64,000 bases of DNA from Sedimentisphaerales bacterium (lineage in GTDB: Bacteria; Planctomycetota; Phycisphaerae; Sedimentisphaerales; SM23-30): the NCBI GenBank assembly GCA_963663965.2, contig CAXXFK010000002.1:1-64000 (forward strand). Reading direction: 5' to 3'. Below the pieces are notes generated by a model. That model had not been told where the DNA came from. It was given only the letters and a program-made list of their open reading frames with translations, and did not search any database. Position 1 is the first letter of the stretch, and the number at the start of each line of letters is the position of its first letter. Positions 1 through 64,000 of this stretch are shown here, one piece after another. Both the position numbers and the translations under genes were made by a program.

Positions 1-2078
1 ATACCTGGAAGGCGATGTTGTTCTGCAAGCCAATTATTTTAAGGGTTTTCAGGATAATCGATTTACAGCGGATCGAGTTTATTACGATCTGGCAAATCAT
101 ATCGCCACCATGGATAATGTTACTTTACGGATGGTGCTTGAGGAGCAACGGGTTCCTCTCTATATCCGAGCGAGAGAATTGCGCCAACTCAGTCTGAACG
201 AATTTCAGGCTGATCAGGTCTTATTCAGTAACGATGAATTTTATACCCCGCATGTTGGATTAAAGGTTAAGCGTATCTCGATCATAAATCCTCAGCCAGC
301 CATTGGCAATGGGATTTCCAATCAGGGATCCCCTGCGTCATTTCATATGGAAGACATTCGAGTTCAATTGGAGAACACACCGGTTTTCTGGTGGCCAGAG
401 TCCAAAGGAATTAGTGCCCAGAAGCCATCCCCATTGCTTGGAGCCAATGCCAGTTCGGATAATGAATTTGGCATTTCTCTAGAAACTGAATGGGATTTGC
501 CCTGGTTGCTGGGAATTCGGAAACTGGACGGTGTCGATTCCAGGCTGCAATTGAATGAATACAGTAAACGTGGTCCGGGTATCGGGGTAGAAACTGATTA
601 TACAAGAAGTGATTACATTGGGGGATTCAAGGGATTTATCCAGCAGGATGATGGGGAAGACCGGCTGGGTCGCTATGCCTCCAGGCGTGATATCGAGCCA
701 GATACTAATTTGCGTGGGCGAGTTAAATGGCAGCATCGTCAGTATCTAACCAACGACTGGCAAGCCAGTCTGGAATTAAATTATCTGTCGGATGAACATT
801 ATCTGGAAAGCTGGCATGAACGTGAGTTCGATTCGGAAAAAAAACCGGAGAATCTGCTCTATTTCAAACAGCAACGTGATAACTGGGCTGTTGATCTGTT
901 GCATTCGTTCCGGTTAAACAGTTTTGAATATGCCATGAACGAACAGCCGACGCTGGGTTTTCATGTGGCTGGGCAACGATTGTTTGATGTGCTGACCTGG
1001 GATCATGAAGGTTTTATTTCGCGAATCAATGAAGAAGCGGACAGTCGTTGGGTTTCTGCGCCTGGCAGTCAACTGGAAGAATGGATACTGCCGGACAGGG
1101 TTGAAGGTAATGAGTATACCTATGGCCTGAGTCGGCATGAACTGGCGTTACCGCTTCAGGCGGGGCCATTAAATATATCACCGACGCTGATCGGCACCTG
1201 GATGTATGACGATTCAGAAACTGGCTATAATAATGTGTTTCAGGGGGCAGCGGGAATTCGTTCCAGTATGACACTCTGGCGAGTCAATCGCGACATTAAG
1301 AGCCGGCTCTGGGATATCGATCAGATACGGCATATCGTTTCACCTGAAATCAGCGCGTTCTGGGTGGATTCAGATCATCCGGATGATCCGGCGCGAGATG
1401 TTTTGAGTGTTGCATTAAACCAACGCTGGCAAACCAAACGCGGGCCGAAAGACAATCAATATACGGTTGATTTCTTCCGGGTTAAATACCTCATTGACCA
1501 TGGTAAACCATGATTTGGAGGATAATATTCTTCCAAACCGTTTTTTTTTATACTAATCCGGAACCACAATTTGGATTAAGTCCCTTATCTTAACGCTGAT
1601 CTGGCGAATTTCGATCTGGCGACCCGACGCCGTAATTCGATGACCCAATCGGATTTCATGGAAACCAACTGGTTATGGCAGATTTCCGATACGACCCATC
1701 TGAGTGGAATGGTTAATTATAATATTCACGATAGCGCCCTGAGCCAGACTGGAACCGCGTTATCCGTAGAGCGAACGCCACGATTGCGGTATTACCTGGG
1801 GCACTATTTTCTTAAGAACGGGGATGCTTTCCGTGATGATGACGGGCATTATATCAGTGGAGGTTTCGGATATCGACTCACGGAAAAATACACCATGGCA
1901 TTTACGCAGCAGTATGATTTATCGCAAACGGCTTCGAATTACAGTCGAGCGACATTTATTCGTGAATTTCCACACTGGTTTGGCGCGTTCAGTATCGGTT
2001 TACGACGCGACACGCGACAGTATGTCATTTATGGTCAGTGTCTGGCCGGAAAGTTTTGGCGACCTGACCCTGGGGTAA
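1..2078 (+). CDS. lptD: LPS-assembly outer-membrane protein LptD-like; 5'-partial and split by at least two frameshifts
   Basis: The frame of ORF 110..1513 is open from base 2 (YLEGDV...ADRVYYD) and continues into beta-barrel-like sequence (SDNEFG, RGRVKWQH, YLSDEHY, RHIVSPEI). C-terminal strands continue in ORFs 1640..2146 and 1824..2078. Confidence 0.7.
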
Positions 2079-2142
2079 ACGCAAATTATCCCGACTGGAA
2101 CCCTGATTCATCGGACAGTCGGGATTGGGATGAGGGCACAGG

Positions 2143-4708
2143 TTGATGGAGCACCCTCTCGGCAACGATTTTATTAAACGTTATCCGTTTCCACCGGCGG
2201 TTTTGCTGCCTTATTGCCTGGCATTGATGGCTGGAATTCTGATTGCGCGATATACGCGACTCCCATCCCGTGTCATGGTTTCTCTGGGCAGTAGTTGTCT
2301 GCTGCTTTCGGGTTTATTGTTAGTTTTTAAGGGGCGCGGTCTGGATTATCGGTTAGTGAGAACCATTATTATCGTTGCCATGATGATGGTATTTATCTGC
2401 CTGGGGGCGATCCGGTATATTTCTCAATATATTCCTTGCGAGAATCATTTGATCCATTATTGCAAGCTGGATGAGGCGCGATTGGCCACTGTGCGGGGAG
2501 TTATTCTGACAGAACCGGTGATACAAGAACCTCAAAGCGTATTTGCCCGATTCGATTATATTCACGGGCCCCACAGCCGGTTTGTGCTGGCATGTCAGAG
2601 CGTATTGACTTATCAAGGTTGGCGTCCGGTTCGTGGCATGGCATACGCAACCATCGATGAGCCTGGATTGCAATTTAAGCGCGGGCAGACGATTGAATTG
2701 TATTGTCGGCTTTCGGTCAGTCAACCGCCGGCGAATCCAGGTAACCGGCTGGCGGAAATCTGGTATCAAAGCGGACTTCAGACCATTTTTTGCCATATCA
2801 AGTATCCGGAATCTGTAACCCTACTGGGCGAACAGGAAACTTTATCCTGGTGGCAGAAAACCAGATTCTGGATCAACGGGAAAATCCAGTCGACTGTTTT
2901 AAACGAAACATCATCGTCCGATTCACTGGTGGCGGCGCTTTTGCTCGGACAGCGGAGGTCAATTGCCCGAAACAATAAACGAAGCGTTTATGCGGACGGG
3001 AACCGCTCATTACCTGAGCTTGTCGGGATTGCATGTTGGCATCCTCGGTTGGCTGGTGTGGATTTTATTGAAACCATTGACTCCTTCAAGATTGCTGCGG
3101 GGATTGGCGGCGATAGTATTTATTCTTTTGTATTTAAGTATTGTGCCACCGCGGGCTCCGGTATTACGGGCCAGCATTATTTTTTATCTGTTTGTGTGTG
3201 GGGTACATGTCTCGACGGACCGGTAATCCGTTGAATCTGCTGGCGTTCAGTGCGATGGTGATATTAATGGTTAAGCCGGCGGATTTGTTCAACGCGGGAT
3301 TTCAGTTGTCATATGTGGTGGTGGGGGCATTGATCTGTTTTGTGCCGGCAATAATAAACTGGCGGATTTATCGTTGAAACGGCGGATTCGATTGAAATCA
3401 TTTTACCCCCGGAGGATCGTTACCGGGTAATGCCGTGGTGGCAGGATGGATTGCAATTGTTGGGGCGTCGTTTTGTTGAATTGTTAATCGTATCTTGTGT
3501 CGCGTGGGTGGCGGGGTTTGTTGTTGACGGCGTTTTATTTCAACCGGATATCGCCATGGGGGATATTTAACTCGATGGTTTTGTTTGTCTGTATCGCACT
3601 GATACTGGTTCTGGGATTGGCTCAGGCGTTGTTAATGGGTATTTACGGCAGTGGTTTGTTTGTGACTGATTGGCTCAACCGGGTGGGGGATTTTACGGTG
3701 AACCTGGTTGTTCAACTGGCGGATCTGCCATTTAGCGGTATTCATGTTCAATCGCCGCCGGTGGTTGTATTGTGGTGTTTTTATCTGTTGGCGGGTTGGG
3801 CGGGGTATTATACCTTGCGTAAAGTGAGGCCACCGGTCTGGTTGCGTTATGGTCTGGCGGGATGTCTGCTGGCCTGGCCGGTCTGGGCGTGGGGAGAGTC
3901 ATTGCGAAGTGAGTTACGCTGGACCACGCTGGCTGTGGGGCATGGATGCGCGAATGTGGTGGAGTTGTCGGATGGCAAGACTATTGTATTTGACGCGGGG
4001 AGTATGAGTGATTTTAATGTCGGGCAGCGAACGATAGCGCCGTATTTGCGGAGCCGGGGGATTGACCGGATCGATGGATTATTTTTAAGTCATCCGGATG
4101 TTGATCATTTTAATGGGGCGGTCGATCTGTGCCGGCAGTTTTGAGGTAGGGTGGGTTTACCTGGGGCGTGGGTTTGAATTGAATCGGAATTATGCGGGTG
4201 AGTATCTGATCGAGCAATTGGAGCGGATGGGGCAGAAATATAGTTATGTGGATCGGGATACGGAATTGAAGGGATTTGATCGAGTTCGGATAATGTGGGC
4301 CGCCGAAGGAGCCAACCGTGGGGTTGGAGGATAACGATCTGTCGCTGGCCATGCTGATTGAAGACAGGGGGTGTTCGCTGGTATTGACCGGCGATATAGC
4401 CGAGCGGGGCGCAAGCTGAGTTAATACTTGGGTTTACGGAGGATCCGAAACGGTGCGATATGGTTCAGTTGCCGCATCATGGGGCGTTGACTTCTTCATT
4501 GCGTGGGTTTATTGGGGCAACTGGGCCGACCTATTGTATTAATTCCTGTGGGTTTAAAACGGAAAATCAGTTCCGTGCGATTCATGATACGCTTAAGGGG
4601 TATCAGGTGATTCATACGGCGAAGTCGGGTGCCATTATAGTCCGTTGCAGCCAGCCGGGTGAGATTCAATTTCGGACTTATTGTAATGATGGCCTGGCCG
4701 GCGATTAA
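2143..4708 (+). CDS. comEC: ComEC/Rec2 competence protein, fragmented by multiple frameshifts
   Basis: Consecutive fragments carry ALLLGQR, GTAHYLSLSGLHVG, APVLRA, GFQLSY, VGHG, DAG, SHPDVDH (metallo-beta-lactamase), TGDI and PHHG motifs. Confidence 0.85.
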
Positions 4709-4917
4709 TACAGGAAGCGGTGGCCGAAGAGGATGAGCAGACCGATGAGGACCTGGATAAAGATGAGGGACCAGAATACTGTTGGGTTGTCGGCGTGGGT
4801 GAATTTTTTTTGTTCGCCGCTGAACCAGGAATGGTAAGAGAATTTACCCCTGACAATGTTGACCAGAGCAAGGATCAGGACCGCAATACCTAATAGAATA
4901 TTGATTTTCATGGGCAT
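4705..4917 (-). CDS. small two-TM hypothetical membrane protein
   Basis: 70-aa ORF with two hydrophobic segments. Confidence 0.5.
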   Translation of the reverse strand: MPMKINILLGIAVLILALVNIVRGKFSYHSWFSGEQKKFTHADNPTVFWSLIFIQVLIGLLILFGHRFLY

Positions 4918-5069
4918 ACCACATTAGGATTATTATCGCACTTGATATTTAATTATAGTACGTTAGCATTATTAAGTCAATATTGTAAATTGTTTTATTG
5001 GAATACGTTATGGCTGTTTTGGGGGCGGTTGGGTTCGTTTAGATTTGGGTGTCTACCGGCTGAGTGGGA

Positions 5070-5855
5070 TTAGTAGTGACGGCATTGTAGGGTGGTGTCG
5101 GTTGGGGTGTTCTGGGAATTTTCTGCCGGCGTGAATGGTTTTAAGTCATTGTTATAATTGTGGTTATAGTCGTGATTATTGGTGTTGGGTTCGTTTGGCG
5201 TTTGGGGATAGTTGGAGTGGTTGGGGTTGTATTGATGGGGTGTTTGGTTCAAAGGATCGGGTTGGAAATTGTCGGGCTGGGAGTTGAGGTTGCGGTGGTT
5301 GTTATGGGTTGGATTGTTTGTTTCTAAGTTTTTGTTATTGTTTGTGTTATGGTTGAATTTGCCGACTTTGGGTTCGTTTGGTATTGGTGGGGTTTCGGGT
5401 TGTTGGCCTGGTTCGGGGGTGGCGTTTGGGTCGCACTGGATGGCGGGGGTGATCTGGTAGCCGGCGTCGAAGAGGATGTTTTTGCAATTGTCGATAATCT
5501 GCTGGTATTCTTTGTCATTGGGCGGGCCTTCGGGGATGAGGTCTTTGATGGGATCGGTGATTTTTATGAATTGCTGGATGAGTTGGGTGGTAGCGCGGCG
5601 GGCGGTGACGTTGTTATCTGAACGGGACTGGACGACGAGGCGCTGGAGGGCCTGGTGGCCGGCCCGGGTGGCGCGGAGTTTATAGTCGCGGCGATCGTAG
5701 GCGATCAGGCCGGCCAGTTCGCAGTGGTAGGGGTAGGTGTCGATGATGTACTGGTGCTGGCGGCGGGTGGTGTTGATGGTGGCGAGGAACATGTCATCAA
5801 TTTCGGGGCGGTGGTAGTATTGGGCACGGGCGAGAATTTGCATGGAACGATTCAT
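5070..5855 (-). CDS. hypothetical protein with Asn/Pro/His-rich low-complexity C-terminus
   Basis: Strong RBS (AAAGGAGGT) upstream; globular-looking N-terminus and PNEP-type repeats in the tail. Confidence 0.6.
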   Translation of the reverse strand: MNRSMQILARAQYYHRPEIDDMFLATINTTRRQHQYIIDTYPYHCELAGLIAYDRRDYKLRATRAGHQALQRLVVQSRSDNNVTARRATTQLIQQFIKITDPIKDLIPEGPPNDKEYQQIIDNCKNILFDAGYQITPAIQCDPNATPEPGQQPETPPIPNEPKVGKFNHNTNNNKNLETNNPTHNNHRNLNSQPDNFQPDPLNQTPHQYNPNHSNYPQTPNEPNTNNHDYNHNYNNDLKPFTPAENSQNTPTDTTLQCRHY

Positions 5856-5996
5856 GTTATACCTCCTTTTAACCTTAATAATGTTTTGTGTTTGACCGTT
5901 AGTGGCCGACTGTTGGGATTATAGGTTTAATTTTAATAATAGTCAAATAAATTATAAAATTATATAGAAATAATACATGATATAAGAATATTTCAC

Positions 5997-6156
5997 CATG
6001 AAGAACATGAAGGGCATGAAGGCAAGAGGAAGATTTAACGGCCGATTTATCCGCAGATCCCGATGTACATCGGGACAGATAGACGCAGAAAAAAAGAATA
6101 TAAACTATTGTAATAAAATAAGATAGAACCACGGAATACACGGAATACACGGAAGG
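5997..6156 (+). repeat. cluster of short 9-nt-period tandem repeats and an 18-bp palindrome
   Basis: CATGAAGNN x3 (5997-6023), TCCCGATGTACATCGGGA palindrome (6058-6075), CACGGAANN x3 (6130-6156). Confidence 0.8.
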
Positions 6157-6515
6157 ATAGAAATTAAATACATTTTGCTGTGGAAGTGGAGGTCCTGGAG
6201 AAACGGCTGGAGAATTTAAAAATTGAAATAGCCGATTTTACTACGGGGAAACGTTGAATATTATTCATGGTGTTTAACAGGATTGTCGTGGGTGGTATGG
6301 GGATTAGGAAGGTTATGGAAATGATGAGCGTTGTGGGGGGGATAATATTCACTGGCCGGGATTTGCGTTTTCTAATGCTTGCAAAGTGGACCTGATTGTG
6401 GATAATATCGGGTTGCCTGAGCCGGCTAATATTTTTACTCAGGCAGAGCTCGTATTACTTAGAAAATATAGACTTCCGAAACTGGCAACTGTCAGTTTAC
6501 GTAAGAGGGCAAACT

Positions 6516-7403
6516 ATGAATCAGGTAGTATTACAAACCCGTATTCCCGGCCAGACGCCGCGTCGGGGTAAAGTACGCGATATTTATGATCTGGGCGACC
6601 AGTTACTTTTTGTTGCCACGGATCGTATCAGCGCCTTTGATGTGATTATGGCCAACGGCATTCCGGATAAGGGTAAAGTCCTGACCCGGATTTCCCTGTT
6701 CTGGTTCGAATGGCTGGGCGCTTCAATTAATAATCATCTGGTCACGACGGAGGTGAGCAAGTTCCCGGCGCCGTTCTGCGATTATGCCGACCAGTTGGAA
6801 GGCCGCAGTATGCTGGTCCGCAAGACCGAGGTGTTGCCGGTCGAATGTATTGTGCGGGGCTATCTGGCCGGTTCCGGCTGGAAAGAGTATCAGAAGAAAC
6901 AGACCGTCTGTGATATCCCGCTGCCGGCCGGACTCAAACAGTGCGACAAGCTCCCCGAACCGTTATTTACTCCATCGACCAAGGCCGAACAGGGTCTGCA
7001 CGATGAAAATATCTCGCCGGAGCGCGCCGCGGAAATTATCGGCAAAGAAAAAGCGGATTATGTCGCGCGGAAAAGCATCGAAATTTACCGCCGGGCGGCT
7101 GATTATGCCGCCGAACGTGGTATTATTCTGGCCGATACCAAATTTGAATGGGGACAGGAAGGCGAGAATATTGTCCTGATCGATGAAGTACTCACGCCCG
7201 ATTCTTCCCGGTTCTGGCCCGCGGCCAGGTATGAACCCGGCCGCGATCAGGAAAGCTTCGATAAACAATTTGTCCGGAACTATCTGGAAAGTATCAATTT
7301 TGCCAAGCAGCCGCCCGGCCCCGAACTGCCGGCCGAAGTCGTGGAAAATACCCGCGCTATCTATGTTCAGGCTTACGAACAGCTGAGCGGCAAAAAATTC
7401 TAA
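6516..7403 (+). CDS. purC: SAICAR synthetase
   Basis: GKVRDIY, TDRISAFD, ECIVRGYL, ADTKFE and DEVLTPDSSRFW motifs; ATG at 6516 after a GAGG RBS. Confidence 0.97.
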   Translation: MNQVVLQTRIPGQTPRRGKVRDIYDLGDQLLFVATDRISAFDVIMANGIPDKGKVLTRISLFWFEWLGASINNHLVTTEVSKFPAPFCDYADQLEGRSMLVRKTEVLPVECIVRGYLAGSGWKEYQKKQTVCDIPLPAGLKQCDKLPEPLFTPSTKAEQGLHDENISPERAAEIIGKEKADYVARKSIEIYRRAADYAAERGIILADTKFEWGQEGENIVLIDEVLTPDSSRFWPAARYEPGRDQESFDKQFVRNYLESINFAKQPPGPELPAEVVENTRAIYVQAYEQLSGKKF

Positions 7404-7422
7404 GGGATCACCTGGTGCCATT

Positions 7423-7794
7423 ATGCCTGACAATACAACCACAATAAAAGAAATGCTGGATCGAATGGCGGATTTCGTCGCCGAACGGGACTGGGAACAG
7501 TATCACAGCCCCAAAAATCTGGCCATGGGCCTGGCGATCGAAACCGGCGAACTGCTGGAACATTTTCAGTGGATCGATTCCGCTGAATCTTATAAGACCG
7601 TCGAAAATGCCGAACAGTTTCAGTTGATCAAAGAAGAAGTGGCCGACTGCCTCAGCTATATCCTTGCCATTGCGGGCGTGATGGGGATCGATCTGAGTGA
7701 TGCCTATTTTGAAAAAATGAAAAAAAACGCCATCAAGTATCCTGCCGATATTTATCGCGGTAAATACAAGGTGGCGGGTGACAATAAAAAATAA
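7423..7794 (+). CDS. MazG-like nucleotide pyrophosphohydrolase (dCTPase family)
   Basis: ERDWEQYHSPKNL, ETGELLEHFQW, EEVAD, KN..KYP. Confidence 0.9.
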   Translation: MPDNTTTIKEMLDRMADFVAERDWEQYHSPKNLAMGLAIETGELLEHFQWIDSAESYKTVENAEQFQLIKEEVADCLSYILAIAGVMGIDLSDAYFEKMKKNAIKYPADIYRGKYKVAGDNKK

Positions 7795-7828
7795 CCAGCC
7801 GTCAAAAACTTTCTGGACGGGCGGGACA

Positions 7829-9067
7829 ATGACAACAGCCGTACTTGATTTACAGTCTGAGGGGCGATCTGGCTCATGGCTGCAATGGTCACAATTACTA
7901 TTGCTGTCGATGATCCATTTCTGGGCCGACTTGTACATGGGGATGATACCATCGCTCATGCCGCGGATCCGGTCTGTCTTTGATATCACCGTCATCATGG
8001 GGATTGCGTTGATGATCGCGCCGACGATGGTGGTTAACCTGGTGCAGCTGGTCATTGGGCATATCCGTCCCGGTAAGGCAATGCCGTTACTGATCTATAT
8101 CGGCGGTGTTCTGGCTGTATTTGGCAGCGGTTTAAGTTTGATTACTTCATCGGGCGTGCCGGCATTCAACCTCGTCATGGCGCTGTTTTGCGTGAGCGCC
8201 CTGGGAGTTGGCATGGTTCATCCGGAAAGCTTTCGCGCGGTTCACGCCCTGGATCGGGTCTCGCCTGCCATGGGGACGGCTATTTTTATGATCGGGGGCC
8301 AGTTAGGGTATGGCATGGGGGCCTGGATCGCGACCATGGTCGTTACGCGCTGGGATTTTCCGGGGTTATGGAGTCTGGTTCCGGTAATGGCCTTGTTGAT
8401 GATTTTAACTTTTCTGATGCGAATTCGCCTGGCGGTTGAACCTGCGCAGAATGTGGAAGTAAAGTCTGAAGTAAAAGGTTCAATCCCGTTCTGGCCGGTT
8501 TGGTTTATGAACCTGCCGGCGGCTTTTGGCGTGCTGGCTTTTCTGAGTCTACTGCCCCAGTATCTGAATGAAAAAGGATTCGAGCTGGAATTTGGCGGCT
8601 ATTGCAACTGGTTGTTCATGGCCGGTTCGGTCGCGGGTTGTTTGTTCTGGTCCGCCTTGAGTCATCGGGTCCATCCTATTTTATGTTCGGTTTTGTCTTT
8701 TGGATTTGGTGCGCCTTTTATCGCCGTTTATGCCTGGCTGGCGCATTATCGCCAGGCGTCCTGGCTGCTGGTGCCGGCTGGATTCTGTCTGATGGCGGCA
8801 TTTACCCTGTTGGTCAAAGAGGCCCGTTTTGCCCGTGGCCTCAACCTGGGGACCCGTATGGCGCTATCCGCCGGGGGGACCTGGGGTTTTTCCAATCTGG
8901 TTTTTTTGATTGTCAGTTATTTCATCAAAGAGATCTGGTCCAGTCAGACGCTGATTTTTGTTGGTATCCACTACAGCTGGCTGGCATTTATCCCATCGAT
9001 TATTTTAGGATTATGGGTTTGGGGGCTGGCCATCAAATTGCAGAAAGTGAGTGAAAAGAATGAGTGA
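7829..9067 (+). CDS. MFS transporter (Fsr-like)
   Basis: About 12 TM segments; HFWADLY, GMVHPE, GGQLGYG motifs. The start could be 7778. Confidence 0.85.
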   Translation: MTTAVLDLQSEGRSGSWLQWSQLLLLSMIHFWADLYMGMIPSLMPRIRSVFDITVIMGIALMIAPTMVVNLVQLVIGHIRPGKAMPLLIYIGGVLAVFGSGLSLITSSGVPAFNLVMALFCVSALGVGMVHPESFRAVHALDRVSPAMGTAIFMIGGQLGYGMGAWIATMVVTRWDFPGLWSLVPVMALLMILTFLMRIRLAVEPAQNVEVKSEVKGSIPFWPVWFMNLPAAFGVLAFLSLLPQYLNEKGFELEFGGYCNWLFMAGSVAGCLFWSALSHRVHPILCSVLSFGFGAPFIAVYAWLAHYRQASWLLVPAGFCLMAAFTLLVKEARFARGLNLGTRMALSAGGTWGFSNLVFLIVSYFIKEIWSSQTLIFVGIHYSWLAFIPSIILGLWVWGLAIKLQKVSEKNE

Positions 9068-9332
9068 TAAAGACTATACCGGCCATCAACGCAAGGTCAT
9101 CGACTCTTATTATCGTAATATTGATTCCATAATGCTGCAAAAACTTCAGGAACTCGTTACCGAATTGTATCTGGCTAAAGATACCCCCAAGGAAGACAAA
9201 ATCTGGGAACGGGTGGAAAAAGCGATTAATAACCTGAAGATCCCCGGGGCCATCAAAGAAAATATTCTGGTGAAACGGAATATTGAGGTGCTGGCTCGCA
9301 ATGTGAATGAATGGCTGAAGAAGGCACGCTGA
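9060..9332 (+). CDS. hypothetical protein
   Basis: 90-aa helical ORF overlapping the MFS stop; HQRKVI..YYRN..LQELVTELYLA. Confidence 0.7.
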   Translation: MSDKDYTGHQRKVIDSYYRNIDSIMLQKLQELVTELYLAKDTPKEDKIWERVEKAINNLKIPGAIKENILVKRNIEVLARNVNEWLKKAR

Positions 9333-9397
9333 TTTTGACTGGTTATTAGTTTTGTACAGGCAAAAGGCTTATTGTTGCCGTGGCGGGATAAAAAAAT

Positions 9398-9419
9398 AAC
9401 CCCCTGAGAACAGGGGGTT
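9398..9419. terminator. bidirectional intrinsic terminator
   Basis: AACCCCCTG-AGAA-CAGGGGGTT flanked by A and T runs, between convergent genes. Confidence 0.75.
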
Positions 9420-9473
9420 TATGAAATTCAGGATGGAAAAAAGCCTTGCTGGAACTGATTAACCATCCTGGTA

Positions 9474-10190
9474 TTATGCCAGTTGTGCTTCTTCCTGTAA
9501 AACGGATTTGCGAGTACGTCGTTGTCGGCGTTTTGGTGCGGATTCCTGTTGAGAGTCCATATGTGCTACTTTGAGGGCGTCTCTGGCAGTGGGGGCAAAT
9601 AGATCGGCGCCGATTTCTTCCCAGAGCCCTTCGGCGCGATTGAATACGCCGCCTGATAACATGATTTTTATATCGGGACAGGAATTGATGCGTCGAATGG
9701 TATCCATTAACCGGCGGACATCAGGAGCGCCACTGGGTTTTGTGCCATAAACAAACAGAACGTCAGGGCGGAAATGGCCGACCATTTCGATGACTTCATC
9801 GTTGGGGACGCCGCCGCCGATAAATTTGACTTCCCAGCCTTCCGACTCGAAGAGATCGGCGCACATCTGGGCGCCCAGTTCTTCCGGCTCATCGTGGGCA
9901 CAGGTGATGACAATTTTTTTGTTGTTAGGTTTGCTGCGGGGTAATTTGCTTTGTAATTGATCGACCAGGGTGCGATTGATGCGGGTTGCCATGTGTTCGG
10001 TGATACGATCGATGCGATGATGGCGATAGAGAGTTTCAATTTCGACCATGACCGGCCAGAATAAATTGGAATAAATCGTATTGGCCGGGGTACCGGTTTG
10101 CAGGGTTTCGCCGAGAATATTGCGGCAGCCAATCCGATCGCCTTGCAGTAGTTTTTCCAGATACTTAGCTTTGTAAAATTCAAAATCCAT
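9474..10190 (-). CDS. cobalamin-binding domain protein (cap + Rossmann domain)
   Basis: Four-helix cap (EHMAT) then EELGAQM.ADLFE..GWEV.FIGG, IMLSGG, GADLFA. Confidence 0.8.
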   Translation of the reverse strand: MDFEFYKAKYLEKLLQGDRIGCRNILGETLQTGTPANTIYSNLFWPVMVEIETLYRHHRIDRITEHMATRINRTLVDQLQSKLPRSKPNNKKIVITCAHDEPEELGAQMCADLFESEGWEVKFIGGGVPNDEVIEMVGHFRPDVLFVYGTKPSGAPDVRRLMDTIRRINSCPDIKIMLSGGVFNRAEGLWEEIGADLFAPTARDALKVAHMDSQQESAPKRRQRRTRKSVLQEEAQLA

Positions 10191-10406
10191 AGCAAACCTC
10201 GCGTTAAAAATGTTAGTGTTTATTCTGTCAACACCAACACTATCGTCAGAGGTCGCAAAAATTCTTTACTAAATATCCCAAATTATCTAAATTAACATTT
10301 ATGTATTGGCAAAAATTAAGGTAAAATAATATAAGTTATTCAATATTATGAATTTATGATTTATGTTAATTATGTTAAAATAGCTGGTTTATGTTAAAAT
10401 AGAAGG

Positions 10407-11936
10407 TCAGGATTGCTTTTCTAACAGGATTTTTTTCACTTTTTCTCCCATAATTTTCAGGGGCGGCTCCTTTTGTGTGAAGAGTTTAAACTGTTCCGCG
10501 GCCTGATTGATAAACATGCTCAGTCCGTCAACGGTCATCGCTCCAGCCGTATCGGCCATTTTTAGCAGCCTGGTTCTCAGCGGATTATAAACAGTATCGA
10601 AAACGATCATATCTTTAGTAAGATAGTTTTCGGGTACCGGACAGGTATCCATATTGGGGTGCATCCCTAATGTTGTGCAGTTGACAATCAGTCTGGCCTT
10701 GAAATTCTTCAGATTATTTACCGAATCGTAGTCGCAGTTGAATAATTGCGCCAGATTTTCGGCTTTCTTAACGGTGCGGTTAAATACGGTGACCCTGGCC
10801 CGGGCATCGGTCAACCCGGCTACAATCGCGCGGGCGGCGCCACCGGCCCCGATGACGGCTGTGGGCATGTTGGTCAGATCGGATTTTTTGATATTCAGGG
10901 TCTGGTAGATCCCGTTCATGGCGCCGGTATAGTCGGTGTTATAACCGCTTAGTGTCGAATCTGAGTTGAAAATTATGGTATTGATCGCCCCGATTTTTTC
11001 AGCAAGCGGGTCAATTTTGCCCTGTCTGGCCTTGATTGCTTTCAGGGCGTTTTCTTTATGAGGGACGGTCACGCTGAGACCGCGAAAATTGAGCCAGGGA
11101 CGCTGGAGGATATTTTCCAGGAATTGGTTGAAGGTTTCATGATCGGGGTGGATGAGCAGGGGGAGGTATAATCCATTAAAGTCAATGGCTTTAAACGCAG
11201 CATTATGAATTGCCGGGCTCATGGAATGGGCCACCGGAAAGCCGCAGACCCCGAAAAGTTGTGTTTCGGAATTAATAGCCTCCCAGTGGTAGATATCCTG
11301 GGACTGTTGAATTGTTATCTGGCCGGGTGCGGTTCCGGCACTGGCATTGGGGGCGAAGAAGGATAAAAAACCATTCAGTTTTGGGGTAATCAGACGGGTT
11401 TGCAGGCCGGCTTCACCCATGGCGATTGCTATACTCCCCGGATAATTGTGCATGATATCCAGGGCGGTGAAGCTGTCGTTAATCGTCTGGGGCATGAAAG
11501 CGACTTTAGGAATGGCGTTGGGGATGGATTGCATCTGGCCGGGAAGGTCTTTGAAGGAGTGGGGTAATGTTTTAAAATCGTGGGCGCTGAGGATCAAACG
11601 GGCGTTCCTGGGTGTAAAGGGGGACTGTTGATATGAAGCCCATTCCAGGTCGATGAAATCAGCGCCAGCCAGATCAGCCATTACGAGCAATTCATTGCGG
11701 CGATCGGATGGACCGTTAAAATGGCCGCCCTCGGAGATGTGCCGCAATGTGACGATGGTTTTTAGCTGATGTTGCCGGGCCAATTGGATAAAGTCAGGCA
11801 GCCGATTCTGATCATTGGGATTGAGATAATCGATTCTCAATTCAACGGCATCGGCGCGGTCCCGGGCGGCCTGTTCGATGGCAGTCAGTGTTGCCAGATC
11901 AGTTGACTCAGAAAGGGCCAGCGTTAACAGAGTCAT
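10407..11936 (-). CDS. aroE: bifunctional type I 3-dehydroquinate dehydratase / shikimate dehydrogenase (AroD-AroE fusion)
   Basis: N-terminal ELRID, SAHDF, AMGEAG, APGQ; C-terminal HSMSP, VTVPHK, NTDY, GAGGAA, DTVYNP. Confidence 0.92.
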   Translation of the reverse strand: MTLLTLALSESTDLATLTAIEQAARDRADAVELRIDYLNPNDQNRLPDFIQLARQHQLKTIVTLRHISEGGHFNGPSDRRNELLVMADLAGADFIDLEWASYQQSPFTPRNARLILSAHDFKTLPHSFKDLPGQMQSIPNAIPKVAFMPQTINDSFTALDIMHNYPGSIAIAMGEAGLQTRLITPKLNGFLSFFAPNASAGTAPGQITIQQSQDIYHWEAINSETQLFGVCGFPVAHSMSPAIHNAAFKAIDFNGLYLPLLIHPDHETFNQFLENILQRPWLNFRGLSVTVPHKENALKAIKARQGKIDPLAEKIGAINTIIFNSDSTLSGYNTDYTGAMNGIYQTLNIKKSDLTNMPTAVIGAGGAARAIVAGLTDARARVTVFNRTVKKAENLAQLFNCDYDSVNNLKNFKARLIVNCTTLGMHPNMDTCPVPENYLTKDMIVFDTVYNPLRTRLLKMADTAGAMTVDGLSMFINQAAEQFKLFTQKEPPLKIMGEKVKKILLEKQS

Positions 11937-12077
11937 GGGTAACTCCTTAATCTATAGTATGATACGAGTAATATTGTTGTATATATGTGGTGATAATTGT
12001 AATGGCTTTAGATATTTAAAACCAGCGGTAATTCCTTTACTTATCTAAATTTATCATGTGCGATTCCTAACGAATTC

Positions 12078-12106
12078 TTGCAAATACCGATACTTTTGTA
12101 CATAAT
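12078..12106 (+). promoter_or_regulatory. putative sigma70 promoter of panB
   Basis: TTGCAA-N17-CATAAT. Confidence 0.5.
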
Positions 12107-12273
12107 GGTTCTATAACCAATTTATGATTTACCTACTAATGCTGAAAGCAATTTATTGATTGAGATCATGACTGGTTAATAACACCAGCAACTTCGACAG
12201 GCTTGATTCACTACTTATGTAGCTTGAAATTGATATCAACCTGTCAACCAACCCGATCCAAGGGATTTTCATT

Positions 12274-13116
12274 ATGAATGATAAAATAACTCTGGCAACG
12301 TTAAAACGTTTTAAAGAGGAAAGCCGCCCGATTTCGGTATTGACCTGTTATGATTATTCGGTAGCGGTTTTATTGCAGGACGCCGGAGTCGACAGTCTGT
12401 TAGTGGGAGATTCTCTGGCTCAGACCGTACTGGGATATCCCAGCACCTTGAATGCGGATATGGATTTAATGCTAACCTTAACGGCAGCGGTCAGGCGTGG
12501 AGCGCCTTATGTCTATTTGATTGGCGATATGCCGTTTTTAAGTTATACGATTTCCCAAGATCAGACCTTGCGTAACGCCGGGCGATTCATGACCGAAGGC
12601 GGCTGTGATGTTGTTAAATTGGAAGTGGATGAACGGCACGTTGATACTGTCTATCAACTGAGTCGTGCGGGTATTCCCGTTATGGCACACCTGGGGTATC
12701 GGCCACAATCGTCTCGGGTCGAAGACCGAATTGTTCAGACCCGGCAGGTTGAAAAAGCGGTTCAGTTGGTGCACGATGCCCAAGCAATGATCGAGGCCGG
12801 CGCTGTCGGTTTGCTGCTTGAATGTGTGACTGATATTGTGGCACAGGAAGTGACCCGGCGATGTCCCCAGCCGGTTATCAGTTGTGGCAGTGGCCCGGGC
12901 TGTGATGGCCAGGTTCTGGTGCTTCATGAAATTCTGGGGATGCCTGGGGCGGCTAAACCGAAGTTTACCCAACAGTTTGGCGATATTGGTCAACAGATAT
13001 GTCAAGCCGGCAAGGCTTATGTTCAAGCCGTCGTCGAAAAGCAGTTTCCAACAGAAGAACATTGTTATCATATGACATCCCAGGCCAGAGAAGAATTTCT
13101 GGAAAAGATACAGTAA
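12274..13116 (+). CDS. panB: ketopantoate hydroxymethyltransferase
   Basis: LTCYD, LLVGDSL, GDMPF, VKLE, HLGYRPQ, CDGQVLV. Confidence 0.95.
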   Translation: MNDKITLATLKRFKEESRPISVLTCYDYSVAVLLQDAGVDSLLVGDSLAQTVLGYPSTLNADMDLMLTLTAAVRRGAPYVYLIGDMPFLSYTISQDQTLRNAGRFMTEGGCDVVKLEVDERHVDTVYQLSRAGIPVMAHLGYRPQSSRVEDRIVQTRQVEKAVQLVHDAQAMIEAGAVGLLLECVTDIVAQEVTRRCPQPVISCGSGPGCDGQVLVLHEILGMPGAAKPKFTQQFGDIGQQICQAGKAYVQAVVEKQFPTEEHCYHMTSQAREEFLEKIQ

Positions 13117-13135
13117 CCAATACAAGGAGCCAACG

Positions 13136-14698
13136 ATGACTATTGGTAAGATCTATCGAATTGGAGTTGTTTGTTGTTTGTTAGTTGGATGGACCTTGTT
13201 GGCCGATGATACCGTATCCGTTTCAAAGCCTGAGACCCCGGAGGAGCTTCAGCCGGCGGAATTGGCGGATTTATTGAATCGTGCTTATCGGCAGGCAGTA
13301 AGGCGCGTGGCACCTGCGGTGGTTGCGTTAAAGATCTATCCATCCGAGAGCCAGCCAGGGGATGCAGATAAGGCGTATTCAATCGGCAGCGGATGTCTAG
13401 TCGATAAAGAAGGTTATCTTATTACCAGCTATCATCTGGTACGTGATGCGGGTAAAATAGAGATCAGTCTGGCTGATGGGCAGTTGTATCCATCCATCGG
13501 AGTCTGGACCGATCCGGATACCGATCTGGCGATTGTTCGGATAAAACCGGGAGAATACGAATTGCCCGTTGCGAATTTTGGTGATTCGGATCAGGCCTTT
13601 GTGGGGGATCCGGTATTGGCCATAGGAAGCCCTTTTGGATTAAATCAAACCGTTACCAGTGGCATAATCAGCTGCAAGGGCCGCGAAACCCCCAACCAGA
13701 TATTGGGTGAGTGGGGCTATGAGGATTTTATTCAAACCGATGCTGTCATCAACCGGGGTAATAGTGGCGGGCCGCTAATTAATCTGAGAGGTGAAATTAT
13801 TGGGATCAATGCCAACATATTAACTCCAACGGGTTATTCAACCGGTTATGGTTTTGCCGTGCCCTCGAATCTGGCGCGATGGGTGGCCGGAGAACTGATT
13901 AAAAGAAAACAGGTGGTTAGAGGGTATCTGGGGGCGGCTCTTTTACCATTAAGTCTGGATGAATTAAAACGCAAGGCCCGCTCAGACACTTTTGGTTACC
14001 GTGAAGCCATTCCCGCGCTGGCACGTATTCCTGACGGGATGAATGGTGTGATGGTGGTTCGTATTACGCCCAATTCACCGGCCATGGGGGCAGGGATGCG
14101 GCCCTATGATGTGATATTGGAAATCGATGGTCAGGCCGTATTATCATCGCGTGAATTCCGGGGATATATCGCCCGGCAGAGACCGGGAACTCAGATCAGG
14201 TGTAAAGTTTTGCGTATGGGACAAATGTTAGATCTGGCAGTTTTATTGACCGGTCGTGAATTGGCGCGCCAGCAAGCGGATCGTCTGTCGGCTGAGGAAG
14301 AAGCCGGCCAGGGGGGGTATAAGCCGCTTCCCGGTATGTCAGAACCGCAACCCAACCCGCCATTCGAATCAGCATCTCCTCTGCAAACACCGACATTAGG
14401 TATCAGTGTCAAGACGATGGACGATCAAGTAGCCGGTCAATATCTCTATCCTCCAGATCAAAAAGGAGTTATTATTACGTCCGTTAAACCAGGAAGTCTG
14501 GCGGCTAAAGCCGGCCTGCAAGCGGGTATGATTCTGCTAAAAGCAAATGGTCAATCGCTGGAAAATCCAGTTAACGGTCGAGAGATTCTCCGGGTTGCCG
14601 TGATGGAAATGGGGCCTGAAAAGCCAGAATTACGTCTGACTGTCAAATATAAAAGCGTGGAGGATTTAGAGATTGTCATTAAATATAAAGAAAATTGA
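13136..14698 (+). CDS. HtrA/DegP-family periplasmic serine protease with two PDZ domains
   Basis: Signal peptide; catalytic H (TSYH), D (TDLA) and S (INRGNSGGPL); two PDZ domains. Confidence 0.93.
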   Translation: MTIGKIYRIGVVCCLLVGWTLLADDTVSVSKPETPEELQPAELADLLNRAYRQAVRRVAPAVVALKIYPSESQPGDADKAYSIGSGCLVDKEGYLITSYHLVRDAGKIEISLADGQLYPSIGVWTDPDTDLAIVRIKPGEYELPVANFGDSDQAFVGDPVLAIGSPFGLNQTVTSGIISCKGRETPNQILGEWGYEDFIQTDAVINRGNSGGPLINLRGEIIGINANILTPTGYSTGYGFAVPSNLARWVAGELIKRKQVVRGYLGAALLPLSLDELKRKARSDTFGYREAIPALARIPDGMNGVMVVRITPNSPAMGAGMRPYDVILEIDGQAVLSSREFRGYIARQRPGTQIRCKVLRMGQMLDLAVLLTGRELARQQADRLSAEEEAGQGGYKPLPGMSEPQPNPPFESASPLQTPTLGISVKTMDDQVAGQYLYPPDQKGVIITSVKPGSLAAKAGLQAGMILLKANGQSLENPVNGREILRVAVMEMGPEKPELRLTVKYKSVEDLEIVIKYKEN

Positions 14699-14704
14699 AA
14701 ACAG

Positions 14705-15853
14705 TCAAATCCGATGGGATTTTCGATAAGACAAAGGGGACATACCCATGGCTTTGCGAAACGAACGGGCAAAATGTTTATCAGAAGGGTATCCCATACT
14801 TTGAGCGATTTCGCCAATCGATAGATTCGTTGATACCAGCAGCTCCGCGACCAGATTGGATTTAATATTTACGATTTCGTCATAGATGGACCGTTTCAGG
14901 GTGCGTCGAAATCGTTTTTCCAATACACGCCGGGACAATCCCGTGGCGCTTACCACATCATCAACCTGAATAATTTCACGGGCATGGTTGCGAATAAAGT
15001 TAATAGCGGAAGCAATATCCGGATCCTGGATGGCCAGGATATTCGTCGATTGGCGAGTGACTATATGTGTCGGTTTGGTAATGATTTCCATTTCGTCAAC
15101 CGATTGGCCGTTCATCAGTTTATCGAGCAGGCCTGCTGCCTGGAATCCGATCTTCTCAAAATCAAGGGCGATACTGGATAGTGGCGGGTCTGAAAGTTCA
15201 CAGATTTGCGGGTCGTTGTCAACACCGAGAACGGCAATCTCTTCTGGAATATGGATACCCGCAATTTTACCGGCTTCGACAATTTGCCTGGCCCTGTCGT
15301 CGTTGCAAGCGAACAGGCCAATGGGTTTGGGCAGTGTTTGTAGCCAGCGAGCCAGGTGATTTTGTTCCGCTTGCCAGGAATAATGTCTTTGCGGATTGGG
15401 CGGCTGGTAACAATGAACCGGGTAACCTGAATTTTTAACCATGATTTCGAAAAGATTCTGCCGCTCAACAGACCAGCCAATTTGATTAAAACCACACCAT
15501 GCCAATCGTGTAAATCCACGATTCAGTAAATGTTCAAGCGCTATCGTGACGATTTCTTGTGAGTCGGCAGAAATATGAGGGCAACCTGGAACGTGCAAAC
15601 CCCGGGTTACTGCCGGCAAGCCGCTGGCGATGATTTTTTTAGCGGTCGCCGGCGTTGGATTATGAGCTATAATGCCATGAGCGCCCCAATGTTTGAGTTG
15701 AGGGATGCTCGTTTGACGTCCTCCCGCACCCGGATCACTATAAAACGCCCATGGACCTTGCAGGCGCGAGTAGCGGGCGATTCCACGCGCCAGCGCACGG
15801 TCGACACCCCGGCTCATCTCAAGGATCAGTATGACTTTTTTAATCTCAGCCAT
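14705..15853 (-). CDS. XylR-family regulator (LacI-type ligand domain + AraC HTH)
   Basis: ACNDDRA, AVLGVDND, PPLSSI and a C-terminal AraC double HTH. Confidence 0.9.
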   Translation of the reverse strand: MAEIKKVILILEMSRGVDRALARGIARYSRLQGPWAFYSDPGAGGRQTSIPQLKHWGAHGIIAHNPTPATAKKIIASGLPAVTRGLHVPGCPHISADSQEIVTIALEHLLNRGFTRLAWCGFNQIGWSVERQNLFEIMVKNSGYPVHCYQPPNPQRHYSWQAEQNHLARWLQTLPKPIGLFACNDDRARQIVEAGKIAGIHIPEEIAVLGVDNDPQICELSDPPLSSIALDFEKIGFQAAGLLDKLMNGQSVDEMEIITKPTHIVTRQSTNILAIQDPDIASAINFIRNHAREIIQVDDVVSATGLSRRVLEKRFRRTLKRSIYDEIVNIKSNLVAELLVSTNLSIGEIAQSMGYPSDKHFARSFRKAMGMSPLSYRKSHRI

Positions 15854-16077
15854 ACCGATGATTGTAATAAGATATCAGGTATTGGGCAATTTGAAATTAA
15901 GAAACCGTTCATCAAAAAATACTTCATTTCTCATCCCATCTTGCCGCCATCTTCAGCCGCTTCTCAATCGCGAAATTCTCGACATAGAATCGCACCGACT
16001 TCGGTTTCGCTCAAGCGGCGCGACTGAATCTGACAACAAGCTGTGCGATAAATGCAGCACTTATTTATGGACGGCTC

Positions 16078-16914
16078 CTAACTGAGAACAACACCTTTCA
16101 GCGAGATGATTTTTTCTTCAACGGGTATTAACTGTCCAGATTGACGCAGGGCTTCATTGACCAGCCGCGTGGCACCCGAACAACATGGGACTTCCATACG
16201 TGCGATCGTAATCGATTGAATCGGATTGTGACGGAAGATTTCTACCAGTTTTTCCAGATAGATATCCAATACAGGATCCAATTTGGGACAAAAGACAATA
16301 ACCACTTTATCTTTTAAGAATTCCTGATGAAAATTACCATAGGCAAATGGAACACAATCCGCTGCAATCAGGAGATGGGCGTTGTTGAAATATGGCGCCT
16401 GGGGATTAAGTAAGGCTAATTGGACGGGCCATTGGCGTAATTGTGAAGGGATATCCGTATTGTTTGAAATCGATGTTGGCTGTTTATCAAATTGCATAGC
16501 TCGAGAACCTGGGCATCCTCCGGAAGCATGATGGTGGCCCGAAGCACATACGGTTTCCTTTAAATCTGGAATGGGAATATTGTGTTCCTTGAGACAGGCC
16601 ATGGCTTCCTGAAGGTAATTTATTTCCTGATGATCTGCCAGATGTTTTAAGTGGGCCTTTATCGTGGCTGGTCCAGCCTTGATTATACTGGCCATAACCT
16701 TTCGTTCATTGTAGGGTTCGGCTTCACGCTCTTCAATGCTGATGGCGCCTTCCGGACAGTGACCCAGGCAGGCACCCAATCCATCGCAGGATAATTCGCT
16801 GACAATCCGTGCTTTACCATCAATTATTTGAAGAGCGCCCTCCGGACAATTGGGGATACACAGTCCGCAACCATTGCATTTAACTTCATCAATCTTAACA
16901 ATTTTACGTTTCAT
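16078..16914 (-). CDS. 4Fe-4S dicluster domain protein
   Basis: CNGCGLCIPNCPEGA, CDGLGACLGHCP, QWPVQL, ADC, CPKLD, MEVPCC. Confidence 0.9.
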   Translation of the reverse strand: MKRKIVKIDEVKCNGCGLCIPNCPEGALQIIDGKARIVSELSCDGLGACLGHCPEGAISIEEREAEPYNERKVMASIIKAGPATIKAHLKHLADHQEINYLQEAMACLKEHNIPIPDLKETVCASGHHHASGGCPGSRAMQFDKQPTSISNNTDIPSQLRQWPVQLALLNPQAPYFNNAHLLIAADCVPFAYGNFHQEFLKDKVVIVFCPKLDPVLDIYLEKLVEIFRHNPIQSITIARMEVPCCSGATRLVNEALRQSGQLIPVEEKIISLKGVVLS

Positions 16915-16931
16915 AGAGGTCTCCATAACAG

Positions 16932-16960
16932 CTATATAAGACTATTATAGTCTTATATAG
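16932..16960. promoter_or_regulatory. perfect 14-bp inverted repeat; IscR/Rrf2-like operator
   Basis: CTATATAAGACTAT-T-ATAGTCTTATATAG just upstream of the Fe-S protein gene. Confidence 0.65.
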
Positions 16961-17104
16961 AGCAAAAAGCAAAATGTCATGCAAAGATATGTCACCAAAT
17001 GATAAGCAATTGAAGGTATTTAGAGATTGAAATTGACATTAACATATTATAAGTTAATATGTTACATTCTTGATATGTTTTGATATTTATCGATAAAAAT
17101 TGAT

Positions 17105-18124
17105 ATGGCCACGAGTAAAAAAACAGAAAAATTAGCAAAGAGTCTGGCGCCACAGCCATTTTACGTCATTGCTGGAAAAGATCGCCGGCGAGCGATTGAT
17201 TCTTTGCATCATCTGGTGGAGCAGTTATTGGGGGATGCGGATCCACAATTGGCAATGACAAATTATGACGGCGGAGAGGCAAAGTTATCTGAGGTGTTAA
17301 CCGATTTGAATACATTGCCCTTTCTGTCAGATTATCGATTGGTTGTTGTAAAAGATGCGGATGATTTTATCAGCCAATATCGACAGGCATTAGAAGATTA
17401 TCAGCAAAATCCATCCTCAACAGGAATTCTTATTCTTCAGGCGGAATCTTTTCCCAAAACAACCAGGCTGGCAAAAGCAATCAACAAAAATGGGGCGTTT
17501 ATCGATTGCAGTCCAGTCGCGGCGAAAGAATTGCCAGTATTTTTAACCGATTACGCAAAAAAGACTTATGGTTTAATTATGTCAGAGCGCAGCGCCCGAT
17601 TTCTGATTGAGATGATTGGGGATGAGTCTGGAATTCTGTGTGGAGAAATCGATAAAATAGCCACCTTTCTGGCAGATCCACAAGCACCGGGAACACAGAT
17701 TACTGAAGACATCATTTTGCAATTAAGTGGCCATAATCGTCAGTATACTGTTTTTAATGTGATTGATTCCATGGTGAGTGGGCAGACCAGAAAAGCGCTC
17801 GAGCTTCTTGATGCCATGATGAGACTAGATCGCGAGGCTGAATTTAGTGCAGTGGGGGCATTTGCCTGGCATGTTCGCAGGTTATACCGAGCACGAATTT
17901 TAATGGATGATCGTACGAATGATGCTGAAATTTTGAAAAAGGCAGGAGTCTGGCACAATACGAGAGAATTTTTGCAGCAAGTCAGAAAGTTAAATATCAA
18001 AAAAATTGCCCAGGCGTTAAAAAGACTGGCAGAGATCGATTATGGTCAGAAGACGGGCGGATGCTCGGTCAAAGATGGATTGGAAAAATTTATAGTGGAG
18101 TTTTCGAGTATTTCAGTCCGATAA
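17105..18124 (+). CDS. holA: DNA polymerase III delta subunit
   Basis: YVIAG, LNTLPFL..RLVVVKDAD, EIDKI, VFNVID, D...KTG. Confidence 0.88.
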   Translation: MATSKKTEKLAKSLAPQPFYVIAGKDRRRAIDSLHHLVEQLLGDADPQLAMTNYDGGEAKLSEVLTDLNTLPFLSDYRLVVVKDADDFISQYRQALEDYQQNPSSTGILILQAESFPKTTRLAKAINKNGAFIDCSPVAAKELPVFLTDYAKKTYGLIMSERSARFLIEMIGDESGILCGEIDKIATFLADPQAPGTQITEDIILQLSGHNRQYTVFNVIDSMVSGQTRKALELLDAMMRLDREAEFSAVGAFAWHVRRLYRARILMDDRTNDAEILKKAGVWHNTREFLQQVRKLNIKKIAQALKRLAEIDYGQKTGGCSVKDGLEKFIVEFSSISVR

Positions 18125-18248
18125 AATATTCAGGTTATTATAAAAACAGTCTGGACAGGAGAAAAATAATAGTTAATATACGATAAGTTGTTAATTATAT
18201 GACACTTATCCTCAATTAAATTCCGGCAGTTGCAGGGAGGCAATCGTC

Positions 18249-19766
18249 ATGAAATGTCATGGAAGACTATTTGCTTTTATTTCAGTATTAGTTAGTCTGA
18301 TACTATTCGGTTGTAACAGCTATTCCAGCTACGATCCGGTACGCCTGGGTGAATCCGGTAAAAATTCTGGAAATAACAGCGCCAATCAAACGGAATTCGG
18401 GCAAAATAACCAATATAACCAGTTGAACGGGCAGCGTCCTCAAACGGTTGTTCGAGATACCAGTGGTTTTCCGATGTCACAACAGCCCAATGAGGTTTCC
18501 GGGCAAAATCCCAGGAATTCTTATCATTCTCAACCTGATATAACCGCCGATAATAATAAAAGTTATTATGAGGTCTATAATCCATCTCATCCTAACGCGG
18601 ATAGTCGAGGTTATGTAAGGTACTATCCTCATCCCCCGGTCAATGAACAACCCGTGACTTCTGTTGGTCAGACCAATAACGGGCAGTACCAAACTGCTAA
18701 TACAAATGGCCAAAATAGTGGTTACTGGTCACATTTGCCTACCAGACAACAAGGCTATGAGGCGAATCATTTTCAAACTCCGAATGTGACCCGAGTACAA
18801 CCTTCCAATAATCCGTACAATAAAAAAGAAACAATAGTTTCAGGAGAAGGTTCACCGGGGGGATCAGCTATAGCTAGTGTAAATGTTCCTGATGAAAGCA
18901 ATTCGATTTCAGTATCAACACAGAATGCTGTGTCGCCGGCATTACAACCCATTGTCCAGGTTGGAGGGGTAACGGGGGCTCTGGCGGCCAATCCAAGCAG
19001 TACCCGTTTAAATCCCAACAAAACAATGGTTGCGCGGATTGATGATCCTCCAACCATACCCCAAGTCACCTATTATCTGGAACGGTTGGTCAGTGAAAAT
19101 CCTCAAGACATCAGCGCACAACTGGCTTTGCGTTTGATGTACGCTGCCCAGGGGGATGCCGATAGAGCGCTCAAGACAATTCCGTCGGTACCTGATGATT
19201 TGCAGAATTCTGCGCTGGATCTTGCCAGAGCCGTCGTTTTGACCTCCCGGACGATTCAAAAGAAAGACGATCCGGTGGTAGCCAATAAGGCGTTAGAAGC
19301 GCTGGAAGCATTGCATAGCATGATTGCCGAAAGAGCAGACCTGAGAATCGAAAATTTGAAAATCTGTTCTGATGTGAGCGGCTTTGGGCAATATAATGAA
19401 CTCGATCCACAGGCGCTTACGGAAGGCCAGGGACGCAGCATTCTGGTTTATTGTGAACTTGAGAATTTTACTAATGGATTAAACGCAGACAACCAATATT
19501 ATACCAGTATTCATGCCAGTATTACATTATATGATTCCGGTTTGAATGCTTTGACACAACTCAGCGCGCCGGTAGTCGACAAGCCCTCTTATAATAAGCG
19601 TCGTGATTTCTATCTGCGCGGGCCGTTGCAACTTCCGAAACTGTCGCCGGGGAAATATGAGATCGTTACTGTGATCGAAGACAAACTGGCGAATAAACGG
19701 GCGTTGCCGTGGCGTTATGAATTTGAGGTTAAAGGCAACCCGACATCAGTAGCAAACATTCCGTAA
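18249..19766 (+). CDS. hypothetical lipoprotein (disordered N-terminal half, Ig-like C-terminus)
   Basis: Lipobox LFGC; N/Q/P/S-rich region; C-terminal C..VSGFGQY, YCELENF, RRDFY, PGKY. Confidence 0.75.
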   Translation: MKCHGRLFAFISVLVSLILFGCNSYSSYDPVRLGESGKNSGNNSANQTEFGQNNQYNQLNGQRPQTVVRDTSGFPMSQQPNEVSGQNPRNSYHSQPDITADNNKSYYEVYNPSHPNADSRGYVRYYPHPPVNEQPVTSVGQTNNGQYQTANTNGQNSGYWSHLPTRQQGYEANHFQTPNVTRVQPSNNPYNKKETIVSGEGSPGGSAIASVNVPDESNSISVSTQNAVSPALQPIVQVGGVTGALAANPSSTRLNPNKTMVARIDDPPTIPQVTYYLERLVSENPQDISAQLALRLMYAAQGDADRALKTIPSVPDDLQNSALDLARAVVLTSRTIQKKDDPVVANKALEALEALHSMIAERADLRIENLKICSDVSGFGQYNELDPQALTEGQGRSILVYCELENFTNGLNADNQYYTSIHASITLYDSGLNALTQLSAPVVDKPSYNKRRDFYLRGPLQLPKLSPGKYEIVTVIEDKLANKRALPWRYEFEVKGNPTSVANIP

Positions 19767-19823
19767 AAATTACTCAACAGTCTGTCAGTAGCATAACGGA
19801 CAAGGCCAGAAAGGCAGGAAAAA

Positions 19824-21044
19824 ATGAAAGTCAAACGTCGCGAATTTCTGGCTGAGTGTCTGGCGTTAGGAGTAGCAGGGTGTTCGGGGATTCGTCGTGA
19901 GCATACGCCCCGCCAGATCGATCAATGGAAATCGGAGTTGGCAAGACATAAGATTGCCGGATTGGAAGTTGGGACGGTACAGATGCGCTGGCCCCGACTG
20001 GTTGGTAAAAATTCACGTCTGGATGTACACGGACGCGGCCCCCAAGTGACGGTTGGTCAATTGACCACAGATCAGGGCGCATCGGGCTGGGGAATGTTTC
20101 TGGCGGGCGGAGCGGAAGGCTCGCGTGTTCTGGAACGTTTTAAAGGGAAAGCCGTTACAGATCTGTTCGATCCGGGATTTGGAATAACCGTCGCCGATGC
20201 CCGGCCGCTGGATTTTGCCTTGCATGACCTGGCCGGAATGATTTTAGGGATTCCGGTTTATGAAATGCTGGGGCACCGAGGTCCGGATGCGACTTTGTGT
20301 TATAGCGGGATGATTTATTTTGATGATCTGGAACCCCCGGATCATCCGGCGGGAATTGATCAAGTGCTGGACAATTGCCAGTTTGATGTCGACTATGGAT
20401 ATCGGCAGCTCAAAGTGAAGATCGGGCGGGGAAATAAATGGATGGAGAAGCAGGAGGGAATCCAGCGAGATATCGAGGTTACCCGTGCGATTGCCAGACA
20501 TTTTCCACAGGTGGATATTCTGGTCGATGGTAATGACGGATTTACCTGTGATGAGTTCATTCAATACCTGGAGGGGATTGAAGAGGTGCCGTTATTCTGG
20601 ATTGAAGAGCCATTTGCCGAAGCGTTTGATGATTATGCCCAGTTGCGGACCTGGCTAAAAGCCAATGGGAAACGAAAGACTTTGCTGGCCGATGGTGAGT
20701 ATCGAACCGACATGGTTTTGTTATATGAATTGCTGCGAAGGGGATTAATCGATGTCAGTCTGCCGGATATCTGTGGACTGGGTTTCACGCCCTGGCGGCA
20801 GTTGATCGGTCAGATGAAGGCGATTGGCGCGACCACCTCTCCGCATGCCTGGGGAGAGCGACTGAAAACCAATTATATCGCCCATCTGTCAACCGGATTG
20901 GGAAATGTGGTTACGATCGAAGGGGTGACCTGTGCCTGCGATGAAGTCGATTTTGGCGATTATCAACTGATTAACGGGAAGCTCATGCCATCACCGGCGC
21001 CTGGCTTTGGCATGAAATTGCTGGGTATGAAACCCGTTAAGTAG
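19824..21044 (+). CDS. mandelate racemase/muconate lactonizing enzyme family protein with Tat/lipoprotein signal
   Basis: KRREFL...AGC; ALHDLAG, KVKIG, VDGN, WIEEP, ADGE, PHAW. Confidence 0.85.
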   Translation: MKVKRREFLAECLALGVAGCSGIRREHTPRQIDQWKSELARHKIAGLEVGTVQMRWPRLVGKNSRLDVHGRGPQVTVGQLTTDQGASGWGMFLAGGAEGSRVLERFKGKAVTDLFDPGFGITVADARPLDFALHDLAGMILGIPVYEMLGHRGPDATLCYSGMIYFDDLEPPDHPAGIDQVLDNCQFDVDYGYRQLKVKIGRGNKWMEKQEGIQRDIEVTRAIARHFPQVDILVDGNDGFTCDEFIQYLEGIEEVPLFWIEEPFAEAFDDYAQLRTWLKANGKRKTLLADGEYRTDMVLLYELLRRGLIDVSLPDICGLGFTPWRQLIGQMKAIGATTSPHAWGERLKTNYIAHLSTGLGNVVTIEGVTCACDEVDFGDYQLINGKLMPSPAPGFGMKLLGMKPVK

Positions 21045-21213
21045 GGTGGCAACAATCGCCTGAAGCCATGGCCCAATACGATGTTTATGAATAACAGAAT
21101 GCGCGGGATCAGGCCCACGCCAGCGGGAAGCAAATCACATCGCCTGCGGTTGTGCCCGGGATAACGCCGGTGAATCTGTCAAGTGAGTTCATGTTGGTCA
21201 TAATGGATCAAGG

Positions 21214-21828
21214 TTATCTTCCCAGATAGTACCGTAATATGCCATCTTTAACTACTTTGCCATGGCATGCATCGGGGATCGGTTCACCCGGATGAGTGAA
21301 CTGAAGTCCCCATCCAAGCAAGAAGGGATGAGTATTCAAGTGGACTTGTATAAACAGCCCACGCTCTGATATCGTGTTGTCCTTTTTGTCTTTTAGAATT
21401 GTGGGACAAGAATCGATCAGTCGTATTTGGTTATTCCAAAGTGCCGATTTGATAGGATAGTATCTCGTGCCCGCTTTATAGTCATGCGGTTCAATTAATT
21501 CTTCGATTGGTCTGTCGATAAGCGCTAAGGCCCATTGTTGGAGCGAATCAAGGCCTCCTGTGTGGTGAAGAAGATACGCAATGCCTAAGTTCAAGGGATT
21601 TAAAAAAAGAGATAACAAGACAGGAGCCAGGATGATTGTAAAGCCATGTACGATTCGCCTGGCCCTAAATTTCATGCTGCGTCCTGACCTGATAAACAAG
21701 GATATCGACAAGACGATTAAACTGGCCAGATAAATCAGAAAAACAAAAGGCATTAGAGCGAATCCGAAAAAATCAAATTCTAAATTGGCTCCCCAGCAGA
21801 ACCATACCAGCCACATGTACAGGAGCAT
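21214..21828 (-). CDS. hypothetical membrane protein (paralogue of 28579..29280); true start probably near 21905 across a poly-A slip
   Basis: Three TM segments; WGAN, TGG...W and WGL motifs shared with 28579..29280. Confidence 0.7.
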   Translation of the reverse strand: MLLYMWLVWFCWGANLEFDFFGFALMPFVFLIYLASLIVLSISLFIRSGRSMKFRARRIVHGFTIILAPVLLSLFLNPLNLGIAYLLHHTGGLDSLQQWALALIDRPIEELIEPHDYKAGTRYYPIKSALWNNQIRLIDSCPTILKDKKDNTISERGLFIQVHLNTHPFLLGWGLQFTHPGEPIPDACHGKVVKDGILRYYLGR

Positions 21829-21957
21829 GGCATGTACGATCCAAGCGAACAGGATGTCTGATGTTTTTTCATTTCAGGTTCTGCTTGATCGCTTTTGTCA
21901 GGCATGGACCAACTCCAATGTCGTATTATCGTCCGGTGACTCTCGATAGCATTAAGT

Positions 21958-22701
21958 TCAATTTTCCGGTTCTTTATGTTCAGTCAGTTCATCAGGGGTG
22001 TCGCTGGTGTTAGCGCAGGTCGTTGCCAGTTTGGGATAGCGTACCAGGATGGTTGATCCGGCTTTGATGGTATCGCCGGGTTTGGTGAGGATCTGGGGTT
22101 TGGGTTCGGCGGGCAGATACAGTTCGGTGCGGGAGCCGAATTTGATCATGCCATATTTGTGACCAGCCTCAAAGAACTGGCCGATCTGGCAGGGGCAGAC
22201 GATGCGGCGGGCGATGGCGCCGGTGATCTGTTTGACGATGACCTTGCCGGCGGGGTGGTTGGGGCAGTCCAGGCCAATTGTGGTCGACTGATTTTTTTGA
22301 GAGCAGGCTTCCGTATTCAGTGCGTTCAGGCAAAGGCCGGGTTTCTCCTGTTTCCAGGCAACTCTGCCGGCACAAGGTGTCCGGTTAATATGGACATTAA
22401 AAACACTGAGAAAAATACCAATACGGATTGCCGGACCTTGGATAAAGTTCTGTTCCTCAACTTCGATAATATCGGTGATTTTTCCATCAGCGGGAGCCAG
22501 TAGAATATCGTCATCAGTGGGTAATGTTCTTTCCGGATCGCGAAAAAAGGAAAAGGAAAAGAGCACTAGCAGGATAAGAGGGATCTGAGGCCAGGGTGTG
22601 GCTATGGGCCAGACAATATGACATAGGCCGGCGGCAAGCATCAGGATCACCGGGATGACTGCCACTTGCGGCATACCATAGGGGGTTAGTGTAACTTTCA
22701 T
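21958..22701 (-). CDS. psd: phosphatidylserine decarboxylase proenzyme
   Basis: FFRDPER, APADG, FLSVFNVHINR, GAIARRI, KFGSRT self-cleavage motif. Confidence 0.93.
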   Translation of the reverse strand: MKVTLTPYGMPQVAVIPVILMLAAGLCHIVWPIATPWPQIPLILLVLFSFSFFRDPERTLPTDDDILLAPADGKITDIIEVEEQNFIQGPAIRIGIFLSVFNVHINRTPCAGRVAWKQEKPGLCLNALNTEACSQKNQSTTIGLDCPNHPAGKVIVKQITGAIARRIVCPCQIGQFFEAGHKYGMIKFGSRTELYLPAEPKPQILTKPGDTIKAGSTILVRYPKLATTCANTSDTPDELTEHKEPEN

Positions 22702-22873
22702 ATTTCATTCCTATTCGGGTTAATTGGTACTACTTAAGGATATTAAATTGCGGGTAGATTACAATTTTTTTTTGCATGGACTGCCTGAATCCGTTATGAT
22801 TTTATCGCGCCGCGATGGAGACATCGTTACCGGTACATCCATTTGGCGGTATTAATAGTTGATTTTAATGTAA

Positions 22874-24199
<1,326 letters not shown>

Positions 24200-24230
24200 G
24201 AACCAATACAATTTTGACGCTAAATCTCTC

Positions 24231-24267
24231 AAGCACGTCTTTGCTTAAAAGGGCGTGCTTTTTCTTT
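24231..24267 (+). terminator. intrinsic terminator after eno
   Basis: AAGCACGTCTTT...AAAGGGCGTGCTT followed by a T run. Confidence 0.7.
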
Positions 24268-24343
24268 GGCTGGTTCTCCCGGTTGCTTGAATAAAAAACG
24301 CAATAGTTCATAGATTTAATCGCTGATCAACGATAAAAATGAT

Positions 24344-24862
24344 ATGTCAAGTTCTCAGTCATATAATCAGCTGCTTGATCCGATGGTACGATTCTTTGGA
24401 TTTATGATCTTTAGTACCATTGGCATGGGGATCATTGCGCTGGTTATTCTGGCCGGGCCCATCACTCAATATTATTCCGATCATGCTATTCTTACTACCT
24501 ATCGTAAAGACATTGAAGCGCTGGAGAAAGTCTGCGATCAACATCGCCAATTATTAGCCAACCTGGACGATCCATCCGTCATGGAACGAGCGGCGATCAA
24601 TTATTTGAATTATGTTCCCGGTGATGTTGATCCATCAAAAGTAACGACATTGCCAGAACCCTGGCCAGCCCTGAAACAAGCTCTGGCCATGGTGCGTAAA
24701 GATGATATTTTACCCGCCCCGACTCTCCTGCAAGCGTCAACCCGGATCATTAGTGAAAATTCATCCTATCAAATATTACTGATGGCATTTGGGACAGCCT
24801 TAATCGTTGTCAGTATGACGTGTTTTTGCCGGGCCAATCCAGCATCGGCTGTCAGAAAATGA
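24344..24862 (+). CDS. FtsB/DivIC-like (septum formation initiator) membrane protein with an extra C-terminal TM
   Basis: TM + coiled coil + LDDPSVMERAA..YLNYVPG; eno-adjacent position. Confidence 0.5.
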   Translation: MSSSQSYNQLLDPMVRFFGFMIFSTIGMGIIALVILAGPITQYYSDHAILTTYRKDIEALEKVCDQHRQLLANLDDPSVMERAAINYLNYVPGDVDPSKVTTLPEPWPALKQALAMVRKDDILPAPTLLQASTRIISENSSYQILLMAFGTALIVVSMTCFCRANPASAVRK

Positions 24863-24867
24863 CAGAG

Positions 24868-26301
24868 TCATATAGCTTTTTCCGGTCTATATCGACTAAT
24901 TATCTCAGCAATTTTACCGGGCAGGATCGATCTGACTTTATGGCGTAAACGGTATTTACGATCAAATTCAAGCAGTAGGGTTTTATGCCGCCTGATAATA
25001 TCAGCCGTGTGAAAATCCGGAGTTTCAATTTTTACTGCCGGCCACAAATCTCGATCATTTCCGGTCAGGTAATGGTGTTCTCTGCAATAACGATTCAATT
25101 CGGTTCCGGGATACGGTTGGGCGTAAAGAAAAATAAAGTTTGCGACACCCCAGTCACGCAATTGGCGATAATATTCAAATGCGGTTTTAAAGCGTTCTTC
25201 CGTTTCGCCAGGATATCCGATCATAACCATAATATCGACCGGCAGGCCAATATCTATTGCATTCCAGACCGCTCTTTCAAATTTCTCGATATCCATTTTT
25301 TTACACATGGATTCTCTGATTGCTGGATCACCATGTTCTAATGCGTAAGTGATTCGAGTACACCCACTTCTTAGCATCAGTTTGAGCATCTCGCGATCAA
25401 CGGTTTCACACCGGATGCCATTGGGAATTTCCCAGGTTAGATCAATATGATGCTGATATCTAAGGGCGGTCATTCCATTAAATATTTCTTTGGCTCTTTT
25501 GCGATTAAGGGTGAGATTGTCATCTTCAAATTCAAGATGTCTGATGCCATAAGTTTCTATCAGATGCTGAATTTCAATCAAGACATTTTCAGAAGATCGT
25601 CCACGCCATCGATAGCCACTGACCGGGTGTACCGCACAAAAACGGCATTTCCATGGACAACCCCGGCTTGTTATGATGCATGCGGTTTGTTTATGGCTGG
25701 TCCGGCGTTGAGATAACTTAAGATAGTGTTGCATCGGCAAGAGATCTCGTGCAGGAAGAGGGATATCATCCAGATGTTCAACCTGCCAGGCTTTGCCAGC
25801 CAGATTTGGTGATGGCCGTTTACGGGTTAGAATGCCATTAAGTGTTTCAGGAGGATGCCCGTCAGCGAGCGCCATTAAACAATACTCGCCTTCACCAATC
25901 AACCAGTAGTCAGCCAGAGAGGTTTTAAAATCATCCGGACAAGATGATGGATGAATCCCTCCCATAATCACCGGAATATTAGCAAAAACAGATTTAATTG
26001 CCTTACAGGTAAGCTCTGCTTCTTCAGCCAGATGCGAGAAGGGGACCGTTATGCCAATCAGGCCGGTATCCGGTGCAATTCTTTTAATTATTTCCGGGAA
26101 GGGCAGCCCAATCCGGATGAGATGATCATCCACTGTCTCTGAATATCGATAGCCTTCAGCCAAGGCATCAATAATATAGGGAGTATGCTTGCTATATTTA
26201 CGTAAATATGATGCCAGATAGGCTAAACCCAAGTTATTTGAAAAGACGATGTCTGCCCTGGATAGAAAGCGCCAAGCGGGATTGATTAAGCATACTTTCA
26301 T
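24868..26301 (-). CDS. B12-binding radical SAM protein
   Basis: LGLAYLAS, GGIHPS, GEGE, SRGCPWKCRFC, FEDDN, GYPGET. Confidence 0.92.
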   Translation of the reverse strand: MKVCLINPAWRFLSRADIVFSNNLGLAYLASYLRKYSKHTPYIIDALAEGYRYSETVDDHLIRIGLPFPEIIKRIAPDTGLIGITVPFSHLAEEAELTCKAIKSVFANIPVIMGGIHPSSCPDDFKTSLADYWLIGEGEYCLMALADGHPPETLNGILTRKRPSPNLAGKAWQVEHLDDIPLPARDLLPMQHYLKLSQRRTSHKQTACIITSRGCPWKCRFCAVHPVSGYRWRGRSSENVLIEIQHLIETYGIRHLEFEDDNLTLNRKRAKEIFNGMTALRYQHHIDLTWEIPNGIRCETVDREMLKLMLRSGCTRITYALEHGDPAIRESMCKKMDIEKFERAVWNAIDIGLPVDIMVMIGYPGETEERFKTAFEYYRQLRDWGVANFIFLYAQPYPGTELNRYCREHHYLTGNDRDLWPAVKIETPDFHTADIIRRHKTLLLEFDRKYRLRHKVRSILPGKIAEIISRYRPEKAI

Positions 26302-26563
26302 AATTGCCCTTCAAAACAGACTGGGATCATTATAACTATCGGACATTTATCAGGCAAGCTTTATATTTTCGGGAACTTGATATGAAAAGGCCCATTTTAG
26401 AATCTATCGGGATAGTTATAAAAAAAACTGTTTTTTCCGGTGTAAATCCGATAGAATTGAACGAATCGAAATTGTAAGATTTTAATTGAAAATATATTAT
26501 ATTTAATATGATAGCCATTTATAATAAAATAATGTACAGATTTGAGATAAAAAGTAAACAGGA

Positions 26564-26824
26564 ATGCCAATGATAGCAGTATTGATGGGACCGGGTGAAA
26601 TCGGCATTATTGTTATTATGGCGGTTTTGTTAACTATCCTGGTATTAAGAGACCGAAAATCCGTACAGCAGGCTATCGAGCATCGAAAAGCCAGTCAAAA
26701 GCCCCAGTCATTTCTGTCAATGCAGATAGTTATTGGTATTCTGGTTATCGTAGTGATCGTGTTATCATTGATCCTGGCCTGGGTGCTTAAACACTGGCAA
26801 AATCAGGACTCCAAACTTATTTAG
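26564..26824 (+). CDS. small two-TM hypothetical protein
   Basis: 86-aa ORF with two hydrophobic helices. Confidence 0.55.
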   Translation: MPMIAVLMGPGEIGIIVIMAVLLTILVLRDRKSVQQAIEHRKASQKPQSFLSMQIVIGILVIVVIVLSLILAWVLKHWQNQDSKLI

Positions 26825-26860
26825 AATTCTATCCGCTTTAGACCTAGTAATAAAAATTAT

Positions 26861-27511
26861 ATGAAGATAACAATTAATGATAATCCAATTGATCGTTCCT
26901 TTTCAGATAAAATGCATTTAGGTGATGTTCTCAATATAATACAGTCTGACATGGTTTCGTCTCAGGATGTTATCACGACTATTCATATTAATGGCCAGGA
27001 ATTACAAGCCGGACAATTAACCGAATGGCAAGACAGATTTCTTTGTGAGTTCAAGAGTATTAATATTGAGATTATGGCTAAAACGTTATTTGCCTCTTCG
27101 GGTTTGCGGATAATGGCAGGTCATTTGGAAGAAAGTGAGGCCTTACGTAATCAAGTGGTTGATGCCCTCGCACAGGGACAATCGCAAAAAGCGATGCAAC
27201 TGTTAAGCGATTATCTGCAACTCTGGGATATGGTCCAGAAGACATTGATCAGCGCATGTCATTTAATGGATGTGGATCTGGAAAATACAGATTTTGAAAT
27301 AGAAGGCATAAAAGTCTCCGAGGTGATTGCCAGATTGACAGAACAACTGGAACAAATAAAAATGACATTGGAGGCGGGAGATTCTGTGATGTTGGGCGAT
27401 ATTATGGATTATGAATTTGGAGAGATTTGCGAGGGCTGGTGTGTGGTCATGCATCAGTTGTCTGACCAGTTTGAGCAACGGGATGATTCCAGTCATTCTG
27501 ATTTTGAATAA
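26861..27511 (+). CDS. hypothetical protein
   Basis: 216-aa ORF; beta-rich N-terminus and helical C-terminus ending LGDIMDYE. Confidence 0.7.
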   Translation: MKITINDNPIDRSFSDKMHLGDVLNIIQSDMVSSQDVITTIHINGQELQAGQLTEWQDRFLCEFKSINIEIMAKTLFASSGLRIMAGHLEESEALRNQVVDALAQGQSQKAMQLLSDYLQLWDMVQKTLISACHLMDVDLENTDFEIEGIKVSEVIARLTEQLEQIKMTLEAGDSVMLGDIMDYEFGEICEGWCVVMHQLSDQFEQRDDSSHSDFE

Positions 27512-27891
27512 ATTTGACTTTGGGAATCTGGAATTATTTATAGATTATTAGGCCGATAATATTAATTACAGGTCTCATTCATAGTTGATATGATATCGCA
27601 TTAACGATATCGCGCAATCATCAAAAACCAAAGCTGATGGAGCTGAACGAACTCGACAAATGGTGATCGCATGCAGCATCTGGCGGAGCGCCTGAGAGGA
27701 TTAGTAAGCCCATTTAGGATTATCAATGTTACCGACCCGGTATAAGTCGCGTTAGAAAGCAACAAGGCAGGGAAAATGAGTATTACGGCGTCAGGAGGAG
27801 ATACACAGGAAACCGCCCGACAAACTACAGGGCCGTTGTCTGGGAAGAAGGTTCGACATCGCCATATTCACCCCGCGATACCGAGCCGTTT

Positions 27892-28572
27892 TTACGGGTG
27901 TTTTATAGCAGCCTTTTTGATGCGTTGAATCGCTTCGATGGGATTGGGAGCGCCAAAGATATAACTGCCAGCCACGAGTGTGTCTGCACCGGCTCGAGTA
28001 ATCAGCGGGGTGGTTTCATGGTCGATGCCACCGTCTACCTGTAATCGTTGATCTGGCCGAAGCATGGCGCGAAGTTGTTCGCAGCGGGTGATACTATCCA
28101 TGATAAATGATTGGCCGCCAAAGCCAGGCTCTACGGTCATCAATAAGACCATGTCAACCAGATCGATGATTGACTTGAGTGATTCAACCGGAGTTTTGGG
28201 TTTAATGGAAACGCCCACCGAGATATTAAGGTTACGCAACTGGGAAATAATGGCTTTGGGATCCGTTGTGGTTTCCAGATGGAATGTGATTCCATCCGCC
28301 CCCGCCTTGATAAATTGCGGGGCATAGGTTGCCGGATCGGATATCATCAAGTGGACATCAAAAAACAGTTTGCTGCAGGGCCTCAACCACTTGACCAGGA
28401 CGGGTCCAAAGGTCATATTGGGAACAAAATGACCATCCATGACATCCAGGTGAAGCATGTTGACCTGCGGTTCGACCTGGGCGACATGATCGGCCAGATG
28501 GGCGAAATCGGCGCTGAGGATGGATGGGCAGATTTCGAGGGATGGATTGGATGGGAGTTGGTGTTTAGTCAT
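27892..28572 (-). CDS. rpe: ribulose-phosphate 3-epimerase
   Basis: PSILSADF, HLDVMDGHFVPN, DVHLM, MTVEPGFGGQ, VDGGI. Confidence 0.97.
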   Translation of the reverse strand: MTKHQLPSNPSLEICPSILSADFAHLADHVAQVEPQVNMLHLDVMDGHFVPNMTFGPVLVKWLRPCSKLFFDVHLMISDPATYAPQFIKAGADGITFHLETTTDPKAIISQLRNLNISVGVSIKPKTPVESLKSIIDLVDMVLLMTVEPGFGGQSFIMDSITRCEQLRAMLRPDQRLQVDGGIDHETTPLITRAGADTLVAGSYIFGAPNPIEAIQRIKKAAIKHP

Positions 28573-28578
28573 GATATA

Positions 28579-29280
28579 TTATCCACAGAATTGAAAAAAA
28601 TGGATGCCTTTATATAATTGGATTGGGTATCGCTCTAAGTCAGTTGGGGGAGAGTCTGGTTCGAATATTATCAGGCCCCAATGACCGATAAAGCCTCCTC
28701 CGCCTTTCATAATAAGCCAAATGTATGGTGACTCGTCTTCCTTCCTGATGAGGTCAATGCTATAGGTTACGCCCTCATTATGATCATAACAATTGATAAT
28801 AGTTTTTATACGGTTACTGATATAAGTTTCTTTAATCCCGCTGTCATTGTCGCCTATAACAACAGAATCGGGATCTTTCTTAAGAATATTCATTCCCCAT
28901 TCAAAAATTGATTTTATTCCACCGGTTTTCCAGATCATATATCTGGCGCCATAAGCAGTTGGGCTGCCAATAATATGTGATGAGAATGGGATGAGGATCA
29001 GAAGAATAATAAGGAACCATCTGGTCATTCTGCCTGATGGGGTGATAATGTTAAAGGGCATTAACAGATTGCAGGTCATTTTCAAAACTGCAATTACCCA
29101 GATTATTATTCCGCCAATAATGATAAATGGGAATATGATGAACAGGGAAAAGTTAAAATTGGCACCCCAACTGAATAATTCGTACCAGAACGAAGCATAA
29201 CACAAAAAAAATATTATGCTTAATACAACATCGGTTTTTTTAACAGATTTCACCTCAGAAGAATTATGCATATCTATCAT
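28579..29280 (-). CDS. hypothetical membrane protein (paralogue of 21214..21828), AT-rich
   Basis: Three TM segments; WGAN, TGG...W and WGL motifs. Confidence 0.7.
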   Translation of the reverse strand: MIDMHNSSEVKSVKKTDVVLSIIFFLCYASFWYELFSWGANFNFSLFIIFPFIIIGGIIIWVIAVLKMTCNLLMPFNIITPSGRMTRWFLIILLILIPFSSHIIGSPTAYGARYMIWKTGGIKSIFEWGMNILKKDPDSVVIGDNDSGIKETYISNRIKTIINCYDHNEGVTYSIDLIRKEDESPYIWLIMKGGGGFIGHWGLIIFEPDSPPTDLERYPIQLYKGIHFFQFCG

Positions 29281-29310
29281 ATGTTAGGCAGGATTCGTTT
29301 TATGTATACG

Positions 29311-29348
29311 AAAAAAGGCATGCGCCGGTGAAGGGAGCATGCCTTTTT
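29311..29348 (-). terminator. intrinsic terminator after pgk
   Basis: AAAAAGGCATGC...GCATGCCTTTTT. Confidence 0.75.
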
Positions 29349-29362
29349 ATTCGGGTTATAAA

Positions 29363-30562
29363 TTATTTGTCGTCGAGAATTTCCAGGCAGGTAAAGGGTT
29401 TGCCTTCGAGGAATTCGAGGCTGGCGCCGCCGCCGGTGGAAATGTGGCTCATTTTTTCGCCCAGGCCCATCTGTTCGACAGCTGCGGCGCTGTCGCCGCC
29501 GCCAATAATACTGATGGCGCCATTGTCAGTTGCGTCGGCAATGGCCTGAGCCACGGCACGGGTACCGGCGTCAAAGGGTTCCATTTCAAAGACACCCATC
29601 GGGCCGTTCCAAACGATGGTTTTGGCATCGGTAATCTTGCTGGTGAATAATTTGCGAGTTTCCGGACCGATATCCAATCCCTGCCAGCCTTCAGCGATAT
29701 TACCGGAATTGACTTTGTTTTCAGCATTGGCTTTGAATTCCTGCGCGATGACATTGTCGACGGGCAGAACGATTTCGCAACCTTTCGTTTTGGCAGTAGT
29801 TAATAGATTTAAAGCGATGTCCAGTTTGTCGTCTTCACAAATGCTGCCACCGATTTCCAGGCCCTGCGCCTTAAAGAAGGTGTAGGCCATTCCGCCACCA
29901 ATCAGGATCCGATCCACTTTATTGATCAAATTCTCGATTACCAGGATTTTATCGCTGACTTTGGCGCCACCCAGAATCGCAACGAAAGGACGTTGGGGAT
30001 TTGAGAGTGCATCGCCTAAATATTTAATTTCTTTTTCAATCAGGAAGCCGCAAACCCGGTTGCCGGCACCCAACGCCGCGGGTACTCCATACATAGAAGC
30101 ATGTTCGCGATGTGCCGTGCCAAAGGCATCATTGACATAGATGTCGGCCAGCTTGGCTAATTGCTCTGAGAATTCCGGAAAGTTTTTGGTTTCGCCTTTA
30201 TGGAATCGAACATTTTCCAGCAGGATGACATCGCCATCTTTCATCGCGTTAACCATGCTTTCAACTTCCGGACCCACACAATCGGGAGCCATTTTCACCG
30301 GTTTGCCCAGTAGCTCACCCAGCCGTTTGGCACAAGGAGCCAGAGAGTATTTGGGATCAGGATCACCCTTGGGACGGCCCAGATGTGATGCGAGTATCAA
30401 GCGGCCCCCCCCTTTGACAGCCGTTTCAATACTAGGAAGGGCCATCTGGATACGACGGTCATTCGTGATGTTGCCGGTATCGTCCAGGGGTACATTAAAA
30501 TCAACGCGCATAAAGACGCGTTTGCCCTTAACATCAATATCAGCTATAGTTTTCTTTGCCAT
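29363..30562 (-). CDS. pgk: phosphoglycerate kinase
   Basis: [38 protein letters not shown]; start at MAKKT. Confidence 0.98.
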
Positions 30563-30714
30563 AAATATATACCTTTCGTAATTGTCCCGTACAGGCCGGT
30601 TCCACGGGAACGGGGCCGATCTATTTATCAGAACAGGGAATCGAAACGGCAAGACAAACGACCGGGAACGCGGCTCTCCCCTGTGATCTTAACTTGTAAA
30701 GCGTTATTCAAGAA

Positions 30715-30742
30715 CGACCCGCAACTTGACAGTTGCGGGTCG
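30715..30742 (-). terminator. hairpin 3' of gap (terminator or stabiliser)
   Basis: CGACCCGCAACT-TGAC-AGTTGCGGGTCG. Confidence 0.6.
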
Positions 30743-30756
30743 CTTGATTCGTTGTT

Positions 30757-31821
<1,065 letters not shown>

Positions 31822-32832
31822 TCATAAAAAGTTAATACTAAATTCAGGCTTATTTCTGAACTCCAAGTCACTTGATAATTAATTTTGGAGTGCAGTTGCA
31901 GCTACTCGCAACGGAATTTTAAGGATAGCGATAATATGCTGGCTGTCAAGTGATTTATGGCCTTCCCGGCTTATCCAAACCCCTGAGAAAAGTTATCTGA
32001 AATAAAGTTAAATTGAAATTTGAAATTCTCTATGCGTTCAATAAATGTAAAAAGGAGAAAAGTAAGATAAAATGTGAATATTGGAAATGATTTAATGGCA
32101 GTTATGTTTATTGATTGGATTCAATAAGTGAGAATGTTGTATTTTTGGTGAAAAAATGTGTAATTTTGATTGGCATTGCGTAGTATCCAGGTTTTTCTTT
32201 TTAAGTGCTTTATTTTCAGCGGAATAGGAATATTTCTCCTTATTAAGAATGAGTATATTGTTGATGGGCAACTTATAGGAGCTTTCTTACTGGTATTTCC
32301 AGATCTTCTGAGGATTTTAAGTAAGATTTGAAGAGAGTATAAAAAACCCTGATCGATCGCAATATAAGTAATTGCTCGTAAAAGACTTAGTTTGCGGACC
32401 AGCGGGCATTTTTAATCGTAAACGGTATGAATGACAATTAAAATTGGATCATAATGGTATTACGAATAGTTTATTGCGTCATAACACGTTGGATATAATA
32501 GGATTATGCGATATAAAAGTTATGATGTTTACAGCTTGTAAGGGCTTAAGACGGAATGGGGTAATACCGGAGGATGTAAAAACTGCTGAATTAGTTAATC
32601 TGGGCAATTAAAAGAGCATGTATTTTTTATAATAAGCATCAACATAACAGATAATTACTAGAAAAATTATGCCGAATTTTAGTTATAAGAGATTTATTTT
32701 CAATATCTTAGAGTAAGATAAATCGTGTATTAAGATTGTGGTATTGTTTTGAATTCTAAATCCTGTTATAATTACGAGTTGGTAGTATTACCCATTGATA
32801 AGATTACACGTTGATAATAATTTTATAATACA

Positions 32833-33507
32833 ATGAAGCAATTGATACTTGTTCGCGCCGGCAGTACTGCCTGGGAAGAAGCTTCTGTCGATGATGCTGA
32901 AGAAAAGAAATCGCCTGATGACAGGCGATTGCAGGGAATTTTGCCTTTACCGTTAAGCGAGTCAGGCAAAGTTGAACTGCGTCGCATCGCAGAGTTGCTA
33001 AAAAAAACTGATGCCACCAGGGTTTATAGCAGCGGTAATGAATCCTCCGGTTCGACCGCTTTATTTTTAACGGAACTTTGTGAATTAAAGGCTAAAAAGA
33101 CACCTGCATTACGAGAGCTTGACTTTGGATTATGGCAAGGATTGCGGATAAAAGAAGTGAAGCAACGTTATGCCAGCGCTTATAAACAGTGGCGATCCGA
33201 TCCATTCAGTATCTGTCCTCCTGAAGGAGAAACACTGGGGCTTGCCTGGTTGCGAATTGAAGAAGCGCTGATTCAAATTAACAAACGTAATCGGCAGAAA
33301 GTTGTTGCAATTGTTGCGGCCCCGTTTGCGGGTGCGATTCTGGAGTGCCTGGTTACTCAACGCCCGAAAGAAGAATTATGGGCAATTATTGATCAGGGGG
33401 GTGAGTATGCTGAGTTCGATATTCTGGGGAAATCAGAGTATGGCATTCCACTAGGCCGTCTTATCAAGCGCGATTTGAATGAAACAACCGTATCCACCGA
33501 TAAATAG
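32833..33507 (+). CDS. histidine phosphatase family protein (catalytic RHG replaced by RAG)
   Basis: LILVRAGST, PLSESG, LRELDFGLWQG, PPEGET. Confidence 0.8.
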   Translation: MKQLILVRAGSTAWEEASVDDAEEKKSPDDRRLQGILPLPLSESGKVELRRIAELLKKTDATRVYSSGNESSGSTALFLTELCELKAKKTPALRELDFGLWQGLRIKEVKQRYASAYKQWRSDPFSICPPEGETLGLAWLRIEEALIQINKRNRQKVVAIVAAPFAGAILECLVTQRPKEELWAIIDQGGEYAEFDILGKSEYGIPLGRLIKRDLNETTVSTDK

Positions 33508-33558
33508 TCACCAATCTCCTTTATAACCCACTTTATCTAGATCAAATACAACGAAACA

Positions 33559-34401
33559 ATGAGCAAGACAAAACCACTATCCTGGGATGGCTTTTCACTT
33601 AAGAAAAAGCGTGAGATGCCTGAAGGTCTCTGGCAGAAATGTACTGGCTGCGGAGAAATGATTTTTTCGCGAAGTATCAAAGAAAATATGGGGATATGCC
33701 CCAAGTGTGATTATCATTATCGTATTAGCGCAAAAACACGGATTGATCAACTCTGTGATGAAGGCAGTTTTGAGGAGATGTTTACCAATTACAAACCGGT
33801 AGACGCCCTCGAATTCAACGATCAGAAAACCTATTCCGACCGTTTAGAGGCTATGCAGAAAAAGACCGGGCTAAATGATGCCGTAGTGGCCGGAAAAGGA
33901 TTTATTAAAGGGCGCCCGGTTATTCTGACCGCATTGGATCCTGACTTTATGATGGGTTCAATGGGATCCGTGGTAGGGGAGAAGGTGGCTAAATCAGCCG
34001 AACTTGCCTGTGAAACCGGGTATCCCTTGATTGTTGTCAGTTGTTCAGGTGGAGCGCGTATGCAGGAAGGAGTTTTGAGTCTGGCGCAAATGGCCAAGAC
34101 CAGCGCCGCGATCGGGAAATTGCATGATAACGGAGGGATGTTTATATCGGTTCTTGCCGATCCTACCAGCGGGGGAGTGACCGCCAGTTTTGCCATGCTG
34201 GGTGATTTTATCATTGCCGAGCCGGGGGCATTGATCTGTTTTGCCGGTCCTCGTACGATCTGGCATACCATAAAAGTCGAACTGCCGGAAGGTTTTCAAC
34301 GAGCTGAGTTTTTATTGGAACATGGATTTGTGGACCGGATAATTAATCGTAAAGAACTTCGAACGGAAATCGCCCGGATGATTGACTATTGCGGCAAATA
34401 A
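33559..34401 (+). CDS. accD: acetyl-CoA carboxylase carboxyltransferase beta subunit
   Basis: LWQKC..C zinc finger, GSMGSVVGEK, SGGARMQEG, GGVTASFA. Confidence 0.97.
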   Translation: MSKTKPLSWDGFSLKKKREMPEGLWQKCTGCGEMIFSRSIKENMGICPKCDYHYRISAKTRIDQLCDEGSFEEMFTNYKPVDALEFNDQKTYSDRLEAMQKKTGLNDAVVAGKGFIKGRPVILTALDPDFMMGSMGSVVGEKVAKSAELACETGYPLIVVSCSGGARMQEGVLSLAQMAKTSAAIGKLHDNGGMFISVLADPTSGGVTASFAMLGDFIIAEPGALICFAGPRTIWHTIKVELPEGFQRAEFLLEHGFVDRIINRKELRTEIARMIDYCGK

Positions 34402-34530
34402 TCCACTTGACAAAATAGAAATTTGGATTATTCTTACGTGTCTCGAAATTAATAAAACAAGTTCTTGACTGGACTTGTGAGTTTAACTTTTTGATAATTA
34501 AATAGTTAGATTCAGTTTAAACCTGACGAC

Positions 34531-34605
34531 GGTGAAAGTAGCTCAGTTGGTTAGAGCACCAGGTTGTGGTCCTGGGGGTCGGGGGTTCGAGTCCCCTCTT
34601 TCACC
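34531..34605 (+). tRNA. tRNA-His(GTG)
   Basis: G-1 plus acceptor GTGAAAG/CTTTCAC and C discriminator; D arm GCTC/GAGC; anticodon arm CCAGG-TTGTGGT-CCTGG; T loop TTCGAGT; CCA not encoded. Confidence 0.96.
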
Positions 34606-35988
34606 CGTTATATGACGGCAGTTCATGTGATTATGACCTGTCGTTTTTTTATTGCAACTATCTGAATCATAAGGATTTACATTTTTATTATCATCTATAC
34701 TGTTATCGGGTATATTGTCAACGGAATGTCCATTTTTGTCCTGTTTTGTGCGCCCAAAAGGCAAGCTACAGGGCAAGGTATTTTCAGCCGGTAAAGTGCC
34801 GGTCATTTTCATTTGCTGCCGGTCGATAGCATCTTGGAAATCGGGCAATCTTTCCACCGCCGCCCGGTCGTTTCCTTTGAGAACATGAGTATATTTTTGC
34901 ATCGTCAGATTGATGTCTGAATGCCGCATAAGTTCCTGTGCCGTCCGGGGGTGTACTCCTGATTCTGCCAGTGCCGTTGCGAAGCCATGACGTAATGAAT
35001 AAAAGACCACGCGTCCCGATCCGTTATCTTTGGTTTCAATGTTAGCTGCTTTGCAATCTTCCTGTAAAACTTCGGACAGCTTTTTTGTTCGCTGGAATCC
35101 AAAGGCTTTTGACTGTGGGAGTTTTCGCCCAAAATGGGCCTTGAGTAATTCCGCTGTCGATTCCCGTAAAGGCAAAACAGCTTTTTTGCGGTTTTTGGTA
35201 TTCGTACTGCCAACCTCAACGGTCAAATGCTTAAAATTGAAATCACCAACTTTCAGGCTGTTGAGTTCGCCGGATCGCAAACCCGTTTCACTGGCAAGCA
35301 AATAGAGTACATACCGTTCAGGTCCATCCATGTATAACATTGTCTTATCACTCCGCCTTGTTGCGTCGAGCAGGGCAACCATTTCAGCTTGCGTTAAGGG
35401 CCGGTATTCGTTCTTTTCGTGCTGACTGGTGTCAATATCGCCCACGCCGTTCAAGGGGTTCTGTGACGCTTTTCCTGACTTTATCATCCAATGACAAAAC
35501 TGTTTAATTGCGCCCAGATAGTAACTTTGCGTCATGACTGTCATTTCAAGCCCAGCGATATAACTTAAAACCTGGTCGGAATGGATATCGCTAAAGAAGG
35601 TTGCTTTGATTCCTTCACAGACCGCCTTCGCCCGATCATACTGTCTCTTAATGTGAACCTTGGATTTACCTCGATTTTCCAGTGATGCCTTAAAGGCATC
35701 CAGGAGAACCGTTAGCGATTCACTACCCGTTACGATATGGCTTGAAACCAACCCCGCTTGCGCAATTTTTTCTTTCAACTGCTTCGGGCATCGTTCCAGC
35801 ACCGCCGACAGTTCCGGGCCGGGCAGTTCCCGCCTGATCTGGCAAGCGATTAACGCCTCAATCATGTCGCTATACCCCTGCGCAATCTTCTTGCTGGTGG
35901 TCTGTAAAGGCCACCGATACCGCCGCCCATCCGGCATTCTTATATCCACACGCCATGTTTTTGAGCTAGTTAGCTTATATAATCTCAT
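34543..35988 (-). CDS. tyrosine recombinase/integrase
   Basis: Catalytic R (TGLRSGEL), K (TKNRK), YSLRH, MRHSD, KYTH; RBS AAGGA before ATG 35988; the tail overlaps the tRNA antisense. Confidence 0.93.
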   Translation of the reverse strand: MRLYKLTSSKTWRVDIRMPDGRRYRWPLQTTSKKIAQGYSDMIEALIACQIRRELPGPELSAVLERCPKQLKEKIAQAGLVSSHIVTGSESLTVLLDAFKASLENRGKSKVHIKRQYDRAKAVCEGIKATFFSDIHSDQVLSYIAGLEMTVMTQSYYLGAIKQFCHWMIKSGKASQNPLNGVGDIDTSQHEKNEYRPLTQAEMVALLDATRRSDKTMLYMDGPERYVLYLLASETGLRSGELNSLKVGDFNFKHLTVEVGSTNTKNRKKAVLPLRESTAELLKAHFGRKLPQSKAFGFQRTKKLSEVLQEDCKAANIETKDNGSGRVVFYSLRHGFATALAESGVHPRTAQELMRHSDINLTMQKYTHVLKGNDRAAVERLPDFQDAIDRQQMKMTGTLPAENTLPCSLPFGRTKQDKNGHSVDNIPDNSIDDNKNVNPYDSDSCNKKTTGHNHMNCRHITGERGDSNPRPPGPQPGALTN

Positions 35989-36020
35989 CGTTTTATCCTT
36001 TCGCAAATGAATCCACATCT

Positions 36021-36049
36021 ATTATAACACTTAAATACAATTAGCGCAA
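36021..36049 (-). promoter_or_regulatory. putative sigma70 promoter of the integrase
   Basis: TTGCGC-N17-TATAAT with an extended -10 TG. Confidence 0.6.
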
Positions 36050-36095
36050 ATATTTTCATGTGTGTGATTTAGCTTTCCTTTAATGCCGTCATCAT

Positions 36096-36155
36096 AATTA
36101 GATATAAATTTGACACATATCGGGCAATAATTTGACACAAATTAGACAATAATTT
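36096..36155. repeat. 11-bp-phased direct repeats AATT(A/T)GA(C/T)A
   Basis: Units at 36096, 36107, 36129, 36140 (partial at 36151), exactly 11-bp phased. Confidence 0.7.
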
Positions 36156-36603
36156 ACTCCTTATTGGCCTCAAAAAAGTCCACCAATCGTGTAATTACCT
36201 CTCGATCAGACGGATCTATCGCTTTTGGATTTGTAAACAGTTGAGAGATGGCCTTTTGCACTTGTAATGCAGTGGTTTTGATTCCAAAACTCTTTAATGT
36301 GTCAGTCAGTTCCTGAAACTGGCGATCTGGGCGGCTTTTAATTGGGTTTCTGTCCTGCTTTTTCTGATTGAACAGTACGGGATGTCCCTGGAAATCTATA
36401 CCGGTTTGTCGGATCTGTTTACACAGTATGAACTGCTCCAGGGTATAACAGGGGCGGCGGTTATCAATACAGTAGACCGGCGGTGGAAATACTCCCTTTG
36501 TGAGTAACTGATAAAACCGGGCCCTGGATAGTTGCACCTGGTCTAACACCTCACGAATCGTGTAGAGGTATTTTTTGTCTTCAATTGTTTTCTTGGGAGC
36601 CAT
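36154..36603 (-). CDS. AlpA/MerR-like HTH protein (candidate excisionase or regulator)
   Basis: YTIREVLDQVQLSRARFYQL...FPPP. Confidence 0.7.
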   Translation of the reverse strand: MAPKKTIEDKKYLYTIREVLDQVQLSRARFYQLLTKGVFPPPVYCIDNRRPCYTLEQFILCKQIRQTGIDFQGHPVLFNQKKQDRNPIKSRPDRQFQELTDTLKSFGIKTTALQVQKAISQLFTNPKAIDPSDREVITRLVDFFEANKE

Positions 36604-36626
36604 TTTTACGGTATTTATCCAAATAG

Positions 36627-37592
36627 TTACCTGTTATGGTGTGTCATGTGTTTTAAGCCTTTTTCGGTAATGATCCGCAGGTATGATTTCCCTTTGCTGG
36701 CATACCCAGCCCAAATCAAGTAAGGTTCGATGACTTTTTGAATAGTCGAGGTCGGGAGTGATATGCCTGCACTGATTTCTCCCAGGGAAGCGTAGCCCCG
36801 CCGCATAATAATCTGTAGATATTGTCGATCCCTGACATTTAAACCCTGTTCATCAATTTGCAAGTGTTCAAAAGCTTCGCGGACATCTTCCAGCCAGATG
36901 GCCGAGTGATTGTGAACGATGGAAATATCCTTGGCAAGTTGCAGATAATTATTTAATGCCAATCGGGGAGTTCCTTTGGAACGATTCGCCAACATTTGAA
37001 GGACAGTTTTATCGGTGTAATCCCAGCCCAATCCTTTTATTTTTTGCTGAATAATCTGAACGATTTCCTCTGTGGAGTAATAAACCAAATCGCAATGTAA
37101 TCTCATACGATTTCGTAACGGCTCTTTCAAACGATACTCATCAGTCGTCGCCAGAATCATGACAAAATTGGCCAACGAAATAGGATGATGCTGACCGGGC
37201 AGGTGTAATTTATGTTCTGACAAAGCGGTCAATAGTACATGTTGTGACTTAGTATCTAAAGCATGAGCTTCGTCAATGAATATAACCTGGTCGTTCGTGG
37301 CTTTTATTAAAATTCTGTATAAATCAGCTTTTGTCATGGATTCTCCGTCCTTCATAATGGGATCCAGGCATCCCAATTCCTGGTTAATGACTTCAGCCAG
37401 CAAAGTTTTTCCTACCCCACTTGGACCGGTTAATAATATCGGTCCGAAGATAGAATTCCCATGGGAGGATCGTTTTTGAAAATAGGCATCCAGGTAAGTT
37501 CCCAGTAATTTAACCGCTATTCGCTGGCCAATTATTTTTGATAGGCAAGTCACTCGATAATTGGTGACATCATTGTTATTTTTTTCATTCAT
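36627..37592 (-). CDS. RuvB-like AAA+ ATPase
   Basis: IIGQ, GPSGVGKT, FIDEAH, ILATT, PLRNR, GTPRLA, IDEQGL, IEPYLI - full RuvB architecture. Confidence 0.85.
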   Translation of the reverse strand: MNEKNNNDVTNYRVTCLSKIIGQRIAVKLLGTYLDAYFQKRSSHGNSIFGPILLTGPSGVGKTLLAEVINQELGCLDPIMKDGESMTKADLYRILIKATNDQVIFIDEAHALDTKSQHVLLTALSEHKLHLPGQHHPISLANFVMILATTDEYRLKEPLRNRMRLHCDLVYYSTEEIVQIIQQKIKGLGWDYTDKTVLQMLANRSKGTPRLALNNYLQLAKDISIVHNHSAIWLEDVREAFEHLQIDEQGLNVRDRQYLQIIMRRGYASLGEISAGISLPTSTIQKVIEPYLIWAGYASKGKSYLRIITEKGLKHMTHHNR

Positions 37593-37714
37593 GGTTTTAC
37601 TGATATCCGGTTTTTTCTTTATTTCTTTTGCACTGTATGATTCAATCGTTAAGGGCGTTATTGATTACTGAATAAATAAATCATGAGGAATTCATGGAAA
37701 GTACATAAATGACA

Positions 37715-38017
37715 TTATGGCCTTTGTTTTTTGATCAGCTCCCACTTATCGCCGGTGGGACAACCGGCGGTAATCCACTGTTTCAGCTCCATTACTGACC
37801 AGAGCAGCCGTTTGCCGAACCGAATCGGGCGTGGCAACTGGCCCCGGTTCATTAATTCATAGAAAAGAGTGCGGGAGATCCCTAAACAATGAGCAGCGTC
37901 CGTGGCACTGAGAAGGAGCTGGTTACCACTGGTCAGTTCAGTCAGCTTGGTTAATCGCTCCATGACCTGGTGGATTTTTACCAGCATAGCTCTGATTTCA
38001 TCTTGTTGGTCGGTCAT
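37715..38017 (-). CDS. AlpA-family HTH (excisionase-like)
   Basis: LLSATDAAHCLGISRTLFY...LPRPIRFG...W...EL..W...GCP. Confidence 0.8.
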   Translation of the reverse strand: MTDQQDEIRAMLVKIHQVMERLTKLTELTSGNQLLLSATDAAHCLGISRTLFYELMNRGQLPRPIRFGKRLLWSVMELKQWITAGCPTGDKWELIKKQRP

Positions 38018-38061
38018 CGTTATAGTCTCTGCTACAGGATTCCATCTTTGGGGACAGTTTA

Positions 38062-39006
38062 TTACGCAAGCCAGATAACGCCGGCGTCATCCGCCTCAAT
38101 GGCGGCACGGTCTTCGGCCAAGAGCCGGGAAGGGTAGAGTAAAAACCTCAATTGATTGATATCGTAATGCCTTCGAATACTGGTTTGGATATTTTTAACC
38201 AGATTCCGGACATAGTGTGACCATCTGGCCTGTTGCCGGATATGAGCGATCTGGGCGGCATTTTCGTCAAATCCGTGGTCCTCCAAGGCCTGCTGAGTCA
38301 GTTTAAGGCCCGGGCCCCGGCTATTGACCGCTTCGGCGAAAATTTCTTCCACGCCGCATTGAACCAGGGTCCTGACCAGTTCATCGATTTGGTCAGGGGC
38401 ATCGGCAATGCCAGGTAAAAGAGGGCATAGAATGGCATAGGTCCGCAAGCCCAGTTGATAAGCCTGTTGCATCGCAGCCAAGCGTTCTGTTATCGGCGAT
38501 GCCTGGGGTTCGATACAACGGATCAGGGCTTCCTGATTGGGAGTGGCGGTAAGACTTAATCCCAGCAGGATGCGGTTCGAATAGGTTTGTATCAGATCAA
38601 AATCTTCCTGGACTGAGGCATTTTTCGTCAGGATGCGTACCGTCCACCCTGGTTCTGCTAAGATGCCTGCCAAACATTGACGGCCTAAGCGGTATGAGTG
38701 GGCGGCCGGGCTCCAGGCGTCGGTAATCGTACAAAGCTGAATCAGGCCGCGTTGCCGTTTGTGTCGGGCATCATGGGCGACCCGTATCGGGGTTTCGGGA
38801 TCAATAATGGCATAATCGCTTTTGAATGGATTCAAACCTAAATGATGGAACGATTCATGCATGCGCATCATGGAACCGGTTGAGCAGTAGGTACATCCAT
38901 GATCACATTTAGTGCCACAATTAACGGCAAAATCCGCCAGTTTCTTTTCCGCAAACGCTGGAGATCGATTGATGCCGGATTTACCGGTCCAGATATATTG
39001 GTTCAT
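38062..39006 (-). CDS. radical SAM protein, spore-photoproduct-lyase-like family
   Basis: CDHGCTYC, TDAW, ILTK, IEP.A....RL, PLLPGI. Confidence 0.8.
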   Translation of the reverse strand: MNQYIWTGKSGINRSPAFAEKKLADFAVNCGTKCDHGCTYCSTGSMMRMHESFHHLGLNPFKSDYAIIDPETPIRVAHDARHKRQRGLIQLCTITDAWSPAAHSYRLGRQCLAGILAEPGWTVRILTKNASVQEDFDLIQTYSNRILLGLSLTATPNQEALIRCIEPQASPITERLAAMQQAYQLGLRTYAILCPLLPGIADAPDQIDELVRTLVQCGVEEIFAEAVNSRGPGLKLTQQALEDHGFDENAAQIAHIRQQARWSHYVRNLVKNIQTSIRRHYDINQLRFLLYPSRLLAEDRAAIEADDAGVIWLA

Positions 39007-39045
39007 GATATGCTCCTTAAAATGAGTTGAATTGGATTAATTGGT

Positions 39046-39306
39046 TTATGGATTACACGGATCAGATTTCTTCAGTTGAGTCTTATTGAGGCGTAGATCC
39101 CAATATATTTTTTGGGTAAGAGATGAAATCTTGAGTAAATCCTCAATGAGAAAGGATTGAGTCTGCTTCCATTCCCCATTCTTATTATAATTTTTTTCAA
39201 TTTTCACTTTGTGGAAATTCACCAAACGACCGTTCATTGGTTTGGTTGATAGCCAAACAGAGACGCAGATGGCACCGTCTCGGTATGATATTAGAGGTTT
39301 AGACAT
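39046..39306 (-). CDS. small hypothetical protein, possibly PC4/Whirly-like ssDNA-binding
   Basis: G.I.VSVW...Y...GEWKQTQSF...DL pattern; good RBS. Confidence 0.5.
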   Translation of the reverse strand: MSKPLISYRDGAICVSVWLSTKPMNGRLVNFHKVKIEKNYNKNGEWKQTQSFLIEDLLKISSLTQKIYWDLRLNKTQLKKSDPCNP

Positions 39307-39334
39307 AATTTAGCTCCTTATTATGAGAAAAATA

Positions 39335-40507
39335 TTATTTGGGAAAGGCAATGCCGCAGGAGGCCATCTCAAATGGCGCCCGGGCGTGACAGTTTTCAAT
39401 TGCTGAACACCGGAAACAGCCATAGGTGCCGGAGTCTGACTGGATTAAATGAGAGCAGCGGACCGGGTGATAGCCCATACGCCGGACCCGGTCAATCAGT
39501 TGCTGAGTTTCTGAAAAGGTATAACGCTGTTTATCCAGGCTGGAAATCTCATGTATCAGTTGATCGCCACCATGGAGGCAAGCCAGGTTGGTGATCAGGC
39601 CAAACCACTGAGGTTGCGAAACCAGATGTGGGAAGCGGCGGCACCACCGGATGAAATGACAACGCTCCAGTTGGGTCAGATTGCCAATAATCAGTGTTGT
39701 TGCCGGCGGTATCGGCGACGGTGCCACCTGATCTGGGGTAATGTCACAATGAGTGATCTGCCTATGAATATCCATTGAGGGTGTTCGTGCAGGATGACTC
39801 AGGAAGCAGGAATGGCGATGAATCCGGTCCGGTGGCTGGGGGGTGCCTTTTTTGTTGATGGTCCCAATGACCCGCATAACCCGGGAGAGATTACTGACAT
39901 TATCGATGCGGACCTGTTCGACCTGGCTGGAATATTGTTGTTGAAGGTTACGATAATAGGCTGTATATTGCTGGCCGACTTGGAGTGAATCGATCGGAAC
40001 GGGAACGATGGGAACAACCAGATAGGTGCCATTTCCGCTTCGGGCCATCACCGGATTGGCGTAGCGGAAAGCGCCAGTGGCAATTATCGCGGCCAGTTGA
40101 TCCGTGGCCATTAATTCCGATGGCGAAGCCGGCAAACCTTGCCGGCGAATCGGCGATATGGCATCGATATCAATAAAGACGGTAGAAAGCCATTCAATGT
40201 CCTTGTCTGCTGCACAGTTGGATGTGGGGTATGAGTGAGCCCCAACCCAGCGATTAGGAGCCCACTCGAAAAATGGATCAACGGGCCGCGGATTCACACC
40301 AACATAAATCCCGGTAGTTCGTCCATCCCAAGCCTGGCAGAGCCGAACGGAATCGTCGGCATTATCCGTATACGCGACCATGGGGCAGGGGGTGAAGATT
40401 CTTAATTCCGTGCACCCCAGGTCCCGATGGCCGAGTAGGTGGTAATGGGTTGCTATGGCCTTTTCAGGAGGCAAGGATGAAATGGATTGGGTGGAAGAAT
40501 AAATCAT
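39335..40507 (-). CDS. AEP/RepB-like primase with a Cys-rich C-terminal (PriL-like) domain
   Basis: IYVGVNP, FIDID, SGNG.YL, R.MRV.GT.N.K; C-terminal C..I.WC, W, P..C, C..C. Start reassigned from 40765. Confidence 0.65.
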   Translation of the reverse strand: MIYSSTQSISSLPPEKAIATHYHLLGHRDLGCTELRIFTPCPMVAYTDNADDSVRLCQAWDGRTTGIYVGVNPRPVDPFFEWAPNRWVGAHSYPTSNCAADKDIEWLSTVFIDIDAISPIRRQGLPASPSELMATDQLAAIIATGAFRYANPVMARSGNGTYLVVPIVPVPIDSLQVGQQYTAYYRNLQQQYSSQVEQVRIDNVSNLSRVMRVIGTINKKGTPQPPDRIHRHSCFLSHPARTPSMDIHRQITHCDITPDQVAPSPIPPATTLIIGNLTQLERCHFIRWCRRFPHLVSQPQWFGLITNLACLHGGDQLIHEISSLDKQRYTFSETQQLIDRVRRMGYHPVRCSHLIQSDSGTYGCFRCSAIENCHARAPFEMASCGIAFPK

Positions 40508-40580
40508 AGGTTTAATGTGAAGCATTTCAAATAGGAACAACAGGGTGAAGCGCAAACATAATACAATCAGAATGAAAAGA

Positions 40581-40931
40581 TCAGCGGTGCTGATGATCAG
40601 AAAAATTGGGTTTGGGACTAGGATTAAAAGGGGGCTTGGCAGAAGAAGGAGTCCGGTTTTGCCGGCCGCGATGAAGATAACGGAAAACAGCATAAGGAAC
40701 CAGAATGACCAGGCCGAGCAGGCTAAAGGAAAGCAGCCAGGCGATAAGATCAAAATCGGTAGCATTAGGTTGATCTGGCGGCATGGCGTGGGTCATACCA
40801 ATTACCGTCAGCACACCAACTGATAATGTCAGCAGAAATACCGGTTTTAGCCAGGCGGCCAAAAGACCGAAGGCCTTCTTGCCAAGGATAACTAAAACGA
40901 GCAGAATGATAAACACGAGGAATACAAGCAT
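40581..40931 (-). CDS. hypothetical three-TM membrane protein
   Basis: Three hydrophobic segments; GGAG RBS. Confidence 0.6.
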   Translation of the reverse strand: MLVFLVFIILLVLVILGKKAFGLLAAWLKPVFLLTLSVGVLTVIGMTHAMPPDQPNATDFDLIAWLLSFSLLGLVILVPYAVFRYLHRGRQNRTPSSAKPPFNPSPKPNFSDHQHR

Positions 40932-40940
40932 GGGAAACTC

Positions 40941-41237
40941 CTAAAACATCAGGTGGACCAGGCTGTGAAGCATCAATTTAACCAGAATCAAACCGAGTAA
41001 AAGCAAGCCTAAGAGCACATTGTCTGGTAGAATCTGACGGTTAAACCGGAAAATACGAAACTGGAGAAAGTCAGTTAAAAACTGAACCAGGGATTGGGTG
41101 GAATTAAGGATGGGTATGAGGTGGTGATTAGGCCGACGGTGGAAAATGAGATGCAACAGCATAATCATCAATAACAGATCGATGGCAATTGAAATCAAAT
41201 GAATGAAACTGACAAAGAGGGGGGATAGTAAGCCCAT
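40941..41237 (-). CDS. small membrane protein (YggT-like layout)
   Basis: TM - amphipathic linker - TM; GGAG RBS before ATG 41237. Confidence 0.55.
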   Translation of the reverse strand: MGLLSPLFVSFIHLISIAIDLLLMIMLLHLIFHRRPNHHLIPILNSTQSLVQFLTDFLQFRIFRFNRQILPDNVLLGLLLLGLILVKLMLHSLVHLMF

Positions 41238-41241
41238 AAGT

Positions 41242-42456
41242 TTACTCCTTCCAGGGGTTGTCCGGCATCTCATACGATGGGGCCGGCGGTGAGGTTGGTA
41301 GATTTAATGATACAGGAGGGATATCGTCAAGGCTCCATTGGGGTGGGGCCTCGACCGAAGGCGTATTGGGTGGAACCGGGGAATGAAAATCGGGTGGTTC
41401 AGGAGGAAGTGCAACCAGGGGCGCTGATGGAGTGGCTATAATAACAGATATCGGTACCGGTAAATTGGAGGGTAAATCCGGGATCTCCACCCGATCAGGA
41501 TGGACAGGGGGCATGGTCCTTCCACCAGCATCAAAGCAAGACAGCCAGGTATCGGGGCTGGGACAATCCGCAAAGGAATTGCTGAACAAGGCCTGCTGGA
41601 ACAGAATGCCTGCATCTGGATAGCGAACCTTTAAGGCATCGACAGCATATCGGATAGAAGCGCCAGCGCGTTGATCAAGATCTGATTGGGTGAACAGGCC
41701 ACCTTCAGGCCCCAAAGGAGCATGGGGTTCGATAAGTAAAAATTCAACACACAGAATTGCTAGGGCAAAACGGTCTGCATGGCAACACCAGGTTGTCTGT
41801 ACATTCCGAACGAATGGAGCGATGTATCCCTCTGTGCCCATGGTGGTTGAAGGTGGCAGGGTCAAACTGGAGTGGTAGAGCGAATCGAAATCGATCAGTG
41901 CAATCTCATTGTTGGCAATGAATACATTGCCACCGGAGAGATCGCGGTGCGAAATGTTGTGCGATTCCAGTTGTTGGACAATACGGATCAGGGTCTGGCA
42001 CATTACTCGGCGGTGGTCGGATGACCATTGCAGGGAACCATCGCGCAGGCGACTGATCAGAGCATTCCAGTCGTATCCTTCCACCTTGGGCATAAGAATA
42101 GCCTGATTCAAATCGTGAGCCAGATCTTTGCTGTAAAAATAACCCAACTTACGGGTTAAGGAGTGGTCTGAGAGAATCTGACGCGCGGTTCCGCAGCGAA
42201 AGGCTGGATCGGCAGGGAGCAGAGAACTAATACCATTCAGATGTCTTTGACCGGTCAGTTTGCCGGGCAGCAGGATCTTCAAAACCCATTGACGACCCTG
42301 CTGGTCGGTCAAAAAATAGGATTCGGCCTGGCCCCGCTGAACCGAGAGCGGTTCGCCGGAAATGATGAGATGGCCCCGAGGCTTCAGAGGTATTCCATTA
42401 ATCAATGCATAGCGACGCTTGCAAAACCAGTTGACGATGGATTGGTGATATGCCAT
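41242..42456 (-). CDS. Ser/Thr protein kinase (TerY-P/YegI-like) with Pro-rich tail
   Basis: VLKI, HRDLSGGNV, LIDFDS, GTEGYIAP, DRFALA. Confidence 0.85.
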   Translation of the reverse strand: MAYHQSIVNWFCKRRYALINGIPLKPRGHLIISGEPLSVQRGQAESYFLTDQQGRQWVLKILLPGKLTGQRHLNGISSLLPADPAFRCGTARQILSDHSLTRKLGYFYSKDLAHDLNQAILMPKVEGYDWNALISRLRDGSLQWSSDHRRVMCQTLIRIVQQLESHNISHRDLSGGNVFIANNEIALIDFDSLYHSSLTLPPSTTMGTEGYIAPFVRNVQTTWCCHADRFALAILCVEFLLIEPHAPLGPEGGLFTQSDLDQRAGASIRYAVDALKVRYPDAGILFQQALFSNSFADCPSPDTWLSCFDAGGRTMPPVHPDRVEIPDLPSNLPVPISVIIATPSAPLVALPPEPPDFHSPVPPNTPSVEAPPQWSLDDIPPVSLNLPTSPPAPSYEMPDNPWKE

Positions 42457-43571
42457 TAGGAATTCCTCGTATCAGACCTGGGATGGATCCAGATAAAAGT
42501 GATATCATCATCACCAACGGTTTCCTGGAGATTCAAATGAAGGCGACGCTCAAGATCGGTCCTATCGGTTGCTTGATGATAATCGTTCAGAAAGGACCAC
42601 ATGGCTTCGGGCGTTTTCTGGCTATGATAGAAGCCATCGGAACAGAGCAGGATACTGACATCCAGCGGGACTTGTTCTTCGATAAATGACCAGCGCCCCC
42701 GGTTAAAATCATCAGGGAGTACCGCTGTAAAATTACCGGGTCGGATCAATTCAACCGGTTTGAAGGCAGAGAGGGTATGGACAGGATGAATCTGGCGCGA
42801 GTAGATAACCGTGCCCAGATCGCGGTAGTCAGGATCTTTTAAGCGTGAGAACAGATGGTCTGGAACGGCCAGGAGATCTCCCGCATTTAAAGAGGGGAAT
42901 TGAGGGTGAGCGGGGAGGGCGTTTGTTGGATTACTGATCACTTGGCACAGGTGCCCTTTTTTGATACGATTCCCTTTCACTAGTTCCGGAAATTGATCGA
43001 GGGGACCTAAAGTTCGGGTTAAGATTGGATGATCAGGATCATAAATAACCCGGTAGGGACTGGGAGCAATAAAAGCATGATCCGGGGCCCAGTTGGAACA
43101 GGAGAAATTGGAAAAGAGCAGATCACCAGCAGCAGAATAGATAAAGATACCGGAATCGCCGCACCAAATCATTTTCGCCTGCAGGTGATTGGTTTGCGGC
43201 CGGCATTGTACGGCGGCCAGAGTGGTTTGAAAACTGGACTGTAATTTCTGCTGAAGAATATCCTGATACATACCGGTAGCAGTACCGGCAGAATCGGGGA
43301 TTTGAATTCCTTTAGCCATGGCCATTTGCCGATGGTGGTTCAGGATTTGGACCAAATCATTCAAGGAATGTTCCGGTTGATGGTTAAAGAGGACCAGCGA
43401 AAACAAGACACCCAATTCGGCGGCCCGGTCAGCGTAAGGTGAGGAGGTGACGCCATCACAGACACAGGCGGAGAGAGTCGGGCTGACATAGTCAGCCCGA
43501 TCCTGATTTTTGGTTTCTCCCCCCAAGATGGCGGGAGAAATCAGCTTGGTAAAATCAAATTGTGGTTTCAT
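42456..43571 (-). CDS. PP2C-family protein phosphatase (TerY-P/PphC-like) with a large insertion
   Basis: NQD, VCDGVTS, TTL, CGDS, LCSDGF, DDDIT. Confidence 0.85.
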   Translation of the reverse strand: MKPQFDFTKLISPAILGGETKNQDRADYVSPTLSACVCDGVTSSPYADRAAELGVLFSLVLFNHQPEHSLNDLVQILNHHRQMAMAKGIQIPDSAGTATGMYQDILQQKLQSSFQTTLAAVQCRPQTNHLQAKMIWCGDSGIFIYSAAGDLLFSNFSCSNWAPDHAFIAPSPYRVIYDPDHPILTRTLGPLDQFPELVKGNRIKKGHLCQVISNPTNALPAHPQFPSLNAGDLLAVPDHLFSRLKDPDYRDLGTVIYSRQIHPVHTLSAFKPVELIRPGNFTAVLPDDFNRGRWSFIEEQVPLDVSILLCSDGFYHSQKTPEAMWSFLNDYHQATDRTDLERRLHLNLQETVGDDDITFIWIHPRSDTRNS

Positions 43572-43576
43572 ATTAG

Positions 43577-44386
43577 TTACCTATCCTGTCGATCGTGCCG
43601 GCTACCCCCGCTGCCGGCTATCTGCAAACAATTCTTGACCATCTCACGGGATCTAATGTCAAAAAATAATCGTGACTGATTACGAATATTGGGAAAAATA
43701 TTTTCGTTAACCAAATTCTGATGAATGGTTTCCGGCATCACACTGCTCATATTGAACAATCTGATGTTATTGACAGAGGGACCCGCTTCCGATTCCATAA
43801 CATAGCCGGGGAAATCCTGAGGCCCCTGATAGTTCAAACTGGTTTGGGAACCGATGAAGGCGTTAGCCACCAGCGCATTGCCATCTTGCACTGACAGTGA
43901 TTTGATTTTTTCTGCAATGGGGCTGGCATCGGTGTGACTAAGGCCATCAGTGAAATGAAAAACCAACGGAGGAAAGGAATTTTGAAACCGGTCATCACGC
44001 AGGTGTTGCTCTAACGATTGATAAGCCATTTCAAAAGCAGCTAAGGTGTCAGTCCCGCCCAGGTGGCCTCCTTGCCCAAAGGAATTACCGGCTTGGCTAT
44101 AACGATCCACTACGGTTTGGATATCCATCAAGGGATCCCCCCAGAAGTGGGGTGATTTTCCATAGAAGATAATCCCGATGTAATAACGAGGCTTAACAAT
44201 AATCGAGTCGCCCTGAACATCGGTAGAGCGGGTCAGCATTTCTTTGATGATATGGCCCATAAATCGCGCAATCCATTCCCAGACGGGGACATCAGAACCA
44301 GGAAATGAATCGGCGACAGAACCACTTTCATCAACAATAAAAAAAACAATGGTAGGCAAAAAGGATGAAACTATTCTTTCATACAT
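43577..44386 (-). CDS. vWA domain protein (TerY/YegL-like)
   Basis: MIDAS DESGS, GGT, FTDG; P.VFH motif. Confidence 0.85.
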   Translation of the reverse strand: MYERIVSSFLPTIVFFIVDESGSVADSFPGSDVPVWEWIARFMGHIIKEMLTRSTDVQGDSIIVKPRYYIGIIFYGKSPHFWGDPLMDIQTVVDRYSQAGNSFGQGGHLGGTDTLAAFEMAYQSLEQHLRDDRFQNSFPPLVFHFTDGLSHTDASPIAEKIKSLSVQDGNALVANAFIGSQTSLNYQGPQDFPGYVMESEAGPSVNNIRLFNMSSVMPETIHQNLVNENIFPNIRNQSRLFFDIRSREMVKNCLQIAGSGGSRHDRQDR

Positions 44387-44505
44387 GATAGGACCTTTCA
44401 AAAATAAGAACAGATAGAACAGAAAACACGAAAAAGCTATAGAGCAAATGATCGGTTAAAACAGATAGGCGGCGCATGAGATAGGTTATCAAGAGGAAAC
44501 ATGCA

Positions 44506-44748
44506 TTATTCCTTGCGATTGGGGAAGTCGAAGAAAAAACGTAAAATGAAAACAATGAAAAGCAGAATCAGACTCATCGCCAGCAGACTGCGGACAATCG
44601 GATTGGATTGGTTAATCGGCTCCAACGCATCAATCAGCCAAGTAAAGAAAGGTTTGCCAAGTTCGATCAGACGATCATATTGAAATGCGAGCATCAAAAG
44701 GATGAACAGCAACGTAATATTACGAAATTTAAGCTTTAATTGACTCAT
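44506..44748 (-). CDS. small two-TM protein
   Basis: 80 aa; overlaps the ATPase stop (ATGA coupling). Confidence 0.6.
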   Translation of the reverse strand: MSQLKLKFRNITLLFILLMLAFQYDRLIELGKPFFTWLIDALEPINQSNPIVRSLLAMSLILLFIVFILRFFFDFPNRKE

Positions 44749-46865
44749 AGCAGCTTCTCCCAGTTGCCTTGACGTAAATGGGCGAAATTAAGAAACGAAA
44801 ACCGTGCGGTGAAATCAGGGGGCAGGACGGCAGAATTCTGAAAAAAAGATTTGACTGCTGTAGCAGTGGTATAATCTCGGCACAGCCAAATAACCTTATC
44901 AAAACCGGCGGTTTGCAACCTCGCAGCATTACTAAGAAGATTGCTGGTGGATAGAGTCACCTCAATGGCAAACCGGATTCCGGCTGAATCGGTAGCCACC
45001 AAGTCAATAGTGGAACCTTTGGAACCATGCGGGACTTCACTTTGCACCTGATACTTGGAACCTCGTTGAATGAAATAAGCAGCCAGGTCGACTAAAAAAG
45101 AATGTTCCAGACTGACAGAGCGGAGGTATGGAGAGTGTATGTTGAATTTTTCATACGCCGCTTTGGTCGGAACCAGGTATTTGACCCGGCCGACACTGAT
45201 TTGAGTCAATAGATTGGCGGAAAGAGCGGTTTTCAGAGCGGCCTGAAATTCGCGGACAGAAGCAAAGTTAGGTATTCGTTCACTGGAGGTCACGAACCGG
45301 TGGGTGATACAATCGAAAACCAGCCGATCGTATTTGTCCGAAATTATGGGTGTAGGATCCTTAGGTTGAGCTTGAGCAGGAGGATTCGAAGGAGGAGTGA
45401 CGGAAACTGATGGTAATTGGTCGAGGGGATGCCAGGGTTTGATCCGGTAGGATAAATCATTGTTTAGAGATGAGGTAATAGGTAGATCAGGGACGGGTGG
45501 CGTCCAGCCATGAATAGGCCGGCGCCAGGGATGGTCGGCGATGAACGCCAACATCTCCCGGTTTTGAAAACGAGTAATGGCAGCGGTCTGTGGGTCGGAC
45601 AGGGACATGAAATTCCGGATGACTGACAAATTTTCATTGCCGTGAATATTGCCTGTGACGATCATATTGCGGCAGAGGCTAACAAGCGGTGGATCGATTT
45701 GGGCGGGCAAATGCGAAACCAAAATAACAGCGGTTCCGGTGGATCGGAGGGTGGCCAACATGTGGGCAAGCGGTGAGATATTGCCATCGGCAGACCGGTT
45801 GGACTCCAGAAACCGATTTCCATCATCGATGACGATAAGATGGTGGATCTGATTGGTTTCCGGTAAATGACGGGCATTTTGGTATAACCAATAAAGCAAG
45901 AGGTTTAAAAAAGATTTGGATTGAAAAGAATTCGTTAAACCCCTTGCATTGAGAATGTTATTGCGACTGAATAACCAGCTTGGGTGCAGGCTCTGGCGGC
46001 AGGCAAAAAGATTTGAGTTATCCACAATCAATCCGATGCCGGTTTTAGTGGCATCCAGATAACCCTGGAGGCGGAAATTCTTGAATTGCATCCGATCCAG
46101 TTCATATAGCAGATCTTTAAAGCAGATCTCGCAGGCTTCTCCGGTTTGACTAGCATATCGGTCGCGCTTTTCCAGGCAGATTCGAGCTGCCTTATTTAGA
46201 AGATCAAGGCCGTAGATCAGACCGGTGTCACCTGCCAGGGTGGACATGAATTCTAAAACATATTTCTCACGGGATATCGAGGGCGGAGGGGTCAGGTCAA
46301 AGCTGACCGAGGCAAGATCGATGGGAACTGCATTAATAAATGGAGCGAGGGTGGATAACCCGTTTTTGGGATCAATAATCGTAATGGTGACATCAGGGCG
46401 AAAAATAGTGAACGCTTGCAGCAGATGAATTAAAAAATATGTTTTCCCACTGCCCGGAGGACCGACCAACAATAAATAGGTCCTAAGGAAATCAGTGTCG
46501 ATAAATACTTTCATGTAATTCATCAGGATGGTTAGAAGCAATGGTCCAAGGCGTGAAAACGAAAAAGGGAGTAAAGGCCGGAATAGATCGGGCTTACGGA
46601 TTGATTCGAGGTCATCTTGATCAAGGATGAGTTTTAACCGAGACAGGAGGGATTCAACAATATGTGGTAGGCGAGAATGTTCCAGTTTAAAAAGAATATT
46701 TTGGACAGTAGCATTATGGACCAGACCGGAATCGATGAGTTTACTTTCCAAGTCCCATGAGAGAAAAGGATATTCTTGGGAAGGATCAATGCCAAAAATA
46801 ACCCCAATGAAAATGGATATTAAAATTCCGATAAGTAATATTGTCATATCAGTTTTCATCTCCAT
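44745..46865 (-). CDS. membrane-anchored HerA/VirB4/FtsK-like ATPase fused to a C-terminal PD-(D/E)xK nuclease-like domain
   Basis: N-terminal TM; GPPGSGKT, IIDPK, LIVIDDG, LRSTG, VSHLP; C-terminal EH...V, E, IDLV, FAIEV. Confidence 0.7.
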   Translation of the reverse strand: MEMKTDMTILLIGILISIFIGVIFGIDPSQEYPFLSWDLESKLIDSGLVHNATVQNILFKLEHSRLPHIVESLLSRLKLILDQDDLESIRKPDLFRPLLPFSFSRLGPLLLTILMNYMKVFIDTDFLRTYLLLVGPPGSGKTYFLIHLLQAFTIFRPDVTITIIDPKNGLSTLAPFINAVPIDLASVSFDLTPPPSISREKYVLEFMSTLAGDTGLIYGLDLLNKAARICLEKRDRYASQTGEACEICFKDLLYELDRMQFKNFRLQGYLDATKTGIGLIVDNSNLFACRQSLHPSWLFSRNNILNARGLTNSFQSKSFLNLLLYWLYQNARHLPETNQIHHLIVIDDGNRFLESNRSADGNISPLAHMLATLRSTGTAVILVSHLPAQIDPPLVSLCRNMIVTGNIHGNENLSVIRNFMSLSDPQTAAITRFQNREMLAFIADHPWRRPIHGWTPPVPDLPITSSLNNDLSYRIKPWHPLDQLPSVSVTPPSNPPAQAQPKDPTPIISDKYDRLVFDCITHRFVTSSERIPNFASVREFQAALKTALSANLLTQISVGRVKYLVPTKAAYEKFNIHSPYLRSVSLEHSFLVDLAAYFIQRGSKYQVQSEVPHGSKGSTIDLVATDSAGIRFAIEVTLSTSNLLSNAARLQTAGFDKVIWLCRDYTTATAVKSFFQNSAVLPPDFTARFSFLNFAHLRQGNWEKLL

Positions 46866-47484
46866 CTACATCTCCGGCCGGTTCATCGATAACCTCATCA
46901 TCAGTAATCTCTTCCACAAAAACAGCTGCGAGTAGCGAGCCGAGTTTCTGCCAAAACGACGGTTTAGATGGAATCAGGGATTGCTGGCAGGCCACACAAA
47001 TCAACTTGGGCTCACTGTTGATATTAACCAGCTGACAGTGAGGCCGGCATGACCACCGACCGCAAAGTTCGCAAAGCACCCCTGATTCCCGGTCATAAAG
47101 AGACTGTAAGGACGCCTGTTCCGGAGAAATTAACCCCTGCAAGAGAAGAGCCTGAGCTTGAGCCTGGCAGGCAAAGCAAATACCGCCGATTTCATCCGCT
47201 CGATTGACAACCCGACCAGAACCAAGCAAGAAGGAAACTTTATGATTGAAAGAATGAGAAGATTGGTTGATATCATCAAAGACCACTCCTGACCGCTCGA
47301 GGAATTTCACATTAGTGCCGTGAATTTCGTGTATAGTGTGTTCTTCTTCAGAATATGAAGGAGTGGAATAGGGGGCCCCAGAAGGATTGGAGAGCTGCTG
47401 CGGTGGTTGAGGAACATAAGGCTGATATAAAGGGTGAGCTTTTTTGCTGATCAGACGTTTTAAAAAATCTAAGATTTTTGACAT
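46849..47484 (-). CDS. zinc-finger hypothetical protein
   Basis: CFAC, CELC, CRPHC and CVAC pairs; overlaps the ATPase start. Confidence 0.65.
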   Translation of the reverse strand: MSKILDFLKRLISKKAHPLYQPYVPQPPQQLSNPSGAPYSTPSYSEEEHTIHEIHGTNVKFLERSGVVFDDINQSSHSFNHKVSFLLGSGRVVNRADEIGGICFACQAQAQALLLQGLISPEQASLQSLYDRESGVLCELCGRWSCRPHCQLVNINSEPKLICVACQQSLIPSKPSFWQKLGSLLAAVFVEEITDDEVIDEPAGDVDGDEN

Positions 47485-47751
47485 AATCGGTGTGCCTTTT
47501 TTGAATTAAAAACATACATAAAAGAGAGATCGCTCATAGAATTATTTATCAAAAAGGGTGTAGTACTATTCTGTATAATTAAACACCCATATTAAACACC
47601 GAGATTAACCAGGGAGTGATTGTAACTTGTTGTATTATATGTGTTTATGAATTTGCTGGATATGATGTGGGAATTTGGTATAAATAAACAATGTAGTAAT
47701 CACTATTCGAATATGATGGGCAAGAAAAGTCGCGGATAAGGCCCATGATAC

Positions 47752-49299
47752 TAAGCCTGTTTCTGGTCCGATCTGAATAAGGCTCAATGCAGAGTTTGTG
47801 GTATAATCCTGGTAATAAAAGGAATTCGGCAAGATAATCGGATAAGGTCGTTGCCGATGACTTACCGAGGAAAGGATTGGCGATGGTAGATGATTTTCAT
47901 CCGATCAACCGCAGTCAGGCAAATTGGATTCTGCCCGGTTTGGAGGATTGGCTGGGGAAAGATCATCGGACTAGGTTTATACTGGATGCGGTCGAACCAA
48001 TGGATCTGAAGGGGTTTGATTGGGGGTGTCGCAAGGATGACTGCGGTAACATCTCCAATCATTCGCAGATAATGATGGCGTTGCTGCTGTATGCTTACTG
48101 TCACTGCATGACTTCCAGGCGGCAGATTGAGCGACTGTACCAGATGAATATCGCCTGCCGGCCTATTTCGGCCCGGATGGGGATGGTGGCGTTAGAGGAT
48201 ACCAAGATAAAGAGTAATGCTTACCGGGCCTTCAACTTGACGAAAGAGGGTCCAAAAAAAAGGAAGATCAAACGGATGATCCAAACAGCAGATGCGGAGG
48301 ACAAGGCGGGGGGGGAACTGGATGACAAGGGCAGCCAAAGTGATGAATGGCAGGGTAAGTGGCAAAACCGGCAGCAGGGTAGGGAATGGTTCAATCCCTG
48401 CCTGGACCGGTTAAATCATAAAGAAGCGCTGGCGGAGAATCCACAGCTGGACCAAGCGAAGCCGCGCCAATCGCAGGGAGAAAAACAGGGCCAGCTGTTG
48501 CGCAGCTGCAATTCCAAGGCGGATGTTCCGGAAAAGGATGAGAATCGAAACGCTCATCTGACCGATCCGGACAGTGGGATCTTCAAGGCAAGGGATGGCA
48601 TAGTGCAGGGATACCGTGACTTGGCGGTGGTCAGCGAAGATCCGTTGATTCTGGTGGCGGATCAGGTCGACGATCGAGGATTATTGCATCCGATGATCAG
48701 ACCGACGCAGATAAATATAGCAGCGGCGGATTGGAGCGAAGCAATCGATCGGGCGATGGTAAATGCAAGATTTTGTAACGAGGTGGATTTATGTCAGGTG
48801 TCGGCAGTCGGTCCGGCATTGAATGTGGCGTCCTGGACGGCCAGTAAGGAGAGCCGGCAAAAAAAGGAAGCACCACCACTGTATAGGCGGATCCCGTCAG
48901 ATATGGCAGCGACCGCCTGGTGGGTCCGTAAGTTGTCTATCCAAGCCGGGCGGGCGTTGTATAAGTTTTATAGTGAGACTGGAGAGCTGAAGTTAAGCCA
49001 GATCAAGTGGGGGCTGGATATTAACCGGTTTAGTCGCTGGTTTATGGAGATGTGTCTGGGCAAATGGTTGCTAATTAGTACGGTCGGTATGCGACTTTTA
49101 CTATTCCACAGTTGTCAGGCGCGATTCGGAGTATATAAGGGTATTGTCTCCCTGCTATTTACGGATGCAGGGCTTGCCCTGATGACCCGGAAGTTACCCA
49201 CAGTAAATATGGTTTAAAATGAAAGCAGAATCTGAAAGTCTGCCATTCAGCCGACTCTATTCGTTTTTGAATCGAAAAATCGATTGTACAACAGGCTTA
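47752..49299 (+). mobile_element. degenerate IS1182-family element
   Basis: Terminal inverted repeats TAAGCCTGTT (47752) / AACAGGCTTA (49290) enclosing a transposase-like ORF. Confidence 0.65.
47877..49217 (+). pseudogene. IS1182-family transposase, catalytically degenerate
   Basis: L.DWL..DH..RFI, LLLYAY, SRRQIE, EDTKIKSNA (for DGTKIKANA), TDPDS, QGY; DAGY reads NARF. Confidence 0.75.
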
Positions 49300-49330
49300 A
49301 TGAAAGCAATAAACAACTGAGAATAATGAA

Positions 49331-52300
49331 ATGAGTAAAAAAGATTTACCATCAAAAAATAAATATCGGGAAACTTTTTCAAAAAATCATCTGACTCAAG
49401 ATTCAAGAACTGTATATTTGAAATACGAATATCATATAGAGATCTGTTGTGATTTCGAGAGAGCAAAGCCGGATTACCATTATATAAAAATAGGAATATA
49501 TGATACTGCACGGCGAACACATATCAGGGAAACAATTATCATCAATTCGCATTTATCCTATGAAATAAAGACTTCCATTAAATCAACGGTAAAAAACAAA
49601 TGTGCTGTGTATGAGGATGTCAAACATTTTGCAGAGCTTATATATTTACTTAATCTTAAATACGATTATGATAGACTAATACGAGGATATAATTCAGATA
49701 ATGCCGGTTTTTTACATACCTGTGAAATATCAAAATTAAATGATGTAGAGAAAAAAACAAGAGTTGGGAAATCTTTGTATGTTACCTTAGGAAAGTTCAT
49801 AGTATCAAACCAAAAGGACAAAGCATGGAAGCTGTTAAATGATGTTTTTGTAAATCCTGACCAATTGTATCACTTGATTTGCTATATCGGTGTGAGTACT
49901 TTGAGAGAAAGAGAAAAAGAGGAAGCACAACTTCTCTGGTGGCTTAATATTAGTAAGGATGACAATATCTGTTTAAGATATTTGAACGGTGATAATATTG
50001 ATCGAAGTAGCGAGAGTTATAAAAGATTACTCAGCGGCATGTTTTCTTGTCTTGATGATGAATTAGAAAGTTTGCCGGAATTAATAAAAAATGCTGAAGA
50101 CAAAATAGGCACGTTAAACGGCACAGAAACCAATGTTGGCAAAAACACAATAAAAACATTTAAACATCATCTTAAAGCAATTGCTGAGGCTCATCTTCAG
50201 GAAAAGTTGCATGGTAAGGCTTGTATAAAATTTAGACTTGAAATTGGTGAATATGATAACGAAAATATAACTTCGATGAATTCAATCAGGCCAGGTAATG
50301 AGAGAGAGCGAAGATGGAAAGATTTAACCTGTGAAGACTTGGAAGATATCAATGGAATAAATGTTCTGAGTTCTGACGCAGGATGTGGTAAAACAACTTT
50401 ATTGAGAACGCTCCAGGTAGATATAATTGAGAGAACGGATTATATTCCCCTCTACTTAGAGGCTGCAGAAATAGTCAAATGGACATTTGATAAGTATGAC
50501 TATATGTCCTTTAAGGATAAATTATCTGAATACTATAAAGCTATCATTGAAAAGGATAAGATGGGTGATTTATTGGATAGCCACAAAGATAAACTGTATT
50601 TTATAATTGATGGCCTCGATCAAATCGAAGGAGTTGGTAGTGAATATGCAAATTTAGTAAATAGAATTATCAGCTTATTTCCAGATAAAGGAGAAAAAAG
50701 GATTATTATTGCCTCAAGACCCTTTGCCTTATCGGCCATCGAAACAAATGCACAAACTAGTCTGCTTAGACTGAAAAAGTTTAACGATAGTGATTTACTG
50801 GCATATTTTGGATGTAATTATGATATTGCAAAGAAGTTATGTCAGAGATGTATGGAATTGCTTTGCGTTCCCATGCTTGCATATATGGTAAGATATCTTA
50901 TCGAAAATAATGAGACTGAAAGCCTCAGCAATCGCACCGATATTTATCGAAGATATGTTAATTATATTCTCAATAATTCAAACCTAAGATACAGGCATGA
51001 TAATCTCAAAATATCTGACCAAACCAAAAGAGGCATACTGCGAGTCTTATCGGAGATTAGCTATAATGCAATAGCCCAAGAACGACCTTTATTTCAGGCA
51101 ATACCATTTGATATTGTAGATCGATGCTCAAAAGATAATGGTATTGTTACGGATGAATTATTTAAACTTGGTATGATAAATCAATTGGGTAATAATATCT
51201 ATTTTTGTCATCAGTCATTTCAGGAATATTTGGCTGCTGTTTATATTGCACTAGACGATTCACTGATTGATAAAGTTCTTCTTGAAAAATGGAATCCTAA
51301 GTGGGAAGAAACACTCAAATTTCTAACAGGAATAAAAGGGCAAGTAATTATCGATAAGATATTGGCTGAAAAGGATAACATTATTCATGCGAAGACATTT
51401 CAAGCAGCAAAATTTGTCCTAGAAACAGATGTAACCAAAGTATTCAAAGGAGAGATTATAAGTAAAGTTGAAGCTTTATTATGTATTCCTTTCTTTTCTG
51501 ATGATGCTTTAGGATGTTTAGCTTATATTGATTATGATAAAGCAATGGATAGCCTTAAATATCTAATCATGAATGACAATGACTGTCTGGGCATACCGTC
51601 TATAATTCAACAATTAAATGTAACTATCAGAGATGATATTACTGAAATATTGGCTGATAAACTCTCGTATAATAATTGTGAAAATGTTGATGTGCTATTA
51701 TTTATAATGGCAAAATTAAAAATTAAAATTAACCAATACATAATTAGTAAAATAATTGATGTAATTCCATTTGCTCATTATTTATCGTTTCATGAAATAG
51801 CATGCATATTACGAAAAGGTAATGGTGATTCAATAAATAGCATAGTAAAGCTATTAGGTAGTGTAAATTATCAAATAAGAGATGAGGCATTAAGTATCAT
51901 TAATGAACTTAAAGACAGAATTAATGAAGACTCATTGAAGATAATTATTTCTTACATAAGCAATGATGATGATGATATAGTCGAATCTGCAATTAGTGCC
52001 CTTGAAATAATAAATTATAATGTTAGTGATACTATCATTGAGACTATTATTGGATTGCTTGAAAAGAATAACGCTCAAATAATTCTATCTGTGTCAAGTA
52101 TTCTTGCTAAGGCAGAGATAAAATATCGCAAAAGAGCATCGCTTGTAATAATGAATTATATGGAATGTTCAAGCCTAATAATTCTCCAGGCATTAATTCG
52201 TGGTATAGGGATATTAAATATAAGTCTAGATAATAAAATACTAAATAAAATAGCCAATTATTTACATCATGAAAGTGGCGGTATTGTTCTTGAATCTCTA

Positions 52301-53338
52301 AAAATACTTAGCGCACAAAAAGAAAATATCAATACCCAGATTATAATTGAAATAATAAAATGCCTTGAACGGGCAGAGCCTAATGTTATTGAGGAAACAA
52401 TTAATATAATCCTATCCAGTGAAGAATTAATCACGGAAAAAGTGTATCTTGTATTAATAAGCACTATCAAGAATAATAATTCTCGTGTCAAAGGTATTAT
52501 TAAGAAAGTATTGTTGAGAATAAATGATGACACTGTTCTGAAAAAGCGTCTTCTCGATATACTTATTTCTATGAACCATGAGATTGCCGCAAATAGTATT
52601 AATTCTATAAATAAATATATTTATAAAGAAGATAATAATAATCTTGCAAATGTTATTAGTCTATTACAATCTGAGGATGAAGAAATTGTAATTACTTCAA
52701 TTGATACGCTATGCTCTCTCGGTATAAACATAGATAATGAGTGCCTTGAAAATCTTATTAGATTGTGTGATTCGGATAATCCTAGAATCGTTCTTAAAGC
52801 GGCTGAATACCTTAAAGACAAGAAATACAATATAAATGAATATGTCCTTAATAATATGACATGGGCATATGATGTCAATTCAATCTATAAAGTGATAAAT
52901 GGTGTTGAAGTGCTAATAGATATGAATATGAGCATTGATGTTAGAATCATAAAAAAAATGATAGAGGTGTTTATAGAAATGGATGAGAGTGCTCAGATTA
53001 CAATTATGCATGCAATCATAGATAATAAAACATCTTTAAGAAAGGACGACATAGAGTGTGTAATTAATATATTAAAGAAATGTCCTAATGAGTCAGTTAA
53101 ATATCTCTTAGATATACTAATTGGTTTAGTTGAAAATCTCGACGAGGATATGATAAATAAACTCGCCATGCAATTTAAAATGTTAACAGAAAAGGCCATA
53201 ACGCCTCAAATGTTGGGATTTCAATTCATCAAAAAATCTTTAAATGACTATCACGAAACATTATTACAATATTCCAGATATAAAGAGCTATGGTTATTAT
53301 TATATCAAAACGGTAAGCTTGAATCTTTGGCAGTATAA
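49331..53338 (+). CDS. NACHT (STAND) NTPase with C-terminal HEAT/ARM repeats and an unknown N-terminal domain
   Basis: AGCGKTT, FIIDGLDQ, IASRP, VPML, FCHQSFQEYLAA, W.ETLKFL; HEAT-like repeats; strongly AT-rich. Confidence 0.85.
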   Translation: MSKKDLPSKNKYRETFSKNHLTQDSRTVYLKYEYHIEICCDFERAKPDYHYIKIGIYDTARRTHIRETIIINSHLSYEIKTSIKSTVKNKCAVYEDVKHFAELIYLLNLKYDYDRLIRGYNSDNAGFLHTCEISKLNDVEKKTRVGKSLYVTLGKFIVSNQKDKAWKLLNDVFVNPDQLYHLICYIGVSTLREREKEEAQLLWWLNISKDDNICLRYLNGDNIDRSSESYKRLLSGMFSCLDDELESLPELIKNAEDKIGTLNGTETNVGKNTIKTFKHHLKAIAEAHLQEKLHGKACIKFRLEIGEYDNENITSMNSIRPGNERERRWKDLTCEDLEDINGINVLSSDAGCGKTTLLRTLQVDIIERTDYIPLYLEAAEIVKWTFDKYDYMSFKDKLSEYYKAIIEKDKMGDLLDSHKDKLYFIIDGLDQIEGVGSEYANLVNRIISLFPDKGEKRIIIASRPFALSAIETNAQTSLLRLKKFNDSDLLAYFGCNYDIAKKLCQRCMELLCVPMLAYMVRYLIENNETESLSNRTDIYRRYVNYILNNSNLRYRHDNLKISDQTKRGILRVLSEISYNAIAQERPLFQAIPFDIVDRCSKDNGIVTDELFKLGMINQLGNNIYFCHQSFQEYLAAVYIALDDSLIDKVLLEKWNPKWEETLKFLTGIKGQVIIDKILAEKDNIIHAKTFQAAKFVLETDVTKVFKGEIISKVEALLCIPFFSDDALGCLAYIDYDKAMDSLKYLIMNDNDCLGIPSIIQQLNVTIRDDITEILADKLSYNNCENVDVLLFIMAKLKIKINQYIISKIIDVIPFAHYLSFHEIACILRKGNGDSINSIVKLLGSVNYQIRDEALSIINELKDRINEDSLKIIISYISNDDDDIVESAISALEIINYNVSDTIIETIIGLLEKNNAQIILSVSSILAKAEIKYRKRASLVIMNYMECSSLIILQALIRGIGILNISLDNKILNKIANYLHHESGGIVLESLKILSAQKENINTQIIIEIIKCLERAEPNVIEETINIILSSEELITEKVYLVLISTIKNNNSRVKGIIKKVLLRINDDTVLKKRLLDILISMNHEIAANSINSINKYIYKEDNNNLANVISLLQSEDEEIVITSIDTLCSLGINIDNECLENLIRLCDSDNPRIVLKAAEYLKDKKYNINEYVLNNMTWAYDVNSIYKVINGVEVLIDMNMSIDVRIIKKMIEVFIEMDESAQITIMHAIIDNKTSLRKDDIECVINILKKCPNESVKYLLDILIGLVENLDEDMINKLAMQFKMLTEKAITPQMLGFQFIKKSLNDYHETLLQYSRYKELWLLLYQNGKLESLAV

Positions 53339-53648
53339 TTATGAGTGTACTATTGGCGAGCGCGAGTAAATAAAAAACTGATTATGATGGATTTTGGGAA
53401 TATGGTAAAATATTTTTCGGTAGCGCCATAAAACTGGCAAGGAGTTGCGAACGCTTGAGATGTACTTAAAAAGGGTTAGCGACAACATTGGCCCCGAGTC
53501 ATATGAGTATACCGGCTACGGTATACTGTGTCTTTCCGGCAAGGGTGCGTGAAATAATTTTGGGCGGGTGGTATCATCGGGGTCATCAGTCTGGATTCGC
53601 CTGAGGTTGGCGGAGGCTGAGGTAAAAATGTTCAATCGAGGATGGCCC

Positions 53649-54044
53649 ATGAACAAGCAAAACGCTGAATTACCGGCCGAATTGGCATCGGCCCTGGAGC
53701 AATTTACTCATTGGCGGGCAGAACATAAGCCTCCCACCCGGTTTCCTGACCAGTTATGGTCGCTGGCGGCCGAGCTGGCCAGCCGGCACGGCCATCACCG
53801 GGTCTGTCGGGTTTTGAAGCTGGACTATTACAGTCTGAAGAAGCGTCTGGAACCCGGCTCAGCCAACCCCAAGCAAAGTCAAGCCCCGGCCTTTGTCGAG
53901 TTTCTGCCGGATAAAACCAGCTCAACCCGTTCCTGCACCATTGAATGCGAGAGCGCCCGCGGCGACCGTATCCGCATCCATCTGGATGGCAGAGACCTTT
54001 CGGAGCTGAGAATATTCTGCTCAGCGCTCTGGAGCGGTCTTTGA
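53649..54044 (+). CDS. tnpA: IS66 TnpA-like accessory protein
   Basis: HTH-like FP..LW..A..L; AFVE; coupled to tnpB (TGATG). Confidence 0.75.
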   Translation: MNKQNAELPAELASALEQFTHWRAEHKPPTRFPDQLWSLAAELASRHGHHRVCRVLKLDYYSLKKRLEPGSANPKQSQAPAFVEFLPDKTSSTRSCTIECESARGDRIRIHLDGRDLSELRIFCSALWSGL

Positions 54045-54394
54045 TGATCCAGGTGACGCCCCAGATGCGGGTGCTGGTCGCGACCGGTCCGGTGGATTTC
54101 CGTAAAGGCATCGACGGTCTGGCCCGGCTGTGCCGGTCGGTCCTTCAGGAAGACCCGTTCAGCGGTGGTGTGTTTGTGTTTGGCAATCGCAGCCGCAAAG
54201 CCATCAAGATATTGGTCTACGACGGCCAGGGGTTCTGGATGTGCCAGAAGCGGCTGTCGCAGGGTCGGTTTCGTTTTTGGCCCGGCTCGCAGATGGCCGG
54301 CCAGCGACTGGAATCGTATCAGTTGTCCGTGTTGTTATCCGGCGGCGATCCCGATCAGGCCTGCGGGGCAAAACCCTGGCGGCGGATCCATTAA
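54044..54394 (+). CDS. tnpB: IS66 accessory protein TnpB
   Basis: PVDFRKGIDGL, DPFSG, YDGQGFW..KRL..GRF. Confidence 0.92.
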   Translation: MIQVTPQMRVLVATGPVDFRKGIDGLARLCRSVLQEDPFSGGVFVFGNRSRKAIKILVYDGQGFWMCQKRLSQGRFRFWPGSQMAGQRLESYQLSVLLSGGDPDQACGAKPWRRIH

Positions 54395-54427
54395 AGCCTG
54401 GCCCTGTTCCGGTCCGATAAGGTTGCC

Positions 54428-56071
54428 ATGGTCAAGTTGAATAAAATCAAAAAGCGACGACGCAGGCCGGCTCCAGCCCCGAAACCCGCTTCACCGGCCG
54501 AGCCGGTGATTGAGCTGGATATAGAAGAGTTGCAGGCGCTTCTTGAAAAAGCCAGAACCGAACCCTTGAGCGATGAGGATGCCACAAAGCTTGGCGCAGC
54601 CCTGGAGATGTTAGGCAACCTGGGCTCTGAGCTGGACAAGAAGAAGGTGTCGATCCAGCGTCTCAAGCAGATGTTGTTTGGTCAATCGACCGAGAAGACC
54701 GAGACTGTCTTTAAGGACAAGAAGGATGATGAGGGTCAGGATAAGCAAGCCAACCCAAAAGAGAAACCGCCCAAAAAGCCGGCCCCGGGTCATGGCCGTA
54801 ATGGCGCGGACTGTTATACCGGCGGGACCCGGACCGAGGTCAAGCATCCGGAGCTGAAAGCCGGCGATCCCTGTCCGGACTGTCAGAAAGGCACGGTCTA
54901 CCAACATTCCAAACCGGCCCGGCTGGTGCGGATCAGCGGTCATGCTCCTTTGCGGGCCGGGGTCTATGAACTGGAAAAGCTGCGGTGCCATCTGTGCGGC
55001 AAAGTCTTTACTGCGCCGGCTCCCCAGGGTGTGGGCGAAGACAAATACGATGCCGAATCGGCGGCGATGATCGCATTGTTGAAATACGGCAGTGGGGTTC
55101 CATTCAATCGCCTGGCGCGTCTGCAGGGGAATCTGGGCGTGCCCCTGCCGACATCAAACCAATGGGAGATCGTCCAGGAGGCATCCGATGACATTGATCC
55201 GGTTTACCGGGAGTTGATTCATCAGGCGGCGCAGGGCCAGGTGCTTCATAATGATGACACAACGATGAAGATCCTGAAATATCAGCCGCCTGAACCGGGC
55301 CGCAAAGGGATCTTTACCTCCGGGATCGTCTCGGTTCTGGAAGACAACCGGCGGATCGCGTTGTTCTTTACCGGCCAGAAGCATGCCGGGGAGAATCTGA
55401 TGGAGCTCTTACGCCATCGCGATGAGCGTCTGGATCAACCGGTGCAGATGTGCGATGCCCTGAGCCGGAACATGCCCGAGGGCATGAAGGTGATGGTGAG
55501 CAACTGTCTGGTGCATGGCCGGCGCGGTTTTGTGGAGGTGGCTGATAACTTCCCGGAAGAATGCCTGTTCGTACTGGAGACCTTGAAAACGGTCTATCAT
55601 AACGATGACCAGACCAAAGGCATGACCGATTCGGAACGGCTGGCCTGGCATCAGGCTCATAGCGGGCCGGTGATGGAAAAACTCTATAACTGGATGAATG
55701 AGCAGTTGGATCAGCACCAGGTGGAGCCCAACAGCACACTGGGCGGCGCGATCCGTTATATGATCAGGCACTGGGAGAAACTGACGCTGTTTTTACGCGA
55801 GCCGGGCGCTCCGCTGGACAATAATATTTGCGAACGGGCGTTGAAGAAGGCCATTCTGCACCGCAAGAACGCTTACTTCTACCAAACAGAGAACGGGGCC
55901 AGGGTGGGCGATCTTTATATGAGCCTGATTCATACCTGCGAACTGAACCAGGTCAATCCATTCGACTATCTGACCGAATTGCAGAAGAACAAAACCGCCA
56001 TCATCACCGAGCTGGCAAAATGGCTGCCCTGGAACTATCGGGACAATCTCCAGCCAGTCTCGCCAGACTGA
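54428..56071 (+). CDS. tnpC: IS66 transposase TnpC
   Basis: LFG.STEK, CPDC/CHLC, HNDDT, C.VH.RR.F, LDNN..ERAL, WLPWN. Confidence 0.95.
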   Translation: MVKLNKIKKRRRRPAPAPKPASPAEPVIELDIEELQALLEKARTEPLSDEDATKLGAALEMLGNLGSELDKKKVSIQRLKQMLFGQSTEKTETVFKDKKDDEGQDKQANPKEKPPKKPAPGHGRNGADCYTGGTRTEVKHPELKAGDPCPDCQKGTVYQHSKPARLVRISGHAPLRAGVYELEKLRCHLCGKVFTAPAPQGVGEDKYDAESAAMIALLKYGSGVPFNRLARLQGNLGVPLPTSNQWEIVQEASDDIDPVYRELIHQAAQGQVLHNDDTTMKILKYQPPEPGRKGIFTSGIVSVLEDNRRIALFFTGQKHAGENLMELLRHRDERLDQPVQMCDALSRNMPEGMKVMVSNCLVHGRRGFVEVADNFPEECLFVLETLKTVYHNDDQTKGMTDSERLAWHQAHSGPVMEKLYNWMNEQLDQHQVEPNSTLGGAIRYMIRHWEKLTLFLREPGAPLDNNICERALKKAILHRKNAYFYQTENGARVGDLYMSLIHTCELNQVNPFDYLTELQKNKTAIITELAKWLPWNYRDNLQPVSPD

Positions 56072-56454
56072 CGCCAGACTGATATCCCGCCGTATCCGGG
56101 ATTTTTTCGGGAATTTCAGATTTTTCACCCTTGCCGGAAGGACACGGTATACTTGTTGCGTTGACAGGGGAAGATGCGAGGGCATTGAGTTGTCAAGGGG
56201 CGGTCCAAACGGTCATGTTGAAGAATGTCTCATAGACCCTTTAAAGATGCCTACGAAAGGTGCTTTATAAGGCCAACAAGTTCAGCATGGTAGAGACAAA
56301 CAAGATTCTAACTCTTTGAGAACATGGCAATTCCCAGCGGAAATGGCCTATCGGCTCGGCTTGCATAGTCATAAGGTCAGCCGGTATGTACGGCTTGTAA
56401 GTGAGAAGGTAAATATGTTCGTATTGCCAAACAGATAAGGTAAAATATTTTTCG

Positions 56455-58390
56455 GTAGCGCCAGGTAACTGGCAAGGAGTAGCGGATGCAAGAGCCGTAC
56501 AATGAAGGTTTAGCAAACCACATTGGCCCCGAGTCATGTGGGCATACCGGTAACGGTATGCTTGAAGCGTTGACAGGGGAAGATGCGGGCTGGGTATTGA
56601 GCCGCGTAAGTTTGTACATTATAGAACGGAGTGCCGACGCTGTCGAAAATGTCGGAAGGCAACACCGGATGTCTTATTATCGCGAGAGACATTCCGGACT
56701 CCGCGCGGTCGAAGACCCCAGGCACGCATGGACACTTCTTGCACAGGAACTGGGAGATCCCTTGTTTGGCCTCAGGACACATTATCCTGTGGTCCGCACA
56801 GAAAATCCAATTGGAGTACTGCTGTGATGAACGAACAGGGGAAGTCGGACAGGCCCATAGTACCTAAGAAGTTCTCGAACAAAGAGGCTGGTTGCCATGC
56901 CTTGGCGGAGAGGATAGAGGGAAGGGGCCTGACCAAGGGCAATTCGTCTCTACTGCACAAGTGCCGGACACCGGGCCGGGAAAGCTTGCCAAACGCATTA
57001 GAACGAATACGACAGGCAGCCACCCGGGATAAACAGCTAAAGTTTACTTCCCTGTGGCATCATGTCTATCATGTCGACTACCTGAGAGAAGAATTCTATC
57101 GCATTAAGCGGCAGGCTTCCCCGGGTGTGGACGACCAGACATGGCAAGAGTATGAGGCCGGGTTAGAGAACAATCTCAATAGCCTGGCAGAACGACTGAG
57201 AAAGGGGGCATATCGGGCAAAACCGGTAAGGCGGGTATTCATCCCCAAACCGGATGGACGCCAGCGTCCCATTGGTATTACTACCATTGAGGATAAAATC
57301 GTCCAGCGTAGCACGACTACGGTATTGAACGCTATTTATGAGGCTGACTTCAAAGGCTTCTCCTATGGCTTTCGTCCCGGTCGCAGTGCTCACAACGCCT
57401 TAGATGCTCTCTATGTCGGCATACTCAAGCGTAAGATAAACTGGGTACTCGACGCTGACATCAGCGGCTTCTTTGATGCCATCGATCACGATTGGCTGAT
57501 TAGATTCGTCGAGCACCGAATCGGAGACCCGCGAGTAGTACGGCATATCAAGAAATGGTTGAATGCTGGAGTCGTGGAAGAAGACAAACTTCTGCAGATC
57601 AAGGAAGGCACCCCGCAAGGTGGGAGCATATCGCCATTGCTGGCGAATATCTACCTTCATTATGTATTTGATCTGTGGGCTGACCAATGGCGAAAGCGTA
57701 ACGCCAAAGGGCATATGATTATCGTTCGATATGCTGACGATATCGTTGTCGGATTCCAATATCAATCGGATGCCAATAGATTTCATACGGACCTGCAGAA
57801 TCGATTTGGCAAGTTCAAGTTGAAGCTTCATCCGGCCAAAACCCGGCTCATTCAGTTCGGCCGCTATGCGACAGAACGAAGGACTACTCAAGGTAAAGGC
57901 AAGCCTGAGACATTCGACTTTCTTGGCTTTACGCACATCTGTTCCAAGTCAAGTAAAGGTCGGTTTATGTTGCTCCGGTTGCCGATGAGAAAGCGGGTGC
58001 AGGCCAAGCTAAAGGAAATCAAGGAACAGCTAAAATACCGGCGCTATACCTCGATTCCGGAGATGGGCCAGTGGCTTCACTCTGTTATCAGCGGCTGGTA
58101 CCGATACTACGCCGTTCCTAATACATCTCGCTATCTTGGCACCTTTCGCCGTAGGGTCGCCTGGCTTTGGTTCAGAGCGTTAAGAAGACGCAGTCAACGA
58201 AGCCGCATGACCTGGAGGCGAATGTACCAACTGATAGCAAGATGGCTTCCGCAGCCTAAAATTCTGCATCCGTACCCCCAGGCACGCTTACAAGCTGCTC
58301 GTTATGACCCGAGGTAGGAGCCGTATGCGGTAGTTCCGCTCGTACGGATCTGTGCGGGGGGCTGGGAGTAATCCCAGTCCCTACCGCGAC
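56455..58390 (+). mobile_element. group II intron (RT-encoding, no endonuclease domain)
   Basis: 5' GTAGCGCCAG; EBS1-like CGAAAA loop at 56644; domain V GAGCCGTATGCGG...CGTACGGATC at 58318-58350; domain VI with bulged A; 3' end CGAC. Confidence 0.92.
56827..58317 (+). CDS. ltrA: group II intron reverse transcriptase/maturase
   Basis: IPKPDG.QRPIG, SYGFRP, GTPQGG.ISPLLANIYL, RYADD, FDFLGF, domain X. Exact start uncertain. Confidence 0.95.
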   Translation: MNEQGKSDRPIVPKKFSNKEAGCHALAERIEGRGLTKGNSSLLHKCRTPGRESLPNALERIRQAATRDKQLKFTSLWHHVYHVDYLREEFYRIKRQASPGVDDQTWQEYEAGLENNLNSLAERLRKGAYRAKPVRRVFIPKPDGRQRPIGITTIEDKIVQRSTTTVLNAIYEADFKGFSYGFRPGRSAHNALDALYVGILKRKINWVLDADISGFFDAIDHDWLIRFVEHRIGDPRVVRHIKKWLNAGVVEEDKLLQIKEGTPQGGSISPLLANIYLHYVFDLWADQWRKRNAKGHMIIVRYADDIVVGFQYQSDANRFHTDLQNRFGKFKLKLHPAKTRLIQFGRYATERRTTQGKGKPETFDFLGFTHICSKSSKGRFMLLRLPMRKRVQAKLKEIKEQLKYRRYTSIPEMGQWLHSVISGWYRYYAVPNTSRYLGTFRRRVAWLWFRALRRRSQRSRMTWRRMYQLIARWLPQPKILHPYPQARLQAARYDPR

Positions 58391-58480
58391 CACATATTAT
58401 AGGACACCGTAAAAACAGTCCTTCATCTGGTCGATGAAGTTTTTGAAATAGTAACCGAAAACCAAATGAAAGGACTGACT

Positions 58481-59722
58481 ATGAGTCAAACAGAAGAATC
58501 GACCAGTGACGTTAGGAACTTGAACCAAATTTTAAAAATCGACCAATCCCAGATGAAGGATCAGTTGGGCCAGATGGTGCGCCAGAGTGTGGAAGACACG
58601 CTCAATGCCCTGCTGGACGCCGAGGCGGACCAGCTCTGCAACGCCCAGCGTTATGAACATACCCAGGCCCGCACCGATACCCGGGCGGGCTATTATCCGC
58701 GTAAGTTTCATACGACGACCGGCGAAGTGAATTTGAAGATGCCCAAGCTGCGAAAAACGACCTTTGAAACCGCCATCATCGAGCGCTATAAACGCCGGGA
58801 GTCTTCGGTAGAAGAGGCCCTGATCGAGATGTATCTGGCCGGCGTTTCGGTCCGGCGTATCGAAGACATCGCCGAAAGCCTGTGGGGCGCCCGTGTCAGT
58901 GCGGGCACCATCAGCAATCTGAATCAGAAAGTCTATCAACAGATCGACCAATGGCGCAACCGCAAACTGGAAGGGTCGTATCCCTATGTCTATCTGGACG
59001 GCATCGTTTTGAAACGTTGCTGGGGCGGCGAAGTCAAGAATGTTTCGATTCTGGTGGCCATTGCCGTCGATCAGGAGGGCTATCGCGAAGTGCTGGGTTC
59101 CTGCGAGGGCGCCAAAGAGGATAAAGCCGGTTGGGGCGGTTTCTTACGCGATTTAAAGCGCCGCGGCCTGCAGGGCGTTCGCCTGTTTGTTTCCGACAAA
59201 TGCCTGGGTCTGGTGGACGCGCTGGCCGAGGTTTTTCCGGAGGCCGACTGGCAGCGCTGCACGGTCCACTGGTATCGCAACGTGTTCAGTCATGTGCCGC
59301 GCAAGAAGGTGCGAGAGGTAGCGGCCATGCTCAAGGCCATCCATGCCCAGGAAGACCGCCAGGCGGCGATCCAGAAGGCCGAGCAAGTGATTGTCAAATT
59401 GCGGGAGATGAAACTGGGCAAGGCCGCTGAATTGGTCCAGGAAAGCTATCTCGAAACACTCACTTACTATCAATATCCCGACAAGCACTGGCGGCAGTTG
59501 CGAACCAATAATCCACTGGAGCGGATCATGCGTGAGATTCGTCGTCGTACGCGCGTGGTGGGCAATTTCCCGGATGGTCACTCGGCCCTGATGCTGGCCA
59601 CGGCCCGCCTGAGACATATTGCCGGCACCCAATGGGGTACGAGGCGTTATTTGAATATGGATCATTTGTATGAGTTGGAGAAGGAGAAAAAAGCTGAAAA
59701 AGAGGAGGTGGTCATGGCATGA
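58481..59722 (+). CDS. IS256-family transposase
   Basis: EMYLAGVS.RR, YVYLDG, FVSD, QRCTVH, TNNPLER...EIRRR. Confidence 0.96.
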   Translation: MSQTEESTSDVRNLNQILKIDQSQMKDQLGQMVRQSVEDTLNALLDAEADQLCNAQRYEHTQARTDTRAGYYPRKFHTTTGEVNLKMPKLRKTTFETAIIERYKRRESSVEEALIEMYLAGVSVRRIEDIAESLWGARVSAGTISNLNQKVYQQIDQWRNRKLEGSYPYVYLDGIVLKRCWGGEVKNVSILVAIAVDQEGYREVLGSCEGAKEDKAGWGGFLRDLKRRGLQGVRLFVSDKCLGLVDALAEVFPEADWQRCTVHWYRNVFSHVPRKKVREVAAMLKAIHAQEDRQAAIQKAEQVIVKLREMKLGKAAELVQESYLETLTYYQYPDKHWRQLRTNNPLERIMREIRRRTRVVGNFPDGHSALMLATARLRHIAGTQWGTRRYLNMDHLYELEKEKKAEKEEVVMA

Positions 59723-60037
59723 TCGTCCGATAAATTTTTGCCTCCCCTCGGGGAGGCAGGGCAGGGAGTTGTCCCTCCCTCCTCCATTGAAAGACTCTAC
59801 CAGATGAAAGACTAATAAAAAATGTGCGAAAGATTCTTGACGCTACCGCCAAACAAGATGTGATTATTTCAAGACCGATTTGAATCGGTATTGCAAAAAT
59901 GTCTTTGTATTTGCATGGGAAAGAATTAATGCATAAAATGGCGGAAATCAGTGATCCGAAATTGAGCTGATATTAGTTGTGTGCAGGATTGAGTATCCGA
60001 GTATTGCTATTTGTAATGTATTATGAAATAAAGAGAT

Positions 60038-61633
60038 ATGAAAAAGTCCGGCGTGAAATCAATTTTAGTTTCGTGGTTGGGATATGCTGATTTAAAGGGC
60101 ATGGCGTCATCATTGCCTCAGAAAATGCAAGCCGAAATTGCCCAGATTACTAAGCATAAGGGGGATTGGCCTACTGGTGGGATGGGGCCGGTTCAGACTT
60201 GTATTGGGCAGATGGCTTTTAAGAAGGTATATCTCCTAAGTAATTTTCCTGCAACCATTAACAGTCAATGTGCCAAGCATTATGGTCCGCAGGTTGAGAT
60301 TATTCCGGTGACTTTGGAAAATCCAACTGATTACAAATCGATTTACCAAATTTCCCTAGATGCACTCCAGGCTATTACACAACGGGAATCGAAGTCTCCA
60401 CTTGAACTGTCAATGCTGTTGAGTCCCGGCACGCCGGCCATGATCGCGATTTGGATTCTGCTGGGTAAGACAAAATTCCCGGCTCGATTCTATCAAACCT
60501 TCGATGGGAAAGTTTGGGAAACAGAAATCCCGTTCGATCTGACTCTGGATGTAGTTCCGGATCTGATGAAGGGGAGTGATGCGCTTTTTCAGCACCTTGC
60601 TTTACAAAGTCCGCAGGAAATCCCCGGCTTTGAGTCCATAATCGGTGAAAGTTATGTCATAAAAATGGCGGTTGGACGGGCCAAAAAGGCGGCTATTCGC
60701 AATGTTTCGGTATTGATTTCGGGTGAGAGCGGGACTGGAAAAGAGATGTTTGCACGAGCCATTCACCTTGCCAGTCCACGCCGTGACAAGCTTTTTGAGG
60801 CGGTCAATTGTGCTGCGCTGCCCACCGCATTGCTGGAATCGCAGCTATTTGGGCATAAAAAAGGAGCGTTTACCGGGGCAGACAAGGATCATATTGGGTT
60901 ATTGAAGTCTCTGGATGGCGGAACCCTTTTTCTTGATGAGATCGGTGAAAGCGAACTGGTTTTTCAGGCGAAATTACTGCGCGCCTTACAGCCGCCGGCT
61001 GGGTATTCAGCCACCATACGGGAGTTTTTCCCGGTTGGGGCGGTCAAGCCGGTACGCAGCGATGTCCGGATCATTGCAGCCACCAACAAGAATCTGCTGG
61101 AGGCGATCAAGCAGGGAGCTTTCCGGGATGACCTGTATTATCGTCTGGCGGCATTAACGATCAAATTGCCGCCGCTGAGGGATCGTCAGGCTGATATTGT
61201 GATGATGGCGGAACAGTTTCTTAAGCAGATTAATGCCGAGTTTCAGGCCCTTGACCCGGGGTATAAACAAAAAAATATTTCTCCTTCCACAAAAATATTT
61301 GTGAAAAACCATCCCTGGCCGGGCAATGTCCGGCAACTTTACAATGTTCTTTTACAAGCGGTAATCTTGTCTGACAGAGATACCATCCAAAAAGAGGATT
61401 TAATTGGGGCTTTGGCTGAGATGCCGGAAGCTGAATCCGATACCGGGTTGTTGGACCATCCTTTGGGAGAATCGTTCAGCTTGAAAAAAGTGATGTCCGA
61501 ATTGGAAGTCCATTATTTGCAAAGAGCTATGAAAGAGGCGGGGGGCAAGAAAACCCTGGCGGCCAAGTTATTGGGAATGGATAATTACCAGGCGCTGGAT
61601 GCCAAACTGAAACGGTTAAATATCCAATACTAA
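60038..61633 (+). CDS. sigma54-dependent activator with an RtcR/CARF-like N-terminal domain
   Basis: N-terminal VSWLG..DL, NPTDY..IY, LSPGTPAM; AAA+ GESGTGKE, GAFTGA, FLDEIG, FRDDLYYRL, WPGNVRQL; C-terminal Fis-type HTH. Confidence 0.9.
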   Translation: MKKSGVKSILVSWLGYADLKGMASSLPQKMQAEIAQITKHKGDWPTGGMGPVQTCIGQMAFKKVYLLSNFPATINSQCAKHYGPQVEIIPVTLENPTDYKSIYQISLDALQAITQRESKSPLELSMLLSPGTPAMIAIWILLGKTKFPARFYQTFDGKVWETEIPFDLTLDVVPDLMKGSDALFQHLALQSPQEIPGFESIIGESYVIKMAVGRAKKAAIRNVSVLISGESGTGKEMFARAIHLASPRRDKLFEAVNCAALPTALLESQLFGHKKGAFTGADKDHIGLLKSLDGGTLFLDEIGESELVFQAKLLRALQPPAGYSATIREFFPVGAVKPVRSDVRIIAATNKNLLEAIKQGAFRDDLYYRLAALTIKLPPLRDRQADIVMMAEQFLKQINAEFQALDPGYKQKNISPSTKIFVKNHPWPGNVRQLYNVLLQAVILSDRDTIQKEDLIGALAEMPEAESDTGLLDHPLGESFSLKKVMSELEVHYLQRAMKEAGGKKTLAAKLLGMDNYQALDAKLKRLNIQY

Positions 61634-61682
61634 GAGGTGGAATCAATGACTGGATTTCAAAAAAATCGTGATTTTGATTTTG

Positions 61683-61698
61683 TGGCATGGCGATTGCT
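61683..61698 (+). promoter_or_regulatory. sigma54 (-24/-12) promoter of hsdR
   Basis: TGGCAT-GGCGA-TTGCT matches TGGCAC-N5-TTGCW at the correct spacing, about 80 nt before the hsdR ATG. Confidence 0.8.
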
Positions 61699-61779
61699 TT
61701 ATCTTCTGGCATGGACAAAACCCTGCAACATAATCAATCAGAAGCCAGCCAACCCGAGCGACGGGGGGGCGAAGAGATC

Positions 61780-64000
61780 ATGAAATCGATCAACTTTGAA
61801 TTTCTTCGCACGGACTGGCAACAACTGGCCTCTTTGGCTGGTTTCGCGGAATATTACAGCCATCAAGATCCGGTCAGCTCCTTGATCAAGATGCGAACCT
61901 ATCTGGAGCAGATCGTTGAGTTGGTTTATGACCGCTTCGGCTTTTCCCGGCCGTATAATCCCAGTCTGCATGAGTTATTGAATGCCGATGAATTTAAGCG
62001 GGTTATTCCTACCACCGTGCAGACGATTATGCACGCTATTCGGGTTAATGGCAATCGGGCCGTCCATCGCAACGAGGGAACCACAGAAAAGGCATTACAG
62101 GCTATCAAGGATGGATTTCACCTGGCCCAATGGGTATTTCTGACCTTCACCCAGCAGGATAAATCGGCTCTGCCGGTTTACCGTGAACCCACCCCTGAAG
62201 ATTTTGGCCTGACCGCCAAGGCCGAACTCAAGCGCCAGAAAAAGAGTCTGCTGCAAAAGCTGGAAGCCCAGGAAATCCAGATGCAACAGCTTCTGGATGA
62301 ACTGACCCTGGCCCGCGAGCAGGCCCAGGCCGCTCAATTATCTGAGCAGGAGATGCGGGCACAGATTCAGGCCGCCCAATATTCATGCAGCGTGCTGGAT
62401 TTTTCAGAGGCTGAAACCCGAAAGTACCTGATTGATGTCATGTTGGCCGAAGCCGGGTGGCAGGTGGGCCAGAATGGTCAGAATACCACCGAGGTGGGGC
62501 AGGAGGTGGAGATCCCGCACCAATCCACCCAAACGGGCATTGGGTATGCCGATTATGTTCTCTATGAAGAGGATGGCCATACCCCCCTGGCGGTGATTGA
62601 AGCCAAGAAAACCGCCAAAGATGTCAACGAAGGGCGCCAGCAGGCAAAATCTTATGCCGATGGTTTGGAACAGGAAACCGAACACCGTCCATTAATATTT
62701 TATACCAATGGATTCGATCTATGGCTTTGGGATGACAAGCAGGGATATGTTCCCCGTCAGATTTGGGGATTTTATTCCAAGGATAGTATCCGGTTTGTAT
62801 TGCGGCAACGATTGGCGGCTCAGGATCTGCAAACTGTCGATCTGGACTCAAACATTATTGACCGGACCTATCAGACTGAAGCAGTCCGGCGTATATTGGA
62901 GACCTTTCAGAACCGCCGGCGTAAGGCGCTTATTGTCCAGGCAACCGGAACCGGTAAAACCCGGGTGGCGATTGCCCTCAGTGAGGCGTTGATCCGGGCC
63001 GGCTGGGTTAAACGAATATTATTCCTGTGCGACCGGCGGGAGCTGAGAAAACAGGCCAAAGATACTTTTACCCGATTTTTGCCCAATGAGCCGGTGGTTT
63101 ACATCAACGCCTCCACCAGTCTGCAAACCCATCACAAGGTTTATCTGGCCACCTACCCGGCGATGATGAAGTGTTACACCAACTTCGATCCGGGCTTTTT
63201 TGACCTGATTATCGCGGATGAATCCCATCGCAGTATTTACAACCGCTACCGGGATCTGTTTTACTGGTATGATGCCCTGCAGGTAGGTTTAACGGCCACG
63301 CCGGTCAGTCAGATCCTGAAAAATACCTACGATTTGTTTGAGTGCCCGGCGGACAATCCCACCGCCCATTACGACTATGACACAGCCGTTAACGAAAAAT
63401 ACTTGTGTCGTTTTGAGGTCAAGACCTTTACCACACCGTTTTTACGCAAGGGAATCAAATATTCCCAGATGAGCAAGGAACAGCGTGAGCAGCTTGAAGC
63501 CCAGGAGGCCGTCCCGCAGGATATCGAATATGAGCAGAGCCTGGTTGACAAACATATCTTCAACCGGGACACCAACAAGCTGATCCTGAAGAATCTGATG
63601 GACAATGGGATCCGGATCAAGGATGGCAGCCAGATCGGCAAGACCATTATCTTTGCCCGCAGCCACAATCACGCGATTCTGTTGCAAAAGCTGTTTGATG
63701 AGATGTATCCCCAATATGGAGGTAATTTCTGCCGGGTAATCGACAATTACGATCCCCGCGCCAGTGAACTGATTGACGATTTCAAAGGGATTGGCCGCAA
63801 CCATGACCTGACCATTGCCATATCCGTGGATATGCTCGACACTGGCATCGATGTACCGGAGATTGTGAATCTGGTGTTCGCCAAGCCGATCTATTCCTAT
63901 GTCAAATTCTGGCAGATGATCGGGCGCGGAACCCGGTTATGTGAAAACCTGTTTGGACCCGGCCAACACAAAACGGCCTTTCGGATTTTTGATCATTGGG
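61780..64000 (+). CDS. hsdR: type I restriction enzyme R subunit (EcoKI/EcoAI-like) with N-terminal DUF4145/HEPN-like domain; 3'-partial
   Basis: Manual translation from ATG 61780: MKSINFEFL..., GNRAVH, ADYVL...VIEAKK, ATGTGKT, ADESHRS, LTATP, DMLDTGIDV, QMIGRGTR. Absent from the ORF track, presumably because it has no stop in the window. Confidence 0.93.
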   Translation, partial: MKSINFEFLRTDWQQLASLAGFAEYYSHQDPVSSLIKMRTYLEQIVELVYDRFGFSRPYNPSLHELLNADEFKRVIPTTVQTIMHAIRVNGNRAVHRNEGTTEKALQAIKDGFHLAQWVFLTFTQQDKSALPVYREPTPEDFGLTAKAELKRQKKSLLQKLEAQEIQMQQLLDELTLAREQAQAAQLSEQEMRAQIQAAQYSCSVLDFSEAETRKYLIDVMLAEAGWQVGQNGQNTTEVGQEVEIPHQSTQTGIGYADYVLYEEDGHTPLAVIEAKKTAKDVNEGRQQAKSYADGLEQETEHRPLIFYTNGFDLWLWDDKQGYVPRQIWGFYSKDSIRFVLRQRLAAQDLQTVDLDSNIIDRTYQTEAVRRILETFQNRRRKALIVQATGTGKTRVAIALSEALIRAGWVKRILFLCDRRELRKQAKDTFTRFLPNEPVVYINASTSLQTHHKVYLATYPAMMKCYTNFDPGFFDLIIADESHRSIYNRYRDLFYWYDALQVGLTATPVSQILKNTYDLFECPADNPTAHYDYDTAVNEKYLCRFEVKTFTTPFLRKGIKYSQMSKEQREQLEAQEAVPQDIEYEQSLVDKHIFNRDTNKLILKNLMDNGIRIKDGSQIGKTIIFARSHNHAILLQKLFDEMYPQYGGNFCRVIDNYDPRASELIDDFKGIGRNHDLTIAISVDMLDTGIDVPEIVNLVFAKPIYSYVKFWQMIGRGTRLCENLFGPGQHKTAFRIFDHW

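Follow-up and report, generated by a model that had tools for sequence, protein, structure and literature searches.

Class-E-like group II intron copies in the terminal inverted repeats of an IS256-family insertion sequence from a Sedimentisphaerales bacterium

Five of the six copies of a 1478-bp IS256-family insertion sequence (IS) in the genome of a Sedimentisphaerales bacterium carry a group II intron and one is empty. In all five, the intron lies at the same junction, TTTCG/CACAT, 21 bp from the tip of the element, in the left terminal repeat of two copies and in the right repeat of three. It is very likely that a class-E-like intron invades both ends of IS256 after transposition, with a bias for one strand. 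In the mechanism proposed, an endonuclease-less group IIB intron would home to the conserved core of the terminal inverted repeat, EBS1 pairing with bp 16–21 and another loop with bp 5–13, approximately. The preferred strand would most likely be the lagging-strand template at the replication fork, presumably through fork priming, and the intron would arrive once the IS has transposed. Because the two ends of every IS present the site in opposing directions, one end always lies on the strand preferred by the intron, and the left end would therefore be entered in one IS orientation and the right end in the other.

Architecture of the intron and its target

One occupied copy lies in the window, the 64,000-nucleotide stretch of DNA that was analysed (Table 1). 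Removal of the intron rejoins a left end that matches the right repeat, imperfectly, at 19 of 26 positions, as the original prediction from this sequence had described, and all of its coordinates proved accurate. The empty left repeats of four other copies in the genome, C6, C13 (the copy without an intron), C25, and C28, are identical to the rejoined end. The subterminal inverted repeats are present and longer than first reported (18 nt, 89%). The transposase was recognised as Mutator-type by profile search (NF033543, 367 bits against a cut-off of 150; PF00872 also matched), and 8-bp duplications, within the 8–9 bp typical of the IS256 family, match at five of the six copies, C28 being the one without.

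Table 1. Features of the intron-split IS256 element and of the relic upstream, by position in the window.
Feature	Position	Strand	Remarks
Older relic: 21-mer resembling the left repeat, with the 5′ portion of a sister intron (80% identical)	53399..53527	+	
IS66-family element interrupting the relic intron	53528–56145		duplication GGTATACT; ends from sequence reading
Relic intron continuation past the IS66-family element	56154..56200	+	end approximate
Left 8-bp target-site duplication, GCCAAACA	56426..56433	.	other IS copies have their own 8-bp duplications
Outer 21 bp of left terminal inverted repeat (5′ exon)	56434..56454	+	
Proposed IBS2	56438–56446	+	within 5′ exon
−10-like TAAAAT	56441–56446	+	in left repeat; putative role, from ISCth4
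IBS1	56449–56454	+	within 5′ exon
Group II intron, 1936 nt	56455..58390	+	non-canonical 5′ end GTAGCG; 3′ end AC
Proposed EBS2, TTTGTACAT	56611..56619	+	pairs at exon −9 to −17; register scan
EBS1, CGAAAA	56644..56649	+	Id3 loop; co-variation with exons
RT/maturase open frame, intron-encoded	56728..58317	+	extent as ORF including putative start; YADD present
Domains V and VI	58316..58390	+	bulged A at 58383 (bulge from sequence reading)
Inner 5 bp of left repeat, CACAT (start of 3′ exon)	58391..58395	+	
Left subterminal inverted repeat	58417..58434	.	partner 59796–59813
IS256-family transposase, 418 aa	58466..59722	+	intact
Right subterminal inverted repeat	59796..59813	.	partner 58417–58434
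Right terminal inverted repeat	59822..59847	−	
Empty intron target in right repeat	between 59827 and 59826	−	filled in C6, C25, C28
Outward −35-like TTGACG	59837–59842	+	in right repeat
Right 8-bp target-site duplication, GCCAAACA	59848..59855	.	

The boundaries of the intron are fixed, no sliding being possible at this junction, and splicing at them is predicted from the sequence. The 3′ end agrees with the AY consensus, and the 5′ end, as fixed by the empty alleles, departs from GUGYG. Since the introns of relatives start with GATGCG, GAAGCG, or GTTGCG, the departure is a variant of the lineage; deviations from the consensus boundaries are known in other group II introns. The ribozyme domains of a group IIB intron, with domain V and a bulged A in domain VI, are present, RF02005 matching at 56491–56718 (182.7 bits; Rfam) and RF00029 over domains V–VI at 38 bits, 2 below its gathering score of 40 (E 7e-5). 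The product of the open frame is identified as a group II RT/maturase by TIGR04416, which scores 375 bits (cut-off 300), and by a match to PF00078; profile search detected no endonuclease domain in it.

Both the EBS1–IBS1 and the EBS2–IBS2 pairings were found, the latter in a shifted register. The stem CCGAC/GTCGG (56634–56655) is present in the predicted fold and exposes a loop complementary to TTTTCG; the proposal that the two form EBS1–IBS1 was borne out by compensatory changes across relatives (CGAAAC/GTTTCG in G056, GCATGG/CCATGC in L123, and CGAGGA/TCCTCG in L133). The register scan for EBS2 gave 49 of 70 Watson–Crick pairs at the best offset against 27 at the next-best (permutation p 0.007 among nine variants), with a partial fit, by hand reading, in the present genome itself (6/9 at the left end and 7/9 at the right). 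All 12 introns compared have a G as candidate EBS3, and their exon +1 base is C in nine, T in two, and A in one; across these 12 there was no EBS3–IBS3 co-variation to score, the candidate position being invariant. The C at bp 22 of the repeat is probably the base that this G reads.

Strand, occupied end and order of events

All five full intron copies occupy the same position of the same IS, despite 156 occurrences of TTTCGCAC genome-wide, and their placement is thus not a matter of chance; the relic sister intron uses the same junction. The G-rich strand carries the intron in all five cases (flank skew +0.07 to +0.13; chance 1/32). The IS itself is found in both orientations, two against four, so that the end occupied follows IS orientation. 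Outside this genome, the local skew was negative at 2 of 15 sites, and the chromosome-scale skew of G056 was noisy (20 stretches of 20 kb). Homing to the IS ends rather than to the transposase ORF, as originally proposed, is upheld by the use of both ends here and in relatives. An avoidance of double occupancy was considered and discarded: none of the six copies has both ends filled, an outcome with a chance expectation of 24% (hand calculation).

The strand bias is confounded with transcription: at each of the five sites of this genome, the intron and long upstream ORFs share one direction. The targeting being real, the strand might then be chosen through read-through or single-stranded bubble DNA instead of the replication fork, and splicing would seem to need an outside promoter reading through the 21-nt exon. 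Such an origin of the bias is nevertheless considered unlikely: the endonuclease-less RmInt1 and RmInt2 show fork-orientation bias on plasmids, and the nearest upstream element at C6 is an IS3 in the opposite direction.

The three right-end introns are identical across 1936 nt, whereas their IS bodies differ at six sites (p about 0.007 under equal rates), and all three introns of G056 are identical where its two full IS bodies differ at eight (p about 0.001), although the IS differences among copies are not tree-like and the haplotypes mosaic, so that gene conversion or assembly polishing may distort these counts. The introns, identical where the IS bodies vary, therefore homed after transposition; stronger selection on the intron than on the IS may contribute to its uniformity.

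The original prediction had also entertained that the intron rides the IS as a composite. An IS, once occupied, would then continue to transpose together with its intron, the intact end serving as donor and the 21-bp stub as recipient, and all copies would trace back to two founders, one occupied at the left end and the other at the right. In favour of this, the unit as a whole is bounded by clean 8-bp duplications at four of the five occupied copies here and at two in G056, and both full IS copies of G056 have the intron in the left end. One variant recurs at three metagenome sites, all left-type, that differ in their flanks, and an ISCth4 junction with only 14 bp of one repeat still integrates, according to the accessible text of PMC7780238. 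The duplications are, however, expected whichever event came first, and composite jumps should randomise the strand, yet all five introns are on the G-rich one; with introns more uniform than IS bodies in two genomes, joint transposition is regarded as quite improbable, and strand bias and difference pattern point to separate homing into resident IS copies.

It is very doubtful that the split element is a working composite whose second end, opposite an intact donor end, is the 21-bp stub or the junction G/GTAGCG. Of 17 positions compared between this junction and the right tip of the IS, 13 match here, 10 in G056, and 6 in G162. Mimicry of the IS tip by the intron 5′ end was dismissed as probable chance, given the lower match in relatives and the GNNGCG-type starts that also occur in introns without IS-end targets. 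Were it a working composite, a DNA transposon would carry a retroelement in its own terminal repeat, the intron would have two routes of spread, and a product of this kind would be seen in locus L110, where a non-IS flank adjoins intron and IS interior.

An assembly artefact or recombination between repeats, to which the mosaic IS haplotypes, the one copy without a duplication, and L120 (a right-type tip joined to a left-type interior) might point, is a scarcely credible source of the left and right arrangements, as the same junctions recur in three other genomes and on separate metagenome contigs, the empty 56454–58391 junction is present on contigs of runs X1 and X2, and X1 contigs link the flank to the intron start, both runs being possibly from the source sample and non-independent.

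Relatives and known systems

The IS256-end target is common to introns of three other genomes, with two of three copies at a left end in G056, one at a right end in G162, and one with a right-type tip in G006; in G056, the copy L110 combines a 3′ exon of IS type with a 5′ flank that has no IS tip (8/16). It is also common to 13 of 15 metagenome matches, mostly 5′ junctions alone and non-independent (L124 equals L128; one variant is common to L126, L127, L129, and L130), where at least 12 of 16 outer bases match the IS tip, against a background of 0.07% of 9569 TTTCG sites. All three intron-free IS copies of G066 identify these tips as IS256 ends, and a transposase match downstream of the intron was seen, among the metagenome matches, at L124/L128 only. 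The five proteins of introns targeting inverted repeats form one clade (SH-aLRT 96) in a quick tree from which eight duplicate rows were dropped. In the same tree, the present protein falls together with one reference of class E (SH-aLRT 83, on a long branch and among references that did not include classes F and G) and apart from class D (SH-aLRT 96). Among more distant relatives, IS256-end targeting was found at none of the 16 loci scored out of 18. Looser junction patterns located some ends among 78 distant loci, with a weak IS256-type match nearby only at L003, and inspection by eye revealed no IS256-like tips at the loci with ends found.

The strategy of residing in an IS end has already been published for one intron, the class D RmInt2 in ISRm17 of Sinorhizobium meliloti GR4 (PMC4615759, PMC5894124), the accessible text of PMC4615759 giving an experimental demonstration of the same homing logic. 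As described there, RmInt2 is likewise an endonuclease-less group IIB intron, found exclusively in the terminal repeats of a single IS, of which it uses either end, with a lagging-template bias and relaxed EBS2 pairing. On re-examination of its loci, one ISRm17 appears to have both ends filled, by convergent copies. RmInt2 differs in its separate clade (33% protein identity to the present intron), its GTGTG 5′ end, and its insertion after a 16-nt stretch common to its seven copies, in an element that is ISNCY-family by NCBIfam and not IS256. The present intron, class-E-like and directed at IS256, has a GNNGCG 5′ end (GTAGCG), inserts between bp 21 and 22, inside the probable transposase-binding site, has EBS2 pairing at −9 to −17, and keeps its target across two families of one order.

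The closest named relative tested (44–51% identity) is the class E S.me.I4, a disrupted intron on pRmeGR4b, identified by elimination from the accessible text of PMC5894124, which shares the clade of the present intron (SH-aLRT 83) and the lack of an endonuclease domain. The IS256 beside S.me.I4 was considered as its target and rejected, having by eye apparently inserted into the 5′ part of the intron. IStrons also join intron and IS physically, but are described in the accessible part of PMC4227781 as fusions of a group I intron with an IS that move as a single element. The present case is one of a group II retroelement invading an IS, with no sign of joint movement, against which the strand and difference-distribution tests, both indirect, also speak. 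No group II intron in IS256 terminal repeats was found in the titles and abstracts of the literature searched, in which subscription journals are thinly covered.

Consequences for the insertion sequence

The site of RmInt1 in ISRm2011-2 lies in the transposase coding region, where an intact message might in principle be regained by splicing; for a DNA end that has been split, as in the present case, there is no such remedy. RmInt1 is alike in residing on an IS whose spread it is proposed to limit, and differs in having one site per IS (PMC5894124, accessible text). The related ISCth4 has, similarly to the present element, functional repeats of about 26 bp, 8-bp duplications, a −35 in the right end and a −10 (TAAAAT) in the left, and differs in that no intron is mentioned in the accessible text; its transposase binds bp 14–25 of the end (PMC7780238), the stretch that the intron would split here if, by family analogy, the present transposase binds alike. 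The occupied ends are probably disabled, the transposase gene being intact, because RNA splicing cannot mend a DNA site. Immobilisation of the IS by the intron is plausible, and may be incomplete, given that integration in vitro still takes place from ISCth4 junctions in which one repeat is short.

Homing to IS ends would have an independent origin in another intron class, and one genome, with six near-identical targets whose orientation predicts the filled end, offers a natural test of it. The bases read by the intron are probably ones that the IS cannot change, comprising its transposase-binding core and split promoter boxes. Both the additional base at the 5′ end and the shifted position of EBS2 are relevant to the annotation of intron boundaries and to retargeting rules. 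A set of three donors, one empty and two occupied, would allow a direct test of the idea that introns throttle the spread of insertion sequences.

Structure of the split element and its genomic copies

Re-examination of the intron-split IS256 at window positions 56426–59855 recovered the 8-bp duplication, the 19/26 repeat match, the subterminal repeat and the EBS1 loop (which pairs with exon IBS1) just as first described, the intron itself encoding an RT/maturase. Four other IS copies in the source genome, G000, have a left end exactly like the rejoined one; the intron boundaries were thereby fixed by empty alleles at 56455 and 58390, and its 5' end as GTAGCG, one base more than the usual GUGYG. 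G000 carries six copies of the 1478-bp IS and five complete introns of 1936 nt (1937 nt in one case), all five situated 21 bp inside an IS tip at TTTCG/CACAT, which bears out the prediction that the intron homes to IS ends. Matching 8-bp duplications, each different, flank five of the six IS units, C28 being the one without.

Features of the window and occupancy of the six IS copies (contigs of G000)
Feature	Position	Details
Relic of sister intron	53399-53527	80% identical; same kind of junction; split by IS66
IS66 element	53528-56145	8-bp duplication
Decayed IS21-like start	56214-56392	72% to IS21 copies on C6, C33, C40
Group II intron, upstream of transposase gene: ribozyme 5' part	56491-56718	RF02005
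Group II intron: domains V-VI	58316-58390	
IS256-family transposase gene	58466-59722	NF033543, 367 bits
IS on C2 (window), C21		intron in left repeat, same direction as transposase
IS on C6, C25, C28		intron in right repeat, opposite direction to transposase
IS on C13		both ends empty

Several local peculiarities were observed. A private 12-base block (58449–58460) upstream of the window transposase gene is absent from the other five IS copies and the run contigs, and a sigma-70 consensus match of 11/12 (TCGACA-17-TATAAT; 56618–56646, minus strand) within intron domain I is directed back outward through the IS tip, its -10 part not being kept in relatives. On C21, the left end and the transposase gene are separated by a 1322-bp IS3-family element (about 26464–27786; seven matches in G000, another copy adjoining the C6 unit). 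A one-base insertion at intron position 1804 of the C21 copy, possibly a sequencing error, causes a frameshift at the end of the RT gene. The stretch 53399–56200 is a nest of mobile elements, and the IS256 lies just past the IS21-like match, whose naming is supported by an IS21 ORF on C33; the IS256 probably sits within the same relic. The neighbours, a 1335-aa NACHT and HEAT-repeat protein in AT-rich DNA (49331–53338) and an RtcR-like sigma-54 activator matched under the family cut-off (60038–61633), possibly form part of a defence island.

Target recognition within and beyond the genome

Target choice is set by more than EBS1, since the 8-mer TTTCGCAC occurs 156 times in G000. The EBS1 loop co-changes with the exon among relatives, and a second segment (56611–56619) pairs best with its first base opposite exon position -9, giving 49/70 Watson-Crick pairs, where the next-best offset reaches 27 (partner-shuffling p 0.007, on nine related, non-independent variants). 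The region so paired lies farther from the splice site than the usual IBS2, spanning a -10-like hexamer at left ends (TATAAT, TACAAT, TAAAAT; bp 8–13) and a -35-like hexamer at right ends. In ISCth4 (PMC7780238), the corresponding hexamers make up the circle-junction promoter, the transposase N-terminal domain binds bp 14–25, and a junction with one short repeat is still able to integrate. By analogy, the intron would read the least mutable IS bases and divide the subterminal binding site.

A survey of 301 genomes from the order found close relatives in two (79% and 67% protein identity). G056 has three intron copies, two of them within the left end of an IS256 (69% identical), 21 bp from its tip and cleanly bordered by duplications. 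Downstream of the third (L110) is IS interior, but its 5' flank is unrelated and yet pairs with EBS1. The G162 copy lies 21 bp inside a right end. An intron-internal pattern retrieved 15 metagenome loci, duplicates among them and most with the 5' junction only, 13 of which bear a left- or right-type tip (at least 12 of 16 outer bases matching), against a background of 0.07% of 9569 genomic TTTCG sites; the L118 tip was fitted by eye, allowing a one-base gap, and L123, a more distant intron with a different EBS1, gave no tip fit. Applied to 401 genomes of the phylum, the same pattern added G006 (right-type), its five looser matches there not being IS tips, and none of the 16 scorable loci among 18 more distant ones from the class had a tip. 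In G066, three intron-free IS copies have these tips too, continuing into CACA. A quick tree of the IR-targeting proteins, restricted to the five of sufficient length, placed them in one clade (SH-aLRT 96), which joined the class E reference and stood separate from RmInt1 and RmInt2. On these comparisons, the IS-end target is a property of the intron clade.

Certain loci merit separate mention. At L111 in G056 (6750–6940), an occupied IS is nested in a truncated, intron-free left end belonging to a further copy of that IS. About 30 nt into the L118 intron, a second IS256-right-end-like sequence, identified by eye, gives the impression of an IS copy inserted there. L120 (3998 and 5933, intron strand) has a right-type tip before the intron and left-type IS interior after it, where the contig ends; this is perhaps the trace of recombination between introns occupying opposite ends. 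A sister group from family f87 genomes (L133, L134, L135, L138) is inserted after a common TTCGAGTCCTCG-like motif, which resembles a tRNA T-arm and which EBS1 of L133 matches.

Order of events

Strand and divergence tests were used to distinguish homing into a settled IS from composite transposition. In each of the five cases the intron runs on the strand richer in G, judged by flank skew (+0.07 to +0.13); of the IS copies, two are in one orientation and four in the other. IS orientation thus predicts the filled end (chance 1/32). Outside G000, skew was positive at 13 of the 15 related sites whose upstream flank reached 1 kb or more, such flanks being short (L128 was dropped as a duplicate, and L118, L126 and L131 for insufficient flank); chromosome-scale skew in G056 was uninformative. 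Most probably, an endonuclease-less intron enters, by reverse splicing, the repeat that happens to be on the exposed strand, exposure probably occurring at the replication fork. A strand choice driven by transcription, which would alter this step alone, is rather unlikely. Long upstream ORFs do run in the same direction as the intron at each of the five sites, which leaves transcription and replication entangled as causes.

All three introns at right ends have the same sequence, while their IS bodies vary at six sites; likewise, the three G056 introns are identical and two full IS bodies differ at eight. Were intron and IS to change at equal rates, such patterns would arise with probabilities near 0.007 and 0.001 respectively, subject to mosaic IS variants, possible polishing or gene-conversion interference, and selection that may differ. 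The further suggestion that intron and IS transpose together as a composite, though more exciting, was not borne out and is unlikely, given the strand bias despite mixed IS orientation and introns more uniform than the IS bodies carrying them. That an assembly artefact made the arrangements is highly improbable. Under homing, the intron would arrive once the IS has already moved, probably disabling the occupied end, and the intact transposase gene of occupied copies could still serve the empty copy.

Comparison with RmInt2

RmInt2 of S. meliloti GR4 occupies the terminal repeats of ISRm17 on both the left and the right, an arrangement that, according to its authors, ensures that the lagging strand always offers a site (PMC4615759, PMC5894124). 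The window intron appears to work like RmInt2. Re-examined RmInt2 loci were, however, of class D, with a GTGTG start, an ISNCY-family transposase and 33% identity to the window intron, which therefore falls outside that class, with its GTAGCG start and IS256 host. Titles and abstracts, with few subscription journals covered, yielded no description of an intron in IS256 repeats (other literature: PMC3942029, PMC7923331, PMC4424553). The placement of the intron at IS256 ends is real and well supported; the strategy itself is already known, and what varies here is the intron and the IS involved.
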